Positions 1-64,000 of a DNA stretch of 64,000 bases are shown here, piece by piece. The notes beneath the pieces were generated by a model. It saw nothing but the letters and a program-made list of their open reading frames with translations. It had not been told where the DNA came from and searched no databases. The stretch's first letter is position 1; each line of letters opens with the position of its first letter. Made by a program: the position numbers and the translations under genes. Source of the DNA: Alphaproteobacteria bacterium (lineage in GTDB: Bacteria > Pseudomonadota > Alphaproteobacteria > Rickettsiales > SXRF01). The stretch covers positions 640-64,639 of the forward strand of contig JANYES010000028.1 of NCBI GenBank assembly GCA_025362975.1, given 5' to 3'.

Positions 1-506
1 CGATTGTAGATCATGACGTGCACCACGTCTTTGCCGGGGATGGTGGCGTCGGGGTATTCGCCGTGCAGCGATTGCAATTGCGCGCGCGCGATGTCGATGC
101 TGGCAAATTTTCGGCCGGTTTCCACGGCGCGCAGCACTGGGTGGCCCCAGTTCGGATGGGCTTCGAGCTTGCGTTCTTTTTGCGGGTGCTTGGCCAGCGG
201 CACAGGAATTTTTTCCGCCGCGAGCGACCATTTCCCGGCGTTGTTTTTAATCGACAGGCGTGTGAAGTGGCCCTTGTAGCCTTCTTTCATTTCATCTTTA
301 GTGACGGAAAAACCGCTGACCCATAAACGCACAGTTGGGAATTCCATGCTGGCGCAATCGTCCTGTTCTTTGCTGCGTAAATAAGTGCTGTTGATTTTAT
401 CGAGCATCTCGCGGGCCTGCCAGTCGTGCTCATAGCGGAAATAGCCGCGCACGGCGGCGAGTATGGTCGGGTCTTCGACAGAAGCGATGCGGGGCTTTCT
501 TTCCAT
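1..506 (-). CDS. uncharacterised protein, paralog A of the ORF downstream of ppk (3' end cut by the window edge)
   Basis: Absent from the ORF track because it runs off the window. Reverse-strand ATG at 506..504 opens MERKPRIASVEDPTILAAVRGYFRYEHDW...AEKIPVPLAKHPQKERKLEAHPNWGHPVLRAVETG...TIPGKDVVHVMIYN and stays open to position 1. Roughly half the residues are identical to ORF 2854..3492. Confidence 0.7.
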   Translation of the reverse strand, partial: MERKPRIASVEDPTILAAVRGYFRYEHDWQAREMLDKINSTYLRSKEQDDCASMEFPTVRLWVSGFSVTKDEMKEGYKGHFTRLSIKNNAGKWSLAAEKIPVPLAKHPQKERKLEAHPNWGHPVLRAVETGRKFASIDIARAQLQSLHGEYPDATIPGKDVVHVMIYN

Positions 507-572
507 AGCCCTATTTTCGCAAAATACGATTAAACAATGGCTTACGAGGCGAGTTCCTCGTAAGATGTTGAA

Positions 573-2090
573 TTATTTCTTTATATAATCGAGGTAAGAT
601 TGCTTTACGCCGTCCAGGCGGCGTTTCACGGATTCGCCATTTAAATCCTGCATAGAGGCGGCGAGCTGGAGCACGGCTTCGTTTTTATCAACGATGAAGC
701 CGGATTTGTGCAGGTTGTTCGGCAGGCTTCCCGACAAATGATAAGCGAGGTTGGCGCACGAACCGACGAGGCGGGACCACTCGTAATCGGATTCTTTCAA
801 CAGCGACAGGCCGACCAGTTCGTCCTTGCGGCGGAACTGGTAGCGATGGTAAAGCGCGAGGGCGAGTTTGACGCGTTCGCGGTGGGTGAGACCAGTGAGG
901 GCGGAATATAAGATGCGGTGGTAGGACCACTCGGCGCGGTATTCAGGATGAATATGCTGGGCGATGTCGGCGAGCAGGCAGAAGGCGAGGCGCAAGCGGC
1001 GCTCGCGGTCGGATTCATTTTGCAGCAGCGGGAACATCCACGTGTATAGCTCGTTGGCGTAGGCGGTGGAGCGGCCGCCCTTGACGGCGAATTCAGTGCA
1101 GGACACTAGCAAGCCGTCCTGCGCGCGCACATACGGCGGGAGTTTTTCGTAGAGATAGCCTTCGCGGATACCGCTGGCGGAGAAGATGATATTGTCTGGG
1201 CGCGAACGGCTCAGGATATGGTCGAGCACGATGGCGGCACCCGGGAGCGCGGCGATGCGCTTGGAGGCTGAACCGGGATATTTTTCCAGCTTCTCGGGCG
1301 ACATCGATGCGATTTCGCGCACGAAGGCGAGGAAGCTTTTCGCTTCAACTTTATACTCATGCAGGATGTGGAGCGGATAGCCGTGCGCTTCCATGTGCAT
1401 TTTGGCGAGTGCGCGGAACGTGCCGCCGATGGCGTAGAAATTCGGGACTTTCTTTTCGTCGAGCCAGTCGAGATCGTTGAAGCGCTTTTCGATGATTTTC
1501 TTGAGTTTGTCGCGGTCGCCTCGGCTTTCGTCGATCATGCGTAAGCTGCCGAGTAGCAAGCTTGCGTGGTCGCGCGTTTCGCCATTATCGACTTTGACCA
1601 GCTCTAAGCTGCCGCCGCCTAAATCGCCGGTGATGCCTTGCGGTTTATAGATGGAGGCGCACACGCCGTAAGCGCCGAGCTTGGCTTCTTTCTTGCCGGT
1701 GATGATGTCGATTTCGATATCGAAGGTTTTTTCGAGATAGGCAGCGAAGGTCGCACCGTCGGAGGCGTCGCGCACCGCGGCGGTGGCCATGATATGCAGC
1801 TCGGAAATTTCCATGTTGCGGCCCATCGCGAGGAAGCGGCGCATGGCGTCTTTGGCAAGCTCGACGCCTTCGGGATTCAGCATGCCCGAGGAGGCGAGGC
1901 CTTTGCCCAGCGCGCACATGACTTTTTCATTATAGATGGAAACCGGCGCGCGCTTCTGCTGGTCGTACACTACGAGGCGGATGGAGTTGGAGCCGATGTC
2001 GATAATGCCGATGCGCCCTGTGCTGAACGATGCATCCTTAACGGATTCGCTGGCTAGCTGGCGGCTGAAATCATGTGCGTCGTCGATCAT
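573..2090 (-). CDS. ppx: exopolyphosphatase, Ppx/GppA family
   Basis: 505 aa. N-terminal IGIIDIGSNSIRLVVYD actin-fold phosphatase motif, and overall Ppx/GppA length and layout. Confidence 0.9.
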   Translation of the reverse strand: MIDDAHDFSRQLASESVKDASFSTGRIGIIDIGSNSIRLVVYDQQKRAPVSIYNEKVMCALGKGLASSGMLNPEGVELAKDAMRRFLAMGRNMEISELHIMATAAVRDASDGATFAAYLEKTFDIEIDIITGKKEAKLGAYGVCASIYKPQGITGDLGGGSLELVKVDNGETRDHASLLLGSLRMIDESRGDRDKLKKIIEKRFNDLDWLDEKKVPNFYAIGGTFRALAKMHMEAHGYPLHILHEYKVEAKSFLAFVREIASMSPEKLEKYPGSASKRIAALPGAAIVLDHILSRSRPDNIIFSASGIREGYLYEKLPPYVRAQDGLLVSCTEFAVKGGRSTAYANELYTWMFPLLQNESDRERRLRLAFCLLADIAQHIHPEYRAEWSYHRILYSALTGLTHRERVKLALALYHRYQFRRKDELVGLSLLKESDYEWSRLVGSCANLAYHLSGSLPNNLHKSGFIVDKNEAVLQLAASMQDLNGESVKRRLDGVKQSYLDYIKK

Positions 2091-2406
2091 GCGCGCACTT
2101 ATAGCAGCAATCCGCGCGGCGGCAATAGCGGCATACGCATGGGCAGTAAGAAAAAGACCATGCCTGCATGGCCGTCACGCAAATTTCATAATATAATTAC
2201 TTTAATTTAATATGTTGTAATAAATATCGCGGTTGTTCAGGCGTTTACGGCAAGCCGCGCGCATGCTATAATGAAAGGGTTCCTAGTTATTGCATGCAAA
2301 TGCCTCGCCCTTACTTTGAGGGATTAACTTGGGGACATGTTCCACAGCGCTTACGTCCATCCTCGGCTCAGCCGACAGTTAGGGATGTAAGCTGGAAGGG
2401 ATTGCC

Positions 2407-2757
2407 ATGCGCAATTTCTCTTCGTCTTCGGTCTACGCGTTCTTCCCGAACTCCTGCTTCAAGAGCGGGACCAAGGAAGCCGCCGCCGCCATCTTCGTCA
2501 CCCTGCTGGCCAGCGGTGACGACACGTTTCGCGAGGTGTCCTTCCAGGACATCGCCGAGTTCGTGAAGAGCCAGCCGGCCAACCTGTTCCCGGTCTACCA
2601 CGCCATGTGCGAGGTGGAGCCGGGCAACGTGGTCGGTGCGTTCCTCTGGATGGAACAGGAGGGATACCTCACCATCCGCCGCGATCAAGTGGCCAAACAG
2701 GCCTACCTGAGCGCGACGGAAAAGATGGTGGAGTTCTACTCCGGCTACGCGTCGTAA
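2407..2757 (+). CDS. hypothetical protein, GC3-rich compositional outlier
   Basis: 116-aa ORF with GGAAGGG 7 nt upstream of the ATG. It uses almost only C/G-ending codons (ttc, aag, gac, ctg), unlike its neighbours. No family recognised. Confidence 0.6.
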   Translation: MRNFSSSSVYAFFPNSCFKSGTKEAAAAIFVTLLASGDDTFREVSFQDIAEFVKSQPANLFPVYHAMCEVEPGNVVGAFLWMEQEGYLTIRRDQVAKQAYLSATEKMVEFYSGYAS

Positions 2758-2853
2758 CCGAAGACCTGCCCCTGAACGGACAGAACAACAACCTCGTATC
2801 TGCGCAAGCAGTGCGGGGTTTTTGTTTTTTGGGGGAATCGGCGGAAGAAAGGA

Positions 2854-3492
2854 TTATTTCTTCTTCTTGCTCGAACGCTGTTTCAACATCGCCGTGAATT
2901 TTCCCTCTTCAGGCTTATCCTTCGGCTTCGGTTTTTTCGCCTTCGGTTTTTTTAATGCCAGTCTTGCCTTGCCATTTTCCAGCGGAACAATATGCACGAT
3001 GGTTTTTTCAATCGGCGTTTCGGGCTGCTTGCGGTTGTAGACCATCACATGCAGCAAATCCTTGCCGGGGATGGTCACGTCAGGGAATTCTTCGTGCAGC
3101 ACCGTGAGCGCGTTGCGCGCCGTTGTGATCGATGCGTATTGCTTGCCGGTTTCGGCGCTGCGCAGGATGGGGTGGCCGTGGTTGGGGTGGCGTTCTTTGG
3201 GACGTTCTTTTTGCGGGTGTTTGGCAAGCGCGGTAGGAATTTTTTCAGCCCTGAGAGCGAAGCGCCCGCCGTCGATAGCGGCAATTGTAATGCGTGCGAA
3301 ATGGCCGCGATAGCCTTCGTGTTCTTCTTCGGGAGTGACGGCGAAGCCGCGAATCCACAGGCGCACGCCGCTGTCCTGTTCCTTGGAGCGAAGGTAATTC
3401 CTGGCAATGTGGTCGAGCTTGGCTTGCGCCTGTTTTTCCGAGACGAAACGGAACAACCCGCCCGCCGCCGCACCGATCAGCGGATCTTCCAC
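2854..3492 (-). CDS. uncharacterised protein, paralog B (follows ppk); lysine-rich C-terminal tail
   Basis: 212 aa from the GTG given in the track. Blocks shared with paralog A: YLRSKEQD, RLW..GF.VT, EGY.GHF, AEKIP..LAKHPQKER, HPN.GHP.LR, TIPGKD..HVM.YNR. Tail is KKPKAKKPKPKDKPEEGKFTAMLKQRSSKKKK. The true start is probably upstream, up to 3519 (see findings). Confidence 0.75.
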   Translation of the reverse strand: MEDPLIGAAAGGLFRFVSEKQAQAKLDHIARNYLRSKEQDSGVRLWIRGFAVTPEEEHEGYRGHFARITIAAIDGGRFALRAEKIPTALAKHPQKERPKERHPNHGHPILRSAETGKQYASITTARNALTVLHEEFPDVTIPGKDLLHVMVYNRKQPETPIEKTIVHIVPLENGKARLALKKPKAKKPKPKDKPEEGKFTAMLKQRSSKKKK

Positions 3493-3521
3493 CGAAGCGA
3501 TGCGGGGCTTGACGGGAATGA

Positions 3522-5720
3522 TCAGCCTCGTTTTTTGCTGGGGGTTTTGGCGGCGGGTTTGGGGCGCAGCATCTGCGAGGATTTGGCGGCTTTGAGCGAC
3601 TTGCCGCGGCCTGAAAGGCTTGGGTTATTGATGAAGTAATCATGCGCGCGCAAGGAGTCGGGACCGAAGGCGAGGCGCTTGTAGCTGCCGTCGGGCTGGA
3701 GAATCCAGCTTTGCTTTTCGTCTTTTAAATTCGCCACCATGATCTGGCCCATCACCTGCTCGTGCACGGTCGGGTTTTCGATGGGTACGATGACTTCCAC
3801 GCGCCAGTCGAAATTGCGCGGCATCCAGTCGGCGGAGCCGATATAGACTTTGGCTTGCGGCGAAGGAAGCGCGGCGCCATTGCCGAAGCAATAGATGCGC
3901 GCGTGTTCTAAAAAACGCCCGACGATGCTTTTAACGCGGATGTTTTCCGACATGCCGGGAACGCCAGGGCGCAGGCAGCAAATGCCGCGTACGACGAGTT
4001 CGATGACCACGCCCGCCTGCGAAGCTTTGTACAGCGCTTCGATGATCTGGTCGTCGACCAGCGAATTCATTTTCGCCCAGATGGCGGCGGGCTTGCCGCT
4101 TTTGGCGTTGTTCTCTTCGTTCTCGATAAGCTGGATGAGGCTTTTGCGCATGTCGCGCGGAGCGGTGATGAGTTTTTTCCAGCTGCGTGGCGGGGCGTAT
4201 CCGGTGACGAAGTTGAACAGATAGGCGGCGTCGCGGCAGATGTCCGGGTCGCAGGTGAAGAACGATAAATCAGTGTAGGCCTTGGCGGTGGCGGGATGGT
4301 AATTGCCGGTGCCGAAATGCGCGTAGGAGACGATGCGGCTGCCAGCGGCGTGGCTTTCTCGGCGAGTGACCAGCGTGATTTTGGTGTGGGTTTTGAGGGT
4401 GACGAAACCGTAGACGACCTGCACGCCGGCAGCTTCTAAATTGCGCGCCCATTTGATGTTGGCTTCTTCGTCGAAGCGGGCTTTCAGCTCTACGAGTGCG
4501 GTCACGGATTTGCCTGCCTCGGCGGCCTGAATCAGCAGGCGCGGGATCGGCGAGTCCTTGCTGGTGCGATACAGCGTTTGCTTGATGGAGACTACGTCCG
4601 GGTCTTCGGCGGCTTGCTTTAAGAACTGGATTACCACGTCGAAGGTTTCGAACGGGTGGTGAATGACGATATCCTTGGCGGCAATGGCGGCAAAACAGTC
4701 GCCGCCGAAATCGTTGATGCGTTCGGGGAACCGCACGTGGAATGGTTCAAAGCGCAGCTCTGCGGGCGCGTTTTCGGTGAGTTCGCGCAAATTACTTAAG
4801 CCCAGCAGGCCATCGACTTCGAGCACATCGTGCATGTCGACATGCATCTGGTCGCTGACGAAGTGGACAAGGCGCTTGGAGGCGGGCGCGGAGAATTTAA
4901 TCTGGATGACGCGGCCACGACGGCGTTGTTTCAGCGCGCGTTCAAAGTTGCGCACGAAATCGTCTTCGCCTTCGTCGATGTCCAGTTCGCTATCGCGCAC
5001 GATGCGGAACAGCGCGGAATCGACGCGGTGGAAGCCGGGCATCAGCGTGTTGAGGAACAGCGTGATGGCATCTTCAAGCAAAACGTACTGTACGCTCTTG
5101 CCAGGAAGCAGGATGAAGCGCTTGAGCTGCGACGGTAGCGGGATGATGGAAATCTGTTCTTTGTTGTCGGCGCCATGCGTGAGCAGGAACACAATGGCGA
5201 GCGCGAGGTTCGGCAGGAACGGGAAGGGATGCGCGGGGTCAATGGCAATCGGGGTGAGCACGGGAAAGATATTTTCGAGGAAATATTCTTCCAGCCACGC
5301 AAGGCTTGTGGCGGGCAGGTTTTCGGGCTTCACAACGCTGATGTCTTCGTCTTCGAGCATGGCGCGCAGTTCTAGCCAGCAAGTGTGCTGGCGCATAACC
5401 ATCGGGGTGGCGATGGCTTGCACGGCTTCGATTTCTTCCGTGGGCGTCATGCCGTCGAGGCTTTTTTTGGTGATGCCTTTATCGGCGTAGTCTTTAAGTC
5501 CAGCGTAACGGACCATGTAGAATTCGTCGAGGTTGGAAGCCGAAATGGACAGGAAGTTCAGCCGCTCGATAATCGGGTTTTCAGGGTTGCATGCTTCGTC
5601 CAGCACGCGGTTGTTGAAGGCCAGCCACGAAGTTTCGCGATTGATAAACCGGGCTTTACCGCTGGTGGCAGGCGTTGAGACGGGGGTAATTGCAACGAGT
5701 TCTGGCTTTTTATCGTTCAT
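3522..5720 (-). CDS. ppk: polyphosphate kinase 1
   Basis: 732 aa. FINRETSWLAFNNRVLDEA N-terminal PPK motif and two PLD-like C-terminal domains. Has a basic C-terminal extension ...KSLKAAKSSQMLRPKPAAKTPSKKRG. Confidence 0.95.
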   Translation of the reverse strand: MNDKKPELVAITPVSTPATSGKARFINRETSWLAFNNRVLDEACNPENPIIERLNFLSISASNLDEFYMVRYAGLKDYADKGITKKSLDGMTPTEEIEAVQAIATPMVMRQHTCWLELRAMLEDEDISVVKPENLPATSLAWLEEYFLENIFPVLTPIAIDPAHPFPFLPNLALAIVFLLTHGADNKEQISIIPLPSQLKRFILLPGKSVQYVLLEDAITLFLNTLMPGFHRVDSALFRIVRDSELDIDEGEDDFVRNFERALKQRRRGRVIQIKFSAPASKRLVHFVSDQMHVDMHDVLEVDGLLGLSNLRELTENAPAELRFEPFHVRFPERINDFGGDCFAAIAAKDIVIHHPFETFDVVIQFLKQAAEDPDVVSIKQTLYRTSKDSPIPRLLIQAAEAGKSVTALVELKARFDEEANIKWARNLEAAGVQVVYGFVTLKTHTKITLVTRRESHAAGSRIVSYAHFGTGNYHPATAKAYTDLSFFTCDPDICRDAAYLFNFVTGYAPPRSWKKLITAPRDMRKSLIQLIENEENNAKSGKPAAIWAKMNSLVDDQIIEALYKASQAGVVIELVVRGICCLRPGVPGMSENIRVKSIVGRFLEHARIYCFGNGAALPSPQAKVYIGSADWMPRNFDWRVEVIVPIENPTVHEQVMGQIMVANLKDEKQSWILQPDGSYKRLAFGPDSLRAHDYFINNPSLSGRGKSLKAAKSSQMLRPKPAAKTPSKKRG

Positions 5721-5819
5721 ATGATTTATATACTTGGAATAGGTTTATAGTATGTTAAAATCCCGTTTAAGCAACGAATTTATCCACTTAAAATCGGTAT
5801 CTTAAGCCGAACAGAAATT

Positions 5820-6356
5820 ATGACAGGCAGGAAAATCCTATATATTCTGCGGCATGCCAAGGCTGAAACCGGGCATGCGACGCAGGAAGACTATGAGCGC
5901 GGACTCACCGATGTGGGCGTGCAGGGCTGCGCCTTGATGGGACGATATATGGCCGCGCAAGGTGCGAATCCGCAGCTGACGTTGTGCTCCACAGCAACGC
6001 GCGCGCGCATGACATGGGACCTTGTGAAAAAATCCGCAAAGTTCGTGCCGCAGGAAACGTTTACCGACCGGCTGTATCTGGCCAGCGCCAATGAAACGCT
6101 GAACCTGCTTGCGGGTGTTAGTGAGGATTTTGAGCGGGTGATGCTGGTGGGGCATAATCCGGGGTTGCACCAGCTGTGCCTGACGCTCGCCAAGCGCGGC
6201 GAAGAGGCGCTGATCGACCGCGCCATGCTGAAATTCCCGACCTGCGCGCTTGCCGTGATCGAGCTTGGCGATATAAGCTGGCGCGAGGCGGCCTTAGCGT
6301 CGACGACGCTTGCCGGTTTCATGACCCCGCGGATTCTTTCGGAAGCGCAAGCTTAA
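5820..6356 (+). CDS. histidine phosphatase family protein (SixA-like)
   Basis: 178 aa. ILYILRHAKA (RHG-type catalytic motif) and VGHNPG. Size is typical of SixA-type phosphohistidine phosphatases. Confidence 0.75.
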   Translation: MTGRKILYILRHAKAETGHATQEDYERGLTDVGVQGCALMGRYMAAQGANPQLTLCSTATRARMTWDLVKKSAKFVPQETFTDRLYLASANETLNLLAGVSEDFERVMLVGHNPGLHQLCLTLAKRGEEALIDRAMLKFPTCALAVIELGDISWREAALASTTLAGFMTPRILSEAQA

Positions 6357-7027
6357 AGCGCGTGCTCCGACAGCAGGCCGATACGGCGGAATTTAATGCC
6401 GTCTTGTTTCATCGCATCCTGCATAAGTTTGATGCCACCTTCAACAATGACCGAATGGGCCGTTTCATTGCCCAGACCGTTATTGGCGGAAACGGTCTGG
6501 CTGGTTCCGCCGAGAGCAATCAGGGCGTCGCCTACCTGATCGGCATAATCCTTGCCGCGTTCAAACGGAACTTTGACATGCACACGCGGCGCGTGGCCGT
6601 TGACGTAGGCTTCGCTTAAGGTCGTAAAATTTGCCATCGGGCGCAGGATTTCGAGCGCTTCTTCTTTTGTCATGACATAGCCCACGTGCTCGCCGGGTTT
6701 TAAGTCGCGGCGGGCGCGGCCATAAGACATGGTGGCGGCGTTTTCTACGCGATTGGTCCACATTTCCAGCGTGGTGAGGCCGGTTTCTGGATTCGAGGTC
6801 AGGCCGCGAAAGGCTGCGCTGGCGACGATTTCGGCGGCATTCAAGCCTTGGTCCTTCAAGAAGGTGACAAGTGCGGGATGGTTCTGTGGTTTGACGACTT
6901 CACCTTGGTCGGGGTCTTGCCCGGCGTAGTGATAGCCCGGCATTTCAATGTTTAAAACGCCGCCGTCTTGATAGGCTTTAGTCGAAAGCTGGAGCAGTTT
7001 GATTGCGGTTTGTTTTTGCAGCGCCAT
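6353..7027 (-). CDS. hypothetical protein
   Basis: 224-aa ORF and last gene of the minus-strand run 9324->6353. No motif recognised. Confidence 0.7.
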   Translation of the reverse strand: MALQKQTAIKLLQLSTKAYQDGGVLNIEMPGYHYAGQDPDQGEVVKPQNHPALVTFLKDQGLNAAEIVASAAFRGLTSNPETGLTTLEMWTNRVENAATMSYGRARRDLKPGEHVGYVMTKEEALEILRPMANFTTLSEAYVNGHAPRVHVKVPFERGKDYADQVGDALIALGGTSQTVSANNGLGNETAHSVIVEGGIKLMQDAMKQDGIKFRRIGLLSEHAL

Positions 7028-7112
7028 AATATCCCCCGTTAATGTTGTGGGGAATTTTAGTTAACAGGCGTTAAACTTCAAGCAGAATTATTACGCGCGG
7101 GAAGAGGTTGAA

Positions 7113-7967
7113 TCAGCAATATTTCTGCATCTGGCCGGGCAGTTGGGCGCGGGTTGTGAGGCCCAATTCAATCAGCGCGTCGATACTGCCCACGACATGG
7201 TCGGGTACTTTGGTGCTGTCGCCATACACAATCGGGTTGCCGTTGCGATCGACATACATGCCGCCAGCGGCGCGGGTGACGGCGTCAGGCCCGGCTACGT
7301 CATAAGTGTTAAAACCGCCTACACCCATGTTGAAACCGGTAACGTCGGCGGTGCCGTCAGCCACTTTCATGGCGCGATACTGGCCGGGTTGCTGCACCTT
7401 GTTGACTTCACGGTCGCCTAAATGTTCGAGATGGGTTTCGTTAAAACCGCTGACCACTTCAACCGGATTGCGCAGCTTACCCTTTTTCACGCTAATCTGG
7501 CGGATGGGGCCTTCGCCCTTTTGGAAATAAGCGTTGCCATCCTTACCGGTGAAATACATTTCTTCTTTTTCCGGGAAATAAATGGCGCCTTCGATGGGCA
7601 CGCCGTTTTTGACGAGGCCGACATTGACGCTGTAGCCGATGTTTTTCTTTAAGTCTCCGGATTTGCCGCCGGTGTAGGCGCCGGTATTATCCAAGGGATC
7701 GGTTTCCAAGCGGATGGAATGCTTGAGCGCGTCGGCGATTTCTTCCTTGGTGCCTTCTTCGGAAAGGAATGCCACGCCGGGGAAAATTTCCGAGGCGCGT
7801 TCTTTGAGCATGCGATGCGCTTCGAGATCGGCGGGGGTGACGCGTGAGCCGTCGGATTTTTCTTCCCAGTCTTTCTTGTCGAAAATATCCTGGCGCATGG
7901 AGCGGATTTTAAGGCCAGCTTCTTTGACCATTCTGGCAAGCGGGGTGAGTTCAGTAACGGCGGGCAT
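7113..7967 (-). CDS. inositol monophosphatase / CysQ-family phosphatase, divergent
   Basis: 284 aa. SRVTPADLEAH...FLSEEG...DPLDNTGAY...YDVAGPDAV matches the IMPase-fold metal-binding motifs, with DGT replaced by DNT. GAGGAA RBS. Confidence 0.8.
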   Translation of the reverse strand: MPAVTELTPLARMVKEAGLKIRSMRQDIFDKKDWEEKSDGSRVTPADLEAHRMLKERASEIFPGVAFLSEEGTKEEIADALKHSIRLETDPLDNTGAYTGGKSGDLKKNIGYSVNVGLVKNGVPIEGAIYFPEKEEMYFTGKDGNAYFQKGEGPIRQISVKKGKLRNPVEVVSGFNETHLEHLGDREVNKVQQPGQYRAMKVADGTADVTGFNMGVGGFNTYDVAGPDAVTRAAGGMYVDRNGNPIVYGDSTKVPDHVVGSIDALIELGLTTRAQLPGQMQKYC

Positions 7968-7976
7968 AGGTTTTCC

Positions 7977-8213
7977 TCAGGCGTTAAATTGGCATCCGTA
8001 TTCTTTAACCAGTCTATCACGGATGTTTTCGGGAAGCACAGCGCCAAATCCACTGGCGATAACCTGCGAATATTTCTGGATATCCCGCACAATCGCCTTA
8101 GCGCCAAGCAGGAGTTTCAGCTTTTCCGCTGAGCACAAAAGCACGTAAAAGCAGGGTCTGCCGAACATATCTTTGCTGCGCATGCCGAGGCGTGAAAAAT
8201 GCGATGCTGTCAT
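7977..8213 (-). CDS. small hypothetical protein (78 aa)
   Basis: ATG at 8213 lies 5 nt after the upstream stop, and the stop lies 9 nt before the next start. The ORF therefore exactly fills a 250-nt gap inside the operon. The track's longer 7977..8375 version overlaps the upstream gene. Confidence 0.4.
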   Translation of the reverse strand: MTASHFSRLGMRSKDMFGRPCFYVLLCSAEKLKLLLGAKAIVRDIQKYSQVIASGFGAVLPENIRDRLVKEYGCQFNA

Positions 8214-8217
8214 GATA

Positions 8218-9324
8218 TTAGCCTTTCGCGACCTGTTTGGTTTCGCGAAGGTTTTCCACCGTGGCGGATACCGTGTCCAGACCACGCGGCTGGGCGAGTT
8301 CGGCGAAGCTGACTTCGGTGAAATCGCCCCGGCGGAATTTGGTGGTGGCGAGGTCGTAGCCTTTGGCTTTGGCATACTCGGCGGTGAGTTTCATGCCTAA
8401 TTCCGGATTTTTTGCTACGACGATGGGATAGCGATCTTTGCCGTCCTGGATTTTGTCGGTGGGCCTGCCGTCTTTGCCGGGTTTGAGCACGGGCATCACG
8501 GCCACGAACGCGCCGCTTTGCTCAGCGATGTTGGCGATGGCGGCGACGTCATGCAAGTTCGGGTGTTCCTGATAATAAGCCTGCGCTTTGCCGGTGGCGA
8601 CTGCAAGGGCGCTCTGGGCCACGCAGCTTAAGTCGAGTTCTTTGGATACCATCTCCTTCATGGTGACGTCCATTTGGGCACGTGCCGCTTTTTCGATAAA
8701 GCCCCCAATCACGTGTTTGGCGGTCGTGTCGATGGCTTGCGTATTGAGCGGGGTTTCGGCGCCGGAGTCCATTTTGGTGACCGTGGTTTGCTTGCCTTCT
8801 TCGGCAATAAAGAGGCGGCCGGTGAGCTGTTCCGGCGTGTCTTTTTCCGACGATTCATAAATGGCCGAAGACACGGTTTTCCATGACTCGTCCGGCTGGC
8901 GTTCCTGAATGGCGATCATGGTGCCCCAGCCTTTGCCGTCGACGGCTTCTTCAGTGTTGGAGCGGTGTTTTTTTAAGAAATTGCTGGTGCCGTCGATCGG
9001 GTCGACGATCACGCGGGTGTTGGACTCGGCTTCCGGCAGCAGGCCTTTGATCTGGTCGAGGCCTTCTTCTTCGGCTACGGCGCTTACTTTTTTGCCCGCA
9101 GCGGTGAGTTTATCGGTGAGCGTCTGCACGAAAATGAGCTGCGATTGCCCATCGGCGACGGAGAGTGCGGATTTATCGTTTTTATCGGCTTTATTGGCAA
9201 CGATGGAATGGGTCACGCCATTGAGTTCGACGGTATCTTCCCCGGCGACAAGCGCCTTCTGAACTTTAACGATGAGCGGTACGCCAGCCTTGATGGTATC
9301 CGTCAGAATTTCTTTATGTGCCAT
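8218..9324 (-). CDS. IMPase-fold phosphatase family protein with C-terminal extension
   Basis: 368 aa. AEEEG...VIVDPIDGTSNF...LHDVAAIANI are the three IMPase-family motifs. About 80 extra C-terminal residues have no recognised domain. Confidence 0.75.
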   Translation of the reverse strand: MAHKEILTDTIKAGVPLIVKVQKALVAGEDTVELNGVTHSIVANKADKNDKSALSVADGQSQLIFVQTLTDKLTAAGKKVSAVAEEEGLDQIKGLLPEAESNTRVIVDPIDGTSNFLKKHRSNTEEAVDGKGWGTMIAIQERQPDESWKTVSSAIYESSEKDTPEQLTGRLFIAEEGKQTTVTKMDSGAETPLNTQAIDTTAKHVIGGFIEKAARAQMDVTMKEMVSKELDLSCVAQSALAVATGKAQAYYQEHPNLHDVAAIANIAEQSGAFVAVMPVLKPGKDGRPTDKIQDGKDRYPIVVAKNPELGMKLTAEYAKAKGYDLATTKFRRGDFTEVSFAELAQPRGLDTVSATVENLRETKQVAKG

Positions 9325-9444
9325 GCAGTCCCCCCTGAATTAAATTGTGGGGGAAGGTTAACATAAATTAACCATACTTGCAAGTATGAAAAAAGGTTAC
9401 CTGAAACCAATGTGTATTCTTAGTAACCAATTGATTATAAAAAA

Positions 9445-9848
9445 TTGCCAGACAGCCTATAAGCCGGGTTCTGTCCCTTATTGCTAAGGGGATGACCATT
9501 CATCTTGGACGCTGGTCGCCCAGCGCCTCACGCGACCTACCCGGATAACTAATGCGCGGAACACGCAGCTATCCCTATTTGGTCTTGCTCCCGGTGGGGT
9601 TTTCCCTGCCACGTGTGTTGCCACACGCGCGGTGCGCTCTTACTTTAAGCCCGTTCTGGTAAACCAGTCTGGGCCGCACCATTTCACCCTTACCTCATTT
9701 ATGAGGCGGTATATTTTCTGTGGCACTTTCCCTAAGGTTGCCCTCGGCGGGCGTTACCCGCCACCGTGTTCCGTGGAGCCCGGACTTTCCTCAAGCCACC
9801 CTTACCATAGGTTTGGGCTGCTCGCGGCCATCCGGCTGTCTGGCAGGT
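9445..9848 (-). ncRNA. rnpB: RNase P RNA, bacterial type A
   Basis: The reverse strand contains the universal GAGGAAAGTCCGGGCTCCA (P4) and ACAGAACCCGGCTTA elements. P1 pairing is GCCAGACAGCC (9447-9457) with GGCTGTCTGGC (9834-9844). Length is about 400 nt. Confidence 0.9.
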
Positions 9849-9887
9849 GGGGTGTACACTATATAGCCTGGAGCCGCAAGCGGCGGC

Positions 9888-10052
9888 TTAGCCCTGCCAA
9901 CCCTGCTTGCGGGCGAAGATTTCAGCTTCTTCCTTGGCGCGCTTGAAGTCTTTGAACTGTGGGGTGAGTTTGGTTTTTTTACCGGCGTAGACAACGGTTA
10001 CCTGTTTGGTGATATCGTTGTAATCGAAGGTCATTTCGTCTTTGTCGGACAT
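9888..10052 (-). CDS. small hypothetical protein (54 aa)
   Basis: Below the ORF-track size cut-off. ATG at 10052 gives MSDKDEMTFDYNDITKQVTVVYAGKKTKLTPQFKDFKRAKEEAEIFARKQGWQG, stop at 9888. Protein-like composition, but no strong RBS seen. Confidence 0.5.
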   Translation of the reverse strand: MSDKDEMTFDYNDITKQVTVVYAGKKTKLTPQFKDFKRAKEEAEIFARKQGWQG

Positions 10053-10115
10053 TTTTATGCTCTTTTTTGAGGTTAGGCTCAGGTTTCTAGCTTATTACGG
10101 GGCAAGTCGCAAGGC

Positions 10116-10460
10116 TCACGTGCTGTATTTCGACAGTAGCCACATGGTAAGCGCATATAATGACATGGTAATTACGCATGCGATGGCCAGCGCCAGCCAG
10201 AAGCTGATGCCTTGGCGCAACAGCGCAGGGAAAATCAGGAACATCGGCAGCGATGGTAGCACATACCAGAACGTGGCCTGCGAATGGGAGGCGATGCGCT
10301 CGATATCGGCCGTGTCCTGCCACAACCAGATAATACCCAGAACCGAAATCAGCGGCAGCGACGCGATCAATCCGCCGATAGCAGGGCTGCGCCGGGCGAT
10401 TTCAGATACAAGCATGACGATGATGCCCGATAGCGCGGATTTAATGGCGAGATATAGCAT
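10116..10460 (-). CDS. small integral membrane protein (DUF3147-like)
   Basis: 114 aa from the internal ATG at 10460, which shares one base with the amidase stop (TGATG). Four hydrophobic segments. Confidence 0.7.
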   Translation of the reverse strand: MLYLAIKSALSGIIVMLVSEIARRSPAIGGLIASLPLISVLGIIWLWQDTADIERIASHSQATFWYVLPSLPMFLIFPALLRQGISFWLALAIACVITMSLYALTMWLLSKYST

Positions 10461-11263
10461 CAGAGCGTGGCTTTCAGCATGGTTAAACGCAGCGCGCATT
10501 CGCGGTCCCAGATGCCAGTAAGGCGCGCCGGGCAGAAATGGCGCTGGAAAGCGGTGATGGCTTTAGGCAAATCGGCGATATCGTAACCGAAGGCATTGAG
10601 CGCGTCGGCGAGTTGCGCTTCATCGGGCAGTTTGCCGGTGGCGGCGCGGTAGAGCGAAGCGTTGCCGCGATGGGCAATCAGTAATGACCAGCGGCTCGCG
10701 CATTGCCGGTTAAACAGGCTTAGTATATTAAACAAACCCCAGAGGATGCCGCTGAACCCTTGCGCCATTTGTTTTTCCTCGGGCCATAGGCCGATGCCCT
10801 GATTGGCAAGGCCCTTCCAGTCGAACAGCTCGCCGGGATCTTCCTTGCGTACCGGCGCGATGTCGGAATGGGCGACGATATTGCGTTTTGGAATATCGTG
10901 GCGCGACAGGATGTCCTTGCACAAAAGCGCCACCGATTCCATCTGCGCGTCCGGGAATGCCCGGTAGCCGAATTCATGTCCGGGATTGACAATCTCGATG
11001 CCAATAGAGCGCTGGTTGATGTTGGTGTTGCCGCGCCACTGGCTCACGCCCGCGTGCCACGCGCGATTTTCTTCGGCGACCAGACGGTAGATATCACCGT
11101 TTTCTTCGACGACGTAATGGGCGCTTACTTTGGCTTCCGGGTGGACCAGCCGCGCACGCGCTTCCGCGCCGGTTTTCATGCCGGTGTAGTGCAACACCAG
11201 CATGTCGATGGGTTGGCCGTTGCGCGAATCGTGGTTGGGCGAGGGGAGGTCAATGTTGTTCAT
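10460..11263 (-). CDS. N-acetylmuramoyl-L-alanine amidase (AmpD-like, amidase_2) with C-terminal peptidoglycan-binding-like domain
   Basis: From ATG 11263: MNNIDLPSPNHDSRNGQPIDMLVLHYTG...AHYVV...AWHAG...IGIEIVN. The C-terminus ...AITAFQRHFCPARLTGIWDRECALRL resembles a PG-binding repeat. The start overlaps the upstream stop (ATGA). Confidence 0.85.
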   Translation of the reverse strand: MNNIDLPSPNHDSRNGQPIDMLVLHYTGMKTGAEARARLVHPEAKVSAHYVVEENGDIYRLVAEENRAWHAGVSQWRGNTNINQRSIGIEIVNPGHEFGYRAFPDAQMESVALLCKDILSRHDIPKRNIVAHSDIAPVRKEDPGELFDWKGLANQGIGLWPEEKQMAQGFSGILWGLFNILSLFNRQCASRWSLLIAHRGNASLYRAATGKLPDEAQLADALNAFGYDIADLPKAITAFQRHFCPARLTGIWDRECALRLTMLKATL

Positions 11264-12132
11264 GTGGCTTCCCCGAGCATGATGGTTTTCGGACGGCGCA
11301 TCACGATCACCGCCACACCCACGATAGTGACGAGGCCGCCGACGATGACTTGCGAGGTGAGTTCTTCGGTAAAAAATACCTGCCCGCTGGCGATGCCGAA
11401 GACGGGAGTCATTAAGCTGTAGGGCGTTACTTGCGACACAGTGTAGCGCGTGAGCAGGTTGTACCATAGGCCGTAGGCGATGATGGTGGAGCACACGGCG
11501 GTGTACATCAGCGACACCCCGGCGCTGAGCGGCAAATCGGCAAGGCGCGGCCAGACGGGTTCGAAGATCAGCGACAGCGCGAACAACATTGGCACGGTGC
11601 ATAGCCCCATCCATGCCAGCATCGACATGCTCGACATGCCTTCGATTTTCTTGATCAGCACATTGGCCACCCCCCATGCGAAGCAGCTCAGCATCGCCAC
11701 CCAGAAGCCGAGCATATGCTCGGCGATATTGGGCGTGCCCGCGACGATCATGGTTCCGATGATGGAAATCATGATGCCGCTGAGGCGATACCAGCCAAGG
11801 CGATCCTTCAGGAATATCGCGCCGAAGATGCAGGCGAACACGACGCCCATCTGGCCAACCAGCGCGCTAGTCGCAATGTCGAGGCCATGATAAATAGCGG
11901 CGAAGATGAGCGAGAAATGCAACGTGCTCATGGTAGAAAGCACCGCGATCTGTTTGAGCTGCTTGCCTGTCGGACGCTTGACGAACGGTACCAGCACGAG
12001 CGATACGAAGGTGAAGCGCAGGGCGGTCAATAAAAACGGCGGGAAAAACGCCACGCCGAATTTCGCCGCGACGAAATTGCAGCCCCATAGCAGGGCGACA
12101 AGGATGGCGAAGAAAATATCGATCGGGCGCAT
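11260..12132 (-). CDS. EamA/DMT-family transporter
   Basis: 290 aa, about ten TM segments in two EamA-like halves. Confidence 0.85.
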   Translation of the reverse strand: MRPIDIFFAILVALLWGCNFVAAKFGVAFFPPFLLTALRFTFVSLVLVPFVKRPTGKQLKQIAVLSTMSTLHFSLIFAAIYHGLDIATSALVGQMGVVFACIFGAIFLKDRLGWYRLSGIMISIIGTMIVAGTPNIAEHMLGFWVAMLSCFAWGVANVLIKKIEGMSSMSMLAWMGLCTVPMLFALSLIFEPVWPRLADLPLSAGVSLMYTAVCSTIIAYGLWYNLLTRYTVSQVTPYSLMTPVFGIASGQVFFTEELTSQVIVGGLVTIVGVAVIVMRRPKTIMLGEAT

Positions 12133-12134
12133 GG

Positions 12135-12905
12135 CTAACCGCGGGCGAGGACGCGGTATGCGGCGTTGATCTCGGCTGATTTGAGTTGCAGCAGCATGAA
12201 GACTTCAGGCGAGAGGTCCTGCCCGGCAAAGCGGTCGGGATGGTAGGAACGCATTAGCTCGTGGTATCGCTTTTTAAGGGCGCTGGCCTTGATTTTCGCG
12301 GTGACGCCGAGCACCTGCACTGCTTGCGCGCTGGTCAGGTTCGGGTGGGAATAACGGGCGCACATGTCGGAAAAATCGGATGTCGGGATACCGAGGCCGT
12401 GGGCGATGGCGCCCAGCATGCGCTCGCTTTCGCGGGTGAGCGTTCCTTCGGTGGTGGCGATGCCGAAGAGGCGCTCCATGAGCGAGGTGAAAAGTTCCGG
12501 GCGGTCGGGGAAGATATGTTTAATCTGGCCGACATAGTGTTCTGTTGGCGTGGTGTTGTTGCAGGCCAGCGTAAACAGCGAGCGGATTTTGCCGCACATG
12601 TTGCCCTTGAGCGGGAAAGAATCGCGGAAGGCGACATATTTATCGCGTGTCAGCTCGCCATCGGCGCAAGCGACTTTGGCCGAAAGCGCGATGACGGAGA
12701 AAGTGAACGACAGACTACGAAAATCGGAATCGCCGTCATACTTGCCGGAAAGTATCGCGTCGACCACGTGTTTGGGAAGGCGACGCGAAGATTTAGCGGT
12801 GAGGCCCTGCATGCGGTAGCGCATGCCGGAAAAAAACGGCAGGCCAGCGCTGCCAAGAATTGGCCAACGGGAAGTCCGGAGATTGTTTTTGCTGGGCTGC
12901 GACAT
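12135..12905 (-). CDS. DnaJ-domain co-chaperone with TerB-like N-terminal domain (DjlA-like)
   Basis: C-terminal J domain with the HPD motif (RSYHPDRF). Central TerB-like segment VIALSAKVACADGELTRDKYVAFRDSF. Confidence 0.8.
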   Translation of the reverse strand: MSQPSKNNLRTSRWPILGSAGLPFFSGMRYRMQGLTAKSSRRLPKHVVDAILSGKYDGDSDFRSLSFTFSVIALSAKVACADGELTRDKYVAFRDSFPLKGNMCGKIRSLFTLACNNTTPTEHYVGQIKHIFPDRPELFTSLMERLFGIATTEGTLTRESERMLGAIAHGLGIPTSDFSDMCARYSHPNLTSAQAVQVLGVTAKIKASALKKRYHELMRSYHPDRFAGQDLSPEVFMLLQLKSAEINAAYRVLARG

Positions 12906-12940
12906 GCTGGAATCTTACGACAATTCGCGCGCGTAGGATA

Positions 12941-13264
12941 CTATTTTTTATCGCCGAAAAAATGGGCGCTCGCGGCGGTTTCGAGCAAGGTGATTTCCTG
13001 CATCACCTCATTGCGCGAGACATCGATGTTGGCGGCTGCGAGGTCGGCGGTGATTTTGTCGCACAAGGCACTTATGTCAGCGCCTAGGCGCTGCTCGATA
13101 AAGGCGTCGGCGTATTCTTGCGCATCGGCGTAGGATTTACCGAGTTTTTCGGCGGCCCAGAGGGCAGCGCCACTGGCCGTGCGGGCGTGGACTTTGAAGT
13201 CCAGTTCTTCGTCATGGGCGAATTTGGTTTCGCAGGCCTTCTCGCGTTCGTCAAAACTGGACAT
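12941..13264 (-). CDS. DUF1476 protein / F1-ATPase inhibitor zeta-subunit family
   Basis: 107 aa. The N-terminus MSSFDEREKACETKFAHDEELDFKVHAR closely matches the Paracoccus zeta subunit N-terminus (MTTFDDRERAHEAKFAHDAELNFKAEAR, from memory). Confidence 0.85.
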   Translation of the reverse strand: MSSFDEREKACETKFAHDEELDFKVHARTASGAALWAAEKLGKSYADAQEYADAFIEQRLGADISALCDKITADLAAANIDVSRNEVMQEITLLETAASAHFFGDKK

Positions 13265-13398
13265 GAATATCTCGCTTTCCCATTGAAATTACTAGGATCC
13301 TGCCTATGTACGAGTTATATGCCTTTTTTGGGCGTTATGCAATATTGCAGTGCAAGAGAATTTGCTTTATGACTACAGCCTGACCCTTAGGACACCCC

Positions 13399-14241
13399 AT
13401 GCAAATCAAAAGAAAGATATTCAAGATGCCACCGCGCAAACCCATTTATGAAGGCAAGGCCAAACAGCTTTTTGAAGGCCCGGAACCGGGCACTCTGATC
13501 CAGCATTTCAAGGATGACGCGACCGCATTCAACGGCGCCAAAAGCGGCACCATCAACGGCAAAGGCGTGCTCAATAACCGCATCTCGGAATACCTGATGC
13601 TGCGCCTCCACGAAATGTCGATTCCGACCCACTTCATCCGCACGCTCAACATGCGCGAGCAGCTCATCAAATCGGTGCAGATCGTCCCTCTCGAAGTGCT
13701 CGTGCGCAACTATGCGGCGGGTAGTTTCGCCAAACGCTTCGGCGTTCAGGAAGGCAAGCCGCTGGGCCATCCGATAATCGAATATTGCTTCAAAAACGAC
13801 GCGCTGAACGACCCGTTCGTCACCGAAGAACACATCTTCGCGTTCGGCTGGGCGACGCCGCAGGAAATGGACGAAATCCGCATGTATGCGTTCCGCATCA
13901 ACGATTTCCTTTCGGGCCTGTTCATGGGCATCGGCATCCGCCTTGTCGACTTCAAGCTGGAGTTCGGCCGCTTGCAGGAAAACGACCGCGAACAGATCAT
14001 CCTCGCCGATGAAATCAGCCCGGATAATTGCCGCCTGTGGGACATCAAAACTGGCCGCAAGCTGGACAAGGACCGCTTCCGCCAGGATCTCGGCGGCGTG
14101 GAAGACGCCTACCGAGAAGTGGCGCGCCGCTTAGGCGTTCTGCCGCAGGAAGGCGACAGCTACGTGATCGAAGTCAACGCAAAGGCACCGAAAGTTTCGA
14201 TCAAAAAATCGAAAACGGTTGCCAAGAAGAAAAAGAAATAG
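13399..14241 (+). CDS. purC: phosphoribosylaminoimidazole-succinocarboxamide synthase with lysine-rich C-terminal extension
   Basis: [31 protein letters not shown]...[11 protein letters not shown]. An alternative ATG at 13426 is equally plausible. The tail is [19 protein letters not shown]. Confidence 0.95.
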
Positions 14242-14253
14242 GGAGTTTTCACC

Positions 14254-14496
14254 ATGAAAGCAAAAATCCACATCACTCTCAAAAACGGCGTGCTCGACCC
14301 GCAGGGCCGCGCCATCGCCGGTGCGCTGCACAACATGGGCTTTTCAGAAGTCGAAGATGTGAAGCAGGGGAAGTATATAGAAGTCGAAGTCAAAGAAAAA
14401 GACCGCAAGAAAGCTGAGGCTGCCATTGAAAAGATGTGCGCTGGCCTTTTAGCCAACACCGTCGTTGAAAATTATAAGTACGAGCTGATCGACTGA
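14254..14496 (+). CDS. purS: phosphoribosylformylglycinamidine synthase subunit PurS
   Basis: 80 aa. MKAKIHITLKNGVLDPQGRAI is the canonical PurS opening. GGGAG RBS. Confidence 0.95.
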   Translation: MKAKIHITLKNGVLDPQGRAIAGALHNMGFSEVEDVKQGKYIEVEVKEKDRKKAEAAIEKMCAGLLANTVVENYKYELID

Positions 14497-14539
14497 GATG
14501 TTCCACTGGAATGTAGCACGAGCTTGAGGGGACGAGACG

Positions 14540-15019
14540 ATGCAGGAACCAGATCACTTAATGCCTACCGATATCGCCGGGATGATGCCATCAGCGCAAT
14601 CGCCGGTCGCTCAACTTTCCGACGCGGGGAAGAAAGCGCTGAGTGCCATGCGCGAGGTGGTATTCAAGCGTCAGGAGGCCGAGCAGGATACGGGGATTCT
14701 GACATCCGCGGTGGCATTACTCTTTAACATGCCGCTTAACGATGAGGGCACATTGCTGCCCAACGCGCAGGTGATCGGAAAGACATTGCCTGAGCAGATC
14801 GATACGTTCCTTGAGCATGTCGATAAGCTGTGCGTGCATATCCGCGCCGACGAACCGTTCAACATCAAGCAGATGCCGAGCGTGCGCGGCCAACGCGATG
14901 CTAAGGAATATGTGACAGGGCTGCTGGATGCGTTGAACTACGAGGTGCACGCCGCCTACCGTGCGGAAAGCCTGCGGATGGAAAAGCTGCATCGTCGCGG
15001 CGAGGAAGCGCAGCGCTGA
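14540..15019 (+). CDS. hypothetical protein inserted between purS and purQ
   Basis: 159-aa ORF with a GAGGGGA RBS and host-like codon usage. No family recognised. Confidence 0.65.
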   Translation: MQEPDHLMPTDIAGMMPSAQSPVAQLSDAGKKALSAMREVVFKRQEAEQDTGILTSAVALLFNMPLNDEGTLLPNAQVIGKTLPEQIDTFLEHVDKLCVHIRADEPFNIKQMPSVRGQRDAKEYVTGLLDALNYEVHAAYRAESLRMEKLHRRGEEAQR

Positions 15020-15396
15020 TGGAGGAACAGGCGCAGCCAGCAGACCAAAATAAGCATTTGAAGGACATGATGACGATGCTCGGCGCCGTGAAGCGCCCGT
15101 ATGACACCAGCAATATCGCAGCGCGGCTAGCCAATGAAATATACTGCGGCGAGGCCGGGGTTTTTTGCCACATGCTGGGGATTTACCAGTATGAGCTTCG
15201 CCCGGAGGAACACCATGCACAGAACATGTTTCCGGACGACGAATTACTGATCGACGGGCCGCTGCGCGAAGAAATGGGTTTGCGCAAAGCGCTGAAAGAC
15301 GCAGGTATTGCCAGCGGCGACGCCAGCGCCAAGGAATTAGTCCGACAGTTTAAAGCCAATGTGAAGGCCATACTTAAAGAAGCATATCGCCAATAG
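15019..15396 (+). CDS. hypothetical protein inserted between purS and purQ
   Basis: 125-aa ORF whose start shares one base with the upstream stop (TGATG). No family recognised. Confidence 0.65.
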   Translation: MEEQAQPADQNKHLKDMMTMLGAVKRPYDTSNIAARLANEIYCGEAGVFCHMLGIYQYELRPEEHHAQNMFPDDELLIDGPLREEMGLRKALKDAGIASGDASAKELVRQFKANVKAILKEAYRQ

Positions 15397-15408
15397 GAGT
15401 TAGAAGTT

Positions 15409-16062
15409 ATGAAATCCGCCGTTATCGTTTTCCCCGGTTCCAATTGCGACCGCGACGCTAAAACCGTTCTTGCCGCCACGGGCCTTGCGCCGGTGATGGT
15501 GTGGCATGGCGACGCGAGCTTGCCGAAGGTCGATCTGGTGATGTTACCGGGGGGATTTTCGTATGGCGATTATTTGCGTTCGGGCGCGATGGCGGCGCAC
15601 TCGCCGATCATGCGTGAAGTGAAGGTGCATGCTGAAAAAGGCGGGCTGGTGCTTGGGGTGTGCAACGGGTTTCAGGTGTTGACCGAGGCGGGTTTGCTGC
15701 CGGGCATTCTGCTGCGCAACCAGAGGCTGAAATTCATCTGCCGCGAAGTGTCGCTGAAAGTGGTAAGCGTCGCGACGCCGTTTACTAAGAAATATACCAA
15801 AGGTGCTACGATCAACGTGCCGGTGGCGCATCATGACGGCAATTATTTTGCCGACGACGCCACGCTGAAAAGCCTGCAGGACAAAGACCAGATCGCGTTT
15901 ACCTATGTTGAGAACCCGAACGGCTCGCAGCTCAACATCGCCGGTATCTGCAACAAGGCCCGCAACGTGCTGGGCATGATGCCGCATCCGGAACGTCACT
16001 CCGAGGCGCTTCTCGGCGGCGTGGACGGCGCCACGCTGTTTACCTCATTACTCGCAGCGTAA
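15409..16062 (+). CDS. purQ: phosphoribosylformylglycinamidine synthase, glutaminase subunit PurQ
   Basis: 217 aa. [23 protein letters not shown] (nucleophile Cys) and MMPHPER. AGGAG RBS. Confidence 0.95.
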
Positions 16063-16081
16063 TTTTTCCCCCAAAACGAAA

Positions 16082-16116
16082 AAAGGTCACTCCACGGAGA
16101 GCGGGGAGTGACCTTT
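16082..16116. terminator. bidirectional hairpin between convergent purQ and the MCP gene
   Basis: AAAGGTCACTCC (16082-16093) pairs with GGAGTGACCTTT (16105-16116), flanked by an A-run and a T-rich stretch. Confidence 0.6.
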
Positions 16117-16167
16117 CCTTAGGACGCGTGATGCTTCCCTTGGTTCGTCCTCAGGACGCGATGCGTG

Positions 16168-17412
16168 TTAGGATTGATTGCGGATATCGGTGAGGAAGCT
16201 GCCCATTTCTTTTTTTAGTGATTCGGATTGGGCGGTGAGGCGCCCGGTGGCGACCAGCATGAGGCTGGCGGCTTCTTCGGTAGCTTTGGAGGCGGTGGTG
16301 GCGTCGGCGGCGTTGGCGGCGATTTCGGTGGCGTGTTGGGCGGCGGATTCGACGTTGAGGGAAATGCTGTGGGTGGTGTTGCCCTGCGCGCTGACGGCGG
16401 TGTGGATGCTGGTGGAGATGTCGTTGATTTCGTTGATGGTGCCGCCGATGGATTTCATGACGCCTGCGGTTTCCTTGGTGGCGTTCTGTATGGAGGTGAT
16501 GTACTGGCCGATCTGTTCGGTGGCCTTGGTGGTTTGGGTGGCGAGGTTTTTGACTTCGCTGGCGACGACAGCGAAGCCTTTGCCAGCTTCGCCCGCGCGG
16601 GCGGCTTCGATGGTGGCGTTGAGCGCGAGCAGGTTGATCTGTTCGGCGATGGCGTTGATCATGGCGATGACTTCGCCGATTTTCTGCGCGGCGTCGATCA
16701 GGCCGGTGACCGTGCGGTCGGCTTTGCGCGCTTCGTCGACGGCAATGGCGGTGATGGTGGAGGCGCGGCCGACTTGCGTGTTGATGCCGGTAATGGCGTC
16801 GGTGAGTTCGGCAAGCGAGCCAGACACCAGCGACATGTTGTTATTGGCTTCGCCGATCTGCTTGGAGAGGTTGGCGAGCTTGTTTTTATTCACCCCCGTG
16901 GTGGCGGCGACGGCCTTGGTGGTGGCGTCCATTTGTTGCGCGGAAACGGCGACGTCTTCGGCGATATTCTTGATTTTTATTTCGAAATTGGTGGCCATGT
17001 CGTGGATGGCTTTGCGCTTTTGCATTTCAACTTCGTGCTCGCGGCGGACTTTTTCATCTGCCATCATCTCGACGTTGCGCGCGTTTTCGCGGAAGACAGT
17101 AAGCGCGCGGGCCATTTCGCCCATTTCATCGTTGCGTTGAGTGTGGGGGATGACGGTGTCGGTGTCACCTTGCGCTATGCGATGCATCGCTTCGATCATC
17201 TGGCGCTGGGGTTTGAAGATTTTGCGGATGGTGTAGAGCGGTACGGCCAGCGCGATAAGGATGGAGATGAATTCGAGCGCGAGGAGGGAGCGGATTTTCT
17301 GGTCGCTGGTTTCGGTGATGGCCGCGGCGTTGGTGCTGATGTGGCTAAGCAGAATCGTGCCTACGGCGAGGGCCGCAAGGAGCAGAAATTTGGTGCTGAG
17401 GTTGAGTTTCAT
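16168..17412 (-). CDS. methyl-accepting chemotaxis protein
   Basis: 414 aa. N-terminal TM, short periplasmic segment, second TM, HAMP. Conserved signalling hairpin [30 protein letters not shown]. Confidence 0.9.
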
Positions 17413-17535
17413 CGCGCGTGTACGCCGGGTAATGGATTAGCTACGTTACACTATGGGATGCGATAACTAAATAAGCGTTAATGAAACATAGATTTAGCGA
17501 AAAAGACAGGGGCTTGGCTGTTACGTAACACTACG

Positions 17536-17760
17536 TTATTTGGTAAACGTGACCAGAACGCCGCGCTGCTTGAAATAGGATTGCATGTATTTTCGACCCT
17601 GACGGTTCTGCTGGGCGAGCTGGGCGGTATCGACTTCAACGGTGTTGGTGCCCTGTTCGGCCAGCGCAGATTTGAGCGTGGCGATGTGGGTGTCGAGGTT
17701 GTCGTTATCGTTGCTGAGGGAGCTGTAGATGCTTTCGAGGGCCTGGGGGATGGTGGTCAT
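17536..17760 (-). CDS. small hypothetical protein (74 aa) immediately downstream of purL
   Basis: The start lies 2 nt after the purL stop. No family recognised. Confidence 0.55.
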   Translation of the reverse strand: MTTIPQALESIYSSLSNDNDNLDTHIATLKSALAEQGTNTVEVDTAQLAQQNRQGRKYMQSYFKQRGVLVTFTK

Positions 17761-17762
17761 GT

Positions 17763-19982
17763 TTATGCCATGTATTTTGGGAGGAATTCTTCGTGGGCCT
17801 TGCGGATGTCGGCGACTGGGACCGTGGCGCAGATGTCGAGTTCGAGGGTGTCTTTTTGCGTGATGCCGAGGATGGTGAGCGCGATGCCTTTGGCGGCTGC
17901 TTCTTTTTCAAGAGCGGCGAGGGAGGCGGTTGAGAGCGTGACGAGGTAGCGGGCCTGGTCTTCGCCGCAGAGGTAGTTGAAGACGGTGACGGGCTGGTTC
18001 ATGGCGATTGGCAATTTGATTTTTGCGCCGATGCCATTGCGAAGCGTCATGTCGGCGAGTGCGGTCATCAAGCCGCCGTCGGAGAGGTCGTGGCAGGCTG
18101 TGAGTCTGGAATGCTGGATCAGTTCGCGGATGAAGTCGCCATTTTTCTTTTCGGTGGCGAGGTCAACCGGGGGCGGGGGGCCGTCTTCGCGGCCGAGGAG
18201 TTCTCGCAGCGCGATGGAAGAGCCGATATGGCCTTTGGTTTCGCCGATGAGGACAATGGTTTCGCCGACATTGACGAAGCTAGCGCCGATGGCTTTTGTT
18301 ACGTCTTTTAAGATGCCGACGCCGCCGATTGCGGGGGTCGGGAAGATGCCTTTGCCGTTGGTTTCGTTGTAGAGCGAGACGTTGCCGGAAATGATGGGGT
18401 AGGCAAGGGTGACGCAGGCTTCGGCCATGCCTTTGAGAGCGCCCACAATCTGGCCCATGATTTCTGGCTTTTGCGGGTTGCCGAAGTTGAGGCAATTCGT
18501 GATAGCCAGTGGGGTGCCGCCGACGGCGGTGATATTGCGCCATGTTTCGGCTACGGCTTGTTTGCCGCCTTCGATGGGGTCGGCGAAGACGTAGCGCGGG
18601 GTGCAGTCGGTCGAGATAGCAAGCGCTTTTTGGGTGCCGTGGACACGGACGACTGCAGCATCGCCGCCGGGGCGGCCGACGGTGTCGTTGCCGACCATGT
18701 GGTCGTATTGTTCGTATATCCAGCGCTTGGAGGCGAGGTCGGGGCAGCCCATGAGGGTGAGGAGATCGTCCTTGGCGTTGCGGTGGGCGACGTCGCTATC
18801 GGTGAGCGTAATGTCGGCGCGTTTGGGGGTGGGGATCCACGGGCGGTCGTAGACGGGGGCATCGGTGGAGACGGGGGCGATGGGCATGTCGGCAGCGATT
18901 TCGCCATGCATTTTGAGGACGATGTTGCCGGTGTCGGTGAGTTTGCCGATGACGGCGTAGGAGAGTTCCCATTTTTCGAAGATGGCTTGCGCGAGGTGCT
19001 GCTTGTCGGGTTTGAGAACCATGAGCATGCGTTCTTGCGATTCGGAGAGCATGATTTCGTAAGGGGTCATGCCTTCTTCTCGCATGGGGACTTTGTCGAG
19101 TTCGAGTTCGATGCCGCAATTGCCTTTGCCGGCCATCTCTAAAGATGATGAGGTCAAACCGGCGGCACCCATATCCTGAATGGCGATGATGGCGTCGGTC
19201 TGCATCAGCTCCAGGCAGGCTTCGATCAAAAGTTTTTCGGTGAAGGGGTCGCCGACTTGTACGGTGGGGCGTTTTTCTTCCGAGTTTTCGCCGAATTCGG
19301 CGGAGGCCATCGTGGCACCATGAATGCCGTCGCGGCCGGTTTTGGAACCGACATAGACGACGGGGTTGCCGATGCCAGCGGCGGCGGAATAGAAAATTTT
19401 ATCGGTGTCGGCGATGCCGACGGTCATGGCGTTGACTAGGATGTTGCCGTTGTAGGAGGGGTGGAAAGTGCATTCGCCGCCTACGGTGGGCACGCCAACG
19501 CAGTTGCCGTAAGAACCGATGCCAGCGACGACGCCGTTTACCAGATGTTTGGTTTTGGGGTGATCGATGGAGCCGAAGCGCAGCGAATTCATGTTAGCGA
19601 TCGGGCGGGCGCCCATCGTGAACACGTCGCGCAGGATGCCACCGACGCCGGTGGCTGCGCCCTGGAATGGCTCGATGTACGAAGGATGGTTATGCGATTC
19701 CATTTTGAAGATGGCGGCCTGACCGTCGCCGATGTCGATGACGCCGGCATTTTCGCCGGGGCCGCAGATGACGTGGGGAGCTTCGGTGGGGAGGGAACGC
19801 AAGTGTTTGCGGGTGGTTTTGTAGGAGCAGTGCTCGGACCACATGACGGAGAAGATGCCCAACTCGACTATGTTGGGCTCGCGGCCCATGACTTTTAAGA
19901 CGCGTTCGTATTCGTCGGGGCTGAGGCCGTGCTCGGCTACGACATCAGGGGTGATTACGGTTTTATGGGCGTTTTGTTTCAT
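17763..19982 (-). CDS. purL: phosphoribosylformylglycinamidine synthase subunit PurL
   Basis: 739 aa. ...WSEHCSYK...ESHNHPS... and duplicated AIR-synthase-like domains. Confidence 0.95.
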
Positions 19983-20023
19983 GATCTGTAGTTAGCAAGA
20001 TGACGGGTAATTGACAAGAGTAA

Positions 20024-20950
20024 TCAGCGGCCCATTGAATGGCGCGCCGGGAGTTCGGAAGGCCGGATGCTGGGCCTTGCGTTGCAGCAGGCTTCGGCGA
20101 TGATCTCGTTGATGCTTTGCATGACGGCGCGGGTGCTGGGGAGTTCGGCGTTATCTTCGGTAGGGTAGTGGGCTTGCGCATTTTCCGCTTCGGCTTCGAG
20201 GTTGGCGTCGACGGACATTTTACAGGCGCAGAACAATGCGGCGAAGAGTCCGCTGAGAAAGCCTGCGGCGGCGAGGTAACGCAAGGTGGAATGGTCGATC
20301 TGCTCGCGCAGTTCGGGGATTTCGATTTCCTGCAATTCCATGAGGCGGCGCTTCTGGGCGGCGGTCTGGTCGGGAGTGACGCGCAGATCGATGGATTCGC
20401 GGATGGCGGTGTTGACGTCCGCTTTGGCGCGGGCTTCGGCATTGCGCTCCATCACGAAACCACCGGCGGAGGCACCGGCGATGCCGAGGCTGACGAGGGT
20501 GGGGATGGCTTTTTTGATGCGCCACGGCTTGGTGGGTTTCGGGGCTTCGATAAGGACGGGTTTTTCGGTTGTCGTGTCGGGCTTTTCTTCAACGGTGGTC
20601 GGCTCGATGGTGAGGCTGACTTCGTCGTAATGTTCTAAGATGACGCCAGCGGCGGCGAGGGAGAAGCGGATGTTTTTTTCGCCGTTCATCGCACCGCGAA
20701 TTTCGGCGACGACTTTGGCAAGTTCGAGCGCGCCCAGATTATCGTAGACATCGAGAAGCGCCGTGGCGGCGCGGCAGGCGATGGCTTCTTGTTCCTTGGA
20801 ACGCAGGATGGCTTCGTCTTCGGCGGATTCGGCGAAGACGAGACCGTCCATGCGGAAGTTTTTATTGTGCTCAGTGGTGTGCTGTATTTCGCGCAGCTCT
20901 TTGGCGAGGCGGGCCATTAAGGTTGTGAGTTTGTTGTCGTCGAGGGTCAT
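20024..20950 (-). CDS. hypothetical membrane protein
   Basis: 308 aa with two predicted TM segments (IPTLVSLGIAGASAGGFV and YLAAAGFLSGLFAALFCAC). Lies 41 nt upstream of purL. Confidence 0.7.
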   Translation of the reverse strand: MTLDDNKLTTLMARLAKELREIQHTTEHNKNFRMDGLVFAESAEDEAILRSKEQEAIACRAATALLDVYDNLGALELAKVVAEIRGAMNGEKNIRFSLAAAGVILEHYDEVSLTIEPTTVEEKPDTTTEKPVLIEAPKPTKPWRIKKAIPTLVSLGIAGASAGGFVMERNAEARAKADVNTAIRESIDLRVTPDQTAAQKRRLMELQEIEIPELREQIDHSTLRYLAAAGFLSGLFAALFCACKMSVDANLEAEAENAQAHYPTEDNAELPSTRAVMQSINEIIAEACCNARPSIRPSELPARHSMGR

Positions 20951-21090
20951 GGGGCGGCCTCAGATGTTGGGAATATGTGGGTTTTACAACAGTGGGGGTG
21001 AGGTGTAAACTGATATTAATGATTTGTGGCAGGTGGACAGGGGCGCGGGCTTTGGTTATGATCGCGGCCCACAGTCAAAGGGCGATACTT

Positions 21091-21321
21091 ATGGGCATGA
21101 AGGCGCAAGATATTGAAATGATGGTAAAGAAAGCCATTCCGGACGCGACGATCGAGTTGAAGGACCTCGCGGGGGATAATGAGCATTATGCGATCACCGT
21201 TACGAGCGCGCAGTTTGCGGGCAAGTCGCGGGTTCAACAGCATAAAATGGTGTTTGATGCACTGGGTGGCGGCATGGGGACGGTGCTGCATGCGTTGCAG
21301 GTGGCGACGAAAGTGGCATAA
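21091..21321 (+). CDS. BolA-family protein
   Basis: From the internal ATG 21091: MGMKAQDIEMMVKKAIPDATIELKDLAGDNEHYAITVTSAQFAGKSRVQQHKMV. BolA fold signature and pairing with grxD. Confidence 0.85.
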   Translation: MGMKAQDIEMMVKKAIPDATIELKDLAGDNEHYAITVTSAQFAGKSRVQQHKMVFDALGGGMGTVLHALQVATKVA

Positions 21322-21383
21322 CGGGCTTTACACGGCGCGCGGCCCAACCTACATACTAATTCTAAACCAAATCAGAGGACAAC

Positions 21384-21719
21384 ATGAGCAACCCCGTATT
21401 CGAACGTATTGAAAAAGAAATCAAGGAAAACGACGTCGTGCTGTACATGAAGGGCACGAGGCAGCTGCCGCAGTGCGGATTTTCCGCCACGGTGGTGCAG
21501 GTGATGGACCGCGTCGGGGTTGCGGATTTTAAAGACGTGAACGTCCTTGCCGACGCGGAAATCCGCGAGGGCATTAAACAGTTTACAAACTGGCCGACGA
21601 TTCCGCAGCTTTATGTTAAAGGCGAATTTGTCGGCGGTTGCGATATTATCCGCGAAATGTATGAATCCGGCGAGCTGAAAGAGTTGCTGGAGTCTAAGGG
21701 TATCGTGAAGGCTGCTTAA
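21384..21719 (+). CDS. grxD: monothiol glutaredoxin, Grx4 family
   Basis: 111 aa with the CGFS active site ([10 protein letters not shown]) and [19 protein letters not shown]. Confidence 0.95.
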
Positions 21720-21730
21720 GCGGTCTTTTT

Positions 21731-21760
21731 TTACACATTTCTACACATTTTTACACATTA
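21731..21760. repeat. 3 x 10-bp tandem repeat TTACACATTT / CTACACATTT / TTACACATTA
   Basis: Read directly from the sequence. Exact 10-bp period, just after the grxD stop and T-run. Confidence 0.85.
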
Positions 21761-21783
21761 TCGCGTTCGGCTTTATAAAAACT

Positions 21784-22018
21784 GGGCGCGCCCATGCAGG
21801 TTTGCTTGCAGTGACGAAGGAGTAGGTGAGGTGCGTGCCGGATAAAGGCTCTCGCCCACGGGTACCCTGATACAGTTAGCCCGTGTTTTTGTATCCGACC
21901 CCGCCTGGCGCAATCATCCAGGCGTGTCGCCGAGTCCTTTATGCCGCCTTTGGGAAACTGCTTCCTTCGGGCGGGCCGTTGCCATGCGCATGACTTGGTC
22001 AGCTAATCATGGGCGCGC
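21784..22018. other. about 235-bp highly structured palindromic block (candidate ncRNA or MITE-like element)
   Basis: Closing inverted repeat GCGCGCCCATG (21786-21796) / CATGGGCGCGC (22008-22018). Inner hairpins CACGGG..CCCGTG and CGCCTGG..CCAGGCG. Long-range pairing GGATAAAGGCTC with GAGTCCTTTATGCC. No ORF. Confidence 0.3.
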
Positions 22019-22036
22019 ATGTACGGGAAGAGGGAA

Positions 22037-22192
22037 TTAATACCCGCGGCGGTCGTGCTCGCGGTTTTCTTCAACGGAATTGCTGATGTGGTTGCTTAAA
22101 TGCGAGGTGTCTTCTTTCAGTCCTTCACCGGTGTTCTGGCAGGCGGAAAGAAGCAGCATGGCGCCGATTGCGGCGATGAGGGTGGTTTTCAT
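22037..22192 (-). CDS. entericidin EcnA/B-family small lipoprotein
   Basis: Below the ORF-track cut-off. GGAG RBS, MKTTLIAAIGAMLLLSACQNTGEGLKEDTSHLSNHISNSVEENREHDRRGY. Has an LSAC lipobox followed by a CxNT.EG..(E/D) pattern like EcnA/B. Confidence 0.65.
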   Translation of the reverse strand: MKTTLIAAIGAMLLLSACQNTGEGLKEDTSHLSNHISNSVEENREHDRRGY

Positions 22193-22512
22193 AGGGGTCT
22201 CCGTTATTTGTTTTTATTTTATCTGATTGTGTTTCCATGATTGAATATGGCGTATAAAGATTAAATATGGATGGGCGGAGAATTTGATAAAAATTGGGAA
22301 AAACATGGGCTTGTCCGTGTCAAAGCCTCTGGCGGAGACGGATTGGTGTGCAGAATTGCCTAAAGTCCATGTATTTAAAGCTAGATGCAACAGCGGGCGA
22401 AAACTATGCTGTGGTCTGCTTTGAAAGCCGACAATAATTTCGGCATCTGGGTTGAAGATAAATCCGGCAAGTACGTCGCCAGTTCAGCTTGACGGACGGT
22501 TTCAATTAAAGG

Positions 22513-22645
22513 CTAGAGCTTTTCTTTAACTTTCTCAGCGGTGTTCGACATGCCCTGACCGGCGCTTTTGATATCCTGGCCTGCGCCTTCGATGGTGTTT
22601 GCCGCCGGTGAGCAGGAGTAAGGCGGCGAGCATTAGTTTTTTCAT
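22513..22645 (-). pseudogene. frameshifted entericidin-family paralog lacking the lipobox cysteine
   Basis: ATG 22645 gives MKKLMLAALLLLTG. The reading frame then yields GKHHRRRR..., whereas the +1 frame reads ANTIEGAGQDIKSAGQGMSNTAEKVKEKL (entericidin consensus) to a stop at 22513. The Cys codon position is reduced to a single g. Confidence 0.5.
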
Positions 22646-22664
22646 TGAAGTCCCCTTTAGTTTT

Positions 22665-22916
22665 TTATGAGTATTCTTTGTGGCGTTCCATCCATGCGGC
22701 TGCGTAGGAGCAGATGGGGATGATGGTGAGGTTGTGGGTGCGGGCATATTCGGCGATGTCTTTCATCAGCACGCCGGCGGCACCTTTGCCGCGGAGTTCT
22801 GGCGGGGTTTCGACATGGGTGATGGCGAGGGTCAGGCCGTCGCGGCTGTACTCGGCGAGGACGATGTGGTCTTCGAAGTCGAGTTCGAAGCGTTTTAAGG
22901 CAGAGTTGTCGCGCAT
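22665..22916 (-). CDS. mini-GNAT (YjdJ / NATD1-like GCN5-related acetyltransferase-like protein)
   Basis: 83 aa. RFELDFEDHIVLAEYSRDG..LAITHVETPPELRGKGAAGVLMK...IIPICSYAAAWMERH matches the short Acetyltransf_CG-type family. Confidence 0.8.
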   Translation of the reverse strand: MRDNSALKRFELDFEDHIVLAEYSRDGLTLAITHVETPPELRGKGAAGVLMKDIAEYARTHNLTIIPICSYAAAWMERHKEYS

Positions 22917-22932
22917 GTTATTTCCCCCGAAA

Positions 22933-23373
22933 TTATTGCTGTTGTAGTTGCACGCCGAAATGCGTGTCGAGCGCCAGGTCGGTATGATACGTTGCTTGTT
23001 TCAAAAGTTCCAGTGCGGAGAATTTTCCAAGGCATTTGGCCAGCTCGGCCATGTTCTGCTCCAGCAGCGTGTCGGCGCTTTTGCCTTTGGGCACGTGCAC
23101 GAGGTTGGTGGTGGCGGCGAGGTAAAGCAGGGGCAGGGAGTTGATGAGGCCGGAGATGTGCTGCTGCGGCGTGGCGCCGAACCGGGCAGCGCGTTCGCTG
23201 AGCGTAGTGATGAGGCTGTCGTCGGCCTGCGCGGCTTGCAGGACACGTGCGGCATCGGACTGGTATTCAGCTTTGACGGCGGCCATGATTGCCACGTTGC
23301 GGCCTTCGTCGACGGCGCCGTCGGGCGGGAGCGGGTAGCTTCGTTTGGCGGGGAGGCGATAGAGCGGCGGCAT
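22933..23373 (-). CDS. uncharacterised protein, paralog of 23520..23963
   Basis: 146 aa from ATG 23373 (the track starts at TTG 23376). Shares LP.KR..P.P, Y..A.T(S/T)NL and TYHTD..LD...G.QL with the upstream paralog. Confidence 0.7.
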   Translation of the reverse strand: MPPLYRLPAKRSYPLPPDGAVDEGRNVAIMAAVKAEYQSDAARVLQAAQADDSLITTLSERAARFGATPQQHISGLINSLPLLYLAATTNLVHVPKGKSADTLLEQNMAELAKCLGKFSALELLKQATYHTDLALDTHFGVQLQQQ

Positions 23374-23504
23374 CAATGATACGCGGCGCTGTCTTGCATG
23401 TCTTTGAGCAGGCGGGCGCGAGTGGCTTCGTCCATCGGTTTGTCGTCGGCGCAGGCGGATAGCAGCAGGTGGAAGTCGGTGGCGAGGAGGGCAATGGTTT
23501 TCAT
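23373..23504 (-). CDS. small ORF (43 aa) between the two paralogs
   Basis: MKTIALLATDFHLLLSACADDKPMDEATRARLLKDMQDSAAYH. The stop shares one base with the next start (TGATG). Lipobox-like LSAC. Weak RBS. Confidence 0.4.
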   Translation of the reverse strand: MKTIALLATDFHLLLSACADDKPMDEATRARLLKDMQDSAAYH

Positions 23505-23519
23505 GCGCGGTCCTTTGCG

Positions 23520-23963
23520 TTAGTGGAGTTGGGTGCCGTATTTGGCGTCGAGGACGGAGTCGGTGTGGTAGGTGACGGAACGCAGGATTTCGTTGGCGCT
23601 ATGGTCGCCGACGAGTTTTTTGAAGTTGCCGAGGGCTTGCTCGAGCACGAGTTCGGGGTTCATCGGCTTGCCGGATTCTTCTTCGGTGAAGCTGGCGAGG
23701 TTGGAGGTAGCGGCGATGTAGGCGGAGGTGAGGTAGTCGAGGTATTGCACGACGACGACTTCGGGCTCGCAGCCGTATTCATCGCCAAGGGCGATGAGTT
23801 TTTTGTGCACTTTTTCCGGGAGTTTTTCCAGGATGTCGTTGACGTCGTCGAGTGCGGCGTCGGCGACGCTGCTCAGGATTTCTTCTTCGAGTTCTTGCCC
23901 TTCCTGCGCGTCTTTCGGGCGGGGGAACATGCGTTTTGGGGGAAGTTTGAAGGTTAGGGCCAT
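23520..23963 (-). CDS. uncharacterised protein, paralog of 22933..23373
   Basis: 147 aa. The start lies 3 nt after the decarboxylase stop. The central segment LPEKVHKKLIALGDEYGCEPEVVVVQYLDYL has a ribbon-helix-helix-like pattern (tentative). Confidence 0.7.
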   Translation of the reverse strand: MALTFKLPPKRMFPRPKDAQEGQELEEEILSSVADAALDDVNDILEKLPEKVHKKLIALGDEYGCEPEVVVVQYLDYLTSAYIAATSNLASFTEEESGKPMNPELVLEQALGNFKKLVGDHSANEILRSVTYHTDSVLDAKYGTQLH

Positions 23964-23966
23964 GCT

Positions 23967-25619
23967 TTACTTTCGTTTCTGTGCGTCGCGGATTTCGCTC
24001 AGGTTGGTGGTGAGGCGCTTGAGCGGCGGGGAGCAATCGGTGCGCGGGATGATGGCTTCGATAATGTACATCTCGTCGTTTTTGCCGGCTTCGGTGAGGA
24101 TCTTTTCAAGGTCGCCTTTGGTGTCGACGCGCACCGATTTGCCGTAGTTGATGACGTCGCGGATTTTGGCGTATTCCCAGCGGTGGATGTTGTTGAAGGG
24201 GCCGTCGATGATGTGGCGCTGGGTGCCGTAGCCGTCGTTGTTGAGGATGCAGATGATGGGTTTTAGTTTGTATTTCGCGCAGGTCGAAACTTCGAAGCCG
24301 GTCATCTGGAATGCGCCGTCGCCTACTAAGCAATAGGCGCGCGAATCGGGCTTGGCGGCGATGGCGCCGACGGTGGCGGGAACGGCGAAGCCCATAGAGA
24401 GGTAATAGGCGTCGGAGAGGAAGTTGGAGGCCTGCGTGGTGCGCAGACCCACGGCGCCGAATAATGCGTCGCCGGTGTCGCACACGACGGTGGCGTCTTT
24501 GACGATGGTGAGGCCCAAGATGCGGAAGAAGGCGTCGGCGTCGAGCGGTTCGGCGCGTTCTTTGTCAGTGAGGGGGATGAGGTCGATTTGCTTATAGGGA
24601 TTTTTAAAGCTTTTCGGTTTGATGTCGCATCCTTCGAGGCCTTCGAGGAAGTCTTTCAGCAGCACGCTGTCGTAGGAATGTAAGCCGACGCGGAGTTTTT
24701 CCGTGGTGGCGAGGATGGTTTTGGTGCGGTCTAGTTTGTGGGTGGCGTGAAAGCCGCTGAAGACGTCGGAAAGGAAGGCGCCGAGGAGGATGAGGCAGTC
24801 GCTGTTTTCGACGTATTCCTGACAGATTTCTTCGGATAGCGCGGCGCTGTAGACGCCGATGTAAAGCGGGTTGGTTTCGGAGATGATGCTTTTCGATAGC
24901 AGCGTCGAGGCCACGGGGATGTTGAATTTCTGGGCGATGGCGAGCGCCAGCGGGGTTAAGTTGTGGCGGTGGAGCTCCACGTCGGCGACGATGACGGGGC
25001 GCTGCGATTTGGCGATGCGTTCGCTGACTTCACTAAGCGCGGCGACGAGGTTTTCCTGATCGCTTTCCGGGGCGGGATAATTTTTGATCACCGGCATGCG
25101 AATGGGCAGGTCGACGATGTCGTACGGCACTTCGATGTAGCCGGGGCGGGATTGTTTTTGCACTTCGGTGATGACGCGGATGATTTCTTCGGCGGCGGTT
25201 TCGGGGTCGAGCAGCACGGCGGAAGCGACGGTCACTTCATCGTAAATGCGGCGCTGGGTGTCGAAGGTGCGGACTTTGTGGTGGACGAGGGAATCGTGCT
25301 TGCGGTCGCTGGGCGAAGGGCCGCCGGAGATGACGACGACGGGGCTTTTTTCGGCGTAGGCGCAGGCGATGGGATTGAGCATGTTGAGGCCGCCCACGCA
25401 GTAGGTGACGCAGGCGACGCCGAGGCCGTGCACACGCGCGTAGGCGTCGGCGGCGAAGCCGACGGAGGGTTCGTGCGTCATGGTCATGAGGTCGATTTTT
25501 GAAGCTTCGAGCCAGCGGAAGGTGGGCAGGGCGAAGTCGCCGGGAATGCCGAAGGCGGTGCGGACGCCCTGATTGTAGAGGTAGTCGAAAAGGAAGGAGC
25601 CGACAGTGTGTTGCTGCAT
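23967..25619 (-). CDS. thiamine-diphosphate-dependent alpha-keto-acid decarboxylase (indolepyruvate/phenylpyruvate decarboxylase family)
   Basis: 550 aa. N-terminal TVGSFLFDYLYNQGVRTAFGIPGDF, and TPP-binding GDGAFQM...x...NNDGY motif. Confidence 0.9.
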   Translation of the reverse strand: MQQHTVGSFLFDYLYNQGVRTAFGIPGDFALPTFRWLEASKIDLMTMTHEPSVGFAADAYARVHGLGVACVTYCVGGLNMLNPIACAYAEKSPVVVISGGPSPSDRKHDSLVHHKVRTFDTQRRIYDEVTVASAVLLDPETAAEEIIRVITEVQKQSRPGYIEVPYDIVDLPIRMPVIKNYPAPESDQENLVAALSEVSERIAKSQRPVIVADVELHRHNLTPLALAIAQKFNIPVASTLLSKSIISETNPLYIGVYSAALSEEICQEYVENSDCLILLGAFLSDVFSGFHATHKLDRTKTILATTEKLRVGLHSYDSVLLKDFLEGLEGCDIKPKSFKNPYKQIDLIPLTDKERAEPLDADAFFRILGLTIVKDATVVCDTGDALFGAVGLRTTQASNFLSDAYYLSMGFAVPATVGAIAAKPDSRAYCLVGDGAFQMTGFEVSTCAKYKLKPIICILNNDGYGTQRHIIDGPFNNIHRWEYAKIRDVINYGKSVRVDTKGDLEKILTEAGKNDEMYIIEAIIPRTDCSPPLKRLTTNLSEIRDAQKRK

Positions 25620-25698
25620 GTTTTTTGTGCCCTGTTATGCGTTTTCTCGAGGAGATTATCAGGCGGGATTTGGAAAGACAAGGCTAGTGATTTTACTC

Positions 25699-25806
25699 GT
25701 CATACCCGTGAAGGCGGGTATGCAATCCACCTTGCGGAGCGAGGGTAAGAGCGCTTCCCGGCGCAGACGCGCCTTCGCATTGGGTACCCACCTGCGCGGG
25801 TATGAC
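25699..25806. repeat. nested palindromic repeat element, copy 1
   Basis: Terminal inverted arms GTCATACCCGTGAAGGCGGGTATGCAAT / ATTGGGTACCCACCTGCGCGGGTATGAC, and each arm is itself a hairpin. Sits 2 nt after the rluD stop. A second copy lies at 59007..59132. Confidence 0.75.
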
Positions 25807-25808
25807 AG

Positions 25809-26804
25809 TTAAAGCTTTAAAGCTTTAATAAGATGTTCCAAATCCTGCGGTAATGGGCATTCGAATTTCATCGCTTCGCCGGTGGCGGGGTGGATCAGGC
25901 CTAGTTGCCTTGCGTGGAGCGCCTGACGTTCGAAGCCCATCAGCGCGTCGCGGGTTTCGCGGGGGAGGAATTTGTAGGCGTTGTTGCTCAGGCGGGTGCT
26001 TGGGGACTGGCCGTAGACGGGGTCTCCTAAGAGGGGGTGGCCGGTGTAGGCCATGTGGACGCGGATCTGGTGGGTGCGGCCGGTTTCGAGGCGGCATTCG
26101 ATAAGGGAAGCTAAGGGTGCGGTCATGTTGCCGGGGGTGAAGACTTCCAGCGTGCGATAATGGGTGACGGCTTCTTTGCCGCCGGATTTGACGACGGCCA
26201 TTTTCTGACGGTTGGCGGGGGAGCGGTTGATGTTGCCGGTGATGGTGCCTTGCGGGACTTTGAGAGCACCCCAGATGAGGGCGGTGTAGGTGCGTTTGAG
26301 AGAACGGTCTACGAGTTGGGCGGATAAGGCGATATGAGCGGCGTCGTGTTTGGCGACGACTAATAATCCGCTGGTTTCTTTGTCGATGCGGTGGACGATG
26401 CCGGGGCGAGCGACGCCGCCGATGCCCGACAGGCTATCGCCGCAATGGGCGAGCAGGGCGTTGACGAGGGTCATATCTGGATTGCCGGCACCCGGATGGA
26501 CGGTGAGGCCCGCTTGTTTGTTGATGATGAGCATGTGTTCGTCTTCGTAGACGATGTCGAGGGCGATATCTTGAGCCACGATGTGCGAGGGCACGATTTC
26601 GGGGATGGTGACGGTGAATTCCTGCCCGGTTTTAACTTTGCCGGAGCTGTCGTCGATCAGCTTACCGTTGCATGCGACGCAGCCTTGGGTTATCAAGTCC
26701 TGCAGACGGCTGCGGGAGAGATCGGGGATTTGCCCGGCTAAGAAGCGGTCGAGGCGGGTGCCGTTATCGGTCTCGCCAGCAGTGACAGTATATGAATCAG
26801 ACAT
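25809..26804 (-). CDS. rluD: RluA-family 23S rRNA pseudouridine synthase (RluD-like)
   Basis: 331 aa. N-terminal S4 domain (RLDRFL), catalytic HRIDKETSGLLVVAK, and GRTHQIRVH. Confidence 0.9.
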   Translation of the reverse strand: MSDSYTVTAGETDNGTRLDRFLAGQIPDLSRSRLQDLITQGCVACNGKLIDDSSGKVKTGQEFTVTIPEIVPSHIVAQDIALDIVYEDEHMLIINKQAGLTVHPGAGNPDMTLVNALLAHCGDSLSGIGGVARPGIVHRIDKETSGLLVVAKHDAAHIALSAQLVDRSLKRTYTALIWGALKVPQGTITGNINRSPANRQKMAVVKSGGKEAVTHYRTLEVFTPGNMTAPLASLIECRLETGRTHQIRVHMAYTGHPLLGDPVYGQSPSTRLSNNAYKFLPRETRDALMGFERQALHARQLGLIHPATGEAMKFECPLPQDLEHLIKALKL

Positions 26805-26818
26805 GTGGAATCCTTATT

Positions 26819-27154
26819 ATGGCCGCTAAAGCCCCTTTAAATAAACAAGATCGGGCAAACCCGCTAAGAACGCTAGTCATTTCTATGGGATTCGTACTTG
26901 TGGGCGGAACTATCATGCTGATGGGCGTGGTTTGGAAGAAGGTGAGCGCGGAGACGACCAAGATGAGGCTGGGCGCGGAATGCGCGGGCGGCAAGGTCGA
27001 TTTGAAGGGGCGTGGGCATGTCAGTAACACGCTTATTGAAAAGAATATTATGCGGGTTACGCTGGTGAAAGGCACTGGCGGTATGGAGGTGGTGTCGATG
27101 GATGTTTGCACGGGCCATGTGATGGGTAGCCTTGAGTTGGAAACCGATAAGTAG
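26819..27154 (+). CDS. hypothetical membrane-anchored protein
   Basis: From ATG 26819 (the track ORF begins at 26792): MAAKAPLNKQDRANPLRTLVISMGFVLVGGTIMLMGVVW..., a single TM. Divergent from rluD. Confidence 0.6.
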   Translation: MAAKAPLNKQDRANPLRTLVISMGFVLVGGTIMLMGVVWKKVSAETTKMRLGAECAGGKVDLKGRGHVSNTLIEKNIMRVTLVKGTGGMEVVSMDVCTGHVMGSLELETDK

Positions 27155-27325
27155 TAATTGGCTGATATTTAAACTTATATCTGGCGCGCTTTCGCGTGTG
27201 ACGTATTTGTGACATAGGCAAAAACGCTATGTTTTCACGTCATAAAACCTTAATTTGCGGCATTAATCCTTTTGTGAGATAGTAATGCTAGAGTTAATGG
27301 TAAATCAAGGAATGACCCTAGTAAT

Positions 27326-27889
27326 ATGAGTGAGCAGGACGATAACGAAACCTACGGCAAACACCCGGCGCTGCGGAATTTCAACCGCACGGGGTTTATG
27401 CTTAAGCATGTCGCTAAAAGCGTGCTTAAATGGGGGCTTGTCGGCGCGTTGGCCGGTGCTGTGGCGATTGCCGGCGCTACAATTATGCTGGGTGTCAGCC
27501 TCGGCGGCGCGACGCTTGGTATCGGTGCGTTGCTGACGCAGGTTCCCGTGATCGGGCCTGTCGTGACGGGCTTATTCTCCGGTGCGGCGTCCGCGGCGTT
27601 GCAAGGCGGCGTGATCGCGTCGATTGTCGGCCTTGTCGGCGGCGGTTTGATCGGCGGTGTGATGTCGGGCTCGGGCGCTTCGGAAGCGGCCGATGCGGAA
27701 GAAGACAAATTAGTCGCGAAATACCAGCAGGCGGAAGAACGCCGCCAGCGCTTAGCCGCCCTTGAAAGGCGCCGCGATGAACAGAAATTTGCAATGGATA
27801 AACAAGCTGCGGCACTTAGCAGCCCGGGGCAGAAAATCCCGATGGGCAAGCAGCAGGCGCAACACGGAGCAGGCCTCGCACACGCGTAA
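27326..27889 (+). CDS. glycine/alanine-rich multi-TM protein with charged coiled-coil-like tail
   Basis: 187 aa. About 100 residues of GxxxG/A-type repeats (WGLVGALAGAVAIAGATIMLGVSLGGATLGIGALL...GLVGGGLIGGVMSG), then EEDKLVAKYQQAEERRQRLAALERRRDEQ. Confidence 0.75.
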   Translation: MSEQDDNETYGKHPALRNFNRTGFMLKHVAKSVLKWGLVGALAGAVAIAGATIMLGVSLGGATLGIGALLTQVPVIGPVVTGLFSGAASAALQGGVIASIVGLVGGGLIGGVMSGSGASEAADAEEDKLVAKYQQAEERRQRLAALERRRDEQKFAMDKQAAALSSPGQKIPMGKQQAQHGAGLAHA

Positions 27890-27935
27890 AAACGGTGCTG
27901 GATATGGAATTTAACGTTAAAAGGTAGGTAGTGTC

Positions 27936-28292
27936 ATGGAAGGTATTTTGAATTCGGTTAAAGGCATGTTCATCAAGGAAGACGGCGGTATCAACTGGCG
28001 CACCATTCTTGGGATGGGCGTTGGCGCGGTTGCCGGTGTGTTCATCCTTCCTGAGCTTGGCATGGCGATGGGCGGCCCGGTGCTTGCCGGTGCGCTTGGC
28101 GCGGTGGCCGGTCTTGCCGGTTCGCAGCTTCTGGGAATGGTGATGCCGGGGGATAAACCGGCCGCTGAAGAAGCGCCCGCAGGCGCCGGTGGCCCTGCTC
28201 TCCAGCCGCCCGCACGCGGTGTCGGCCCCGTCGTTCCGCCGCAAGGCCTGCCGCAGGGCGCACGCCCCGATCCGCGCGCCGCTGGTCGTTAA
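27936..28292 (+). CDS. glycine/alanine-rich membrane protein with proline-rich tail
   Basis: 118 aa. ILGMGVGAVAGVFILPELGMAMGGPVLAGALGAVAGLAGSQLLGMV, then a P/A/G-rich C-terminus. Confidence 0.7.
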   Translation: MEGILNSVKGMFIKEDGGINWRTILGMGVGAVAGVFILPELGMAMGGPVLAGALGAVAGLAGSQLLGMVMPGDKPAAEEAPAGAGGPALQPPARGVGPVVPPQGLPQGARPDPRAAGR

Positions 28293-28437
28293 CAGTTTGG
28301 GAGGGCCGTTGATTTAACGGCATAATCCCAGTTTCCACGCTGTAACAAAACCTTAACTTGTTTGTCTTGGCATCTGTGTCATAATAACAGCATAGTAATA
28401 GCTAGTTATTGAAATCGTAGAACTTTTTGAGGAATTT

Positions 28438-29157
28438 ATGGCAGACGCAATCAACCACGATGGTCCAAGCACGGTAGCAACCGTAGGCTCCAAGGCCGTA
28501 AAATTCGGTCTTCTGGGCGGGCTTGCAGCCATTGTCCTTCCAATACTGATCGGCGGTGCGGCAATTTTAGTTGCCGGTCCGATGATCGCAGCGGGCACGG
28601 TGGGCGGTATCGCCGGCGGCATCGCCGTTGGTGCCTTGGGGCTTGCCGGTGCGCTTGCAACGTGGGGCTTAGGTTCTGCGGGTGCGATTATCGGCGGCAC
28701 GTTCGGCATTCTTAAAGGCAGCGAAAAGGTCAGCGCAGAAAACAGCGCGTTCCGTTCGCGTGTTGCCGCTAAAATGCGCGGTGACGAAAACAAAGATCAG
28801 AAAAACTTCAATGACGGCGAAAACAAAGGTCTTGAAGAAGGCTACCAGCTCGCGACGCGTGATATGGGCGGCCAGATTGAACAGCGCGAACAGGCAGCCT
28901 TCCAAAAAGGCCAGGAAGTTGTCGTTCAGCAAATTCAGGAACAGATGATGAAGGCCGCACAGGCTGAACAGGGCGGCGCAGCTCCGGCTGTTGCAGCTGC
29001 TGTCGGCGCTGGCGCACTTGCATCCGCTGCCGTGGAACAGAAATCCGAGAAAAAATTCGCGGACGGTGTGGCCAAGGCGAATTGTGAATGCAAAGCCGAA
29101 GCGGTGCTGCACGAACGCGAAGCAAAAGCGCACGCGCCTGCTCATCACCACGTTTAA
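28438..29157 (+). CDS. glycine/alanine-rich multi-TM protein with Q/E-rich tail and His-rich C-terminus
   Basis: 239 aa with a GAGGAA RBS. SKAVKFGLLGGLAA... parallels KSVLKWGLVGALAG... of ORF 27326. The tail contains QREQAAFQKGQEVVVQQIQEQMMKAAQAEQ and ends HAPAHHHV. Confidence 0.8.
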   Translation: MADAINHDGPSTVATVGSKAVKFGLLGGLAAIVLPILIGGAAILVAGPMIAAGTVGGIAGGIAVGALGLAGALATWGLGSAGAIIGGTFGILKGSEKVSAENSAFRSRVAAKMRGDENKDQKNFNDGENKGLEEGYQLATRDMGGQIEQREQAAFQKGQEVVVQQIQEQMMKAAQAEQGGAAPAVAAAVGAGALASAAVEQKSEKKFADGVAKANCECKAEAVLHEREAKAHAPAHHHV

Positions 29158-29187
29158 TCACGTAACACCCAGCAATAGGATAGCCTT

Positions 29188-29610
29188 ATGGCTTTCTGGC
29201 GATTACCGAGTTGGAGCCTAGCGAAAAAGATTCACATGGTCGGGGCGCTTGCCGCTGGTGCTGTAGCTCTGCCATTCATCGCCGGTTCCTTCCGCTCCGC
29301 CCGCGCTTACGATGAAACCACCAACGCTCCCGCGCCGAAAGATTTAAGCGATACGCTGCCGCCGCTACTGGATTTCGTTCCCAATACGCCGGGCATGGAG
29401 CCTGCCGGTGCCAATACGATGATGGGCATGAAACCGGTCGAAGGGGCGCTTGCCAAGAAAATTAAGATGCAACGCGCCGGTGCGAGCGCCGGACCGGATG
29501 TCAGCTCGCCTAATATTACCAACCCGGCAGGTCTTTCGATGATCGACGGTAAGCATGTGCAGGACCTCAATAAAGAAGCGTCCATGCCGAGCGCCAGCGC
29601 CGCTATTTAA
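29188..29610 (+). CDS. hypothetical single-TM (signal-anchor) protein, P/A/M-rich
   Basis: 140 aa. IHMVGALAAGAVALPFIAGSF is the only hydrophobic segment. Last gene of the cluster. Confidence 0.65.
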   Translation: MAFWRLPSWSLAKKIHMVGALAAGAVALPFIAGSFRSARAYDETTNAPAPKDLSDTLPPLLDFVPNTPGMEPAGANTMMGMKPVEGALAKKIKMQRAGASAGPDVSSPNITNPAGLSMIDGKHVQDLNKEASMPSASAAI

Positions 29611-29662
29611 TACGGCTGCGGAACCATTCCAACTTTTCTTTGAAAAAAACCCCATCGATGGC

Positions 29663-29690
29663 TTGACACGCCCTTTTTTCTTTGTATATT
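29663..29690 (+). promoter_or_regulatory. candidate sigma70-type promoter of rpsD
   Basis: TTGACA (29663-29668), a 16-nt spacer, then TATATT (29685-29690), about 60 nt upstream of the rpsD GTG. Confidence 0.5.
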
Positions 29691-29751
29691 TCACGTCCGT
29701 TAAAAATTTCCCCTATTATATGGGGCGTATCGATAACTATAGGAATGAAAC

Positions 29752-30372
29752 GTGACCAAACGTCTTGATTGCAAATATAAGATCAGCCGCCGCCTGGGCG
29801 TAAACCTCTGGGGCAATGCGAAAGACCCGTTCAACAAACGCGGTTATGCTCCGGGCCAGCACGGCGCGGGCGCAAAACGCAAAAAATCTTCGGATTACGG
29901 CACGCAGCTGCGCGAAAAGCAGAAACTGCGCGGCTACTATGGCAACATCACCGAGCGCCAGTTCCGCAACATCTACCAGAAGGCTTCGCGCCTGAAGGGT
30001 GACACGGGCGAGAATCTCATCGGCCTGCTCGAAAGCCGCCTCGACACCGTCGTGTACCGCATGGGCCTCGTGCCTACGCCGTTCGCGGCTCGCCAGTTCG
30101 TTAGCCACGGCCATATCCGTGTGAACGGCAAAAAAGTCAACATCCCGAGCTATCAGGTTCAAGCTGACGACATCATCGAAGTAAAAGAAAAATCGAAGCA
30201 GATGGCCGTTGTGCTCGAAATCGTGCAGAACCCGGAACGTTCGGTTCCCGATTACATCGAATTCGACAACAAGGAACTCAAAGGCAAATACATCCGCCAG
30301 CCGAAACTGGCCGAAGTGCCGTTCCCGGTTGTGATGCAGCCGAACTTCGTCATCGAATATTACTCACGCTAA
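29752..30372 (+). CDS. rpsD: 30S ribosomal protein S4
   Basis: 206 aa, GTG start. [14 protein letters not shown]...PGQHG...[16 protein letters not shown]... Confidence 0.95.
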
Positions 30373-30397
30373 TTGGTTCGAGTATCGATATCAAAAA

Positions 30398-30426
30398 AGC
30401 CGGCATTTATTGCCGGCTTTTTTTTG
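30398..30426. terminator. intrinsic terminator after rpsD
   Basis: AGCCGGCA (30398-30405), loop TTTAT, TGCCGGCT (30411-30418), then T8. An A-run lies on the other side. Confidence 0.8.
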
Positions 30427-30441
30427 TTTTAAGGTGGGTTT

Positions 30442-31692
30442 ATGGATATTGAGAAAGTGGCGTTCGAGACGCTGATGACGTTGCAGGACAAGGCGCATGA
30501 TGAAGGCTGGGGCGCGTTTGAAACCATCACGCATGTGACTGAGCCGGGATATCCGGAGATTACCGAGCGTTTCGAGAACGCCCGCGAGGGGCTGATGCGC
30601 GACATGCAGCGCGAGTGGGACGGGTTTGCGGCTACGCTCGATGATAAGCAGAAGGGGATTTACGATAGGCTTTGGGAAAACCGCAACCGTTTGCGCGATG
30701 AGGCGTTGCCGGAGGATGATCGCGATCTGGTGAGTGAGGATACCAACCGGTGGCAACAGTATTTCGAGCGGTCACTTCGTTATGAGCAGCTGGAGCCGTA
30801 TCGCGAGCTGGAACATCGCGACAGGCATATCGATGGTTTACGCAAGGATGAGGCGAACCCTGAGATAATGCGTATCGACCGCGAGGCGAAAGAGAGTGTG
30901 CATGAGCGGATCTGCCTCGATCTTCCCAAGGGGATGACGCAGGCGGAGGCGATTGTTGTGTCCAACCTGATGAATCAGGCGCTGCTGAAATATAATAACC
31001 GCATGACGCAGGTTTTGATTGCGGGCAAGGAGGATCAGGAGGGCGTGGATGAGATCAGCGCCGGGTTGATTCGCCGCGCGGGGCGCTCGCATACGTACCT
31101 GACGTCGGTGTATGATAGGGATAGCAACCAGTTACAGTTTTACTCGGATAATCGCGACAATTTGATTACGGGCGAGTTCGATGGGGCGCGATTGAAGCAG
31201 TGCATCAAGAATATGGCGAGGGATTTGCGCCACGGCTGGAAGGTGGTGGAGGTTACCGATTTGCTCACGGGCGAAAAACAGAAGGTGGCTAAGAAATCCA
31301 GCTCGTTCGATTTGTCGGACACCAAAGAAGGGTCCAGCGCGGAAATGTTTTTTAACCTGATGGCGGAAGTGATGAACACTACGAACTGGTCTTCGACGGT
31401 GTTTACCATGCGGGCGGCGGCGGAAACATTGAGCGATGAAGGCACGGTGGCGCTTAGCGCGTTTGCGGACGATGCCACTATCGTTAATAAAACCTATTTG
31501 GCGCTGGCCGACGATGACCGCAGGCGCACGGCGAAGTATTTCGCGTTTGAGGATTTTCTGGAAAATGCGCCGAGGGAGCCGGAAATACAGCATGACGGCT
31601 GCATCGCCATGAGTATGGATATCGCGAAGGTAATTCTGGGCGATATCTTGCAGATTCCCGAGTTTAAAGCACCGGGGCAGGGGCGGGCTTAG
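30442..31692 (+). CDS. hypothetical acidic soluble protein (orphan)
   Basis: 416-aa ORF, D/E/R-rich, with no TM segment and no recognised motif. Confidence 0.75.
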   Translation: MDIEKVAFETLMTLQDKAHDEGWGAFETITHVTEPGYPEITERFENAREGLMRDMQREWDGFAATLDDKQKGIYDRLWENRNRLRDEALPEDDRDLVSEDTNRWQQYFERSLRYEQLEPYRELEHRDRHIDGLRKDEANPEIMRIDREAKESVHERICLDLPKGMTQAEAIVVSNLMNQALLKYNNRMTQVLIAGKEDQEGVDEISAGLIRRAGRSHTYLTSVYDRDSNQLQFYSDNRDNLITGEFDGARLKQCIKNMARDLRHGWKVVEVTDLLTGEKQKVAKKSSSFDLSDTKEGSSAEMFFNLMAEVMNTTNWSSTVFTMRAAAETLSDEGTVALSAFADDATIVNKTYLALADDDRRRTAKYFAFEDFLENAPREPEIQHDGCIAMSMDIAKVILGDILQIPEFKAPGQGRA

Positions 31693-31721
31693 CGCAGGCT
31701 TTCGAATTCCTATGCAAAAAA

Positions 31722-31752
31722 AACCAACCCGAAATGTGGGTTGGTTTTTTTA
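31722..31752. terminator. bidirectional intrinsic terminator
   Basis: A8, AACCAACCC (31722-31730), loop GAAATGT, GGGTTGGTT (31738-31746), then T7. Confidence 0.8.
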
Positions 31753-31781
31753 TTGCCGGCCCGGTCGAGGGCGCGACGGCT

Positions 31782-32459
31782 TTACTTCTTCTTCGGCTCG
31801 GCCTTGGTGGTCAGGGTGACCTGAGCACCGGCGAGCAGCTTGCCGGTCAAGGTGGACTCGTCGCGGTCGTCTTTCGACTGGGCGACTTCCTTGTTGGCCG
31901 ACTTGGCCGTCAGTTCGATGCCCTTCCAGGCATAGTCCCCGCCGTTGTTGGCGAAGCTGACGGTCGTGCCGGTGACTTTGTAGTCGAACGGCTTCTTCGA
32001 GACGACCTTGATGTACACGTCTTCCGAGGCGTACAGGCCGTCTTCACGTTTCTCGAAATCCTTGCCCGCCAGCTTGACCTTCTCGCGAAGGCCTTTGATG
32101 GTGAGCGTGACTTCGTCGCCTTTGTTGATCGGGCCGGGTAACGAGCTGTTGTCGAAGGTGCGAATGGCAACGACCTTGCCGTTGACCTTCGCTTCCACGT
32201 TGACACCGCGCCATTGGCACACGGTGAGCGTGCCGCCGGTGAAGGTGACCGTGTTGGTCTTCTCGTCGACGGTGTAGTCCTTCTTGCCGTTGCCGGTGCC
32301 GATGCCGATCATGACACCTTCGGAGAGCCAGAGGCCGCCGGGGCGGACCTCGAACTCGAGCTTGGACAGCTTGACCTTGTCGACCTTCTCGTCATCCGCC
32401 GCCTTGAGGTTGGCGGTGAGGGAGGTGGCGAGGGCCATGAACAGGATGGCGTACTTCAT
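31782..32459 (-). CDS. secreted hypothetical protein, strongly GC3-rich compositional outlier
   Basis: 225 aa. Signal peptide MKYAILFMALATSLTANLKA, AGGAG RBS, beta-rich K/T/V composition. By hand count about nine in ten codons end in G/C. Confidence 0.75.
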   Translation of the reverse strand: MKYAILFMALATSLTANLKAADDEKVDKVKLSKLEFEVRPGGLWLSEGVMIGIGTGNGKKDYTVDEKTNTVTFTGGTLTVCQWRGVNVEAKVNGKVVAIRTFDNSSLPGPINKGDEVTLTIKGLREKVKLAGKDFEKREDGLYASEDVYIKVVSKKPFDYKVTGTTVSFANNGGDYAWKGIELTAKSANKEVAQSKDDRDESTLTGKLLAGAQVTLTTKAEPKKK

Positions 32460-32780
32460 CTGAGACTCCTGATCCCGGTGGATACCGGGGGGAGGAATGG
32501 CGGAAACCTTACGAAAAACATTTCTTTTCGCGAGGTCTTACTCTTGTATCTGCCTTCATTGCCACGAGGCTTTGAAGTTTCCTGAACGAGGTGGCAGTGC
32601 CACGAATCGGGTTCAGATGCAGAAAGAGGAATTGCCGGAATTATACATTTATTAACCACTTCGTACAAGTTGATTTACTTTGTGGGATTAATACGCGGGC
32701 GCTAGCTATGTGGCTGTAAATTATGGGTATGTTTGGCTTAAAAAACATCCGTAATTTGCATAGGTTTTCCCACAAAGTGG

Positions 32781-32809
32781 TTGACTGTCCCATAGGATAA
32801 GCATAAAAT
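32781..32809 (+). promoter_or_regulatory. candidate Pmra promoter
   Basis: TTGACT (32781-32786), a 17-nt spacer, then TAAAAT (32804-32809), 49 nt upstream of the mraZ ATG. Confidence 0.5.
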
Positions 32810-32834
32810 CCCATCAATACCCATAATATCCCAT
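32788..32834 (+). promoter_or_regulatory. phased (A/T)CCCAT repeats, candidate MraZ operator
   Basis: TCCCAT at 32788, 32809 and 32829, and ACCCAT at 32819. The last three are spaced exactly 10 bp apart and the first lies 21 bp upstream. The reverse complement ATGGG(A/T) resembles the (G/T)TGGG direct repeats bound by E. coli MraZ. Confidence 0.45.
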
Positions 32835-32857
32835 TAAAGAAGATTCATGGCCCAACG

Positions 32858-33304
32858 ATGCTGTTTTTATCGACCTATCACAATCGCATCGATAAGAAGG
32901 GACGCCTGTCCATCCCGTCGCAGTTCCGCGCCATTCTCACGGCGCAGGAATTTCCCGGCATCATCGCCTATGCGTCGCCCAAGCATGCCTGTATCGAAGG
33001 CTGCGGCATGAACCGGATTATGAAAATTAATAGCCGCGTCGAAAAGCTCGACCCGTATTCGGAAGAGCATGATGCGTTTACGACGACGCTGTTCGGGGAA
33101 TCGGTGCAGTTGGCGTTCGATACCGAAGGCCGGGTGATGTTGCCGGATGCGCTGATCGCGTCGGCAAATCTGGCGGAGAACGCCACGATCGTGGGTAAGG
33201 GCGAAGTGTTTGAAATCTGGGAGCCGAAGGCGTTTGAAGCGCATGCGCTGCGCGCCCGCGAGCTGATGAAGGAAAAGCGCCTGCAACTGAAGGGGGACGC
33301 GTAA
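32858..33304 (+). CDS. mraZ: transcriptional regulator MraZ
   Basis: 148 aa. RIDKKGRLSIPSQFR and a second DTEGRVMLP repeat (two MraZ/AbrB-like halves). First gene of the dcw cluster. Confidence 0.95.
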   Translation: MLFLSTYHNRIDKKGRLSIPSQFRAILTAQEFPGIIAYASPKHACIEGCGMNRIMKINSRVEKLDPYSEEHDAFTTTLFGESVQLAFDTEGRVMLPDALIASANLAENATIVGKGEVFEIWEPKAFEAHALRARELMKEKRLQLKGDA

Positions 33305-34272
33305 TGGTTGAAGCTCTTCATAAGCCGGTGATGCTGGGCGAGATGGTCGACTGGTTGTCGCCTAAGGATGACGGTGTGTATATCGACGGGACGTTCGGAG
33401 CGGGCGGGTATAGCCGGGCGATTTTGAAAGCGGCGAATTGCCGGGTGTTTGCGATTGACCGCGACCCTAGCACTAAGAAGTTTGCCGAGAAGCTGGAGCA
33501 GGAATTCGGCGAGCGGTTTGTCTGGCTGCTGGGGAATTTTTCAGATATGTGCTCGCTGGTTGCGATGCATGGGGTGAATGCGGTGAATGGCATCGTGCTG
33601 GATATCGGCGTGTCGTCAATGCAGATCGACCAGTCGGAGCGCGGGTTCTCGTTTAAGAAAGACGGGCCGCTGGATATGCGCATGTCAGATTCGGGGCAGT
33701 CGGCGGCGGATGTGGTCAATGGACTCGGTGAAGAAGAACTGGCCGATATTTTCTACTATTACGGCGAGGAAAAAATGTCGCGCAAAATCGCTTCGGCGAT
33801 TGTGGCAGCGCGCAATGTGGCGCCGATTGAGCGGACGTCGCAATTGGCTGATATTATTCGTAAAGTCGTGGGCGGCAAGCATATGAAGGCCGACCCGGCG
33901 ACGCGCAGTTTCCAAGGTTTACGCATTTACGTGAACCAGGAGTTTGAATCTCTCGAAAACGGTTTGAAGGCGGCGGAAGATCTGCTCGCCCCCAGCGGTA
34001 GGCTGGTGGTGGTGACGTTCCATTCGCTGGAAGACCGTATCGTGAAACGTTTTACCCACTCCCGTTGTGGTAAACTCGGGGAGCATTCGCGGCACCTACC
34101 TTCGATGGTTGGGCCGCAACATTCCGGCGTTGGTTCGGAATGGAATGCTCCCCGCTTTTTTTTACCGAAACCGGAGAAGCGCATTCCAAGTGACCTTGAG
34201 ATCGGCGAAAACCCGCGCTCGCGCTCGGCTACCATGCGCATGATGAGCTATGGAAAGGTGGCGCTTGTATGA
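33304..34272 (+). CDS. rsmH: 16S rRNA (cytosine1402-N4)-methyltransferase
   Basis: 322 aa. HKPVML..., DGTFGAGGYSRAIL, SFHSLEDRIVK. Confidence 0.95.
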   Translation: MVEALHKPVMLGEMVDWLSPKDDGVYIDGTFGAGGYSRAILKAANCRVFAIDRDPSTKKFAEKLEQEFGERFVWLLGNFSDMCSLVAMHGVNAVNGIVLDIGVSSMQIDQSERGFSFKKDGPLDMRMSDSGQSAADVVNGLGEEELADIFYYYGEEKMSRKIASAIVAARNVAPIERTSQLADIIRKVVGGKHMKADPATRSFQGLRIYVNQEFESLENGLKAAEDLLAPSGRLVVVTFHSLEDRIVKRFTHSRCGKLGEHSRHLPSMVGPQHSGVGSEWNAPRFFLPKPEKRIPSDLEIGENPRSRSATMRMMSYGKVALV

Positions 34273-34625
34273 TCCGCTTTTCTAATATCATATGGCTGGC
34301 GGTGATCGTGATTGCAGCATTTATGCTTTACAAAGTTAAATATGAGGTGCAATCATTAAAGAATCAGGTGGCGGAAGCGTCGCACGAATTGGAGCGGGAG
34401 AAACAGGCATTGCATGTGGTAGCGGCAGAATGGGCTTATCTTAACCGCCCCGAACGGCTGCAGAAGCTCGCCATGAAATACCTCGCCTCGTCGGACATGA
34501 CGGTTAACCAGATTGCCGATATCGAATCCATTCCGTTCCCCAATCAGAGCGTTGCATCGGTCGATCCTGAGGAAGGCGTGAAGCCGGTCCATTATGTCAC
34601 CAAGGAAAACAGAGTAATGCGGTGA
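34269..34625 (+). CDS. ftsL: cell division protein FtsL (alphaproteobacterial type)
   Basis: 118 aa with an N-terminal TM (IIWLAVIVIAAFMLY) followed by a coiled coil. Position between rsmH and ftsI, with ATGA overlap. Confidence 0.8.
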   Translation: MIRFSNIIWLAVIVIAAFMLYKVKYEVQSLKNQVAEASHELEREKQALHVVAAEWAYLNRPERLQKLAMKYLASSDMTVNQIADIESIPFPNQSVASVDPEEGVKPVHYVTKENRVMR

Positions 34626-36424
34626 GCCGGACATCCCGCAAAATTATCTTCAAAGAAAGCACGGGACGACGGATTATTGAACAGAGCCGCATCAGGTTGT
34701 TGTGCGTCGGACTGTTTTTCCTTTTATGTTTCACCAGCATCAGCGTGCGCATGTTCGAAGTGGCCGTGTTTGATAAGCGCCATTCGCAGACCATTACCGT
34801 CACCGATGCCGATAATGAGGGCAAGAGCGAACAGGTGGATCTTCAACAGACCAACCAGCCGGTATTGCAGCGCGGGGATATTATTGACCGCAACGGGGTG
34901 TTGCTGGCGACGAGTTTGATGACGGCTTCGGTGTTTGTGAATCCGAAGGAAATGCGGGATAAGGAAGAGGCGGCGACGAAGCTGGGCAATGCGCTCGGGC
35001 TGGATAAGCAGAAGTTGCTGACGCGGTTTCAGGGTGGGAAGTCGTTTTTGTGGATTAAGCGGAATTTGACGCCGAAGGAAGAAAATTTGGTCAATAGCCT
35101 TGGGATTCCGGGGCTGTATTTCCTGCCTGAGGAAAAACGCGTCTACCCTTATGGGAATATGATGAGCCATGTGATTGGCTATGTGGGCATTGATAACAAG
35201 GGGCTGGGCGGGATTGAGAAGCAGTTCGATCATCAGCTGCGCGATACGGCGGTGAATGGCAAGCCGCTGGAGATGTCGCTGGATGTGCGGTTGCAAGGGA
35301 TTATGCATGAGGAAGTGAGCAAGGCGGTGGAGGAATTCAACGCCATTGGCGCAACGGGCGTGATTATGGATTTGCGCTCCGGGGAGATTCTTTCAATGCT
35401 GTCGCTGCCGGATTTCGACCCGCATAACATGAAAAAAGGTGAGGAAGCGGCACGGTTTAACCGGGCGACGCTCGGGGCTTACGAGATGGGCTCAACGTTT
35501 AAGAGTTTCACGATGGCGGCGGCGTTTGAGAATAATACAGCGAATATGAAGAGCAGCTATGACGCGACGGGGCCGCTGCATATTTCGTCGTTTACGATTT
35601 CGGATGCGCATTCGATGCATCGGTGGCTGAGCGTGCCGGAGATTTATGCGTATTCTTCGAATGTCGGTACGGCGCGGATGATTATGGAAGTGGGGACGAA
35701 GCAGCAGAAGGCTTTCCTTGAGAAAATGGGGATGCTGGCACCGGTGGAAATCGAGCTTTCGGAGCGGGCGAATCCGCTGTATCCGACGGACTGGAAAGAA
35801 ATCAACACGGTGACGATCGCGTATGGGCATGGGATTTCTGTGTCGCCGCTGCATCTGGTGCGCGGTATTGGCGGGCTGGTGACGGGCACGTTGCCGCGGA
35901 TGACGCTGCTTAAGGATGGGAATAAGGGTAAGGCCGAGGGGCCGCGCGTGGTGAGTGAGAAAACGGCGGCGAATATTCGCAGGTTGATGCGCCTTGTGGT
36001 GGAGCATGGCACGGGGACGAAGGCGGATGTGGCGGGGTATCGCGTGGCGGGGAAGACCGGCACGGCGGAGAAGGCGACCAATGGCGGATATGACGGGAAT
36101 GCGAAACTGGCATCATTTATCGCGACGTTCCCGGTGGATGATCCGCAATATGTGGTGCTGGTCATGATCGACGAGCCGAAAGGGAATAAGAGCACCTTTA
36201 ATTTTGCCACGGGCGGCTGGATTTCAGCGCCGGTGGTAAATAATGTGATTACGCGCATGGGGCCGCTGCTGGGCATTCGCCCGCAATATGACGTGCCTGC
36301 CGATGACGCAGAGAAATTCTGGGTGGATAATAAAGGCGAGAAGATACCGGAGAAGCCGAAAATCCATCCTGCTGCCCTTGTTCCAGCTATTGATAAACGG
36401 TTTGTGCATGTTGCCTCTTATTGA
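34622..36424 (+). CDS. ftsI: peptidoglycan D,D-transpeptidase FtsI (PBP3)
   Basis: 600 aa, GTG start. Transpeptidase motifs STFK (GSTFKSF), SSN (YSSNVG) and KTGT (GKTGTAEK). Confidence 0.95.
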   Translation: MSRTSRKIIFKESTGRRIIEQSRIRLLCVGLFFLLCFTSISVRMFEVAVFDKRHSQTITVTDADNEGKSEQVDLQQTNQPVLQRGDIIDRNGVLLATSLMTASVFVNPKEMRDKEEAATKLGNALGLDKQKLLTRFQGGKSFLWIKRNLTPKEENLVNSLGIPGLYFLPEEKRVYPYGNMMSHVIGYVGIDNKGLGGIEKQFDHQLRDTAVNGKPLEMSLDVRLQGIMHEEVSKAVEEFNAIGATGVIMDLRSGEILSMLSLPDFDPHNMKKGEEAARFNRATLGAYEMGSTFKSFTMAAAFENNTANMKSSYDATGPLHISSFTISDAHSMHRWLSVPEIYAYSSNVGTARMIMEVGTKQQKAFLEKMGMLAPVEIELSERANPLYPTDWKEINTVTIAYGHGISVSPLHLVRGIGGLVTGTLPRMTLLKDGNKGKAEGPRVVSEKTAANIRRLMRLVVEHGTGTKADVAGYRVAGKTGTAEKATNGGYDGNAKLASFIATFPVDDPQYVVLVMIDEPKGNKSTFNFATGGWISAPVVNNVITRMGPLLGIRPQYDVPADDAEKFWVDNKGEKIPEKPKIHPAALVPAIDKRFVHVASY

Positions 36425-37898
36425 TTTGATTGATGCGTCGACGCAGCTTGTGGATGTTCCGCAAGGTACCGCGCCCGTTATTATTACCGGGCTGGCGGTG
36501 GATTCGCGCAAGGTGGCTAAGGGGAATTTGTTTTTTGCGATGCGCGGGAGCCATGCGGATGGCGGGGCGTTTATCGCGCAGGCGTTCGCGTCGGGCGCGG
36601 TGGCGGTGGTGTGCGATAAGGATACGGTAGTGGAGCAGAAGAGCATCGCGGTGCTGCGCGTGGAGAATCCACGGCTGGCGATGGCGCAGATTGCGGCGCG
36701 GTTTTATGGGCTGCAACCGGCGCATATGGTGGCGGTGACGGGGACGGACGGGAAGACGTCAACGGCGGATTTCTTCCGCCAGTTCTGCCATCTGATGTAT
36801 GGGATGGACGGGCTGCATTCGGCCTCTGTCGGCACGCTTGGGATTTTGAGCGGGACGGGGAAAGTGCTGTTTCCCGGAACGCATACGACGCCGGACGCGA
36901 TTGAGCTGCATAAGATTCTGGCGGAGTTGCATCACGACCATTACTTGTATGTGTGTATGGAGGCGTCGAGTCATGGGCTGCACCAGCACAGGCTGGACGG
37001 GGTGAATCTGCAGGCGGCGGCGTTTACGAACATCGCGCGCGACCACATGGATTACCATGAGACGGAAGAGGCATATTTTGCTGCCAAAATGCGTCTGTTC
37101 GCCAATCTTTTGCCGGTGGGCATGACGGCGGTGGTGAATCAAGACGACCCGAAATTCGCGCTGGTGGCGGAGATCTGCCATAAGCGCAGGCATAAAATGA
37201 TCGGGTTTGGCAAGAAGGGTGAGCAGTTTAAACTGGTGTCATTGAAGCCGCTGCCGCACGGGCAGAAGGTGGAGCTGGAGCTGATGGGAAAGGCGTATAC
37301 GCTGGATGTGCCGCAGGTCGGGGCGTTTCAGGTGATGAATATTCTGGCGGCACTCGGGCTGGTTGTCGGGACGGGGGGGAATATTGAACAGGCACTTGCT
37401 GTGGTGCCGCAGTTTACCGGGGTTCCGGGGCGACTGGAGCAGGTGGTGCGGTTGAGTAATGGTGCGACGGTGTTTATCGATTACGCACATACGCCGATGG
37501 CGCTGGCGAATATTTTGAATACGCTGCGTCCGCATACGCAAAAAAGGCTGCATGTGGTGTTCGGCTGCGGCGGAGACAGGGATGCGGGCAAGCGGCCGCA
37601 GATGGGAAAAATCGGCGACGAGCTGGCGGATGTTTCGATTGTGACCGACGATAACCCGCGCAGCGAGAATCCGGCGACGATTCGTGCGGCGATTATGGCT
37701 GCAACGCAGCATAGCAAAGAGGTTGCAGATCGCCGGGAAGCTATTTATGGTGCGATTAAGGGCCTTGAAGCTGGCGATATCCTTGTGATCGCGGGCAAAG
37801 GGCACGAGAAGATACAGATTATCGGTGATAAAACCCTGCCGTTTGACGATGCCGAAGTGGCACGCGAAGCGGCGAAAGAATTGAAGCTCGCAGCATGA
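36408..37898 (+). CDS. murE: UDP-N-acetylmuramoyl-L-alanyl-D-glutamate--2,6-diaminopimelate ligase
   Basis: From ATG 36408 (MLPLIDLIDAS...). The track ORF extends upstream to 36288 and overlaps ftsI. Mur ligase P-loop VTGTDGKTST, and DNPR near the C-terminus. Confidence 0.9.
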   Translation: MLPLIDLIDASTQLVDVPQGTAPVIITGLAVDSRKVAKGNLFFAMRGSHADGGAFIAQAFASGAVAVVCDKDTVVEQKSIAVLRVENPRLAMAQIAARFYGLQPAHMVAVTGTDGKTSTADFFRQFCHLMYGMDGLHSASVGTLGILSGTGKVLFPGTHTTPDAIELHKILAELHHDHYLYVCMEASSHGLHQHRLDGVNLQAAAFTNIARDHMDYHETEEAYFAAKMRLFANLLPVGMTAVVNQDDPKFALVAEICHKRRHKMIGFGKKGEQFKLVSLKPLPHGQKVELELMGKAYTLDVPQVGAFQVMNILAALGLVVGTGGNIEQALAVVPQFTGVPGRLEQVVRLSNGATVFIDYAHTPMALANILNTLRPHTQKRLHVVFGCGGDRDAGKRPQMGKIGDELADVSIVTDDNPRSENPATIRAAIMAATQHSKEVADRREAIYGAIKGLEAGDILVIAGKGHEKIQIIGDKTLPFDDAEVAREAAKELKLAA

Positions 37899-39322
37899 CG
37901 ATATTATGGACAGATAGCACAGCGGTGGCCGCCACAGGTGGGAAAAAACAAGGCGAAAGCTGGGCCGCTTTGCGCGTGGAAATCGATAGCCGGAAGGTGC
38001 AGGCGGGGGATTTGTTCGTCGCCATCAAAGGCGAGAATTTCGATGGGCATGCGTATGTCGCGGATGCGTTAGCAAAAGGCGCGGTGGCAGCGCTGGTCGC
38101 CCACGTTCCGGCGGGGCTGGAAAAAGCGCCGCTGGTGATTGTCGATGATGCGCTCAAAGGGCTTGAGGCATTGGCGAATATGGCGCGCAGGAATACGAAA
38201 GCGAAAGTGGTCGGCGTGACGGGCAGTGTCGGCAAAACGTCGTCAAAAGAAATGCTTCGATTGGCGCTTAGCGCGCATGGAAAAACATACGCGACGAACG
38301 GGAATTATAATAACCATATCGGCACGCCGCTGAACCTGGCGAATCTGCCGTCGGATGCGGATTTTGCGGTGTTTGAAATGGGGATGAACCATTCGGGGGA
38401 AATTTCGCATTTGACGAAGATGGTCAAGCCCCATGTGGCGGCGATTACGACGATTGAAGCGGTGCATATGGAATTCTTCAAAAACATTGAAGCAATTGCA
38501 GACGCAAAAGCGGAAATTTTTGAAGTGATGACCGGTGAAGGCTATGCGGTTTTGAACCGCGATAATGCGCAGTATGGGCATATTGCCAAGGCCGCGAGCG
38601 GGCACGGCGTGAAGCATGTGGTGACGTTCGGGGCGAATGAGAAATCGGATTGCCGGTTGGATGAGTATCGCGCGACGGCGGACGGTTGTTCGGTGTCGGC
38701 GAGTATTCATGGAAAGCATTTACATTACACGCTGAAAGCCGTGGGGCGGCACTGGGCAATGACGTCGCTGCTGACGCTGGCGGCATGCCACGCATTGGGG
38801 CTGGACGATGAGAAAACAGCGCGCGCGCTGGCTTCGTTTGGCGAGCTGGACGGGCGCGGGCGGATTATCAGGATTGCGGTTGCGGACGGTGAGGCGCTGA
38901 TTATCGACGATAGCTACAACGCAAGCCCGGCGGCGATGCGCGCGGCATTTGCCAAGACGCAGGAAGTCTGGGAAAGCGCGGGACGCAAGGGGCGGAAATT
39001 TGCAGCGCTTGGGAATATGCTGGAGCTGGGGCAGGATACGCTGAGTTTGCATACGGGGCTGGCGCCGGATATTGAAAAACATGCGTTTGATGGCGTATTT
39101 ACGGCGGGCGATCTGATGAAGCATTTGAACGATGTGTTGCCGTCCGGCCTTCGCGCAGGGTATGTGCCGAATGCGATGGAACTGCTGCCGCTACTGAAGA
39201 AAAAACTGCGCGGCGGCGATGTGCTGCTGGTGAAGGGTTCGCATGGCAGCAAAATGTATGAGCTGGCCAAGGCGCTGAGCGAATTGCAGACTGAAAATGC
39301 GGGGCATAAACATGCTGTATAA
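37895..39322 (+). CDS. murF: UDP-N-acetylmuramoyl-tripeptide--D-alanyl-D-alanine ligase
   Basis: 475 aa. [14 protein letters not shown]-loop, ATGA overlap with murE. Confidence 0.95.
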
Positions 39323-40400
39323 TCTTCTGGTGCCGCATGCTGCTGCGTTTGGGCCGTTTAATTTGTTTCGTTATTTGACGTTCCGCAGCGGCGGGGCGGT
39401 GTTTACGTCGCTGATTCTGAGTTTTTATTTTGGGCCGAAAATTATTCGCTGGCTGAAAGCGAAGCAGGGCGAGGGGCAGCCGATTCGCCTTGATGGCCCT
39501 GAGTCGCATTTGCTGACGAAAAAGGGTACGCCGACGATGGGCGGGGTGATGATTCTGCTGTCGTTGCTGGTGTCGACGCTGTTGTGGAGCGATTTGACGA
39601 ATGCGTATGTGTGGCTGGTGATGTTTGTGACGCTTGGATTTGGGGCGATTGGGTTTTGGGATGATTATTTGAAGCTCACCAAGAAAAATCCGAAGGGGTT
39701 GTCTTCGCGCAAAAAGCTGGTGTGGCAGGCGGTGATTTCGGTGATCGCGGGGTGCATTATTCAGGCGATCGCACCGAGCAATCTCGCGGGGGAAATTGCG
39801 ATTCCGTTCTTTAAGAACGTGCTGGTGGATGCCGGGTTTATGTTCGTGCCGTTCGTGGTGATTGTAATGGTAGGGGCGAGCAACGCGGTGAACTTTACCG
39901 ATGGGTTGGACGGGCTGGTGATTGTGCCGATTCTGTTGGTGGCGGGATGTTTTGCGTTGATTACGTATCTGGTGGGGAACCACGTGTTTGCAGATTATTT
40001 GCAACTGCATTATGTGCCGGGGTCGGGGGAGCTGGCGATTTATTGCTCGGCGCTGATTGGGGCGAGCCTTGGGTTCTTGTGGTTTAATGCGCCGCCGGCG
40101 CAGGTGTTTATGGGCGATACCGGGAGCCTTGCTTGCGGCGGGGCGCTTGGGGCGATCAGCGTGATGACGCGGCATGAGTTTGTGCTGGCGATTATTGGCG
40201 GGTTGTTTGTGATTGAGGCGCTGTCGGTGATTATTCAGGTGGTGTCGTTTAAGACGCGCGGGAAACGTGTGTTTAAAATGGCGCCGATTCATCATCATTT
40301 TGAGAAGATGGGCTGGAAAGAACCGACAATTGTGATTCGCTTCTGGATTATCGCGGTGATTTTTGCGCTTCTTGGACTCTCAACGCTGAAACTGAGATGA
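39312..40400 (+). CDS. mraY: phospho-N-acetylmuramoyl-pentapeptide transferase
   Basis: From ATG 39312 (MLYNLLVPH...[10 protein letters not shown]). [12 protein letters not shown] motif and about ten TM segments. Confidence 0.95.
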
Positions 40401-41791
40401 TAACGGTTACGCAATACAAAAACCAGAATGTGGGTGTGTTCGGCCTTGGGAAGGCCGGGGAGGCGACGATTGCTTCGCTGCTGGCGGGCGGGGCGCAGGT
40501 GTTTGCGTGGGACGATAAGCCGGTGGATACGGGTAAGTGGGCTGGAATTACGGTGGCTTCATTTAATGAATGGCCTAGTGATATTAAGACGCTGGTGTTG
40601 AGTCCGGGCGTGCCGCTGACGCATCCAGCGCCGCATGCAGTGGTGCAATGGGCGAAAAAAAATAACGTGCCGGTGATTGGGGATATTGAGTTGCTGTTTG
40701 GGGCGTGCCCGCAGGCAAAATATGTGGCAATTACGGGGACGAATGGGAAGTCTACGACGACGACGTTGATTGGGCATATTTTGAAAAGTGCCGGGTTAAC
40801 GGTGGAAGTGGGCGGGAATCTTGGTACAGCGGCGTTGTCGCTGGAGCCGCTTGGCGCGGATGGGATTTATGTGCTGGAGCTTTCTTCGTATCAGTTGGAT
40901 TTGTTGAAGACGACGCGGTTTAATGTGGCGGCGTTTTTGAATGTGACGCCGGACCATCTGGATCGTCATGGGGATATGGCGGGGTATATTAAGGCTAAGA
41001 TGTATATTTTTGACCGGCAGACTGGCGACGATGTCGCGGTGGTGGCGGTGGATGATAGTTATACGCAAGGCATTGCGCGGGAGTGGAAGGGCGCGGCGAA
41101 GCTACTGCCGGTTTCGGCGCAGGAAGAGCTGGATGTGGGCGTGTATGTGTTTAATGGGTATATCAATGAAATCGCGCATAAAGGTGATGAACCTGCGGAG
41201 ACAAATTACCGGGTTTCGACTATCGAGACGCTGACGGGGCGGCATAACTGGCAGAATGCGGCGGTGGCGTTTGCGGTGACGCGGGCGTGTGGGGTTGCGG
41301 CACAAGTAATTTATACGGCGATGCAAAGTTTTTCGGGGTTGCGGCATCGGTTGCAGCTGGTGACGACGATAGGGAATGTGCGGTTTATTAATGATAGCAA
41401 GGCAACGAACGCGGATGCGACGGCGAATGCGCTCGCGCCGTATTCTTCGATTTATTGGATTGCTGGGGGGAAGCCTAAGGCGGGGGGGATTTCTTCGCTT
41501 GGGGCGTATTTTCCGCATGTTTTGTATGCGTTTTTGATTGGGGAAGCCGAGAGTGAATTTGCGGCGACGCTGGATGGCAAGGTGAAATATACGCGCTGCG
41601 GCACGCTAGATGAGGCGGTGAAACAGGCCGCTTCGATGGCGTTTTCGGAAGGGAAGGGCGATGCGGTGGTGTTGTTATCGCCAGCTTGCGCGTCGTTCGA
41701 TCAGTTTAAAAGTTTTGAGCAGCGCGGGGATGTGTTCTGCGAGCTTGTAGGGAAATTAGACGCGGGGGCCTATGCCAAACATGCGATTTGA
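40397..41791 (+). CDS. murD: UDP-N-acetylmuramoylalanine--D-glutamate ligase
   Basis: 464 aa. [15 protein letters not shown]-loop. Confidence 0.95.
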
Positions 41792-42899
41792 CCGGACGAA
41801 TTTGAGCCTCATGGGGCGCTGGTGGTGGACGGTGGATCGCCTGAATTTCTTTGCGTTGTTGTTGCTGGCGGCGATTGGTTCGATTCTGGTGACGGCGGGG
41901 AGTCCGCCGGTGGCGCGACGGCTGGACCTGCCGGCGTTTTATTTTGTACATCGGCATCAGGTGTTTTTGCTGATCGGGTTGGCGGCGATGATGGTGGTGT
42001 CGCTGTTGCCGCCGGTGGCGATTCGGCGCTTGGCGGTTGTAGGGTTTTGTGGGGCGATTGCGCTGATGTTTCTGGTGCCGCTTATTGGCGTGCAGACGAA
42101 GGGCGCGCATCGCTGGATTGATATTATGGGGATTTCGATTCAGCCTTCGGAGTTTATGAAACCTTGCTTTGCGGTGGTGATGGCATGGGTGTGTTCGGAG
42201 AAGCATCGCAGGCTTGATTTCCCGGGGTATCGGATTGCGGTGGCGCTGTATGCGCTGGTGGTGTTTTTGCTCGTGATTCAGCCGGATATTGGGATGACGC
42301 TGACGGTGACGAGCATGTGGGCGATTCAATTGTTTATCTCGGGGCTGCCGTTCCTTTGGGTGTTTGTGATGATTGTGTTCGGGGTGCTGGGCGTGTTCGG
42401 CGCATATCATGTGTTTCCACACGTTGCCAAGCGCATCAATAACTTCCTTGACCCTTCGGCGGGGGATAATTACCAGATCGGGCGGTCGCTGGAGGCGTTT
42501 CGTAATGGCGGGTTGCTGGGGCGCGGGCCGGGCGAGGGTGAGGTGAAGCAGTTTATTCCGGATTCGCATACCGATTTTATTTTTGCGGTGGCGGGGGAGG
42601 AATTCGGGGTGCTTGTGTGCCTGGCGATTCTAAGTTTGTTCGCATTTGTGGTGCTGCGCGGGCTTAGCCGGGTGCGCGAGGAGAATGATTTGTTCGTGGT
42701 GCTGGCGGTGGCGGGACTGCTGTCGCAGTTTGGTATTCAGTCGGCGATCAATATGGGTGTGGCGGTGAATCTTTTCCCGGCGAAGGGGATGACGCTGCCG
42801 TTTTTGAGCTATGGCGGGTCGTCGGTGGTGGCGATTGCGCTGGGCATGGGCATGATGCTGGCGCTGACGCGGCGACGATTCGGCAAGCACACTAACTGA
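41772..42899 (+). CDS. ftsW: SEDS-family peptidoglycan glycosyltransferase FtsW
   Basis: 375 aa, multi-TM. PDSHTDFIFAVAGEEFG and PAKGMTLPFLSYGGSS motifs. Confidence 0.95.
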   Translation: MPNMRFDRTNLSLMGRWWWTVDRLNFFALLLLAAIGSILVTAGSPPVARRLDLPAFYFVHRHQVFLLIGLAAMMVVSLLPPVAIRRLAVVGFCGAIALMFLVPLIGVQTKGAHRWIDIMGISIQPSEFMKPCFAVVMAWVCSEKHRRLDFPGYRIAVALYALVVFLLVIQPDIGMTLTVTSMWAIQLFISGLPFLWVFVMIVFGVLGVFGAYHVFPHVAKRINNFLDPSAGDNYQIGRSLEAFRNGGLLGRGPGEGEVKQFIPDSHTDFIFAVAGEEFGVLVCLAILSLFAFVVLRGLSRVREENDLFVVLAVAGLLSQFGIQSAINMGVAVNLFPAKGMTLPFLSYGGSSVVAIALGMGMMLALTRRRFGKHTN

Positions 42900-43159
42900 T
42901 GGAAATAGTTGCAAATATTGTTGGGAACATCGGTGTCGTATGTTTTCTTGCGGCGTATTACCTTTTGCAGAAAGGTAAGCTGCTGCATACGGGGTTGACG
43001 TATCTGTTACTCAACCTTGCGGGCGCTATCCTGCTAATGATTTCTTTGCTGATCGTGTGGAATTTATCTGCGTTTATACTTGAAGCAGCGTGGGCAATGA
43101 TTAGTATATACGGAATCATTAACTACTATAAATCTCGGAAAACGACGGATGGACGATAA
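42899..43159 (+). CDS. small three-TM membrane protein inserted between ftsW and murG
   Basis: 86 aa. MEIVANIVGNIGVVCFLAAYYLLQKGKLL...LLNLAGAILLMISLLIVWN...ILEAAWAMISIYGIINY. The start shares a base with the ftsW stop (TGATG), and the end overlaps the murG start by 11 nt. Visibly AT-richer than its neighbours. Confidence 0.7.
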   Translation: MEIVANIVGNIGVVCFLAAYYLLQKGKLLHTGLTYLLLNLAGAILLMISLLIVWNLSAFILEAAWAMISIYGIINYYKSRKTTDGR

Positions 43160-44327
43160 GCATCAGCCGGTCATACTGGCAGCGGGCGGCACGGGCGGGC
43201 ATATTTTCCCGGCGGAAGCGCTGGCGGAAATTTTGCTGGCGCAGGGGCAGCGGGTGATTCTGGTGACCGATTCGCGCTTTGCGCATTTTACGACGGGCGC
43301 GCTCTCGCGCATTGAGAAACGCACGATTCGCGCAGGCACGGTCGGCGGGAGTTTGCCGCGCAAGATCATGGGCGGGATTGGGTTGTTGCTGGGCATCTGG
43401 CAGGCGCGCAAGATTGTGCGTGAGTTGAAGCCGAAGGTTGTAGTCGGGTTTGGCGGATATCCGTCGTTCCCGACGGTGTTTGCGGCGTCGCGGCTGGGGA
43501 TTCCTACGGTGATTCATGAGCAGAATTCGGTGCTGGGACGGGCGAACCGTTTGCTGGCGTCGAGGGTGCGGCATATTGCGACGTCGTTTCCCAATACTCA
43601 GATGATTGCGGAGCGCGATAAGCAAAAAACGGTGATGACGGGGAATCCCGTGCGTAGCAGCGTGAAGGCACTGCGCGAGGTGCCGTATGCGAGTGTGGCG
43701 CAGGATGGGAAGTTGAATATTCTGGTGACGGGCGGGAGCCTTGGGGCTTCTGTGTTTTCCGAAGTGGTGCCGCAGGCGATTGCGCTGTTGCCGGAACCGC
43801 TGCGGGCGCGGGTGCGCATTGATCAGCAATGCCGCGAGGCGGATTTGCCAGCGGCAAGAGCGCTGTATCAGAAGCTGGGCGTGAATGTGGATCTGGCGAG
43901 TTTCTTTGTGGATTTGCCGACGCGGTTGGCGGGGTGTCATCTCGTGATTGGCCGTTCGGGGGCTTCGACGATTTCGGAGCTGGCGACGGCGGGGCGCCCG
44001 GCGATTCTGGTGCCGCTGCCTAGCGCGATGGATAATCACCAGTATTTCAATGCGAACGCCTTGGAAGATGTGGGTGGCGGCTGGGTGATGGCGCAGGACG
44101 GATTTACGCCTGCTTCGTTGTCGGCGCGGCTGGAAGCGTTTCTGACGGCACCGGCGACGCTGGCGAAGGCCGCAGAAAACGCGAAGAAGCTTGGCTCACC
44201 CGACGCTGCTGAAAAACTTGCCTCGCTGGTGCTTAACACCGCTGACGGGCTGATGCTTATGAATAGCAAACGCCTCAAAGGGCTTGCCACTACTTTTCCT
44301 AACTCATCCTCGATGGAGGCCGCATGA
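43149..44327 (+). CDS. murG: undecaprenyldiphospho-muramoylpentapeptide beta-N-acetylglucosaminyltransferase
   Basis: 392 aa. [16 protein letters not shown], and [22 protein letters not shown]. Confidence 0.95.
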
Positions 44328-45775
44328 AGCCGTTACCACTTTCCCATAAACTCCCGCTCGACGTGGGCGTACTGCATTTTGTCGGCATCGGCGGTATAGG
44401 CATGAGTGGTATTGCTGAGGTGCTGCATAACCTTGGGTATAAGGTGCAGGGGTCGGACGCGTCGGACAGTTATAATACGCAGCGGCTGAAGGAAAAAGGC
44501 ATCGAGGTGTTTATCGGGCATAAGGCGGAGCATATTGAAAATGCGGCTGTCATCGTGGTGTCTTCGGCGATTAGACCGGAAAATCCTGAGATGGTGGCGG
44601 CGCGCAGCTTGCGCATTCCGGTGGTGCGCCGGGCGGAAATGCTGGCGGAGTTGATGCGGTTTAAGATGGCGATTGCAGTGGGCGGCACGCATGGGAAAAC
44701 GACCACGACGGCGCTGACGGCGGCGATGCTGGAAGAGGCGAATTTGCAGCCGACAGTGATCAATGGCGGGATTATCAATTCGCGCGGGACGAACGCGTAT
44801 CTGGGCGCAGGCGAGTGGATGGTGGTGGAGTCCGACGAGTCGGACGGTAGCTTCCTGAAATTGCCAGCGACGATTGCGGTGGTGACCAATATCGACCCGG
44901 AGCATCTGGACCATTATGGCAATTTTGAAAATGCAAAGGCGGCGTACCAGACGTTTGTGACGAACCTGCCGTTTTATGGGTTTGCGGTGTTGTGCACGGA
45001 CCATCCGGAAGTGCAGGCGTTGGCGGCGCGCATTACGGACCGGCGCATTATTACATACGGAACGAATCCGCAGGCGGATATTCGTGCGGTGAATTTGCGT
45101 TCTTCGGCGGTTGGGGAAATGTTTGATGTGGAAATCGCGGAGCGCGGCGACGGTGTGGCGCATGTGATTAAAGATATCAGGCTGCCGATGCATGGGCATC
45201 ATAACGTGCGCAATTCGCTGGCGGTGATTGCGATTGCGCGGGAGCTCAAATTGTCGGACCAGACGATTCTTTCCGGCCTTGCGAATTTCGACGGGGTGAA
45301 GCGGCGCTTCACCAAGACCGGCGTTGGGCTTGGGATTACGGTGATTGACGATTATGGGCATCACCCGGTGGAGATTTCGGCGACGCTGAAAGCGGCGCGC
45401 GCGGCGCAGAGCGCGGGCACCGGCAAGGTGATCGCGGTGGTGCAGCCGCACCGGTATACGCGCGTACGCGATTTGCTGGATGATTTCTGCACGTGCTTTA
45501 ACGATGCGGATACGGTGGTTGTGGCCGATATTTACAGCGCCGGGGAAGACCCGATTGAGGGAATTTCGGCGGAGCGTTTGGTGGAAGGTTTGCAGGCGGC
45601 CGGGCATCGGCATGTGTTGAAGCTGGAGTCGCCGGAGGCGCTGGCGAAAACCGTGGCGGGCGTTGCGCAGGCGGGCGATATGGTGGTGTGCCTCGGCGCG
45701 GGGACGATTACCAAATGGGCGTATGCGCTGCCGGCGGAACTTGAAAAACTTAACCAGAAGAAAGCGGCGTCCTGA
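44324..45775 (+). CDS. murC: UDP-N-acetylmuramate--L-alanine ligase
   Basis: 483 aa. [17 protein letters not shown] and [13 protein letters not shown]. Confidence 0.95.
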
Positions 45776-46698
45776 TGGCCGCAAGGCAAGAAGCCGAGGC
45801 CGATCCGTTACAATCCGCCGCTTTTAATAAGTTCCGCGAGCGACTTCGCGAAAAAGTCGATTTATCAAAGACCAATTGGTTTCGCGTGGGCGGGCCAGCG
45901 CAGTGGCTGTTTCGCCCTGAGGATAGCCGCGATCTTTCCAATTTTTTGCAGGTACTGCCGGAATCGGTGCCGGTGACGGTGCTGGGGGTTGGGTCTAACC
46001 TGATCGTGCGCGACGGGGGGATTGATGGGGTAGTGATTAAGCTTGGGCGCGGGTTTGTGGGGATGAGCGTGGACGGGAAAAGGCTGACCGCCGGGGGCGG
46101 GGCGCTGGATCAGAATGTAGCACTTTATGCTTGTGAGCAGGGGGTGGCGGGGCTTGAGTTTTTGAGCGGGATTCCTGGGACGATTGGCGGCGCCGTGCGC
46201 ATGAATGGCGGGGCGTATGGCAATGATACGGCTTCGATGTTGATTGAGACGGAAATCGTGGAGCGTAGCGGGGCTATTCGCACGCTTAGTAATTCCGAGA
46301 TCGGATTCAGCTACCGCCATAGTGGCTTGCCGGATGGTTGTGTCGTGACTAAGGCCGTGTTCACGGCGACACCGGGCGACAGCGACGAAATTCATGACCG
46401 GATGCAGGCGATCACAACATCGCGCGAGGAAACCCAGCCGATTCGCTCGCGCACGGGCGGGAGCACGTTTAAAAATCCTGAGGGGCATAAGGCGTGGGAG
46501 CTGGTGGACAAAGCGGGCTGCCGGGGGCTCACGATCAACGGGGCGCAGGTGTCGGAGAAGCATTGCAATTTCCTGATCAATACCGGCAATGCCACGGCGC
46601 GCGACCTTGAGGCGCTGGGCGAAGAAGTGCGCAAGCGCGTGCTCGCTCACACCGGGATTACCCTTGAATGGGAAATCAAGCGGATTGGCCGTACTTAA
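45775..46698 (+). CDS. murB: UDP-N-acetylenolpyruvoylglucosamine reductase
   Basis: 307 aa. FAD-binding domain (VLGVGSNLIVRDGG) and GGSTFKNP. Confidence 0.95.
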   Translation: MAARQEAEADPLQSAAFNKFRERLREKVDLSKTNWFRVGGPAQWLFRPEDSRDLSNFLQVLPESVPVTVLGVGSNLIVRDGGIDGVVIKLGRGFVGMSVDGKRLTAGGGALDQNVALYACEQGVAGLEFLSGIPGTIGGAVRMNGGAYGNDTASMLIETEIVERSGAIRTLSNSEIGFSYRHSGLPDGCVVTKAVFTATPGDSDEIHDRMQAITTSREETQPIRSRTGGSTFKNPEGHKAWELVDKAGCRGLTINGAQVSEKHCNFLINTGNATARDLEALGEEVRKRVLAHTGITLEWEIKRIGRT

Positions 46699-46761
46699 TT
46701 CTGGCACAGTTTGTTTACTTGCAGTAAAACATCCTTAACGTAATTCAATGGAAGTTCGACA

Positions 46762-47709
46762 ATGAGTAAACATGTAGCGGTATTAAAGGGTGGCTGGTCG
46801 GTTGAGCGCGAAGTGTCGCTGGTGTCGGGAGCGGCATGCGCGAAGGGTTTGCGCGAGTCGGGGTATGAGGTGAGCGAGATCGACGTGCAGCCGGATATTG
46901 CTGAAGTGTTGCTGAAACTGAAGCCGGACGTGGTGTTTAACGCGCTGCACGGGCGGTTCGGCGAGGACGGTTGCATTCAGGGATTGCTGGAGCTTTTGAA
47001 GATTCCGTATACGCATTCGGGCGTGCTGGCGTCGGCGGTGGCTATGGATAAGCCGATGGCGAAACAGGTGTTTGAACAGGCCGGTTTGCGCTGCCCCAAG
47101 GGGGTGATCGCGACGCGCGAAGAACTGTTTAAGAGGGAGCCGCTGCCGCGGCCGTTTGTGGCCAAACCCGCCAATGAGGGGTCGAGCGTCGGGGTTTATA
47201 TCGCCATGCCGGACGATAACCGGACGTTAGCGGTGATGATGGACAGCCGAGACCATGCGACGCGCAAGGGCAACGGCGAGGATAGCCGCGGCGAAACGGT
47301 GCAGGATTACTGGCTGGTTGAGGAATACATCCCGGGGCGCGAAATTACCGTGGCCGTGCTCAACGGCAAGGCGATGGGCGTGACGGAAATCAAGCCGCTC
47401 TCCGGGTTTTACGATTATGAAAATAAATACACCGACGGCAAAACCGAGCATCTGTGCCCGGCGCCCTTAAGCGACGCGGAAGCCGCGCATGTCAAGGATC
47501 TGGCGGTACGCGCGCATAGGGCGCTGGGCTGCCGAGGTCTGTCGCGCTCGGATTTCCGGTATGACGGGAAAGAGTTTTACCTGCTTGAGGTGAACACCCA
47601 GCCGGGCATGACGCCGCTATCTTTGTCACCGGAGATTGCTGCTCATGCTGGCATTAGTTTTAATAATCTGGTACAAATGCTTGTAGAGGATGCCCGCCTA
47701 GGAAACTAA
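46762..47709 (+). CDS. ddl: D-alanine--D-alanine ligase
   Basis: 315 aa. ALHGRFGEDG, ATP-grasp, LLEVNTQPGMT. Confidence 0.95.
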   Translation: MSKHVAVLKGGWSVEREVSLVSGAACAKGLRESGYEVSEIDVQPDIAEVLLKLKPDVVFNALHGRFGEDGCIQGLLELLKIPYTHSGVLASAVAMDKPMAKQVFEQAGLRCPKGVIATREELFKREPLPRPFVAKPANEGSSVGVYIAMPDDNRTLAVMMDSRDHATRKGNGEDSRGETVQDYWLVEEYIPGREITVAVLNGKAMGVTEIKPLSGFYDYENKYTDGKTEHLCPAPLSDAEAAHVKDLAVRAHRALGCRGLSRSDFRYDGKEFYLLEVNTQPGMTPLSLSPEIAAHAGISFNNLVQMLVEDARLGN

Positions 47710-47726
47710 GCGGGATAATTAATGGG

Positions 47727-48632
47727 GTGGGGATGGCGCGCGGCGACACAGAAGGCTTAACATCGAGGCAGCGCCAGTCGCAGCAGATCATGCGCGAGAA
47801 AAACGCGCGTAAAAAGCGCAAGGTGCTGATGCGCAGGGTGACCATAGTAGGCGGGTCGGTGCTGGCGATTACGCTGGTGGGCGGCGGGGCGTGGCTGTGG
47901 AAATCCAACGCCGGGGCGCACACGATTCAGGCTGTGGCCGACAGCACATTTAATATAACGATCAAGGCGGGATTTTCCGTTCAGTCGCTCTATCTCGAAG
48001 GGCGCAACCGCACGACGATGGAAGAAATCAACAAGGCGCTCGACGTGAAGAAGGGCGACTCGATTTTGCGTCTTTCCATTGCCGAAATCCGCGAGCGGCT
48101 TGAAAAAATCGAAAGCATTAAAATGGCCGCCGTCGAGCGCTCGCTGCCGGGGACGCTGTATATTCGCATCGTGGAGCGCGAACCGGTGGCGCTGTGGCAG
48201 AACCATAACAAGGTGACGCTGGTGGACGATAACGGCGTAGCGATGAGCGGGATTGACATCACGCCGTATCAGCATGAGCCGCAGAAACTGCCGCTGATTA
48301 TTGGCGACAATGCGCCAAGCCATGTGAAGGAACTGATGGGGATTCTGGCCGCCGAGCCGGAGTTGGCGAAGCATTTTTCAGCAGCCATCCGCGTGAGCGA
48401 TCGCCGCTGGAATATTCGCCTCAACTCGCAAAAAGGTGACGATGTTGAAATCCGCCTGCCGGAAACCAACCCGACGGAAGCGTGGAAACGCTTAGCCGAC
48501 GCGCAGGCGCACCAGCAGGTTCTCGACCGCGACGTGAAGGTGATCGACCTGCGTTTAGAAGGAAAAATGTTCATCAAGGTCGCGCCTGAACAGATGCAGC
48601 ATCCGAAGACTGTCGGCGCGCGCGAAACGTAA
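47727..48632 (+). CDS. ftsQ: cell division protein FtsQ
   Basis: 301 aa (GTG start; ATG at 47733 is also possible). Basic N-terminus, single TM (VTIVGGSVLAITLVGGGAWLW), and POTRA-like domain. Confidence 0.85.
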   Translation: MGMARGDTEGLTSRQRQSQQIMREKNARKKRKVLMRRVTIVGGSVLAITLVGGGAWLWKSNAGAHTIQAVADSTFNITIKAGFSVQSLYLEGRNRTTMEEINKALDVKKGDSILRLSIAEIRERLEKIESIKMAAVERSLPGTLYIRIVEREPVALWQNHNKVTLVDDNGVAMSGIDITPYQHEPQKLPLIIGDNAPSHVKELMGILAAEPELAKHFSAAIRVSDRRWNIRLNSQKGDDVEIRLPETNPTEAWKRLADAQAHQQVLDRDVKVIDLRLEGKMFIKVAPEQMQHPKTVGARET

Positions 48633-48732
48633 TTGCCTGAATTCTTAATTTCTTAGGTTGCTAAGCGTAAACATGTTTCCTATGATGGAAAAAATTTAAG
48701 CCGCTAACCTCTAATTTCAGAAGCTGAAAAAC

Positions 48733-50001
48733 ATGGCAAAAACACCGAAAACCCCACATAAAATCGGCAATGGCAGCATTACCGTCCTCGATATCGGGAC
48801 GACGAAAATCGCCTGCTACATCGCCCATGTGGATTCGGTCGGCGAAGTCAAAGTGGTGGGCATCGGGCATCATCTTTCCAAGGGTATCCGTTCCGGCATC
48901 ATAACGGATTTTGCGGAAGCCGAAGCGTCGATTATTTCCGCTGTGCACGCGGCGGAGCAGATGGCGGGCGAGACGGTGGAAAACGTGGTGGTGAGCCTGT
49001 CCGGCGGTAACCTGACCTCGCGAAACGTCACCGTTGAAATGACCATGCTCGGCGAGGAAGTGACCGACCGTGACATCATGGATATTATCGAACAGGGCCG
49101 CGCCAGCATCTCGCATAGCGAACACGATATCATCCACTGCGTGCCGATTTCGTACTACCTCGACGGCGCGCGCGGCATCGTGGACCCGCGCAAAATGTTC
49201 GGCAAAAAACTTGGCGCTGATTTGCATATCATCACCGGGCTGCCGAGCATCACGCGCAACCTCGCGCACTGCGTGGCGCGCTGCCATTTGAACGTGCAGG
49301 AATATGTGGCTTCGCCTTACGCTTCGGCCCTGGCGTGCCTTGAAGAAGACGAAAAACAGCTCGGCGTGACGCTGGTCGACATGGGCGGTGGGGTGACCAG
49401 CTTTACCGTTTTCGGCGGCGGCAAGAACATTTACACCGATGCGATTCCCATCGGTGGCATCCACGTGACTAATGACATCGCGCGCGGGCTTTCTACGAAC
49501 CTTTCGCATGCGGAACGTTTGAAGACGCTGCACGGTAGTGCGGTGGCCACCAGCGCGGACGACCATGTGATGGTCGAAGTGCCGCAGCTTGGCGAGGAAG
49601 AATCCGATGACGTCAACACCGTGCCGCGCTCAATGCTGATCGGCGTGATTCGCCCACGCATTGAAGAAATTTTTGAAATGATCCGTGGCAAAATCGACAT
49701 GAGCGGCGCGGGCACCTATGCCGGCAAGCGCGTGGTGCTGACGGGGGGCGCAAGCCAGCTTCTCGGTGTTCGCGAAATGGCGGCTACCCTTCTTGGGAAG
49801 CAAGTTCGCCTTGGCCGCCCGCACGGGGTTCCGGGGTTGGCTGAAGCGGTCAGCGGCCCGGCATTTTCGACGGCGCTTGGTATGCTTGTATATGTGACGA
49901 AGAAACCGATGGAAGAACAGATGTTCGATAATCACCGCAACCGTGGCGGTTTGAACTTTGGTCTCGATAAGGTCGTGAACTGGTTTAAAGAAAATTTCTA
50001 A
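48733..50001 (+). CDS. ftsA: cell division protein FtsA
   Basis: 422 aa with the actin-like ATPase fold (ITVLDIGTTKI...VDMGGGVTS...). Confidence 0.95.
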   Translation: MAKTPKTPHKIGNGSITVLDIGTTKIACYIAHVDSVGEVKVVGIGHHLSKGIRSGIITDFAEAEASIISAVHAAEQMAGETVENVVVSLSGGNLTSRNVTVEMTMLGEEVTDRDIMDIIEQGRASISHSEHDIIHCVPISYYLDGARGIVDPRKMFGKKLGADLHIITGLPSITRNLAHCVARCHLNVQEYVASPYASALACLEEDEKQLGVTLVDMGGGVTSFTVFGGGKNIYTDAIPIGGIHVTNDIARGLSTNLSHAERLKTLHGSAVATSADDHVMVEVPQLGEEESDDVNTVPRSMLIGVIRPRIEEIFEMIRGKIDMSGAGTYAGKRVVLTGGASQLLGVREMAATLLGKQVRLGRPHGVPGLAEAVSGPAFSTALGMLVYVTKKPMEEQMFDNHRNRGGLNFGLDKVVNWFKENF

Positions 50002-50007
50002 GCGATT

Positions 50008-50031
50008 GGGGCCGCTTGTAACGGCGGCCCC
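50008..50031. terminator. GC-rich hairpin between convergent ftsA and the opposite-strand ORF
   Basis: GGGGCCGC (50008-50015) pairs with GCGGCCCC (50024-50031), with an 8-nt loop. No clean U-run on either side. Confidence 0.4.
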
Positions 50032-50038
50032 ATCGTTG

Positions 50039-50308
50039 TTATTTATGCGCATTCATATCGTCGCGCAGCTGGTCATACGCAGCCTGGCAGTTAGGGGACC
50101 ATTTCATGGTCTTATGTGCCTTCTTGTAATCATGCATACATTTACCCATGCCTTTTGCGGCAGGGCAATGAATTGCCGCCGCGTCGTTGGCGCAGGCGGA
50201 ATAGATGGCATTTTTGTCGGCAGTCATGGTCGGGCTTTCTACTGCGTAAGCATGGGAAAGGCTCATCATCAGACAAGTCGAAATAAGTGCGATTTTCTTT
50301 GGAATCAT
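50039..50308 (-). CDS. small secreted cysteine-rich protein
   Basis: From the internal ATG 50308: MIPKKIALISTCLMMSLSHAYA / VESP... (signal peptide). The mature part has four Cys in a C-x8-C...C...C layout resembling the alphaproteobacterial cysteine-rich-repeat pattern. Confidence 0.65.
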   Translation of the reverse strand: MIPKKIALISTCLMMSLSHAYAVESPTMTADKNAIYSACANDAAAIHCPAAKGMGKCMHDYKKAHKTMKWSPNCQAAYDQLRDDMNAHK

Positions 50309-50505
50309 ATTAATCTCCAGATTATAATTTAGGTACAAACCAATTTGCATGCGCATTGTAACAGGCGCATGGGCAGATAGCAAATCTCACAAAATTTTAA
50401 CATGTAAAAATAATCGACACCCCCACAAAATGTAGTGGCATAAATAAAATTATTGGTCCATATTATGTATTAACCGATGTGTCCAATTAAGTTCCAAAAG
50501 AGGAT

Positions 50506-52188
50506 ATGAGCATGACAATTAACTTACATCTTCCTGTAAAAACCGAGATGCTACGCCCTACCATCACCGTCGTCGGTGTGGGTGGCGCAGGCGGCAACGC
50601 CGTCAACAACATGATCGCAGCTGACCTCGAAGGGGTTAATTTCGTCGTATCAAACACGGATGCGCAAGCTCTCGAGCACTCGCTCACCGAACGCACCATC
50701 CAGCTCGGCGCGGGAATCACCAAAGGCCTCGGCGCTGGCGCAAATCCCGAAGTGGGCCGCGCAGCCGCCGAAGAAGCGAAAGACGAAATCTCGGCCTATA
50801 TCGAAGGCTCGAACATGGTGTTCATCACTGCCGGTATGGGCGGTGGCACCGGCACGGGCGCTGCGCCGGTAATCGCGCGCATTGCAAAGGACCAGGGCAT
50901 CCTGACCGTTGCTGTCGTGACCAAGCCGTTCCAGTTCGAAGGCGCGCATCGCATGCGACTCGCTGAGTCGGGCCTGAAAGAACTTCAGGAATATGTCGAC
51001 ACGCTGATTATCATTCCGAACCAGAATTTATTCCGCATCGCTAACGAACGCACCACTTTCGCCGACGCCTTCAAAATGGCCGACGACGTATTGCACTCCG
51101 GCGTGCGCGGCGTCACCGACCTGATGGTGAAGCCAGGCCTTATCAACCTTGACTTCGCCGATATCCGCACCGTGATGCGCGAAATGGGCAAAGCCATGAT
51201 GGGTACGGGCGAAGCTACCGGAGATCGCCGCGCGATCGAAGCGGCCGAGGCGGCAATCTCCAACCCGTTGCTCGACGATGTGAGCTTGCGCGGTGCACGC
51301 GCGCTGTTGATCAACATTACCGGCGGCAACGACATGACGCTGTTTGAAGTAGATGAAGCGGCTAACCGCATTCGCGAAGAAGTAGACTCTGATGCCAATA
51401 TCATTTTCGGCTCAACCTTCTCCGACGCCATGGACGGCAAGATGCGCGTATCAGTGGTTGCCACAGGTATCGATGCTCAGACCCAACAGAATAGCACGGG
51501 AGGCCAGAAGTTTTCAGCCGGCCCGGAGCCTAAGAAGCCGTTTGCGTTCGCAGCGGCTGCCACGGCAAAAGCTGAATACGCCAAGCCGATTCCACGTCCT
51601 GTGGCCGATGTCACCCGCGATATGGCCGGTGTGCAGGCAAACGCTTCGCGCCCGCCGGTTGAGCAGCGCTCGGGCGGTGCGGTACGCGTAGAAAAAACGC
51701 AGGAACCGATGACTGCAATCGCCGCCAGCGTTCCAAGTGATACGCCGGTTCCGCGTTTCCGCATTTCCGATTTTGAAAATGAAGAAGCTGAAATGCGCGC
51801 CCTGCCGGAAGTCCGTCAGGAAATCCGCCCGGAAGTTCGCGCCGAGTTGCGCCAGCCGGAGGCTGTTCGTGTGCCCGTCCGTGAAATCGGAGAGTCGCAG
51901 GAGTCATTGATTGAAAACCGCGTCGCGGTAGGGGCGGGTGCGCGTCAAGCGTTCCGCGAATCGCCGCGCGAGCCTTCTAAAAACTTCTTCCAGCGCATGG
52001 CTGATGTGGGCAGGGCGCTATCCGCCCGCAGCGACGATGCCCCGGCTGCGAAGCCGCATGCGCATGAACGCGTACACGTCGTCCAGAAGGCTGTACCTGC
52101 CGAATCGACCGAAAAGTCACAGAAGATGGCCGCCGACGAAGACCAGTATCTTGACATCCCGGCGTTCCTGCGCCGTCAAGCGAACTGA
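50506..52188 (+). CDS. ftsZ: cell division protein FtsZ (long-linker type)
   Basis: 560 aa. Tubulin signature [13 protein letters not shown]. Long P/A/E/R-rich linker. C-terminal peptide [11 protein letters not shown]. Confidence 0.97.
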
Positions 52189-52193
52189 AAACG

Positions 52194-52222
52194 AGGGCCG
52201 GGGCGGTTTAGTCGCTTCGGCC
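52194..52222 (+). terminator. hairpin after ftsZ
   Basis: GGGCCG (52194-52199) pairs with CGGCCC (52217-52222), with an inner GCG/CGC stem. It is followed by a T-rich stretch. Confidence 0.4.
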
Positions 52223-52422
52223 CATTTAGTTCTTAATACCTCCTGTGGTATCCATGTTAAAGGCTATGGTTATTAAAAGTTAACCATTAGCGCATTATAA
52301 CATTCTGATTTTAAATTACAAAAATCGGGTAAAATTGTAACAAACTGTAATAAACAGTGATTTGTAAACCACGGCTCAGGGGCATAGAGTTTGGGTAAGT
52401 CGAATTACAAAGAGAAGTCACA

Positions 52423-53370
52423 ATGCTTACCAAACATAATGCCCACACGATGCAGACCACGCTGGAAAATAAAGTTTCCTGTTCCGGCGTAGGTCTTCAC
52501 AGCGGCAGCCAGATCAACCTTGTGGTTTATCCTGCTCCCGCCGATACCGGCATTGTGTTCAAGCGCACCGACGTTGCCGCTAAACAGGCGCTGATTCCCG
52601 CCCTTTACGATAATGTTTGCGACACGCGCCTCGGCACTACCATCCGCAATCGCCACGGTGTGACTGTGTCCACCATCGAACATTTAATGGCCGCTTTCTG
52701 GGGTGTCGGTATCGACAACGCCATCGTCGAACTCGATGGTCCCGAAGTGCCTATCATGGACGGCAGCTCGGAACCGTTCGTCTTCATGCTCGAATGCGCG
52801 CATATCGCGCAGCTTTCCAAGGCCCGCCGCACGCTTCGCATCCTCAAGGCCGTTGAAGTGCGCGAAGGCGAATCCGTCGCGCGCATCACGCCGAACCTGG
52901 AGATGGAAGAAGGCTGCATCATGGGCATCGAAATCCAATTCAACGATAAGGTGATCAAACGCCAGGTTTCGGAATACGATTTCCGCGAAACCACCTTCAA
53001 AAAAGCGCTCGCGCGCGCCCGCACGTTCTGCTTCGAACAGGAAGTCAACGCGCTTCGCCAGATGGGCCGCGCGCTCGGCGGTTCGCTCGATAACGCCATC
53101 GTCGTAGGCGCCGAAGGAGTGCTCAACGAAGGCGGTTTGCGCTACAACGATGAGTTCGTCCGCCACAAAGCGCTCGACTGCCTCGGCGATCTGTTCCTCG
53201 CCGGCTACCGCATCGACGCGCGCTTAGATTTCCTGCGCCCGGGCCACGGCATTAATAACAAGCTGCTGCGTGCGGTATTCGCCGATAAAACGGCGTTTGC
53301 CATCACCGAGCCCGGCAAGATCGAAGTCATATTCCCATACGTTCAGGAAGCCATTCAGGCCTACGCTTAA
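52423..53370 (+). CDS. lpxC: UDP-3-O-acyl-N-acetylglucosamine deacetylase
   Basis: 315 aa. GVGLHSG...VSTIEHLMAA...VRHKALDCLGDL. Confidence 0.95.
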   Translation: MLTKHNAHTMQTTLENKVSCSGVGLHSGSQINLVVYPAPADTGIVFKRTDVAAKQALIPALYDNVCDTRLGTTIRNRHGVTVSTIEHLMAAFWGVGIDNAIVELDGPEVPIMDGSSEPFVFMLECAHIAQLSKARRTLRILKAVEVREGESVARITPNLEMEEGCIMGIEIQFNDKVIKRQVSEYDFRETTFKKALARARTFCFEQEVNALRQMGRALGGSLDNAIVVGAEGVLNEGGLRYNDEFVRHKALDCLGDLFLAGYRIDARLDFLRPGHGINNKLLRAVFADKTAFAITEPGKIEVIFPYVQEAIQAYA

Positions 53371-53461
53371 ACCCGCCAGATCTTGCGTGTAAATGCATTT
53401 TAATCCCCTTGCTTTAGCTGTGTTTTGCCTGATATAAACAGGGAAACAATCAGGCTACACC

Positions 53462-54277
53462 ATGAACGCACGCAAATATCTCCTTGTTCTTCCCGTCGCA
53501 CTGGCGCTGTCCGCCTGCGGCAGCAAAGACGACGAAAAAATCAAACCGCCGGAAAGCGCCGAGCAGCTCTACAACGAAGCCATCAGCGACTACAACGTCA
53601 AAAAATATAAAAACGCAGTCAAATCCTTCGAAGAAGTCGAGCGCCAGCACCCGTCCTCAGAATGGGCCACCAACGCGCAGATCATGTCGGGGTATTCGAG
53701 CTATCAATCGGAAGATTACGACACCGCGATTGCCACGTTCGAGCGTTTCGGCAAGCTGTATCCGAGCAACGAAGCCACGCCGTACGCATATTACATGATC
53801 GCGCTGTGCTACTACGAGCAGATCAACGATGTGGGCCGCGACCAGAAGGTCACCGAACAGGCGATGCAGGCGCTGCGCGAAATCATCCGCCGTTTCCCGG
53901 ACAGCGAATATGCGCGTGACGCGCGTGTAAAACTCGACCTGACGCAGGACCATCTTGCGGGCAAGGAAATGGAAATCGGACGCTATTACCTGCGCCATGA
54001 GGATTACCTCGCGGCGATCAACCGTTTCCGCTATGTCGTTGAAAATTACCAGACCACCAGCCACGTGCCGGAAGCCCTGCACCGCCTTGTGGAAGCATAT
54101 CTGAAACTCGGCGTTAAGGATGAGGCGAACCGCTATGCGGCGGTGCTTGGGGAAAATTTTCCGGGCAGCATCTGGTATCGCGACAGTTACAAGTTGATGA
54201 TGGGCAAAAACGTGACACCCGCAGTTAAGCCAGCGAGCGAAAACGAGCCTCGCTTCTGGGATCATTTGCTACCGTAG
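53462..54277 (+). CDS. bamD: outer membrane protein assembly factor BamD
   Basis: 271 aa. Lipoprotein signal (LALSAC) and TPR-like repeats with the YfiO pattern (AQIMSGYSSYQSEDYDTAIATFERF...). Confidence 0.9.
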   Translation: MNARKYLLVLPVALALSACGSKDDEKIKPPESAEQLYNEAISDYNVKKYKNAVKSFEEVERQHPSSEWATNAQIMSGYSSYQSEDYDTAIATFERFGKLYPSNEATPYAYYMIALCYYEQINDVGRDQKVTEQAMQALREIIRRFPDSEYARDARVKLDLTQDHLAGKEMEIGRYYLRHEDYLAAINRFRYVVENYQTTSHVPEALHRLVEAYLKLGVKDEANRYAAVLGENFPGSIWYRDSYKLMMGKNVTPAVKPASENEPRFWDHLLP

Positions 54278-54295
54278 CGGACAGGGGAGAGCATC

Positions 54296-58074
<3,779 letters not shown>

Positions 58075-58089
58075 CGAAAGAAAAAATCT

Positions 58090-59001
58090 ATGACGATTCC
58101 ACCGAATAAAGCCAATCCCTTTGCGCAGAGCGCGCATTACTGGCGCGTGAAATTTTTGATTACGTCGGATGCGGCGGGGACGGCGGAGGACGCGTTCAAT
58201 GATTCGGCGCTGGCGGTTTCGGGGTTTGAAACGGATGAGGCGAAGGGGATCTGGACGTTTGAGCTTTTGTATGAAGAAGCGCCGGACATGGACGATATCA
58301 AGCGCCGGTTGATGGTGATTTCGGCGCTGCACAATGTGGGCTTGCCGGAGCTTGATATGCAGAAGCTGGAGCAGAAGGACTGGCTGGCGCAGGTAGCGCG
58401 CGATTTTCCGCCGCTGTCGATTGGGCGGTTTTATATTTATGGTACCCATGTGAAAGAGGCGCCGCCGCATGGCAGCATTTCGATTCAGGTGAATGCGGGC
58501 GCGGCGTTTGGCTCGGGCGAGCATGGGACGACGCGATGCTGTCTGGAGGCACTGGAGTGGCTGTCGAAGAAACGCAAGTTCCGCAAGATTCTGGATATGG
58601 GCTGCGGATCGGGGATTCTGGCGATTGGGGCGGCGAAGCTTTGGAAGGTGGATGTGGTGGCGGTGGATATTGATCCCGTTGCTGTGCGCGTGACGGGAGA
58701 AAACGTGGCGATGAACCGCGAGACGGTGCGGATTACTTCGGCGGTTTCGGACGGGTATTCGTGTGAGACGATTAAACGCGCGAAGCCGTTTGATTTGATT
58801 GTGTCGAATATCCTGGCGCGGCCGTTGATTGCGTTTGCGCCGGATCTGGTGAAGAACCTTACCGATGATGGGTATGCGGTATTGTCGGGGTTGCTGACGT
58901 CGCAGGAGGCGCAGGTGTTGCAGGCGCATTTGATGCAGGGGTTGAAGCTGGAGAAAAGGTTTGTGCATCAGGAATGGTGTACGCTGGTATTGAAGCGCTG
59001 A
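58090..59001 (+). CDS. prmA: ribosomal protein L11 methyltransferase
   Basis: 303 aa. FGSGEHGTTRCCLEAL and DMGCGSGILAI. Confidence 0.9.
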   Translation: MTIPPNKANPFAQSAHYWRVKFLITSDAAGTAEDAFNDSALAVSGFETDEAKGIWTFELLYEEAPDMDDIKRRLMVISALHNVGLPELDMQKLEQKDWLAQVARDFPPLSIGRFYIYGTHVKEAPPHGSISIQVNAGAAFGSGEHGTTRCCLEALEWLSKKRKFRKILDMGCGSGILAIGAAKLWKVDVVAVDIDPVAVRVTGENVAMNRETVRITSAVSDGYSCETIKRAKPFDLIVSNILARPLIAFAPDLVKNLTDDGYAVLSGLLTSQEAQVLQAHLMQGLKLEKRFVHQEWCTLVLKR

Positions 59002-59006
59002 TTTCC

Positions 59007-59132
59007 GTCATTTTCGCCCAACTTTTAATGATAAGATTGGCGGGAATCCAATCCACTTTGCGGTAGCAAAGGCAAAAAACTCTTCCCGCGCAAACGCGCT
59101 GTGCATTGGATACCCGCCTTCGCGGGTAAGAC
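59007..59132. repeat. nested palindromic repeat element, copy 2 (left arm interrupted)
   Basis: GGCGGGAATCCAATCCACTTTGCGG...CTTCCCGCGCAAACGCGC...GCATTGGATACCCGCCTTCGCGGGTAAGAC aligns with 25699..25806. Lies between convergent prmA and the BMP gene. Confidence 0.7.
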
Positions 59133-59137
59133 GGTTG

Positions 59138-60127
59138 CTATTGCGTGAGCGTGTTCACCTGAATAATTCCTTGCGAGACAAAATCTTTTACCGTTTCGAT
59201 TTGCTCGATGGTTTCTTTTGGCATGAGCGTGCGGTTTTCGGTGTCCAGCGCGTAATCGATATAGCTGTTGCCGATGCCCATTGTTTCGCTGCCGGAACGC
59301 CATTCGTTGCGGGTGTAGGCGTGGAGGGTGTGGTAGATGGCGAGGTCGTAGTGGTTGACGAGGCTGGTGAGGACTAAGCCGGGGTAGGCGCCGGTGAGCA
59401 TGTGGTTGCAGGTGATGATGAGTTGTTTTTTGAGGCGGGCGTTGCGGACGGCTTCGCCTAGGAGGTCTTCGTCGAGGACGAAAACGATGTCGGGGACGGA
59501 TTCGTGCGGGGTGGGGTTGATTTCGGGGCTGGGGGTGCGGTGGGTGATGTTGGTGCCGAGTTGTTCGAGGATCTGCACTTCGGCGTTTGCGTATTTGGTG
59601 CCTTGGAGGAAGGCGTAGGCGAGGCTGCGGGAATATTCGTTGTTGTCTTTTGCGATGAAGGAGACGGTGCCGGACTTGGTTTGCAGTGCGGCCAAAACGC
59701 CCATCATGAACACGCCTTCGGTTTCCTTGAAGGAAATGGAGCGCACGTTGGTAAGGTACATGGAGTGTGCGGCGCCGATGATGGTGAAGTGGATGTCGGG
59801 GTAAAGGCTTGGGATTTTGGCGAGCTGTTCGGTGTCTTTGGGTTCCATGATAATGATGATGCCGATATTGGTGTCGGCGATTTTTTCGACCTGATCTGCG
59901 AGCTGGGCTTCGGAGCCGAGGGGGTACTCGTTGATGGTGACGCCCAGATTGCTGGAGGCTTCCTTCACCATGCTCTTGATCATGTTGGCGTGGTCGCTTT
60001 CCAGCGATGTGCCGGAATTAAAATAGACGATGGCGGCAGACTTCAGTTCCGGCTTGTTTTCGGCACTTAAGGCAGGGGCCGAAAATCCGGCCAGCATCGC
60101 GAGGATGAATAGGTGTCGCAGCGGCAT
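59138..60127 (-). CDS. BMP-family (Med/PnrA-like) ABC transporter substrate-binding protein
   Basis: 329 aa with a signal peptide (ILAMLAGFSAPALSA). A Bmp-like fold pattern runs through ...FKETEGVFMMGVLAAL... Confidence 0.75.
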   Translation of the reverse strand: MPLRHLFILAMLAGFSAPALSAENKPELKSAAIVYFNSGTSLESDHANMIKSMVKEASSNLGVTINEYPLGSEAQLADQVEKIADTNIGIIIIMEPKDTEQLAKIPSLYPDIHFTIIGAAHSMYLTNVRSISFKETEGVFMMGVLAALQTKSGTVSFIAKDNNEYSRSLAYAFLQGTKYANAEVQILEQLGTNITHRTPSPEINPTPHESVPDIVFVLDEDLLGEAVRNARLKKQLIITCNHMLTGAYPGLVLTSLVNHYDLAIYHTLHAYTRNEWRSGSETMGIGNSYIDYALDTENRTLMPKETIEQIETVKDFVSQGIIQVNTLTQ

Positions 60128-60224
60128 GGTTTTTTTTACTGGTGTTAGGATAGAATCTTATCATATTGGTAAACTGCCTATAAAACATTAATGGGTAGGG
60201 ATTTTTAAGGGGAGCAGGGCTGTC

Positions 60225-61985
60225 ATGGAAGAGGGTTTGGTGAACGCCGGAAAAATCAGAAAATTATTGGTAAAACAGGCTGTTGATGGGTTTATCCAGC
60301 CGGTGAACGATGAATATATGAGCGAATACCCGCCCGCCAGCAACCAGCGCGTGGCGTTTGTGAGTGGCTTTCAGGGGTCGGCGGGGACGGTGGTGGTGTT
60401 GAAGGAAAAAGCCGGGTTGTTTACCGACGGGCGTTACACGTTGCAGGCGAAAAACGAAGTGGATAGTGCGGTGTTCGAGCAGCACAATAGCGGGACGCTC
60501 GCGCCGGAGGTTTGGGTGGCGGAGAATTTGCCGTCGGGTGCGAAGCTTGGGTATGACGCGAAAATGTATACGGCCAGTGCGGTGAAGCGGATTGAGGTAG
60601 TGCTGGCGAAGAAGAATATCGCGTTTATGCCGGTGGGGAATCTGATTGATAGGGTGTGGGAGGCGCGGCCACCGCAACCTGCGACTAGCGTGTTTATCCA
60701 TGACATCAAGTATGCTGGGGAGTCGTCGGCGGATAAGCGGGCGCGGATTGCGGCACAGGTGGTGAAGGATGGGGCGGATGCGGCGGTGCTGGCGACGCCG
60801 GATGCGGTGTGCTGGTTGCTTAATGTGCGCGGGCGGGATGTGGAGAGTACGCCGCTGGTGCTTTCGTGCGCGGTGATTGACCGGGAGGGGAAGGTGCAGT
60901 TTTTTGTGGACCCGGCGCGGTGCGATGCGAATGTGCGGGCGCATTTGGGGAATCAGGTAGAGCTGGTGCATCCGGATAATCTGGCGCAGCAATTGGCGGC
61001 ACTTGGGTCGCAGAAGAAGCGCGTGCTGTGCGACCCGGCAAGTGTGCCGGTGTGGTTTACGCAAAAGTTGAAGGATGCGGGGGCAAGCATTGTGGAGGCG
61101 ACAGATCCGTGCGTGTTGCCTAAAGCGATGAAGAATGAGGTGGAGCTGCAGGGGATTGCGAGCGCGCATATCCGCGACGGGGTGGCGATTGTAAAATTGC
61201 TGCATTGGCTCGGTGGTGCGGCGCAGGTGACGGAAATGGAAGTGAGCGACAAGCTGCGGGAATTCCGCGCGCTGCATCCGATGTTTGTGGAGCCGAGTTT
61301 TGCGACGATTTCAGGCAGTGGGCCGAACGGGGCGATTGTGCATTATCGCGTGAGCGAGCAAAGTGACCGGACGTTGGTGCGGGGTGAGCTTTTCTTGCTG
61401 GATTCGGGTGGGCAGTATCCTGACGGGACGACGGATATTACGCGAACGGTAGTGGTTGGGGAGCCTAGCGAGGAGCATAGGGACCGGTTTACGCGAGTGC
61501 TGAAGGGTCATATCGGTATTGCGAATGCGAAGTTTCCGGAGGGCACAAGCGGGTCGCAATTAGATGTGCTGGCGCGCCAGCATCTGTGGCAGGTGGGTCT
61601 GGATTACGATCATGGCACGGGGCATGGGGTTGGATGTTTCCTGGGCGTGCATGAGGGGCCGCAACGGATCAGCAAGCGCGGCGGGGATGCGGCGTTGAGG
61701 CCGGGGATGATTGTTTCCAATGAGCCGGGATATTACAAAACGGGCGCGTATGGGATTCGCAATGAGAATCTGGTGAAGGTGGTGCGGCTTGAGGGCGCGT
61801 CGCTGGGATTTGAGACGCTGACATGCGCGCCGATTGATACACGGCTGGTGATGGTGGAGATGCTGACGCAGGAAGAAATTTCGTGGCTCAACCAGTATCA
61901 TGAATGGGTGCTGCATATGCTGGGAGAGTCGCTGAGCGCGCCGGAGAAGTCATGGCTGGAAACGTGTTGCGCGGCGATTGGCTGA
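60225..61985 (+). CDS. aminopeptidase P family (M24B) protein
   Basis: 586 aa. FLLDSGGQY, HGTGHGVG, SNEPGYY, and the three-domain length typical of Xaa-Pro aminopeptidases. Confidence 0.9.
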   Translation: MEEGLVNAGKIRKLLVKQAVDGFIQPVNDEYMSEYPPASNQRVAFVSGFQGSAGTVVVLKEKAGLFTDGRYTLQAKNEVDSAVFEQHNSGTLAPEVWVAENLPSGAKLGYDAKMYTASAVKRIEVVLAKKNIAFMPVGNLIDRVWEARPPQPATSVFIHDIKYAGESSADKRARIAAQVVKDGADAAVLATPDAVCWLLNVRGRDVESTPLVLSCAVIDREGKVQFFVDPARCDANVRAHLGNQVELVHPDNLAQQLAALGSQKKRVLCDPASVPVWFTQKLKDAGASIVEATDPCVLPKAMKNEVELQGIASAHIRDGVAIVKLLHWLGGAAQVTEMEVSDKLREFRALHPMFVEPSFATISGSGPNGAIVHYRVSEQSDRTLVRGELFLLDSGGQYPDGTTDITRTVVVGEPSEEHRDRFTRVLKGHIGIANAKFPEGTSGSQLDVLARQHLWQVGLDYDHGTGHGVGCFLGVHEGPQRISKRGGDAALRPGMIVSNEPGYYKTGAYGIRNENLVKVVRLEGASLGFETLTCAPIDTRLVMVEMLTQEEISWLNQYHEWVLHMLGESLSAPEKSWLETCCAAIG

Positions 61986-62125
61986 AATTCTACATATTGC
62001 GCAAATTATTTTTGTGGAATTTCTTTTATTGTCTTGAGGTAGAAGAATAATTATCTTCTAGTAAAAGCGTTAACGCATGGTATAAAAAAAACGTCTTAAA
62101 TCATTTATCCGGGGGATTATCTATA

Positions 62126-62898
62126 ATGTTTAAAACGACCTTTGGCGCTTGTGCCTTCACTGCGGCGTTGCTTGCGAGCACCAGCGCTTATGCCACCGTT
62201 GTGGATTTCGATGGGGCGAGCTATGTGAACAGCTTCCATACCATGTCGTTGTTCATGGGCACCTTGGATATCGGTCAGACAGGCACTATTACCAATTTCT
62301 ACGCTCCCCAATCGACGCAAGGCTATCAGTTTGGCCGCAGCGAAATTGAGGGCTACATTTCCCCAAACAGCGCGGTCGTCTTCACCTACACGTTCGCGGG
62401 TCTGACCAGCAATACGGTCTCCTACCAACCGTATCCTCCCAACGCCTATACCATACAAGGCAGCTCAAGCATGCTAAGCTCGGTTAGCTATTACCAGTCT
62501 GGCAATGGCCCGGCTGGTTCCGGTTTTTATGACGGTAACGCGAATCAGGAAAAAGACCTTGGCACCAACCCCAATCCGGGCGGCATGAACCGCACTGAAT
62601 ATTTTAACGGCGTTTTGCAGTCCTACCAGCTTCTCAACTCTACCGCGCAGATCGTACTGAATGAACAAACCACACCGGCACAGGCCAAACGGTCAACGTC
62701 AACAATTCACCTTTCGAGACGCTGTTCAACTCTAACTTCACTGGTGTGTTCCTAAACGGGCTTGGCGGTGGCACGCTGACCTACGCGGTCGTTAGCGCTA
62801 ACGACGTCAGCAACGTACCGGTTCCAGCATCGCTGCCGATGGCTGGCGCGGCACTGGCGGGCATGGTTGCTTACTCACGCCGCAAGCGTTTAGCTTAA
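62126..62898 (+). pseudogene. frameshifted secreted protein with VPLPA/PEP-CTERM-like C-terminal sorting signal
   Basis: Signal peptide MFKTTFGACAFTAALLASTSAYA. The first frame stops at 62755. A second frame open from 62665 continues ...GQTVNVNNSPFETLFNSNFTGVFLNGLGGGTLTYAVVSANDVSNVPVPASLPMAGAALAGMVAYSRRKRLA to the stop at 62896-62898. Confidence 0.6.
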
Positions 62899-63642
62899 TT
62901 ATTTATCAGCAGGAACGTTAATACCGAGCGGGGCGACGGTGTCGCTTCCGCCGGTGTTGACGTGCGCGAATAATTTGATGAAGCTGGCTTTGACCGGCAG
63001 GATGTGGAACGTGCCGTCGGCGGCGATGGGCATGCGCGTGACGGTGTGGAAATCGTCGTAGAAGCCGACGATTTCGCCAAGGCCGCCATCGTTGATCGGC
63101 TGGAGTTTTTTATCGGTGTGCACGGTGCCGACGGAATCGACGCCGATGGCCGGTTTTTTATCGAAGGTGATTTTCACGTGGTTGGCTTCGAGCGATTCGG
63201 TGCGATTGATCTGGTTGGGCGTGTGCACGCCGAGATCGGCGTTGGGGAATTCCTCAAATTTGCTGTTGGTTGGAGTGACTTCAGCGAAGAAGCGGTACTT
63301 GCCTTGCATCTTCGGGGTGAAGGTGAATTGCGAAATGCCTTGCGTTTGCGTTGGCGCAGGGACGATGGCGTGGAAATCAGTGTAGGTGGAGTCTAGCGCG
63401 TAGAGGCGCAGGGTTTTGCCGTTTACGGTTTTCAGGCGTTCGTCGGTGATGAGGCCGAGCGTGTCGATGGAGGTGAGCTTCACGTCAAGATCGACGGGTT
63501 TGCCAGCGGTGAAAGCGCTATGCGGCAGGAGGGTGAGCTTCAGCGTGGCTGGGTGCTCATCGTAATGGTAATGCGGCATGACGGACGAGCAGGCGGCAAG
63601 GGCGCTGGAAGCGGCAAGGGCGAGAAGCAGGCGAGATTTCAT
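62899..63642 (-). CDS. hypothetical lipoprotein
   Basis: 247 aa with a LAAC lipobox (MKSRLLLALAASSALAAC). Beta-rich, no family recognised. Its stop abuts the stop of the convergent gene. Confidence 0.75.
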   Translation of the reverse strand: MKSRLLLALAASSALAACSSVMPHYHYDEHPATLKLTLLPHSAFTAGKPVDLDVKLTSIDTLGLITDERLKTVNGKTLRLYALDSTYTDFHAIVPAPTQTQGISQFTFTPKMQGKYRFFAEVTPTNSKFEEFPNADLGVHTPNQINRTESLEANHVKITFDKKPAIGVDSVGTVHTDKKLQPINDGGLGEIVGFYDDFHTVTRMPIAADGTFHILPVKASFIKLFAHVNTGGSDTVAPLGINVPADK

Positions 63643-63662
63643 AACGGCTCCGAAATGAGTTT

Positions 63663-64000
63663 TTAAGCGGCAAGTTCTACGTCTTCCGGGCGAAGGCGCG
63701 GCGGGTTGACGGGCATGTGTCTCGGGTTGAAATATTGCGGGCGGCGGTGGTGGTTGCCGTGGAAATAAATGCCGAACCAGAAGAAATTGGCGACCTTGTG
63801 GAAGGGTTTTTCGTTGAGGTTCGCGGCTTTGGAATCACCGGTGGCGGGGTCTTTCGGGTGGGCGGTGTAGTTGACGCCGACGAAGAGCAGGTGGTTGGAG
63901 ATGTAAGACGGGATGTAGAAGAACACGAAGACGGCGGGGCCGAGGAGGAGATACCACATCAGCAGGTTGGAAAACGCCATGATCGGGAAGAGGATGGTGA
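63663..64000 (-). CDS. fatty acid desaturase family protein (5' part beyond the window)
   Basis: The C-terminal part has the histidine box FHGNHHRRP and TM segments. The frame stays open to the window edge, so the ATG at 63980 in the track is internal. Confidence 0.6.
   Translation of the reverse strand, partial: TILFPIMAFSNLLMWYLLLGPAVFVFFYIPSYISNHLLFVGVNYTAHPKDPATGDSKAANLNEKPFHKVANFFWFGIYFHGNHHRRPQYFNPRHMPVNPPRLRPEDVELAA

Follow-up and report, generated by a model that had tools for sequence, protein, structure and literature searches.

A conserved four-gene cluster of predicted glycine/alanine-rich membrane proteins upstream of rpsD in an uncultured group of Alphaproteobacteria

Four consecutive small open reading frames, named A to D here, are located in the window (the whole stretch of 64,000 nucleotides of DNA that was analysed), and their glycine- and alanine-rich products raise the question of whether they are real genes that belong together and what such a set of predicted membrane proteins might do. 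An earlier note on this DNA, made from the letters alone, had described them as three glycine/alanine-rich membrane proteins with polar tails, followed by a fourth protein with a single transmembrane (TM) helix, in a block between rluD and rpsD. The coordinates and sizes given there for the four ORFs are exact and the location is borne out, with one further ORF of 120 amino acids present between rluD and A.

Layout of the locus and its putative promoters

Features of the locus are as follows; A to D are based on the ORFs and on homologue alignments.

25809-26804, minus strand: rluD, left flank of the cluster
26792-27154: extra single-TM ORF of 120 aa, between rluD and A
27199-27214, plus strand: direct repeat TGACG-N6-TGACA (period 11 bp), ahead of the A promoter
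27239-27283, plus strand: predicted promoter of the A-B operon, from conservation in the 10-locus alignment
27326-27889, plus strand: gene A, 187 aa
27936-28292, plus strand: gene B, 118 aa
28341-28385, plus strand: predicted C-D operon promoter, a homologue of the one at A
28438-29157, plus strand: gene C, 239 aa
29188-29610, plus strand: gene D, 140 aa
29752-30372, plus strand: rpsD, right flank of the cluster

The genes thus follow one another on the plus strand in the order A, B, C, D, and the same four have been called by public gene callers on five contigs of identical sequence. A Shine-Dalgarno site is present for each of them. The intergenic gaps measure 171 nt before A, 46 nt between A and B, 145 nt between B and C and 30 nt between C and D, and the GC content of these four spacers is 0.36-0.47 as compared with 0.57-0.66 in the coding sequences. 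It had been suggested earlier that each gene has its own AT-rich leader. All four spacers are indeed AT-rich, but long leaders bearing a promoter are found at A and C only. Since the gaps ahead of B and D are as short as 46 and 30 nt, the cluster appears to be organized as two operons, A-B and C-D, instead of four separately led units.

Alignment of the region upstream of A from 10 loci reveals long invariant runs despite saturated synonymous sites, and the conserved elements in this region probably function as a promoter. The box GTCATAAAACCTTAATTTG (27239-27257) overlaps a -35 element TTGCGG (27255-27260), which is followed by a 17-nt spacer and an extended -10 element TGaGATAGT with its hexamer at positions 27278-27283. 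In the putative C-D promoter, the box TGTAACAAAACCTTAACTTG (28341-28360) overlaps a -35 element TTGTTT (28358-28363), followed by a 16-nt spacer and the extended -10 element TGTCATAAT with its hexamer at 28380-28385. The box of about 19 nt is common to both promoters and occurs nowhere else in the loci. In 23 of the 24 fetched loci a 13-mer, AAAVCTTAAYTTG, precedes A or C, and it occurs at no other position there; 20 loci have it upstream of both genes and three (L013, L022 and L024) upstream of one gene only. The A and C boxes converge in L023 and L024, where both read ATTGTCACAAAACCTTAAYTTG or nearly so.

The direct repeat upstream of the A promoter is conserved in nine close loci, half-kept in the more distant L013 and absent from the distant L023 and L024. 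T45, G46, A47 and C48 of its alignment are invariant and A58, C59 and A60 nearly so. This repeat resembles the site of a winged-helix response regulator of the OmpR/PhoB type, and a protein of that kind may bind here. The CtrA box is TTAA-N7-TTAAC; the C box, read as GTAA-N7-TTAAC, is one mismatch away from it and the A box reads GTCA-N7-TTAAT, so that neither is called a CtrA site. The promoter of EcfG-type stress sigma factors is GGAAC-N16-CGTT, and no EcfG-type, sigma-54 or LexA-type motif fits the conserved upstream blocks of A and C.

Selection, linkage and distribution

Orthologues of all four genes are found at 40-55% identity. Median dN/dS is 0.22 for A, 0.28 for B, 0.19 for C and 0.23 for D, with dS saturated; the value for rpsD is 0.05. 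The range of 0.19-0.28 argues against chance ORFs of a GC-rich genome, and by this measure A-D are real genes under purifying selection. Minus-strand antisense ORFs (for example 27352-27849 and 28669-29151) were rejected as genes, because conserved motifs, in-frame indels and low dN/dS favour the plus-strand frames.

Thirteen independent relatives, at 30-55% identity, have the genes in the order A-(B)-C-D immediately ahead of rpsD, which bears out the co-travel of the genes that the earlier note had set as a check. None of the relatives found departs from this order, and this holds for the remotest C homologues too: L013 (about 30% identity), L023 (C-family E=8e-9) and L024 (C-family E=3e-4). 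The left neighbour of the cluster varies among relatives and is either rluD or purQ. A, C and D remain linked in strict order even across deep divergence, while B alone is sometimes missing; it is an accessory gene, not present in L013, L014 and L024 and dispensable in these three lineages. The earlier note had held that its idea would fail if the genes were unlinked in relatives and belonged to generic low-complexity families. We find A, C and D always linked and matching no known family, and B, which has no family match either, sometimes absent. The synteny of rpsD and mraZ is likewise kept, and plain vertical descent of the gene order within a single clade could account for part of the linkage of A-D.

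Homologue searches confine the A, C and D families to these same contigs. An exhaustive search of 1.84 billion representative proteins with the C profile returned 31 matches, all of them unnamed metagenomic proteins, a scan of GTDB species representatives returned two MAGs only, both labelled 'Alphaproteobacteria bacterium', and a scan of JGI metagenomes added four further loci. The A-D families therein appear to be tiny and limited to one uncultured group of Alphaproteobacteria. The related loci carry only housekeeping genes (pur, rluD, rpsD and dcw). The clade is known solely from rock, sediment and other environmental metagenomes, and a literature search under the assembly accessions found no paper. 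Sequencing runs were looked up as well; those listed were DNA runs, and none of RNA came up.

Anatomy of the four proteins

Protein A was aligned with fourteen homologues at 37-54% identity. It begins with a basic, conserved N-terminus, KHPALRNFNRTGFMxKHVxKGxLKWG, followed by an uncharged stretch of 84 aa (residues 36-119). This hydrophobic region is made up of two Gly/Ala-rich arms of 30-42 aa each, with a short polar or proline-containing turn between them. The tail is a conserved charged helix rich in E, R, K and Q (EAADAEEDRLVAKYEQxEARKxRMxALERRRDEQxFAMERQ), and the C-terminal end is disordered and often reads G-H-A-H-A.

Protein B has the conserved N-terminus MEGLLNSIKGMFVKEDGGIKW and a Gly-rich core forming a predicted two-helix hairpin, with GMGVGAVAG and GALGAVAGLAG and a conserved LP turn at the joint; its uncharged stretches are 17 and 23 aa long, and its tail is Pro-rich. 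Protein D has one predicted TM helix (residues 17-35, an uncharged stretch of 19 aa) followed by RSxRR, an acidic Pro-rich stretch DEDNVPMPKDLxDPLPPVLExTP and the conserved C-terminal end GVSAIDGKHVQDL. The extension on the N-terminal side of its TM helix ranges from about 15 to about 165 aa among relatives.

Protein C starts with the conserved ADPINHDGxSTVATVGSKAVKxG, and its Gly/Ala-rich core is variable in length (70 aa in the window copy, 43-88 aa across the family). The predicted last TM helix continues unbroken up to about residue 179, and this long helix carries a polar GxxxGxxxG(Y) repeat, NDGExKGLQEGY, as well as FQKGQExVVQQIQ. The glycine register is G127-x3-G131-x3-G135; distant members, which read AEMAGMQQGYMMGFQEGQQ at this repeat, have up to five in-register small residues. 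Beyond the long helix there is a variable A/Q linker, then a conserved C-terminal helix, KCECKAEAIIxERE, and the Q/E-rich tail ends in HAPAHHHV. The description of the tails in the earlier note, charged in A, Pro-rich in B and Q/E-rich in C, is therefore accurate, as is that of D as a single-TM, P/A/M-rich protein.

The earlier note had described repeats of glycine, alanine or serine every 3-4 positions in the hydrophobic regions, and these residues make up 35-62%, mostly 45-62%, of the uncharged stretches in A-D. When compared with within-segment shuffles, glycine pairs are enriched at spacings of 4, 7-8 and 11 in the A, B and C families, which points to glycines on one helix face beyond composition alone, and a depletion of pairs at spacing 2 is seen for the A and C families, though not for B; the z-values reach +3.8 and -6.8, and relatedness among the sequences inflates them. 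Conservation is lowest in the hydrophobic cores, with top-residue frequencies of 0.4-0.5 and many indels, and highest in the polar N-termini and tail helices, the polar ends reaching about 0.8. In the AF2 models of both A and C, the last membrane helix leads without a break into a helix of 85-100 residues. In A, the model is a helical hairpin (21-70 and 77-165) whose tail helix is the only confident part; in C, a continuous helix spans residues 80-179, and pLDDT averaged per 10 residues exceeds 90 over about residues 121-170. Confidence is low in the membrane parts of the two models (mean pLDDT 61.5 and 67.9).

Profile-profile comparison of A and C with hhalign gives 94-96% probability, over 21-30 columns only, where the first TM helix begins. 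Together with the promoter box common to both genes, this match supports the paralogy of A and C that had been claimed before, which probably arose by tandem duplication. No detectable relation links B with D, or either of them with A and C; for B, hhalign comparisons with A, C and D all came out negative.

That the proteins belong to no known family, as the earlier note had it, holds across all collections searched. Nothing in Pfam, NCBIfam, PHROGs or PADLOC scores over the cutoff with A-D, and these searches reveal no enzyme, transporter, phage or defence domain; none of Gly-zipper_YMGG, Gly-zipper_Omp, Transgly_assoc, DUF456 and YtxH in Pfam exceeds its curated cutoff. The single hit among these families is DUF456 for B, with 13.1 bits (E=0.12) against a cutoff of 29.4. 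Profile searches of the PDB with A and C gave best E-values of 0.18-0.59, to compositionally similar Gly/Ala-rich TM helices only, and PsbX, an Lhcr protein and 'Protein LRC' were dismissed as chance matches (E>=0.18). Foldseek of the C model, which is of low confidence outside the long helix, found 0 matches in the PDB at E<=10.

What the cluster may encode

The comparisons above show that A-D are real genes, under selection and linked throughout, with conserved and homologous promoters; membrane insertion and topology, physical interaction among A-D, a scaffold role and any process it would serve are inferred. Our tentative reading, held with somewhat less than even confidence, is that A-D are subunits of one lineage-specific inner-membrane assembly, most likely a structural scaffold or anchor that organises the membrane, 'scaffold' being the default reading of such anatomy. 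An ancient tandem duplication of a promoter-plus-gene unit would have given rise to the two co-regulated operons. A and C would insert into the membrane through their long Gly/Ala-rich helical hairpins, and glycines on one face (GxxxG, glycine zipper) would allow tight helix packing and self-association. The last membrane helix of each would extend into a long rigid cytoplasmic helix, and the E/R/K-rich helix of A and the helix of C, with its polar GxxxG repeat and Q-rich character, would pair with each other. The paired helices and the conserved N-terminal motifs would then form a specific, conserved contact surface, with B as a small hairpin accessory subunit and D as a bitopic subunit with a Pro-rich extended tail. 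Conserved polar ends around variable cores with kept glycine periodicity fit a self-associating scaffold better than a precise pore or toxin, and a structural assembly is likelier than an enzyme, a toxin or a channel of precise build.

Helices that form channels, for example those of MscL, KcsA and VacA, often contain glycine zippers, and A and/or C could instead form an oligomeric channel or pore lined by such helices, with the cytoplasmic helices bundled below. MscL has an N-terminal helix, TM1, a loop, TM2 and a C-terminal helical bundle, and the AF2 models similarly place a short N-terminal segment before a Gly/Ala-rich hydrophobic hairpin and a long C-terminal cytoplasmic helix; glycines on one helix face agree with this as well. 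However, conservation is poorest in the membrane regions of A and C, whose length differs by tens of residues (core of 43-88 aa in C, arms of 30-42 aa in A), unlike pore-lining helices such as the conserved TM1 of MscL. The hydrophobic arms, about twice one TM pass, are too long for single passes, and there is no match to MscL in Pfam or NCBIfam or to another channel family in Pfam. We consider a channel unlikely. About as improbable is that A-D are independent small membrane-stabilising or stress proteins (like YtxH, Gly-zipper, DUF456 or transglycosylase-associated proteins) that are co-located and co-regulated and form no complex. Their small, low-complexity and domain-free nature would suit such a role, and so would the weak DUF456 match of B, the loss of B in some lineages and the putative response-regulator target upstream of A. 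Against this stand the strict linkage and order of A, C and D over deep divergence and the specific, highly conserved polar motifs, which suggest defined partners; moreover, the conserved blocks ahead of the genes show no EcfG-type promoter.

A membrane-active toxin or bacteriocin, with B as a class II microcin-like product alongside an immunity protein, or with holin-like lysis products, is very improbable. B does resemble class II microcins (MccV) in having a Gly/Ala-rich core after a short N-terminal segment ending in GG, and its weak match to Pfam MccV (PF17508; 10.9 bits, E=0.72) begins just past the conserved 'DGG'. This score is nevertheless far under the gathering cutoff of 27, and residues -4 and -8 of B are E and M, unlike the double-glycine leader consensus. 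No peptidase-containing ABC exporter or membrane-fusion-protein gene is present in the 20-kb neighbourhood, which holds housekeeping genes only and no phage genes, nor are microcin exporter or membrane-fusion genes found in relatives. The fixed core-genome position in all relatives and the purifying selection are also unlike strain-variable bacteriocin loci. PHROGs gave a marginal match of A to an 'endolysin' family (E=0.002, in a low-complexity/coiled region) and no holin family, and PADLOC models had zero matches at E<=0.1.

Likeness to other systems is a matter of layout. The MamGFDC / Mms6 membrane proteins of magnetosomes are small and abundant and are encoded four to an operon, several with hydrophobic Gly/Leu/Ala-repeat segments and polar tails. 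The operons of A-D similarly encode four small membrane proteins with hydrophobic repeats and polar tails, but no mam or mms genes occur in the 64-kb window or the related loci and the sequences show no detected similarity. The b subunits of ATP synthase have a membrane helix that is prolonged as a long stalk helix, as the membrane helix of C is predicted to be. FliH/YscL proteins carry glycine repeats of the type AxxxG(xxxG)mxxxA, a helix-helix dimerisation pattern (PMC2674601). The polar helix in the tail of C, with G at every fourth position, is a pattern match to these and not homology; the repeat of C is short, Pfam gives no FliH, YscL or ATP-synt_B match, and the neighbourhood of A-D is without ATPase or type III secretion genes.

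A reticulon domain consists of two long hairpins, and the two arms of A with their short polar turn are reminiscent of it. Gly-rich hairpins of Mic10, the core subunit of MICOS, which carries GxGxGxG and GxxxG motifs, oligomerise (PMC4431669). The motifs lie in the two TM helices of Mic10, where they drive oligomerisation and the bending of membranes. B (118 aa, as compared with a Mic10 hairpin of about 10 kDa) has GMGVGAVAG inside a predicted two-helix hairpin. By analogy, it is conceivable, although we regard it as quite doubtful, that the cluster encodes a bacterial membrane-shaping system, in which A, B and C, each with overlong Gly/Ala-zipper hairpins, would insert like wedges in the cytoplasmic membrane and oligomerise while the cytoplasmic stalks and D hold the assembly in place. 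However, A-D match neither the Pfam Mic10 (hmmscan E<=1) nor the reticulon model, Mic10 has none of the long cytoplasmic helices of A and C, and neither Mic60 nor a membrane-organelle gene is present near the cluster.

Lineage-specific clusters of membrane proteins without an assigned function are numerous, and the practical value of this one is limited for now, as the clade is uncultured. If A-D do form one assembly, they would constitute a new set of membrane protein families of unusual design, in which conserved polar ends surround a hydrophobic Gly/Ala core whose composition and helical periodicity are under constraint, and whose sequence and length are not. Tight packing of helices, oligomerisation and in some cases bending of the membrane are attributed to such Gly/Ala cores, and a bacterial example would offer an accessible model, given its clear operons and the recognisable promoter box that they share. 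Should the cluster also turn out to shape membranes, it would mean that an uncultured alphaproteobacterial lineage has an inner membrane that is curved or compartmentalised, and the principle of Mic10 and the reticulons would have been invented independently in the bacterial class that gave rise to mitochondria.

The A-D locus and its conservation

Genes A to D, which encode four small, putative Gly/Ala-rich membrane proteins, are consecutive ORFs between rluD and rpsD, exactly where the earlier note had placed them. The window matches contig JAYUNH010000015.1 of the MAG GCA_043761865.1 without a difference, and rock and sediment metagenomes contain the same sequence.

Features of the locus and its surroundings in the window
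9444-9843, - strand, RNase P RNA, bacterial class A (Rfam, 311.8 bits)
25809-26804, - strand, rluD, left flank of the A-D block
26792-27154, + strand, small ORF after rluD (120 aa, single TM), overlapping the rluD start
27326-27889, + strand, gene A, 187-aa ORF
27936-28292, + strand, gene B, 118-aa ORF
28438-29157, + strand, gene C, 239-aa ORF
29188-29610, + strand, gene D, 140-aa ORF
29663-29690, + strand, rpsD promoter, near-consensus TTGACA-16-TATATT
29752-30372, + strand, rpsD, right flank of the A-D block
30442-31692, + strand, orphan ORF between rpsD and mraZ, 416 aa
31782-32459, - strand, orphan ORF between rpsD and mraZ, 225 aa, signal-peptide-like N-terminus

A to D are real genes. 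Each is preceded by a Shine-Dalgarno-like sequence, their orthologues in related contigs are 40-55% identical (rpsD there is ~85% identical), and their median dN/dS is 0.19-0.28, with dS saturated. Conserved motifs and in-frame indels fall in the + frames. Because of these features and the low dN/dS, the long antisense ORFs were rejected as genes and are regarded as by-products of GC-rich coding sequence.

A search of 5.8 billion clustered proteins yielded 14 homologues of A and 6 of C, and D has 9 matches including the window's own protein. An exhaustive HMMER search of 1.84 billion representatives with a profile of the C tail retrieved no more than 31 proteins (E<=1e-3), which all measure 124-255 aa; in each one whose sequence was inspected, the match region is C-terminal and is preceded by a hydrophobic N-terminal stretch. 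Among the remoter matches, ten were examined; they are single-member metagenomic clusters and none carries a functional name. A scan with a single genome for each GTDB species turned up two MAGs, both of them Alphaproteobacteria.

The order A-(B)-C-D immediately 5' of rpsD is present in every related contig long enough to be judged (L006, L008, L010 and L013-L019). The two most distant placeable C homologues, on contigs L023 and L024, show the same gene order: rluD, a 143-aa ORF, A, B, C, a D-like gene, rpsD and mraZ in L023, and purQ, A, C, D, rpsD and mraZ in L024, where purQ at the start indicates a different left neighbour. B is absent from L013, L014 and L024, so the core is A-C-D and B is accessory. 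The relatives were checked for unlinked genes, and the cluster clearly travels together in all that can be judged, a point that the earlier note had proposed to test. The locus is inherited vertically and has a fixed place within a housekeeping region.

The two orphan ORFs beyond rpsD, which matched no family, are followed by mraZ with the cell-division/cell-wall (dcw) cluster. In relatives the rpsD-mraZ slot, an apparent insertion hot spot, is either vacant or occupied by a 515-aa ORF or by ParE/RHH toxin-antitoxin pairs (L008, L010). Toxin-antitoxin pairs of the BrnT-toxin type, absent from the window, lie between rluD and a TPP-enzyme gene in some relatives (L008 7702-8188, L023 4694-5189). 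They add to the evidence that A-C-D-rpsD is kept whole between plastic flanks. The small ORF after rluD has ~52-56% identity in five relatives (L006, L010, L015, L017, L018), no match in L008, L013, L014 and L016, and a weak Pfam match to DUF6476 (E=0.12); its product is probably a separate small membrane protein outside the cluster. RNase P RNA is the sole Rfam family detected across the window.

Two predicted operons with related putative promoters

The spacers before A and C are long (171 and 145 nt; GC 0.36 and 0.38) and those before B and D are short (46 and 30 nt). The layout points to two operons, A-B and C-D. Across ten loci, both long spacers keep blocks with little or no variation, even though synonymous sites are saturated. 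Upstream of C, TGTAACAAAACCTTAACTTGTTTG is followed after ~12 nt by TGTCATAAT, from which we predict a -35 TTGTTT with 16-nt spacing to an extended -10. In front of A, CGTCAyAAAACCTTAATTTGCrG is followed after ~14 nt by TGcGATAGT, and the prediction is a -35 TTGCrG with 17-nt spacing to an extended -10. Farther upstream of A, TGACR-N6-RTGACA forms a direct repeat whose period is 11 bp. We infer that both blocks act as promoters and that a factor reads the shared box, a ~19-nt element overlapping both predicted -35 sequences.

The 13-mer AAAVCTTAAYTTG is present exactly twice in the 64-kb window and, within the 24 fetched loci, is confined to the predicted A and C promoters, occurring upstream of both genes in 20 loci and of one in three (L013, L022, L024). 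The A and C boxes of the distantly related L023 and L024 converge on ATTGTCACAAAACCTTAAYTTG. The C box is one mismatch away from a CtrA box; the A box does not fit it, and therefore no regulator is named. As a control, the rpsD promoter is about as conserved as the predicted A and C promoters, which suggests that this clade keeps strong promoters well and that those of A and C belong to that class. Conservation at rpsD continues beyond the -10 into the transcript start, where TTTTTCTTTGTATATTTCACCTCCCT does not vary within the clade; this stretch might serve as a regulatory leader. In the 5' leader of C (28386-28437, + strand), AGCATGGT at the predicted start and TAATTATTTGAT are conserved among close relatives.

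Profile-profile comparison of A with C gave 94% probability over 21 columns, and with a wider C alignment 96% (E 3.9e-9, 30 columns). The match covers the start of the first hydrophobic helix, exactly the motif from which paralogy had been proposed, and together with the homologous predicted promoters it supports A and C as paralogs. Given their same overall design and these promoters, the simplest history is that a unit of promoter plus gene was duplicated in tandem long ago. The same comparison found no relation of B and D to each other or to A/C.

Protein anatomy and glycine periodicity

The Gly/Ala-rich composition described earlier is borne out. Stretches without charged residues measure 84 residues in A, 70 in C, 17 and 23 in B and 19 in D, with G+A+S contents of 35-62%, mostly 45-62%. 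Relative to within-segment shuffles, Gly-Gly pairs are over-represented at spacings 4, 7-8 and 11 across the A, B and C families, and spacing-2 pairs are under-represented in A and C but not in B. Relatedness among the sequences inflates the z-values; for spacings 4 and 7, all three families agree in direction. Such spacing is the signature of glycines lined up along one alpha-helix face (GxxxG, glycine zipper).

The best-conserved parts of A and C are the polar N-terminal segments (KHPALRNFNRTGFMxKHVxKGxLKWG in A and ADPINHDGxSTVATVGSKAVKxG in C; top-residue frequency ~0.8) and the post-membrane tail helices (~0.8 in A, 0.65 in C), whereas the hydrophobic cores reach 0.4-0.5 with many indels. 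The A core is divided into two arms (30-42 residues) by a short turn that is polar or contains Pro, and the main C core varies from 43 to 88 residues. AF2 models of both are helical, the last membrane helix continuing straight into a long helix (77-165 in A, 80-179 in C); in C the per-10-residue mean pLDDT is >90 over ~121-170, and pLDDT is low in the membrane parts of both. E, R and K abound in the A tail, and the C tail carries a polar GxxxGxxxG(Y) repeat, which is lengthened to AxxxGxxxGxxxGxxxG in distant members. In D, an N-terminal extension of ~15 to ~165 residues among relatives precedes a single TM helix, after which come a basic RSxRR, a Pro-rich acidic stretch and an end that is conserved. 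Many A orthologues end in G-H-A-H-A, and most C orthologues have an H-D that never varies in the N-terminal INHD motif, along with a CxC (KCECKAEA) close to the C-terminus; these residues may be metal-binding or redox-sensitive.

Known families and possible roles

No Pfam or NCBIfam model is matched above its cutoff by any of A to D. PADLOC, PDB sequence-profile searches with A and C, and Foldseek with the C model gave nothing, and PHROGs only marginal matches for A (best E=0.002). The best below-cutoff Pfam matches of B, DUF456 (E=0.12) and MccV (E=0.72), were rejected as compositional. The cluster is new at the family level. Several systems are close to it in design but not in sequence, and where membership could be tested it belongs to none: hairpins of the Mic10 and reticulon type, which form oligomers and bend membranes (PMC4431669), glycine-zipper channels of the MscL type, mamGFDC as a four-gene operon for small membrane proteins of the magnetosome, and the glycine-repeat helix of FliH/YscL, whose dimerising helices have the AxxxG(xxxG)-type pattern (PMC2674601) shared by the C tail.

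Selection on A and C appears tight on polar contact surfaces, with the membrane part constrained only in composition and periodicity. This pattern fits a pore with a defined lining less well than it does an anchor or scaffold that self-associates and makes specific contacts in the cytoplasm, and we consider a channel rather unlikely. That A-D are independent stress proteins seems to us equally doubtful. A toxin or bacteriocin is highly improbable, and a bacteriocin or holin was rejected, because the locus is fixed and vertically inherited in a housekeeping region, no exporter or phage gene lies nearby and the bacteriocin leader consensus is absent. The earlier interpretation is upheld in part: the lack of a known family, the linkage and the A/C paralogy stand.

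Our preferred reading, offered tentatively, is that the A-D products would assemble in the inner membrane in a manner specific to this lineage, with glycine-zipper hairpin proteins bearing cytoplasmic stalk helices. Two co-regulated operons would supply the assembly, and its role would probably be structural. The cluster is well defined, unusual in design and confined to an uncultured clade.
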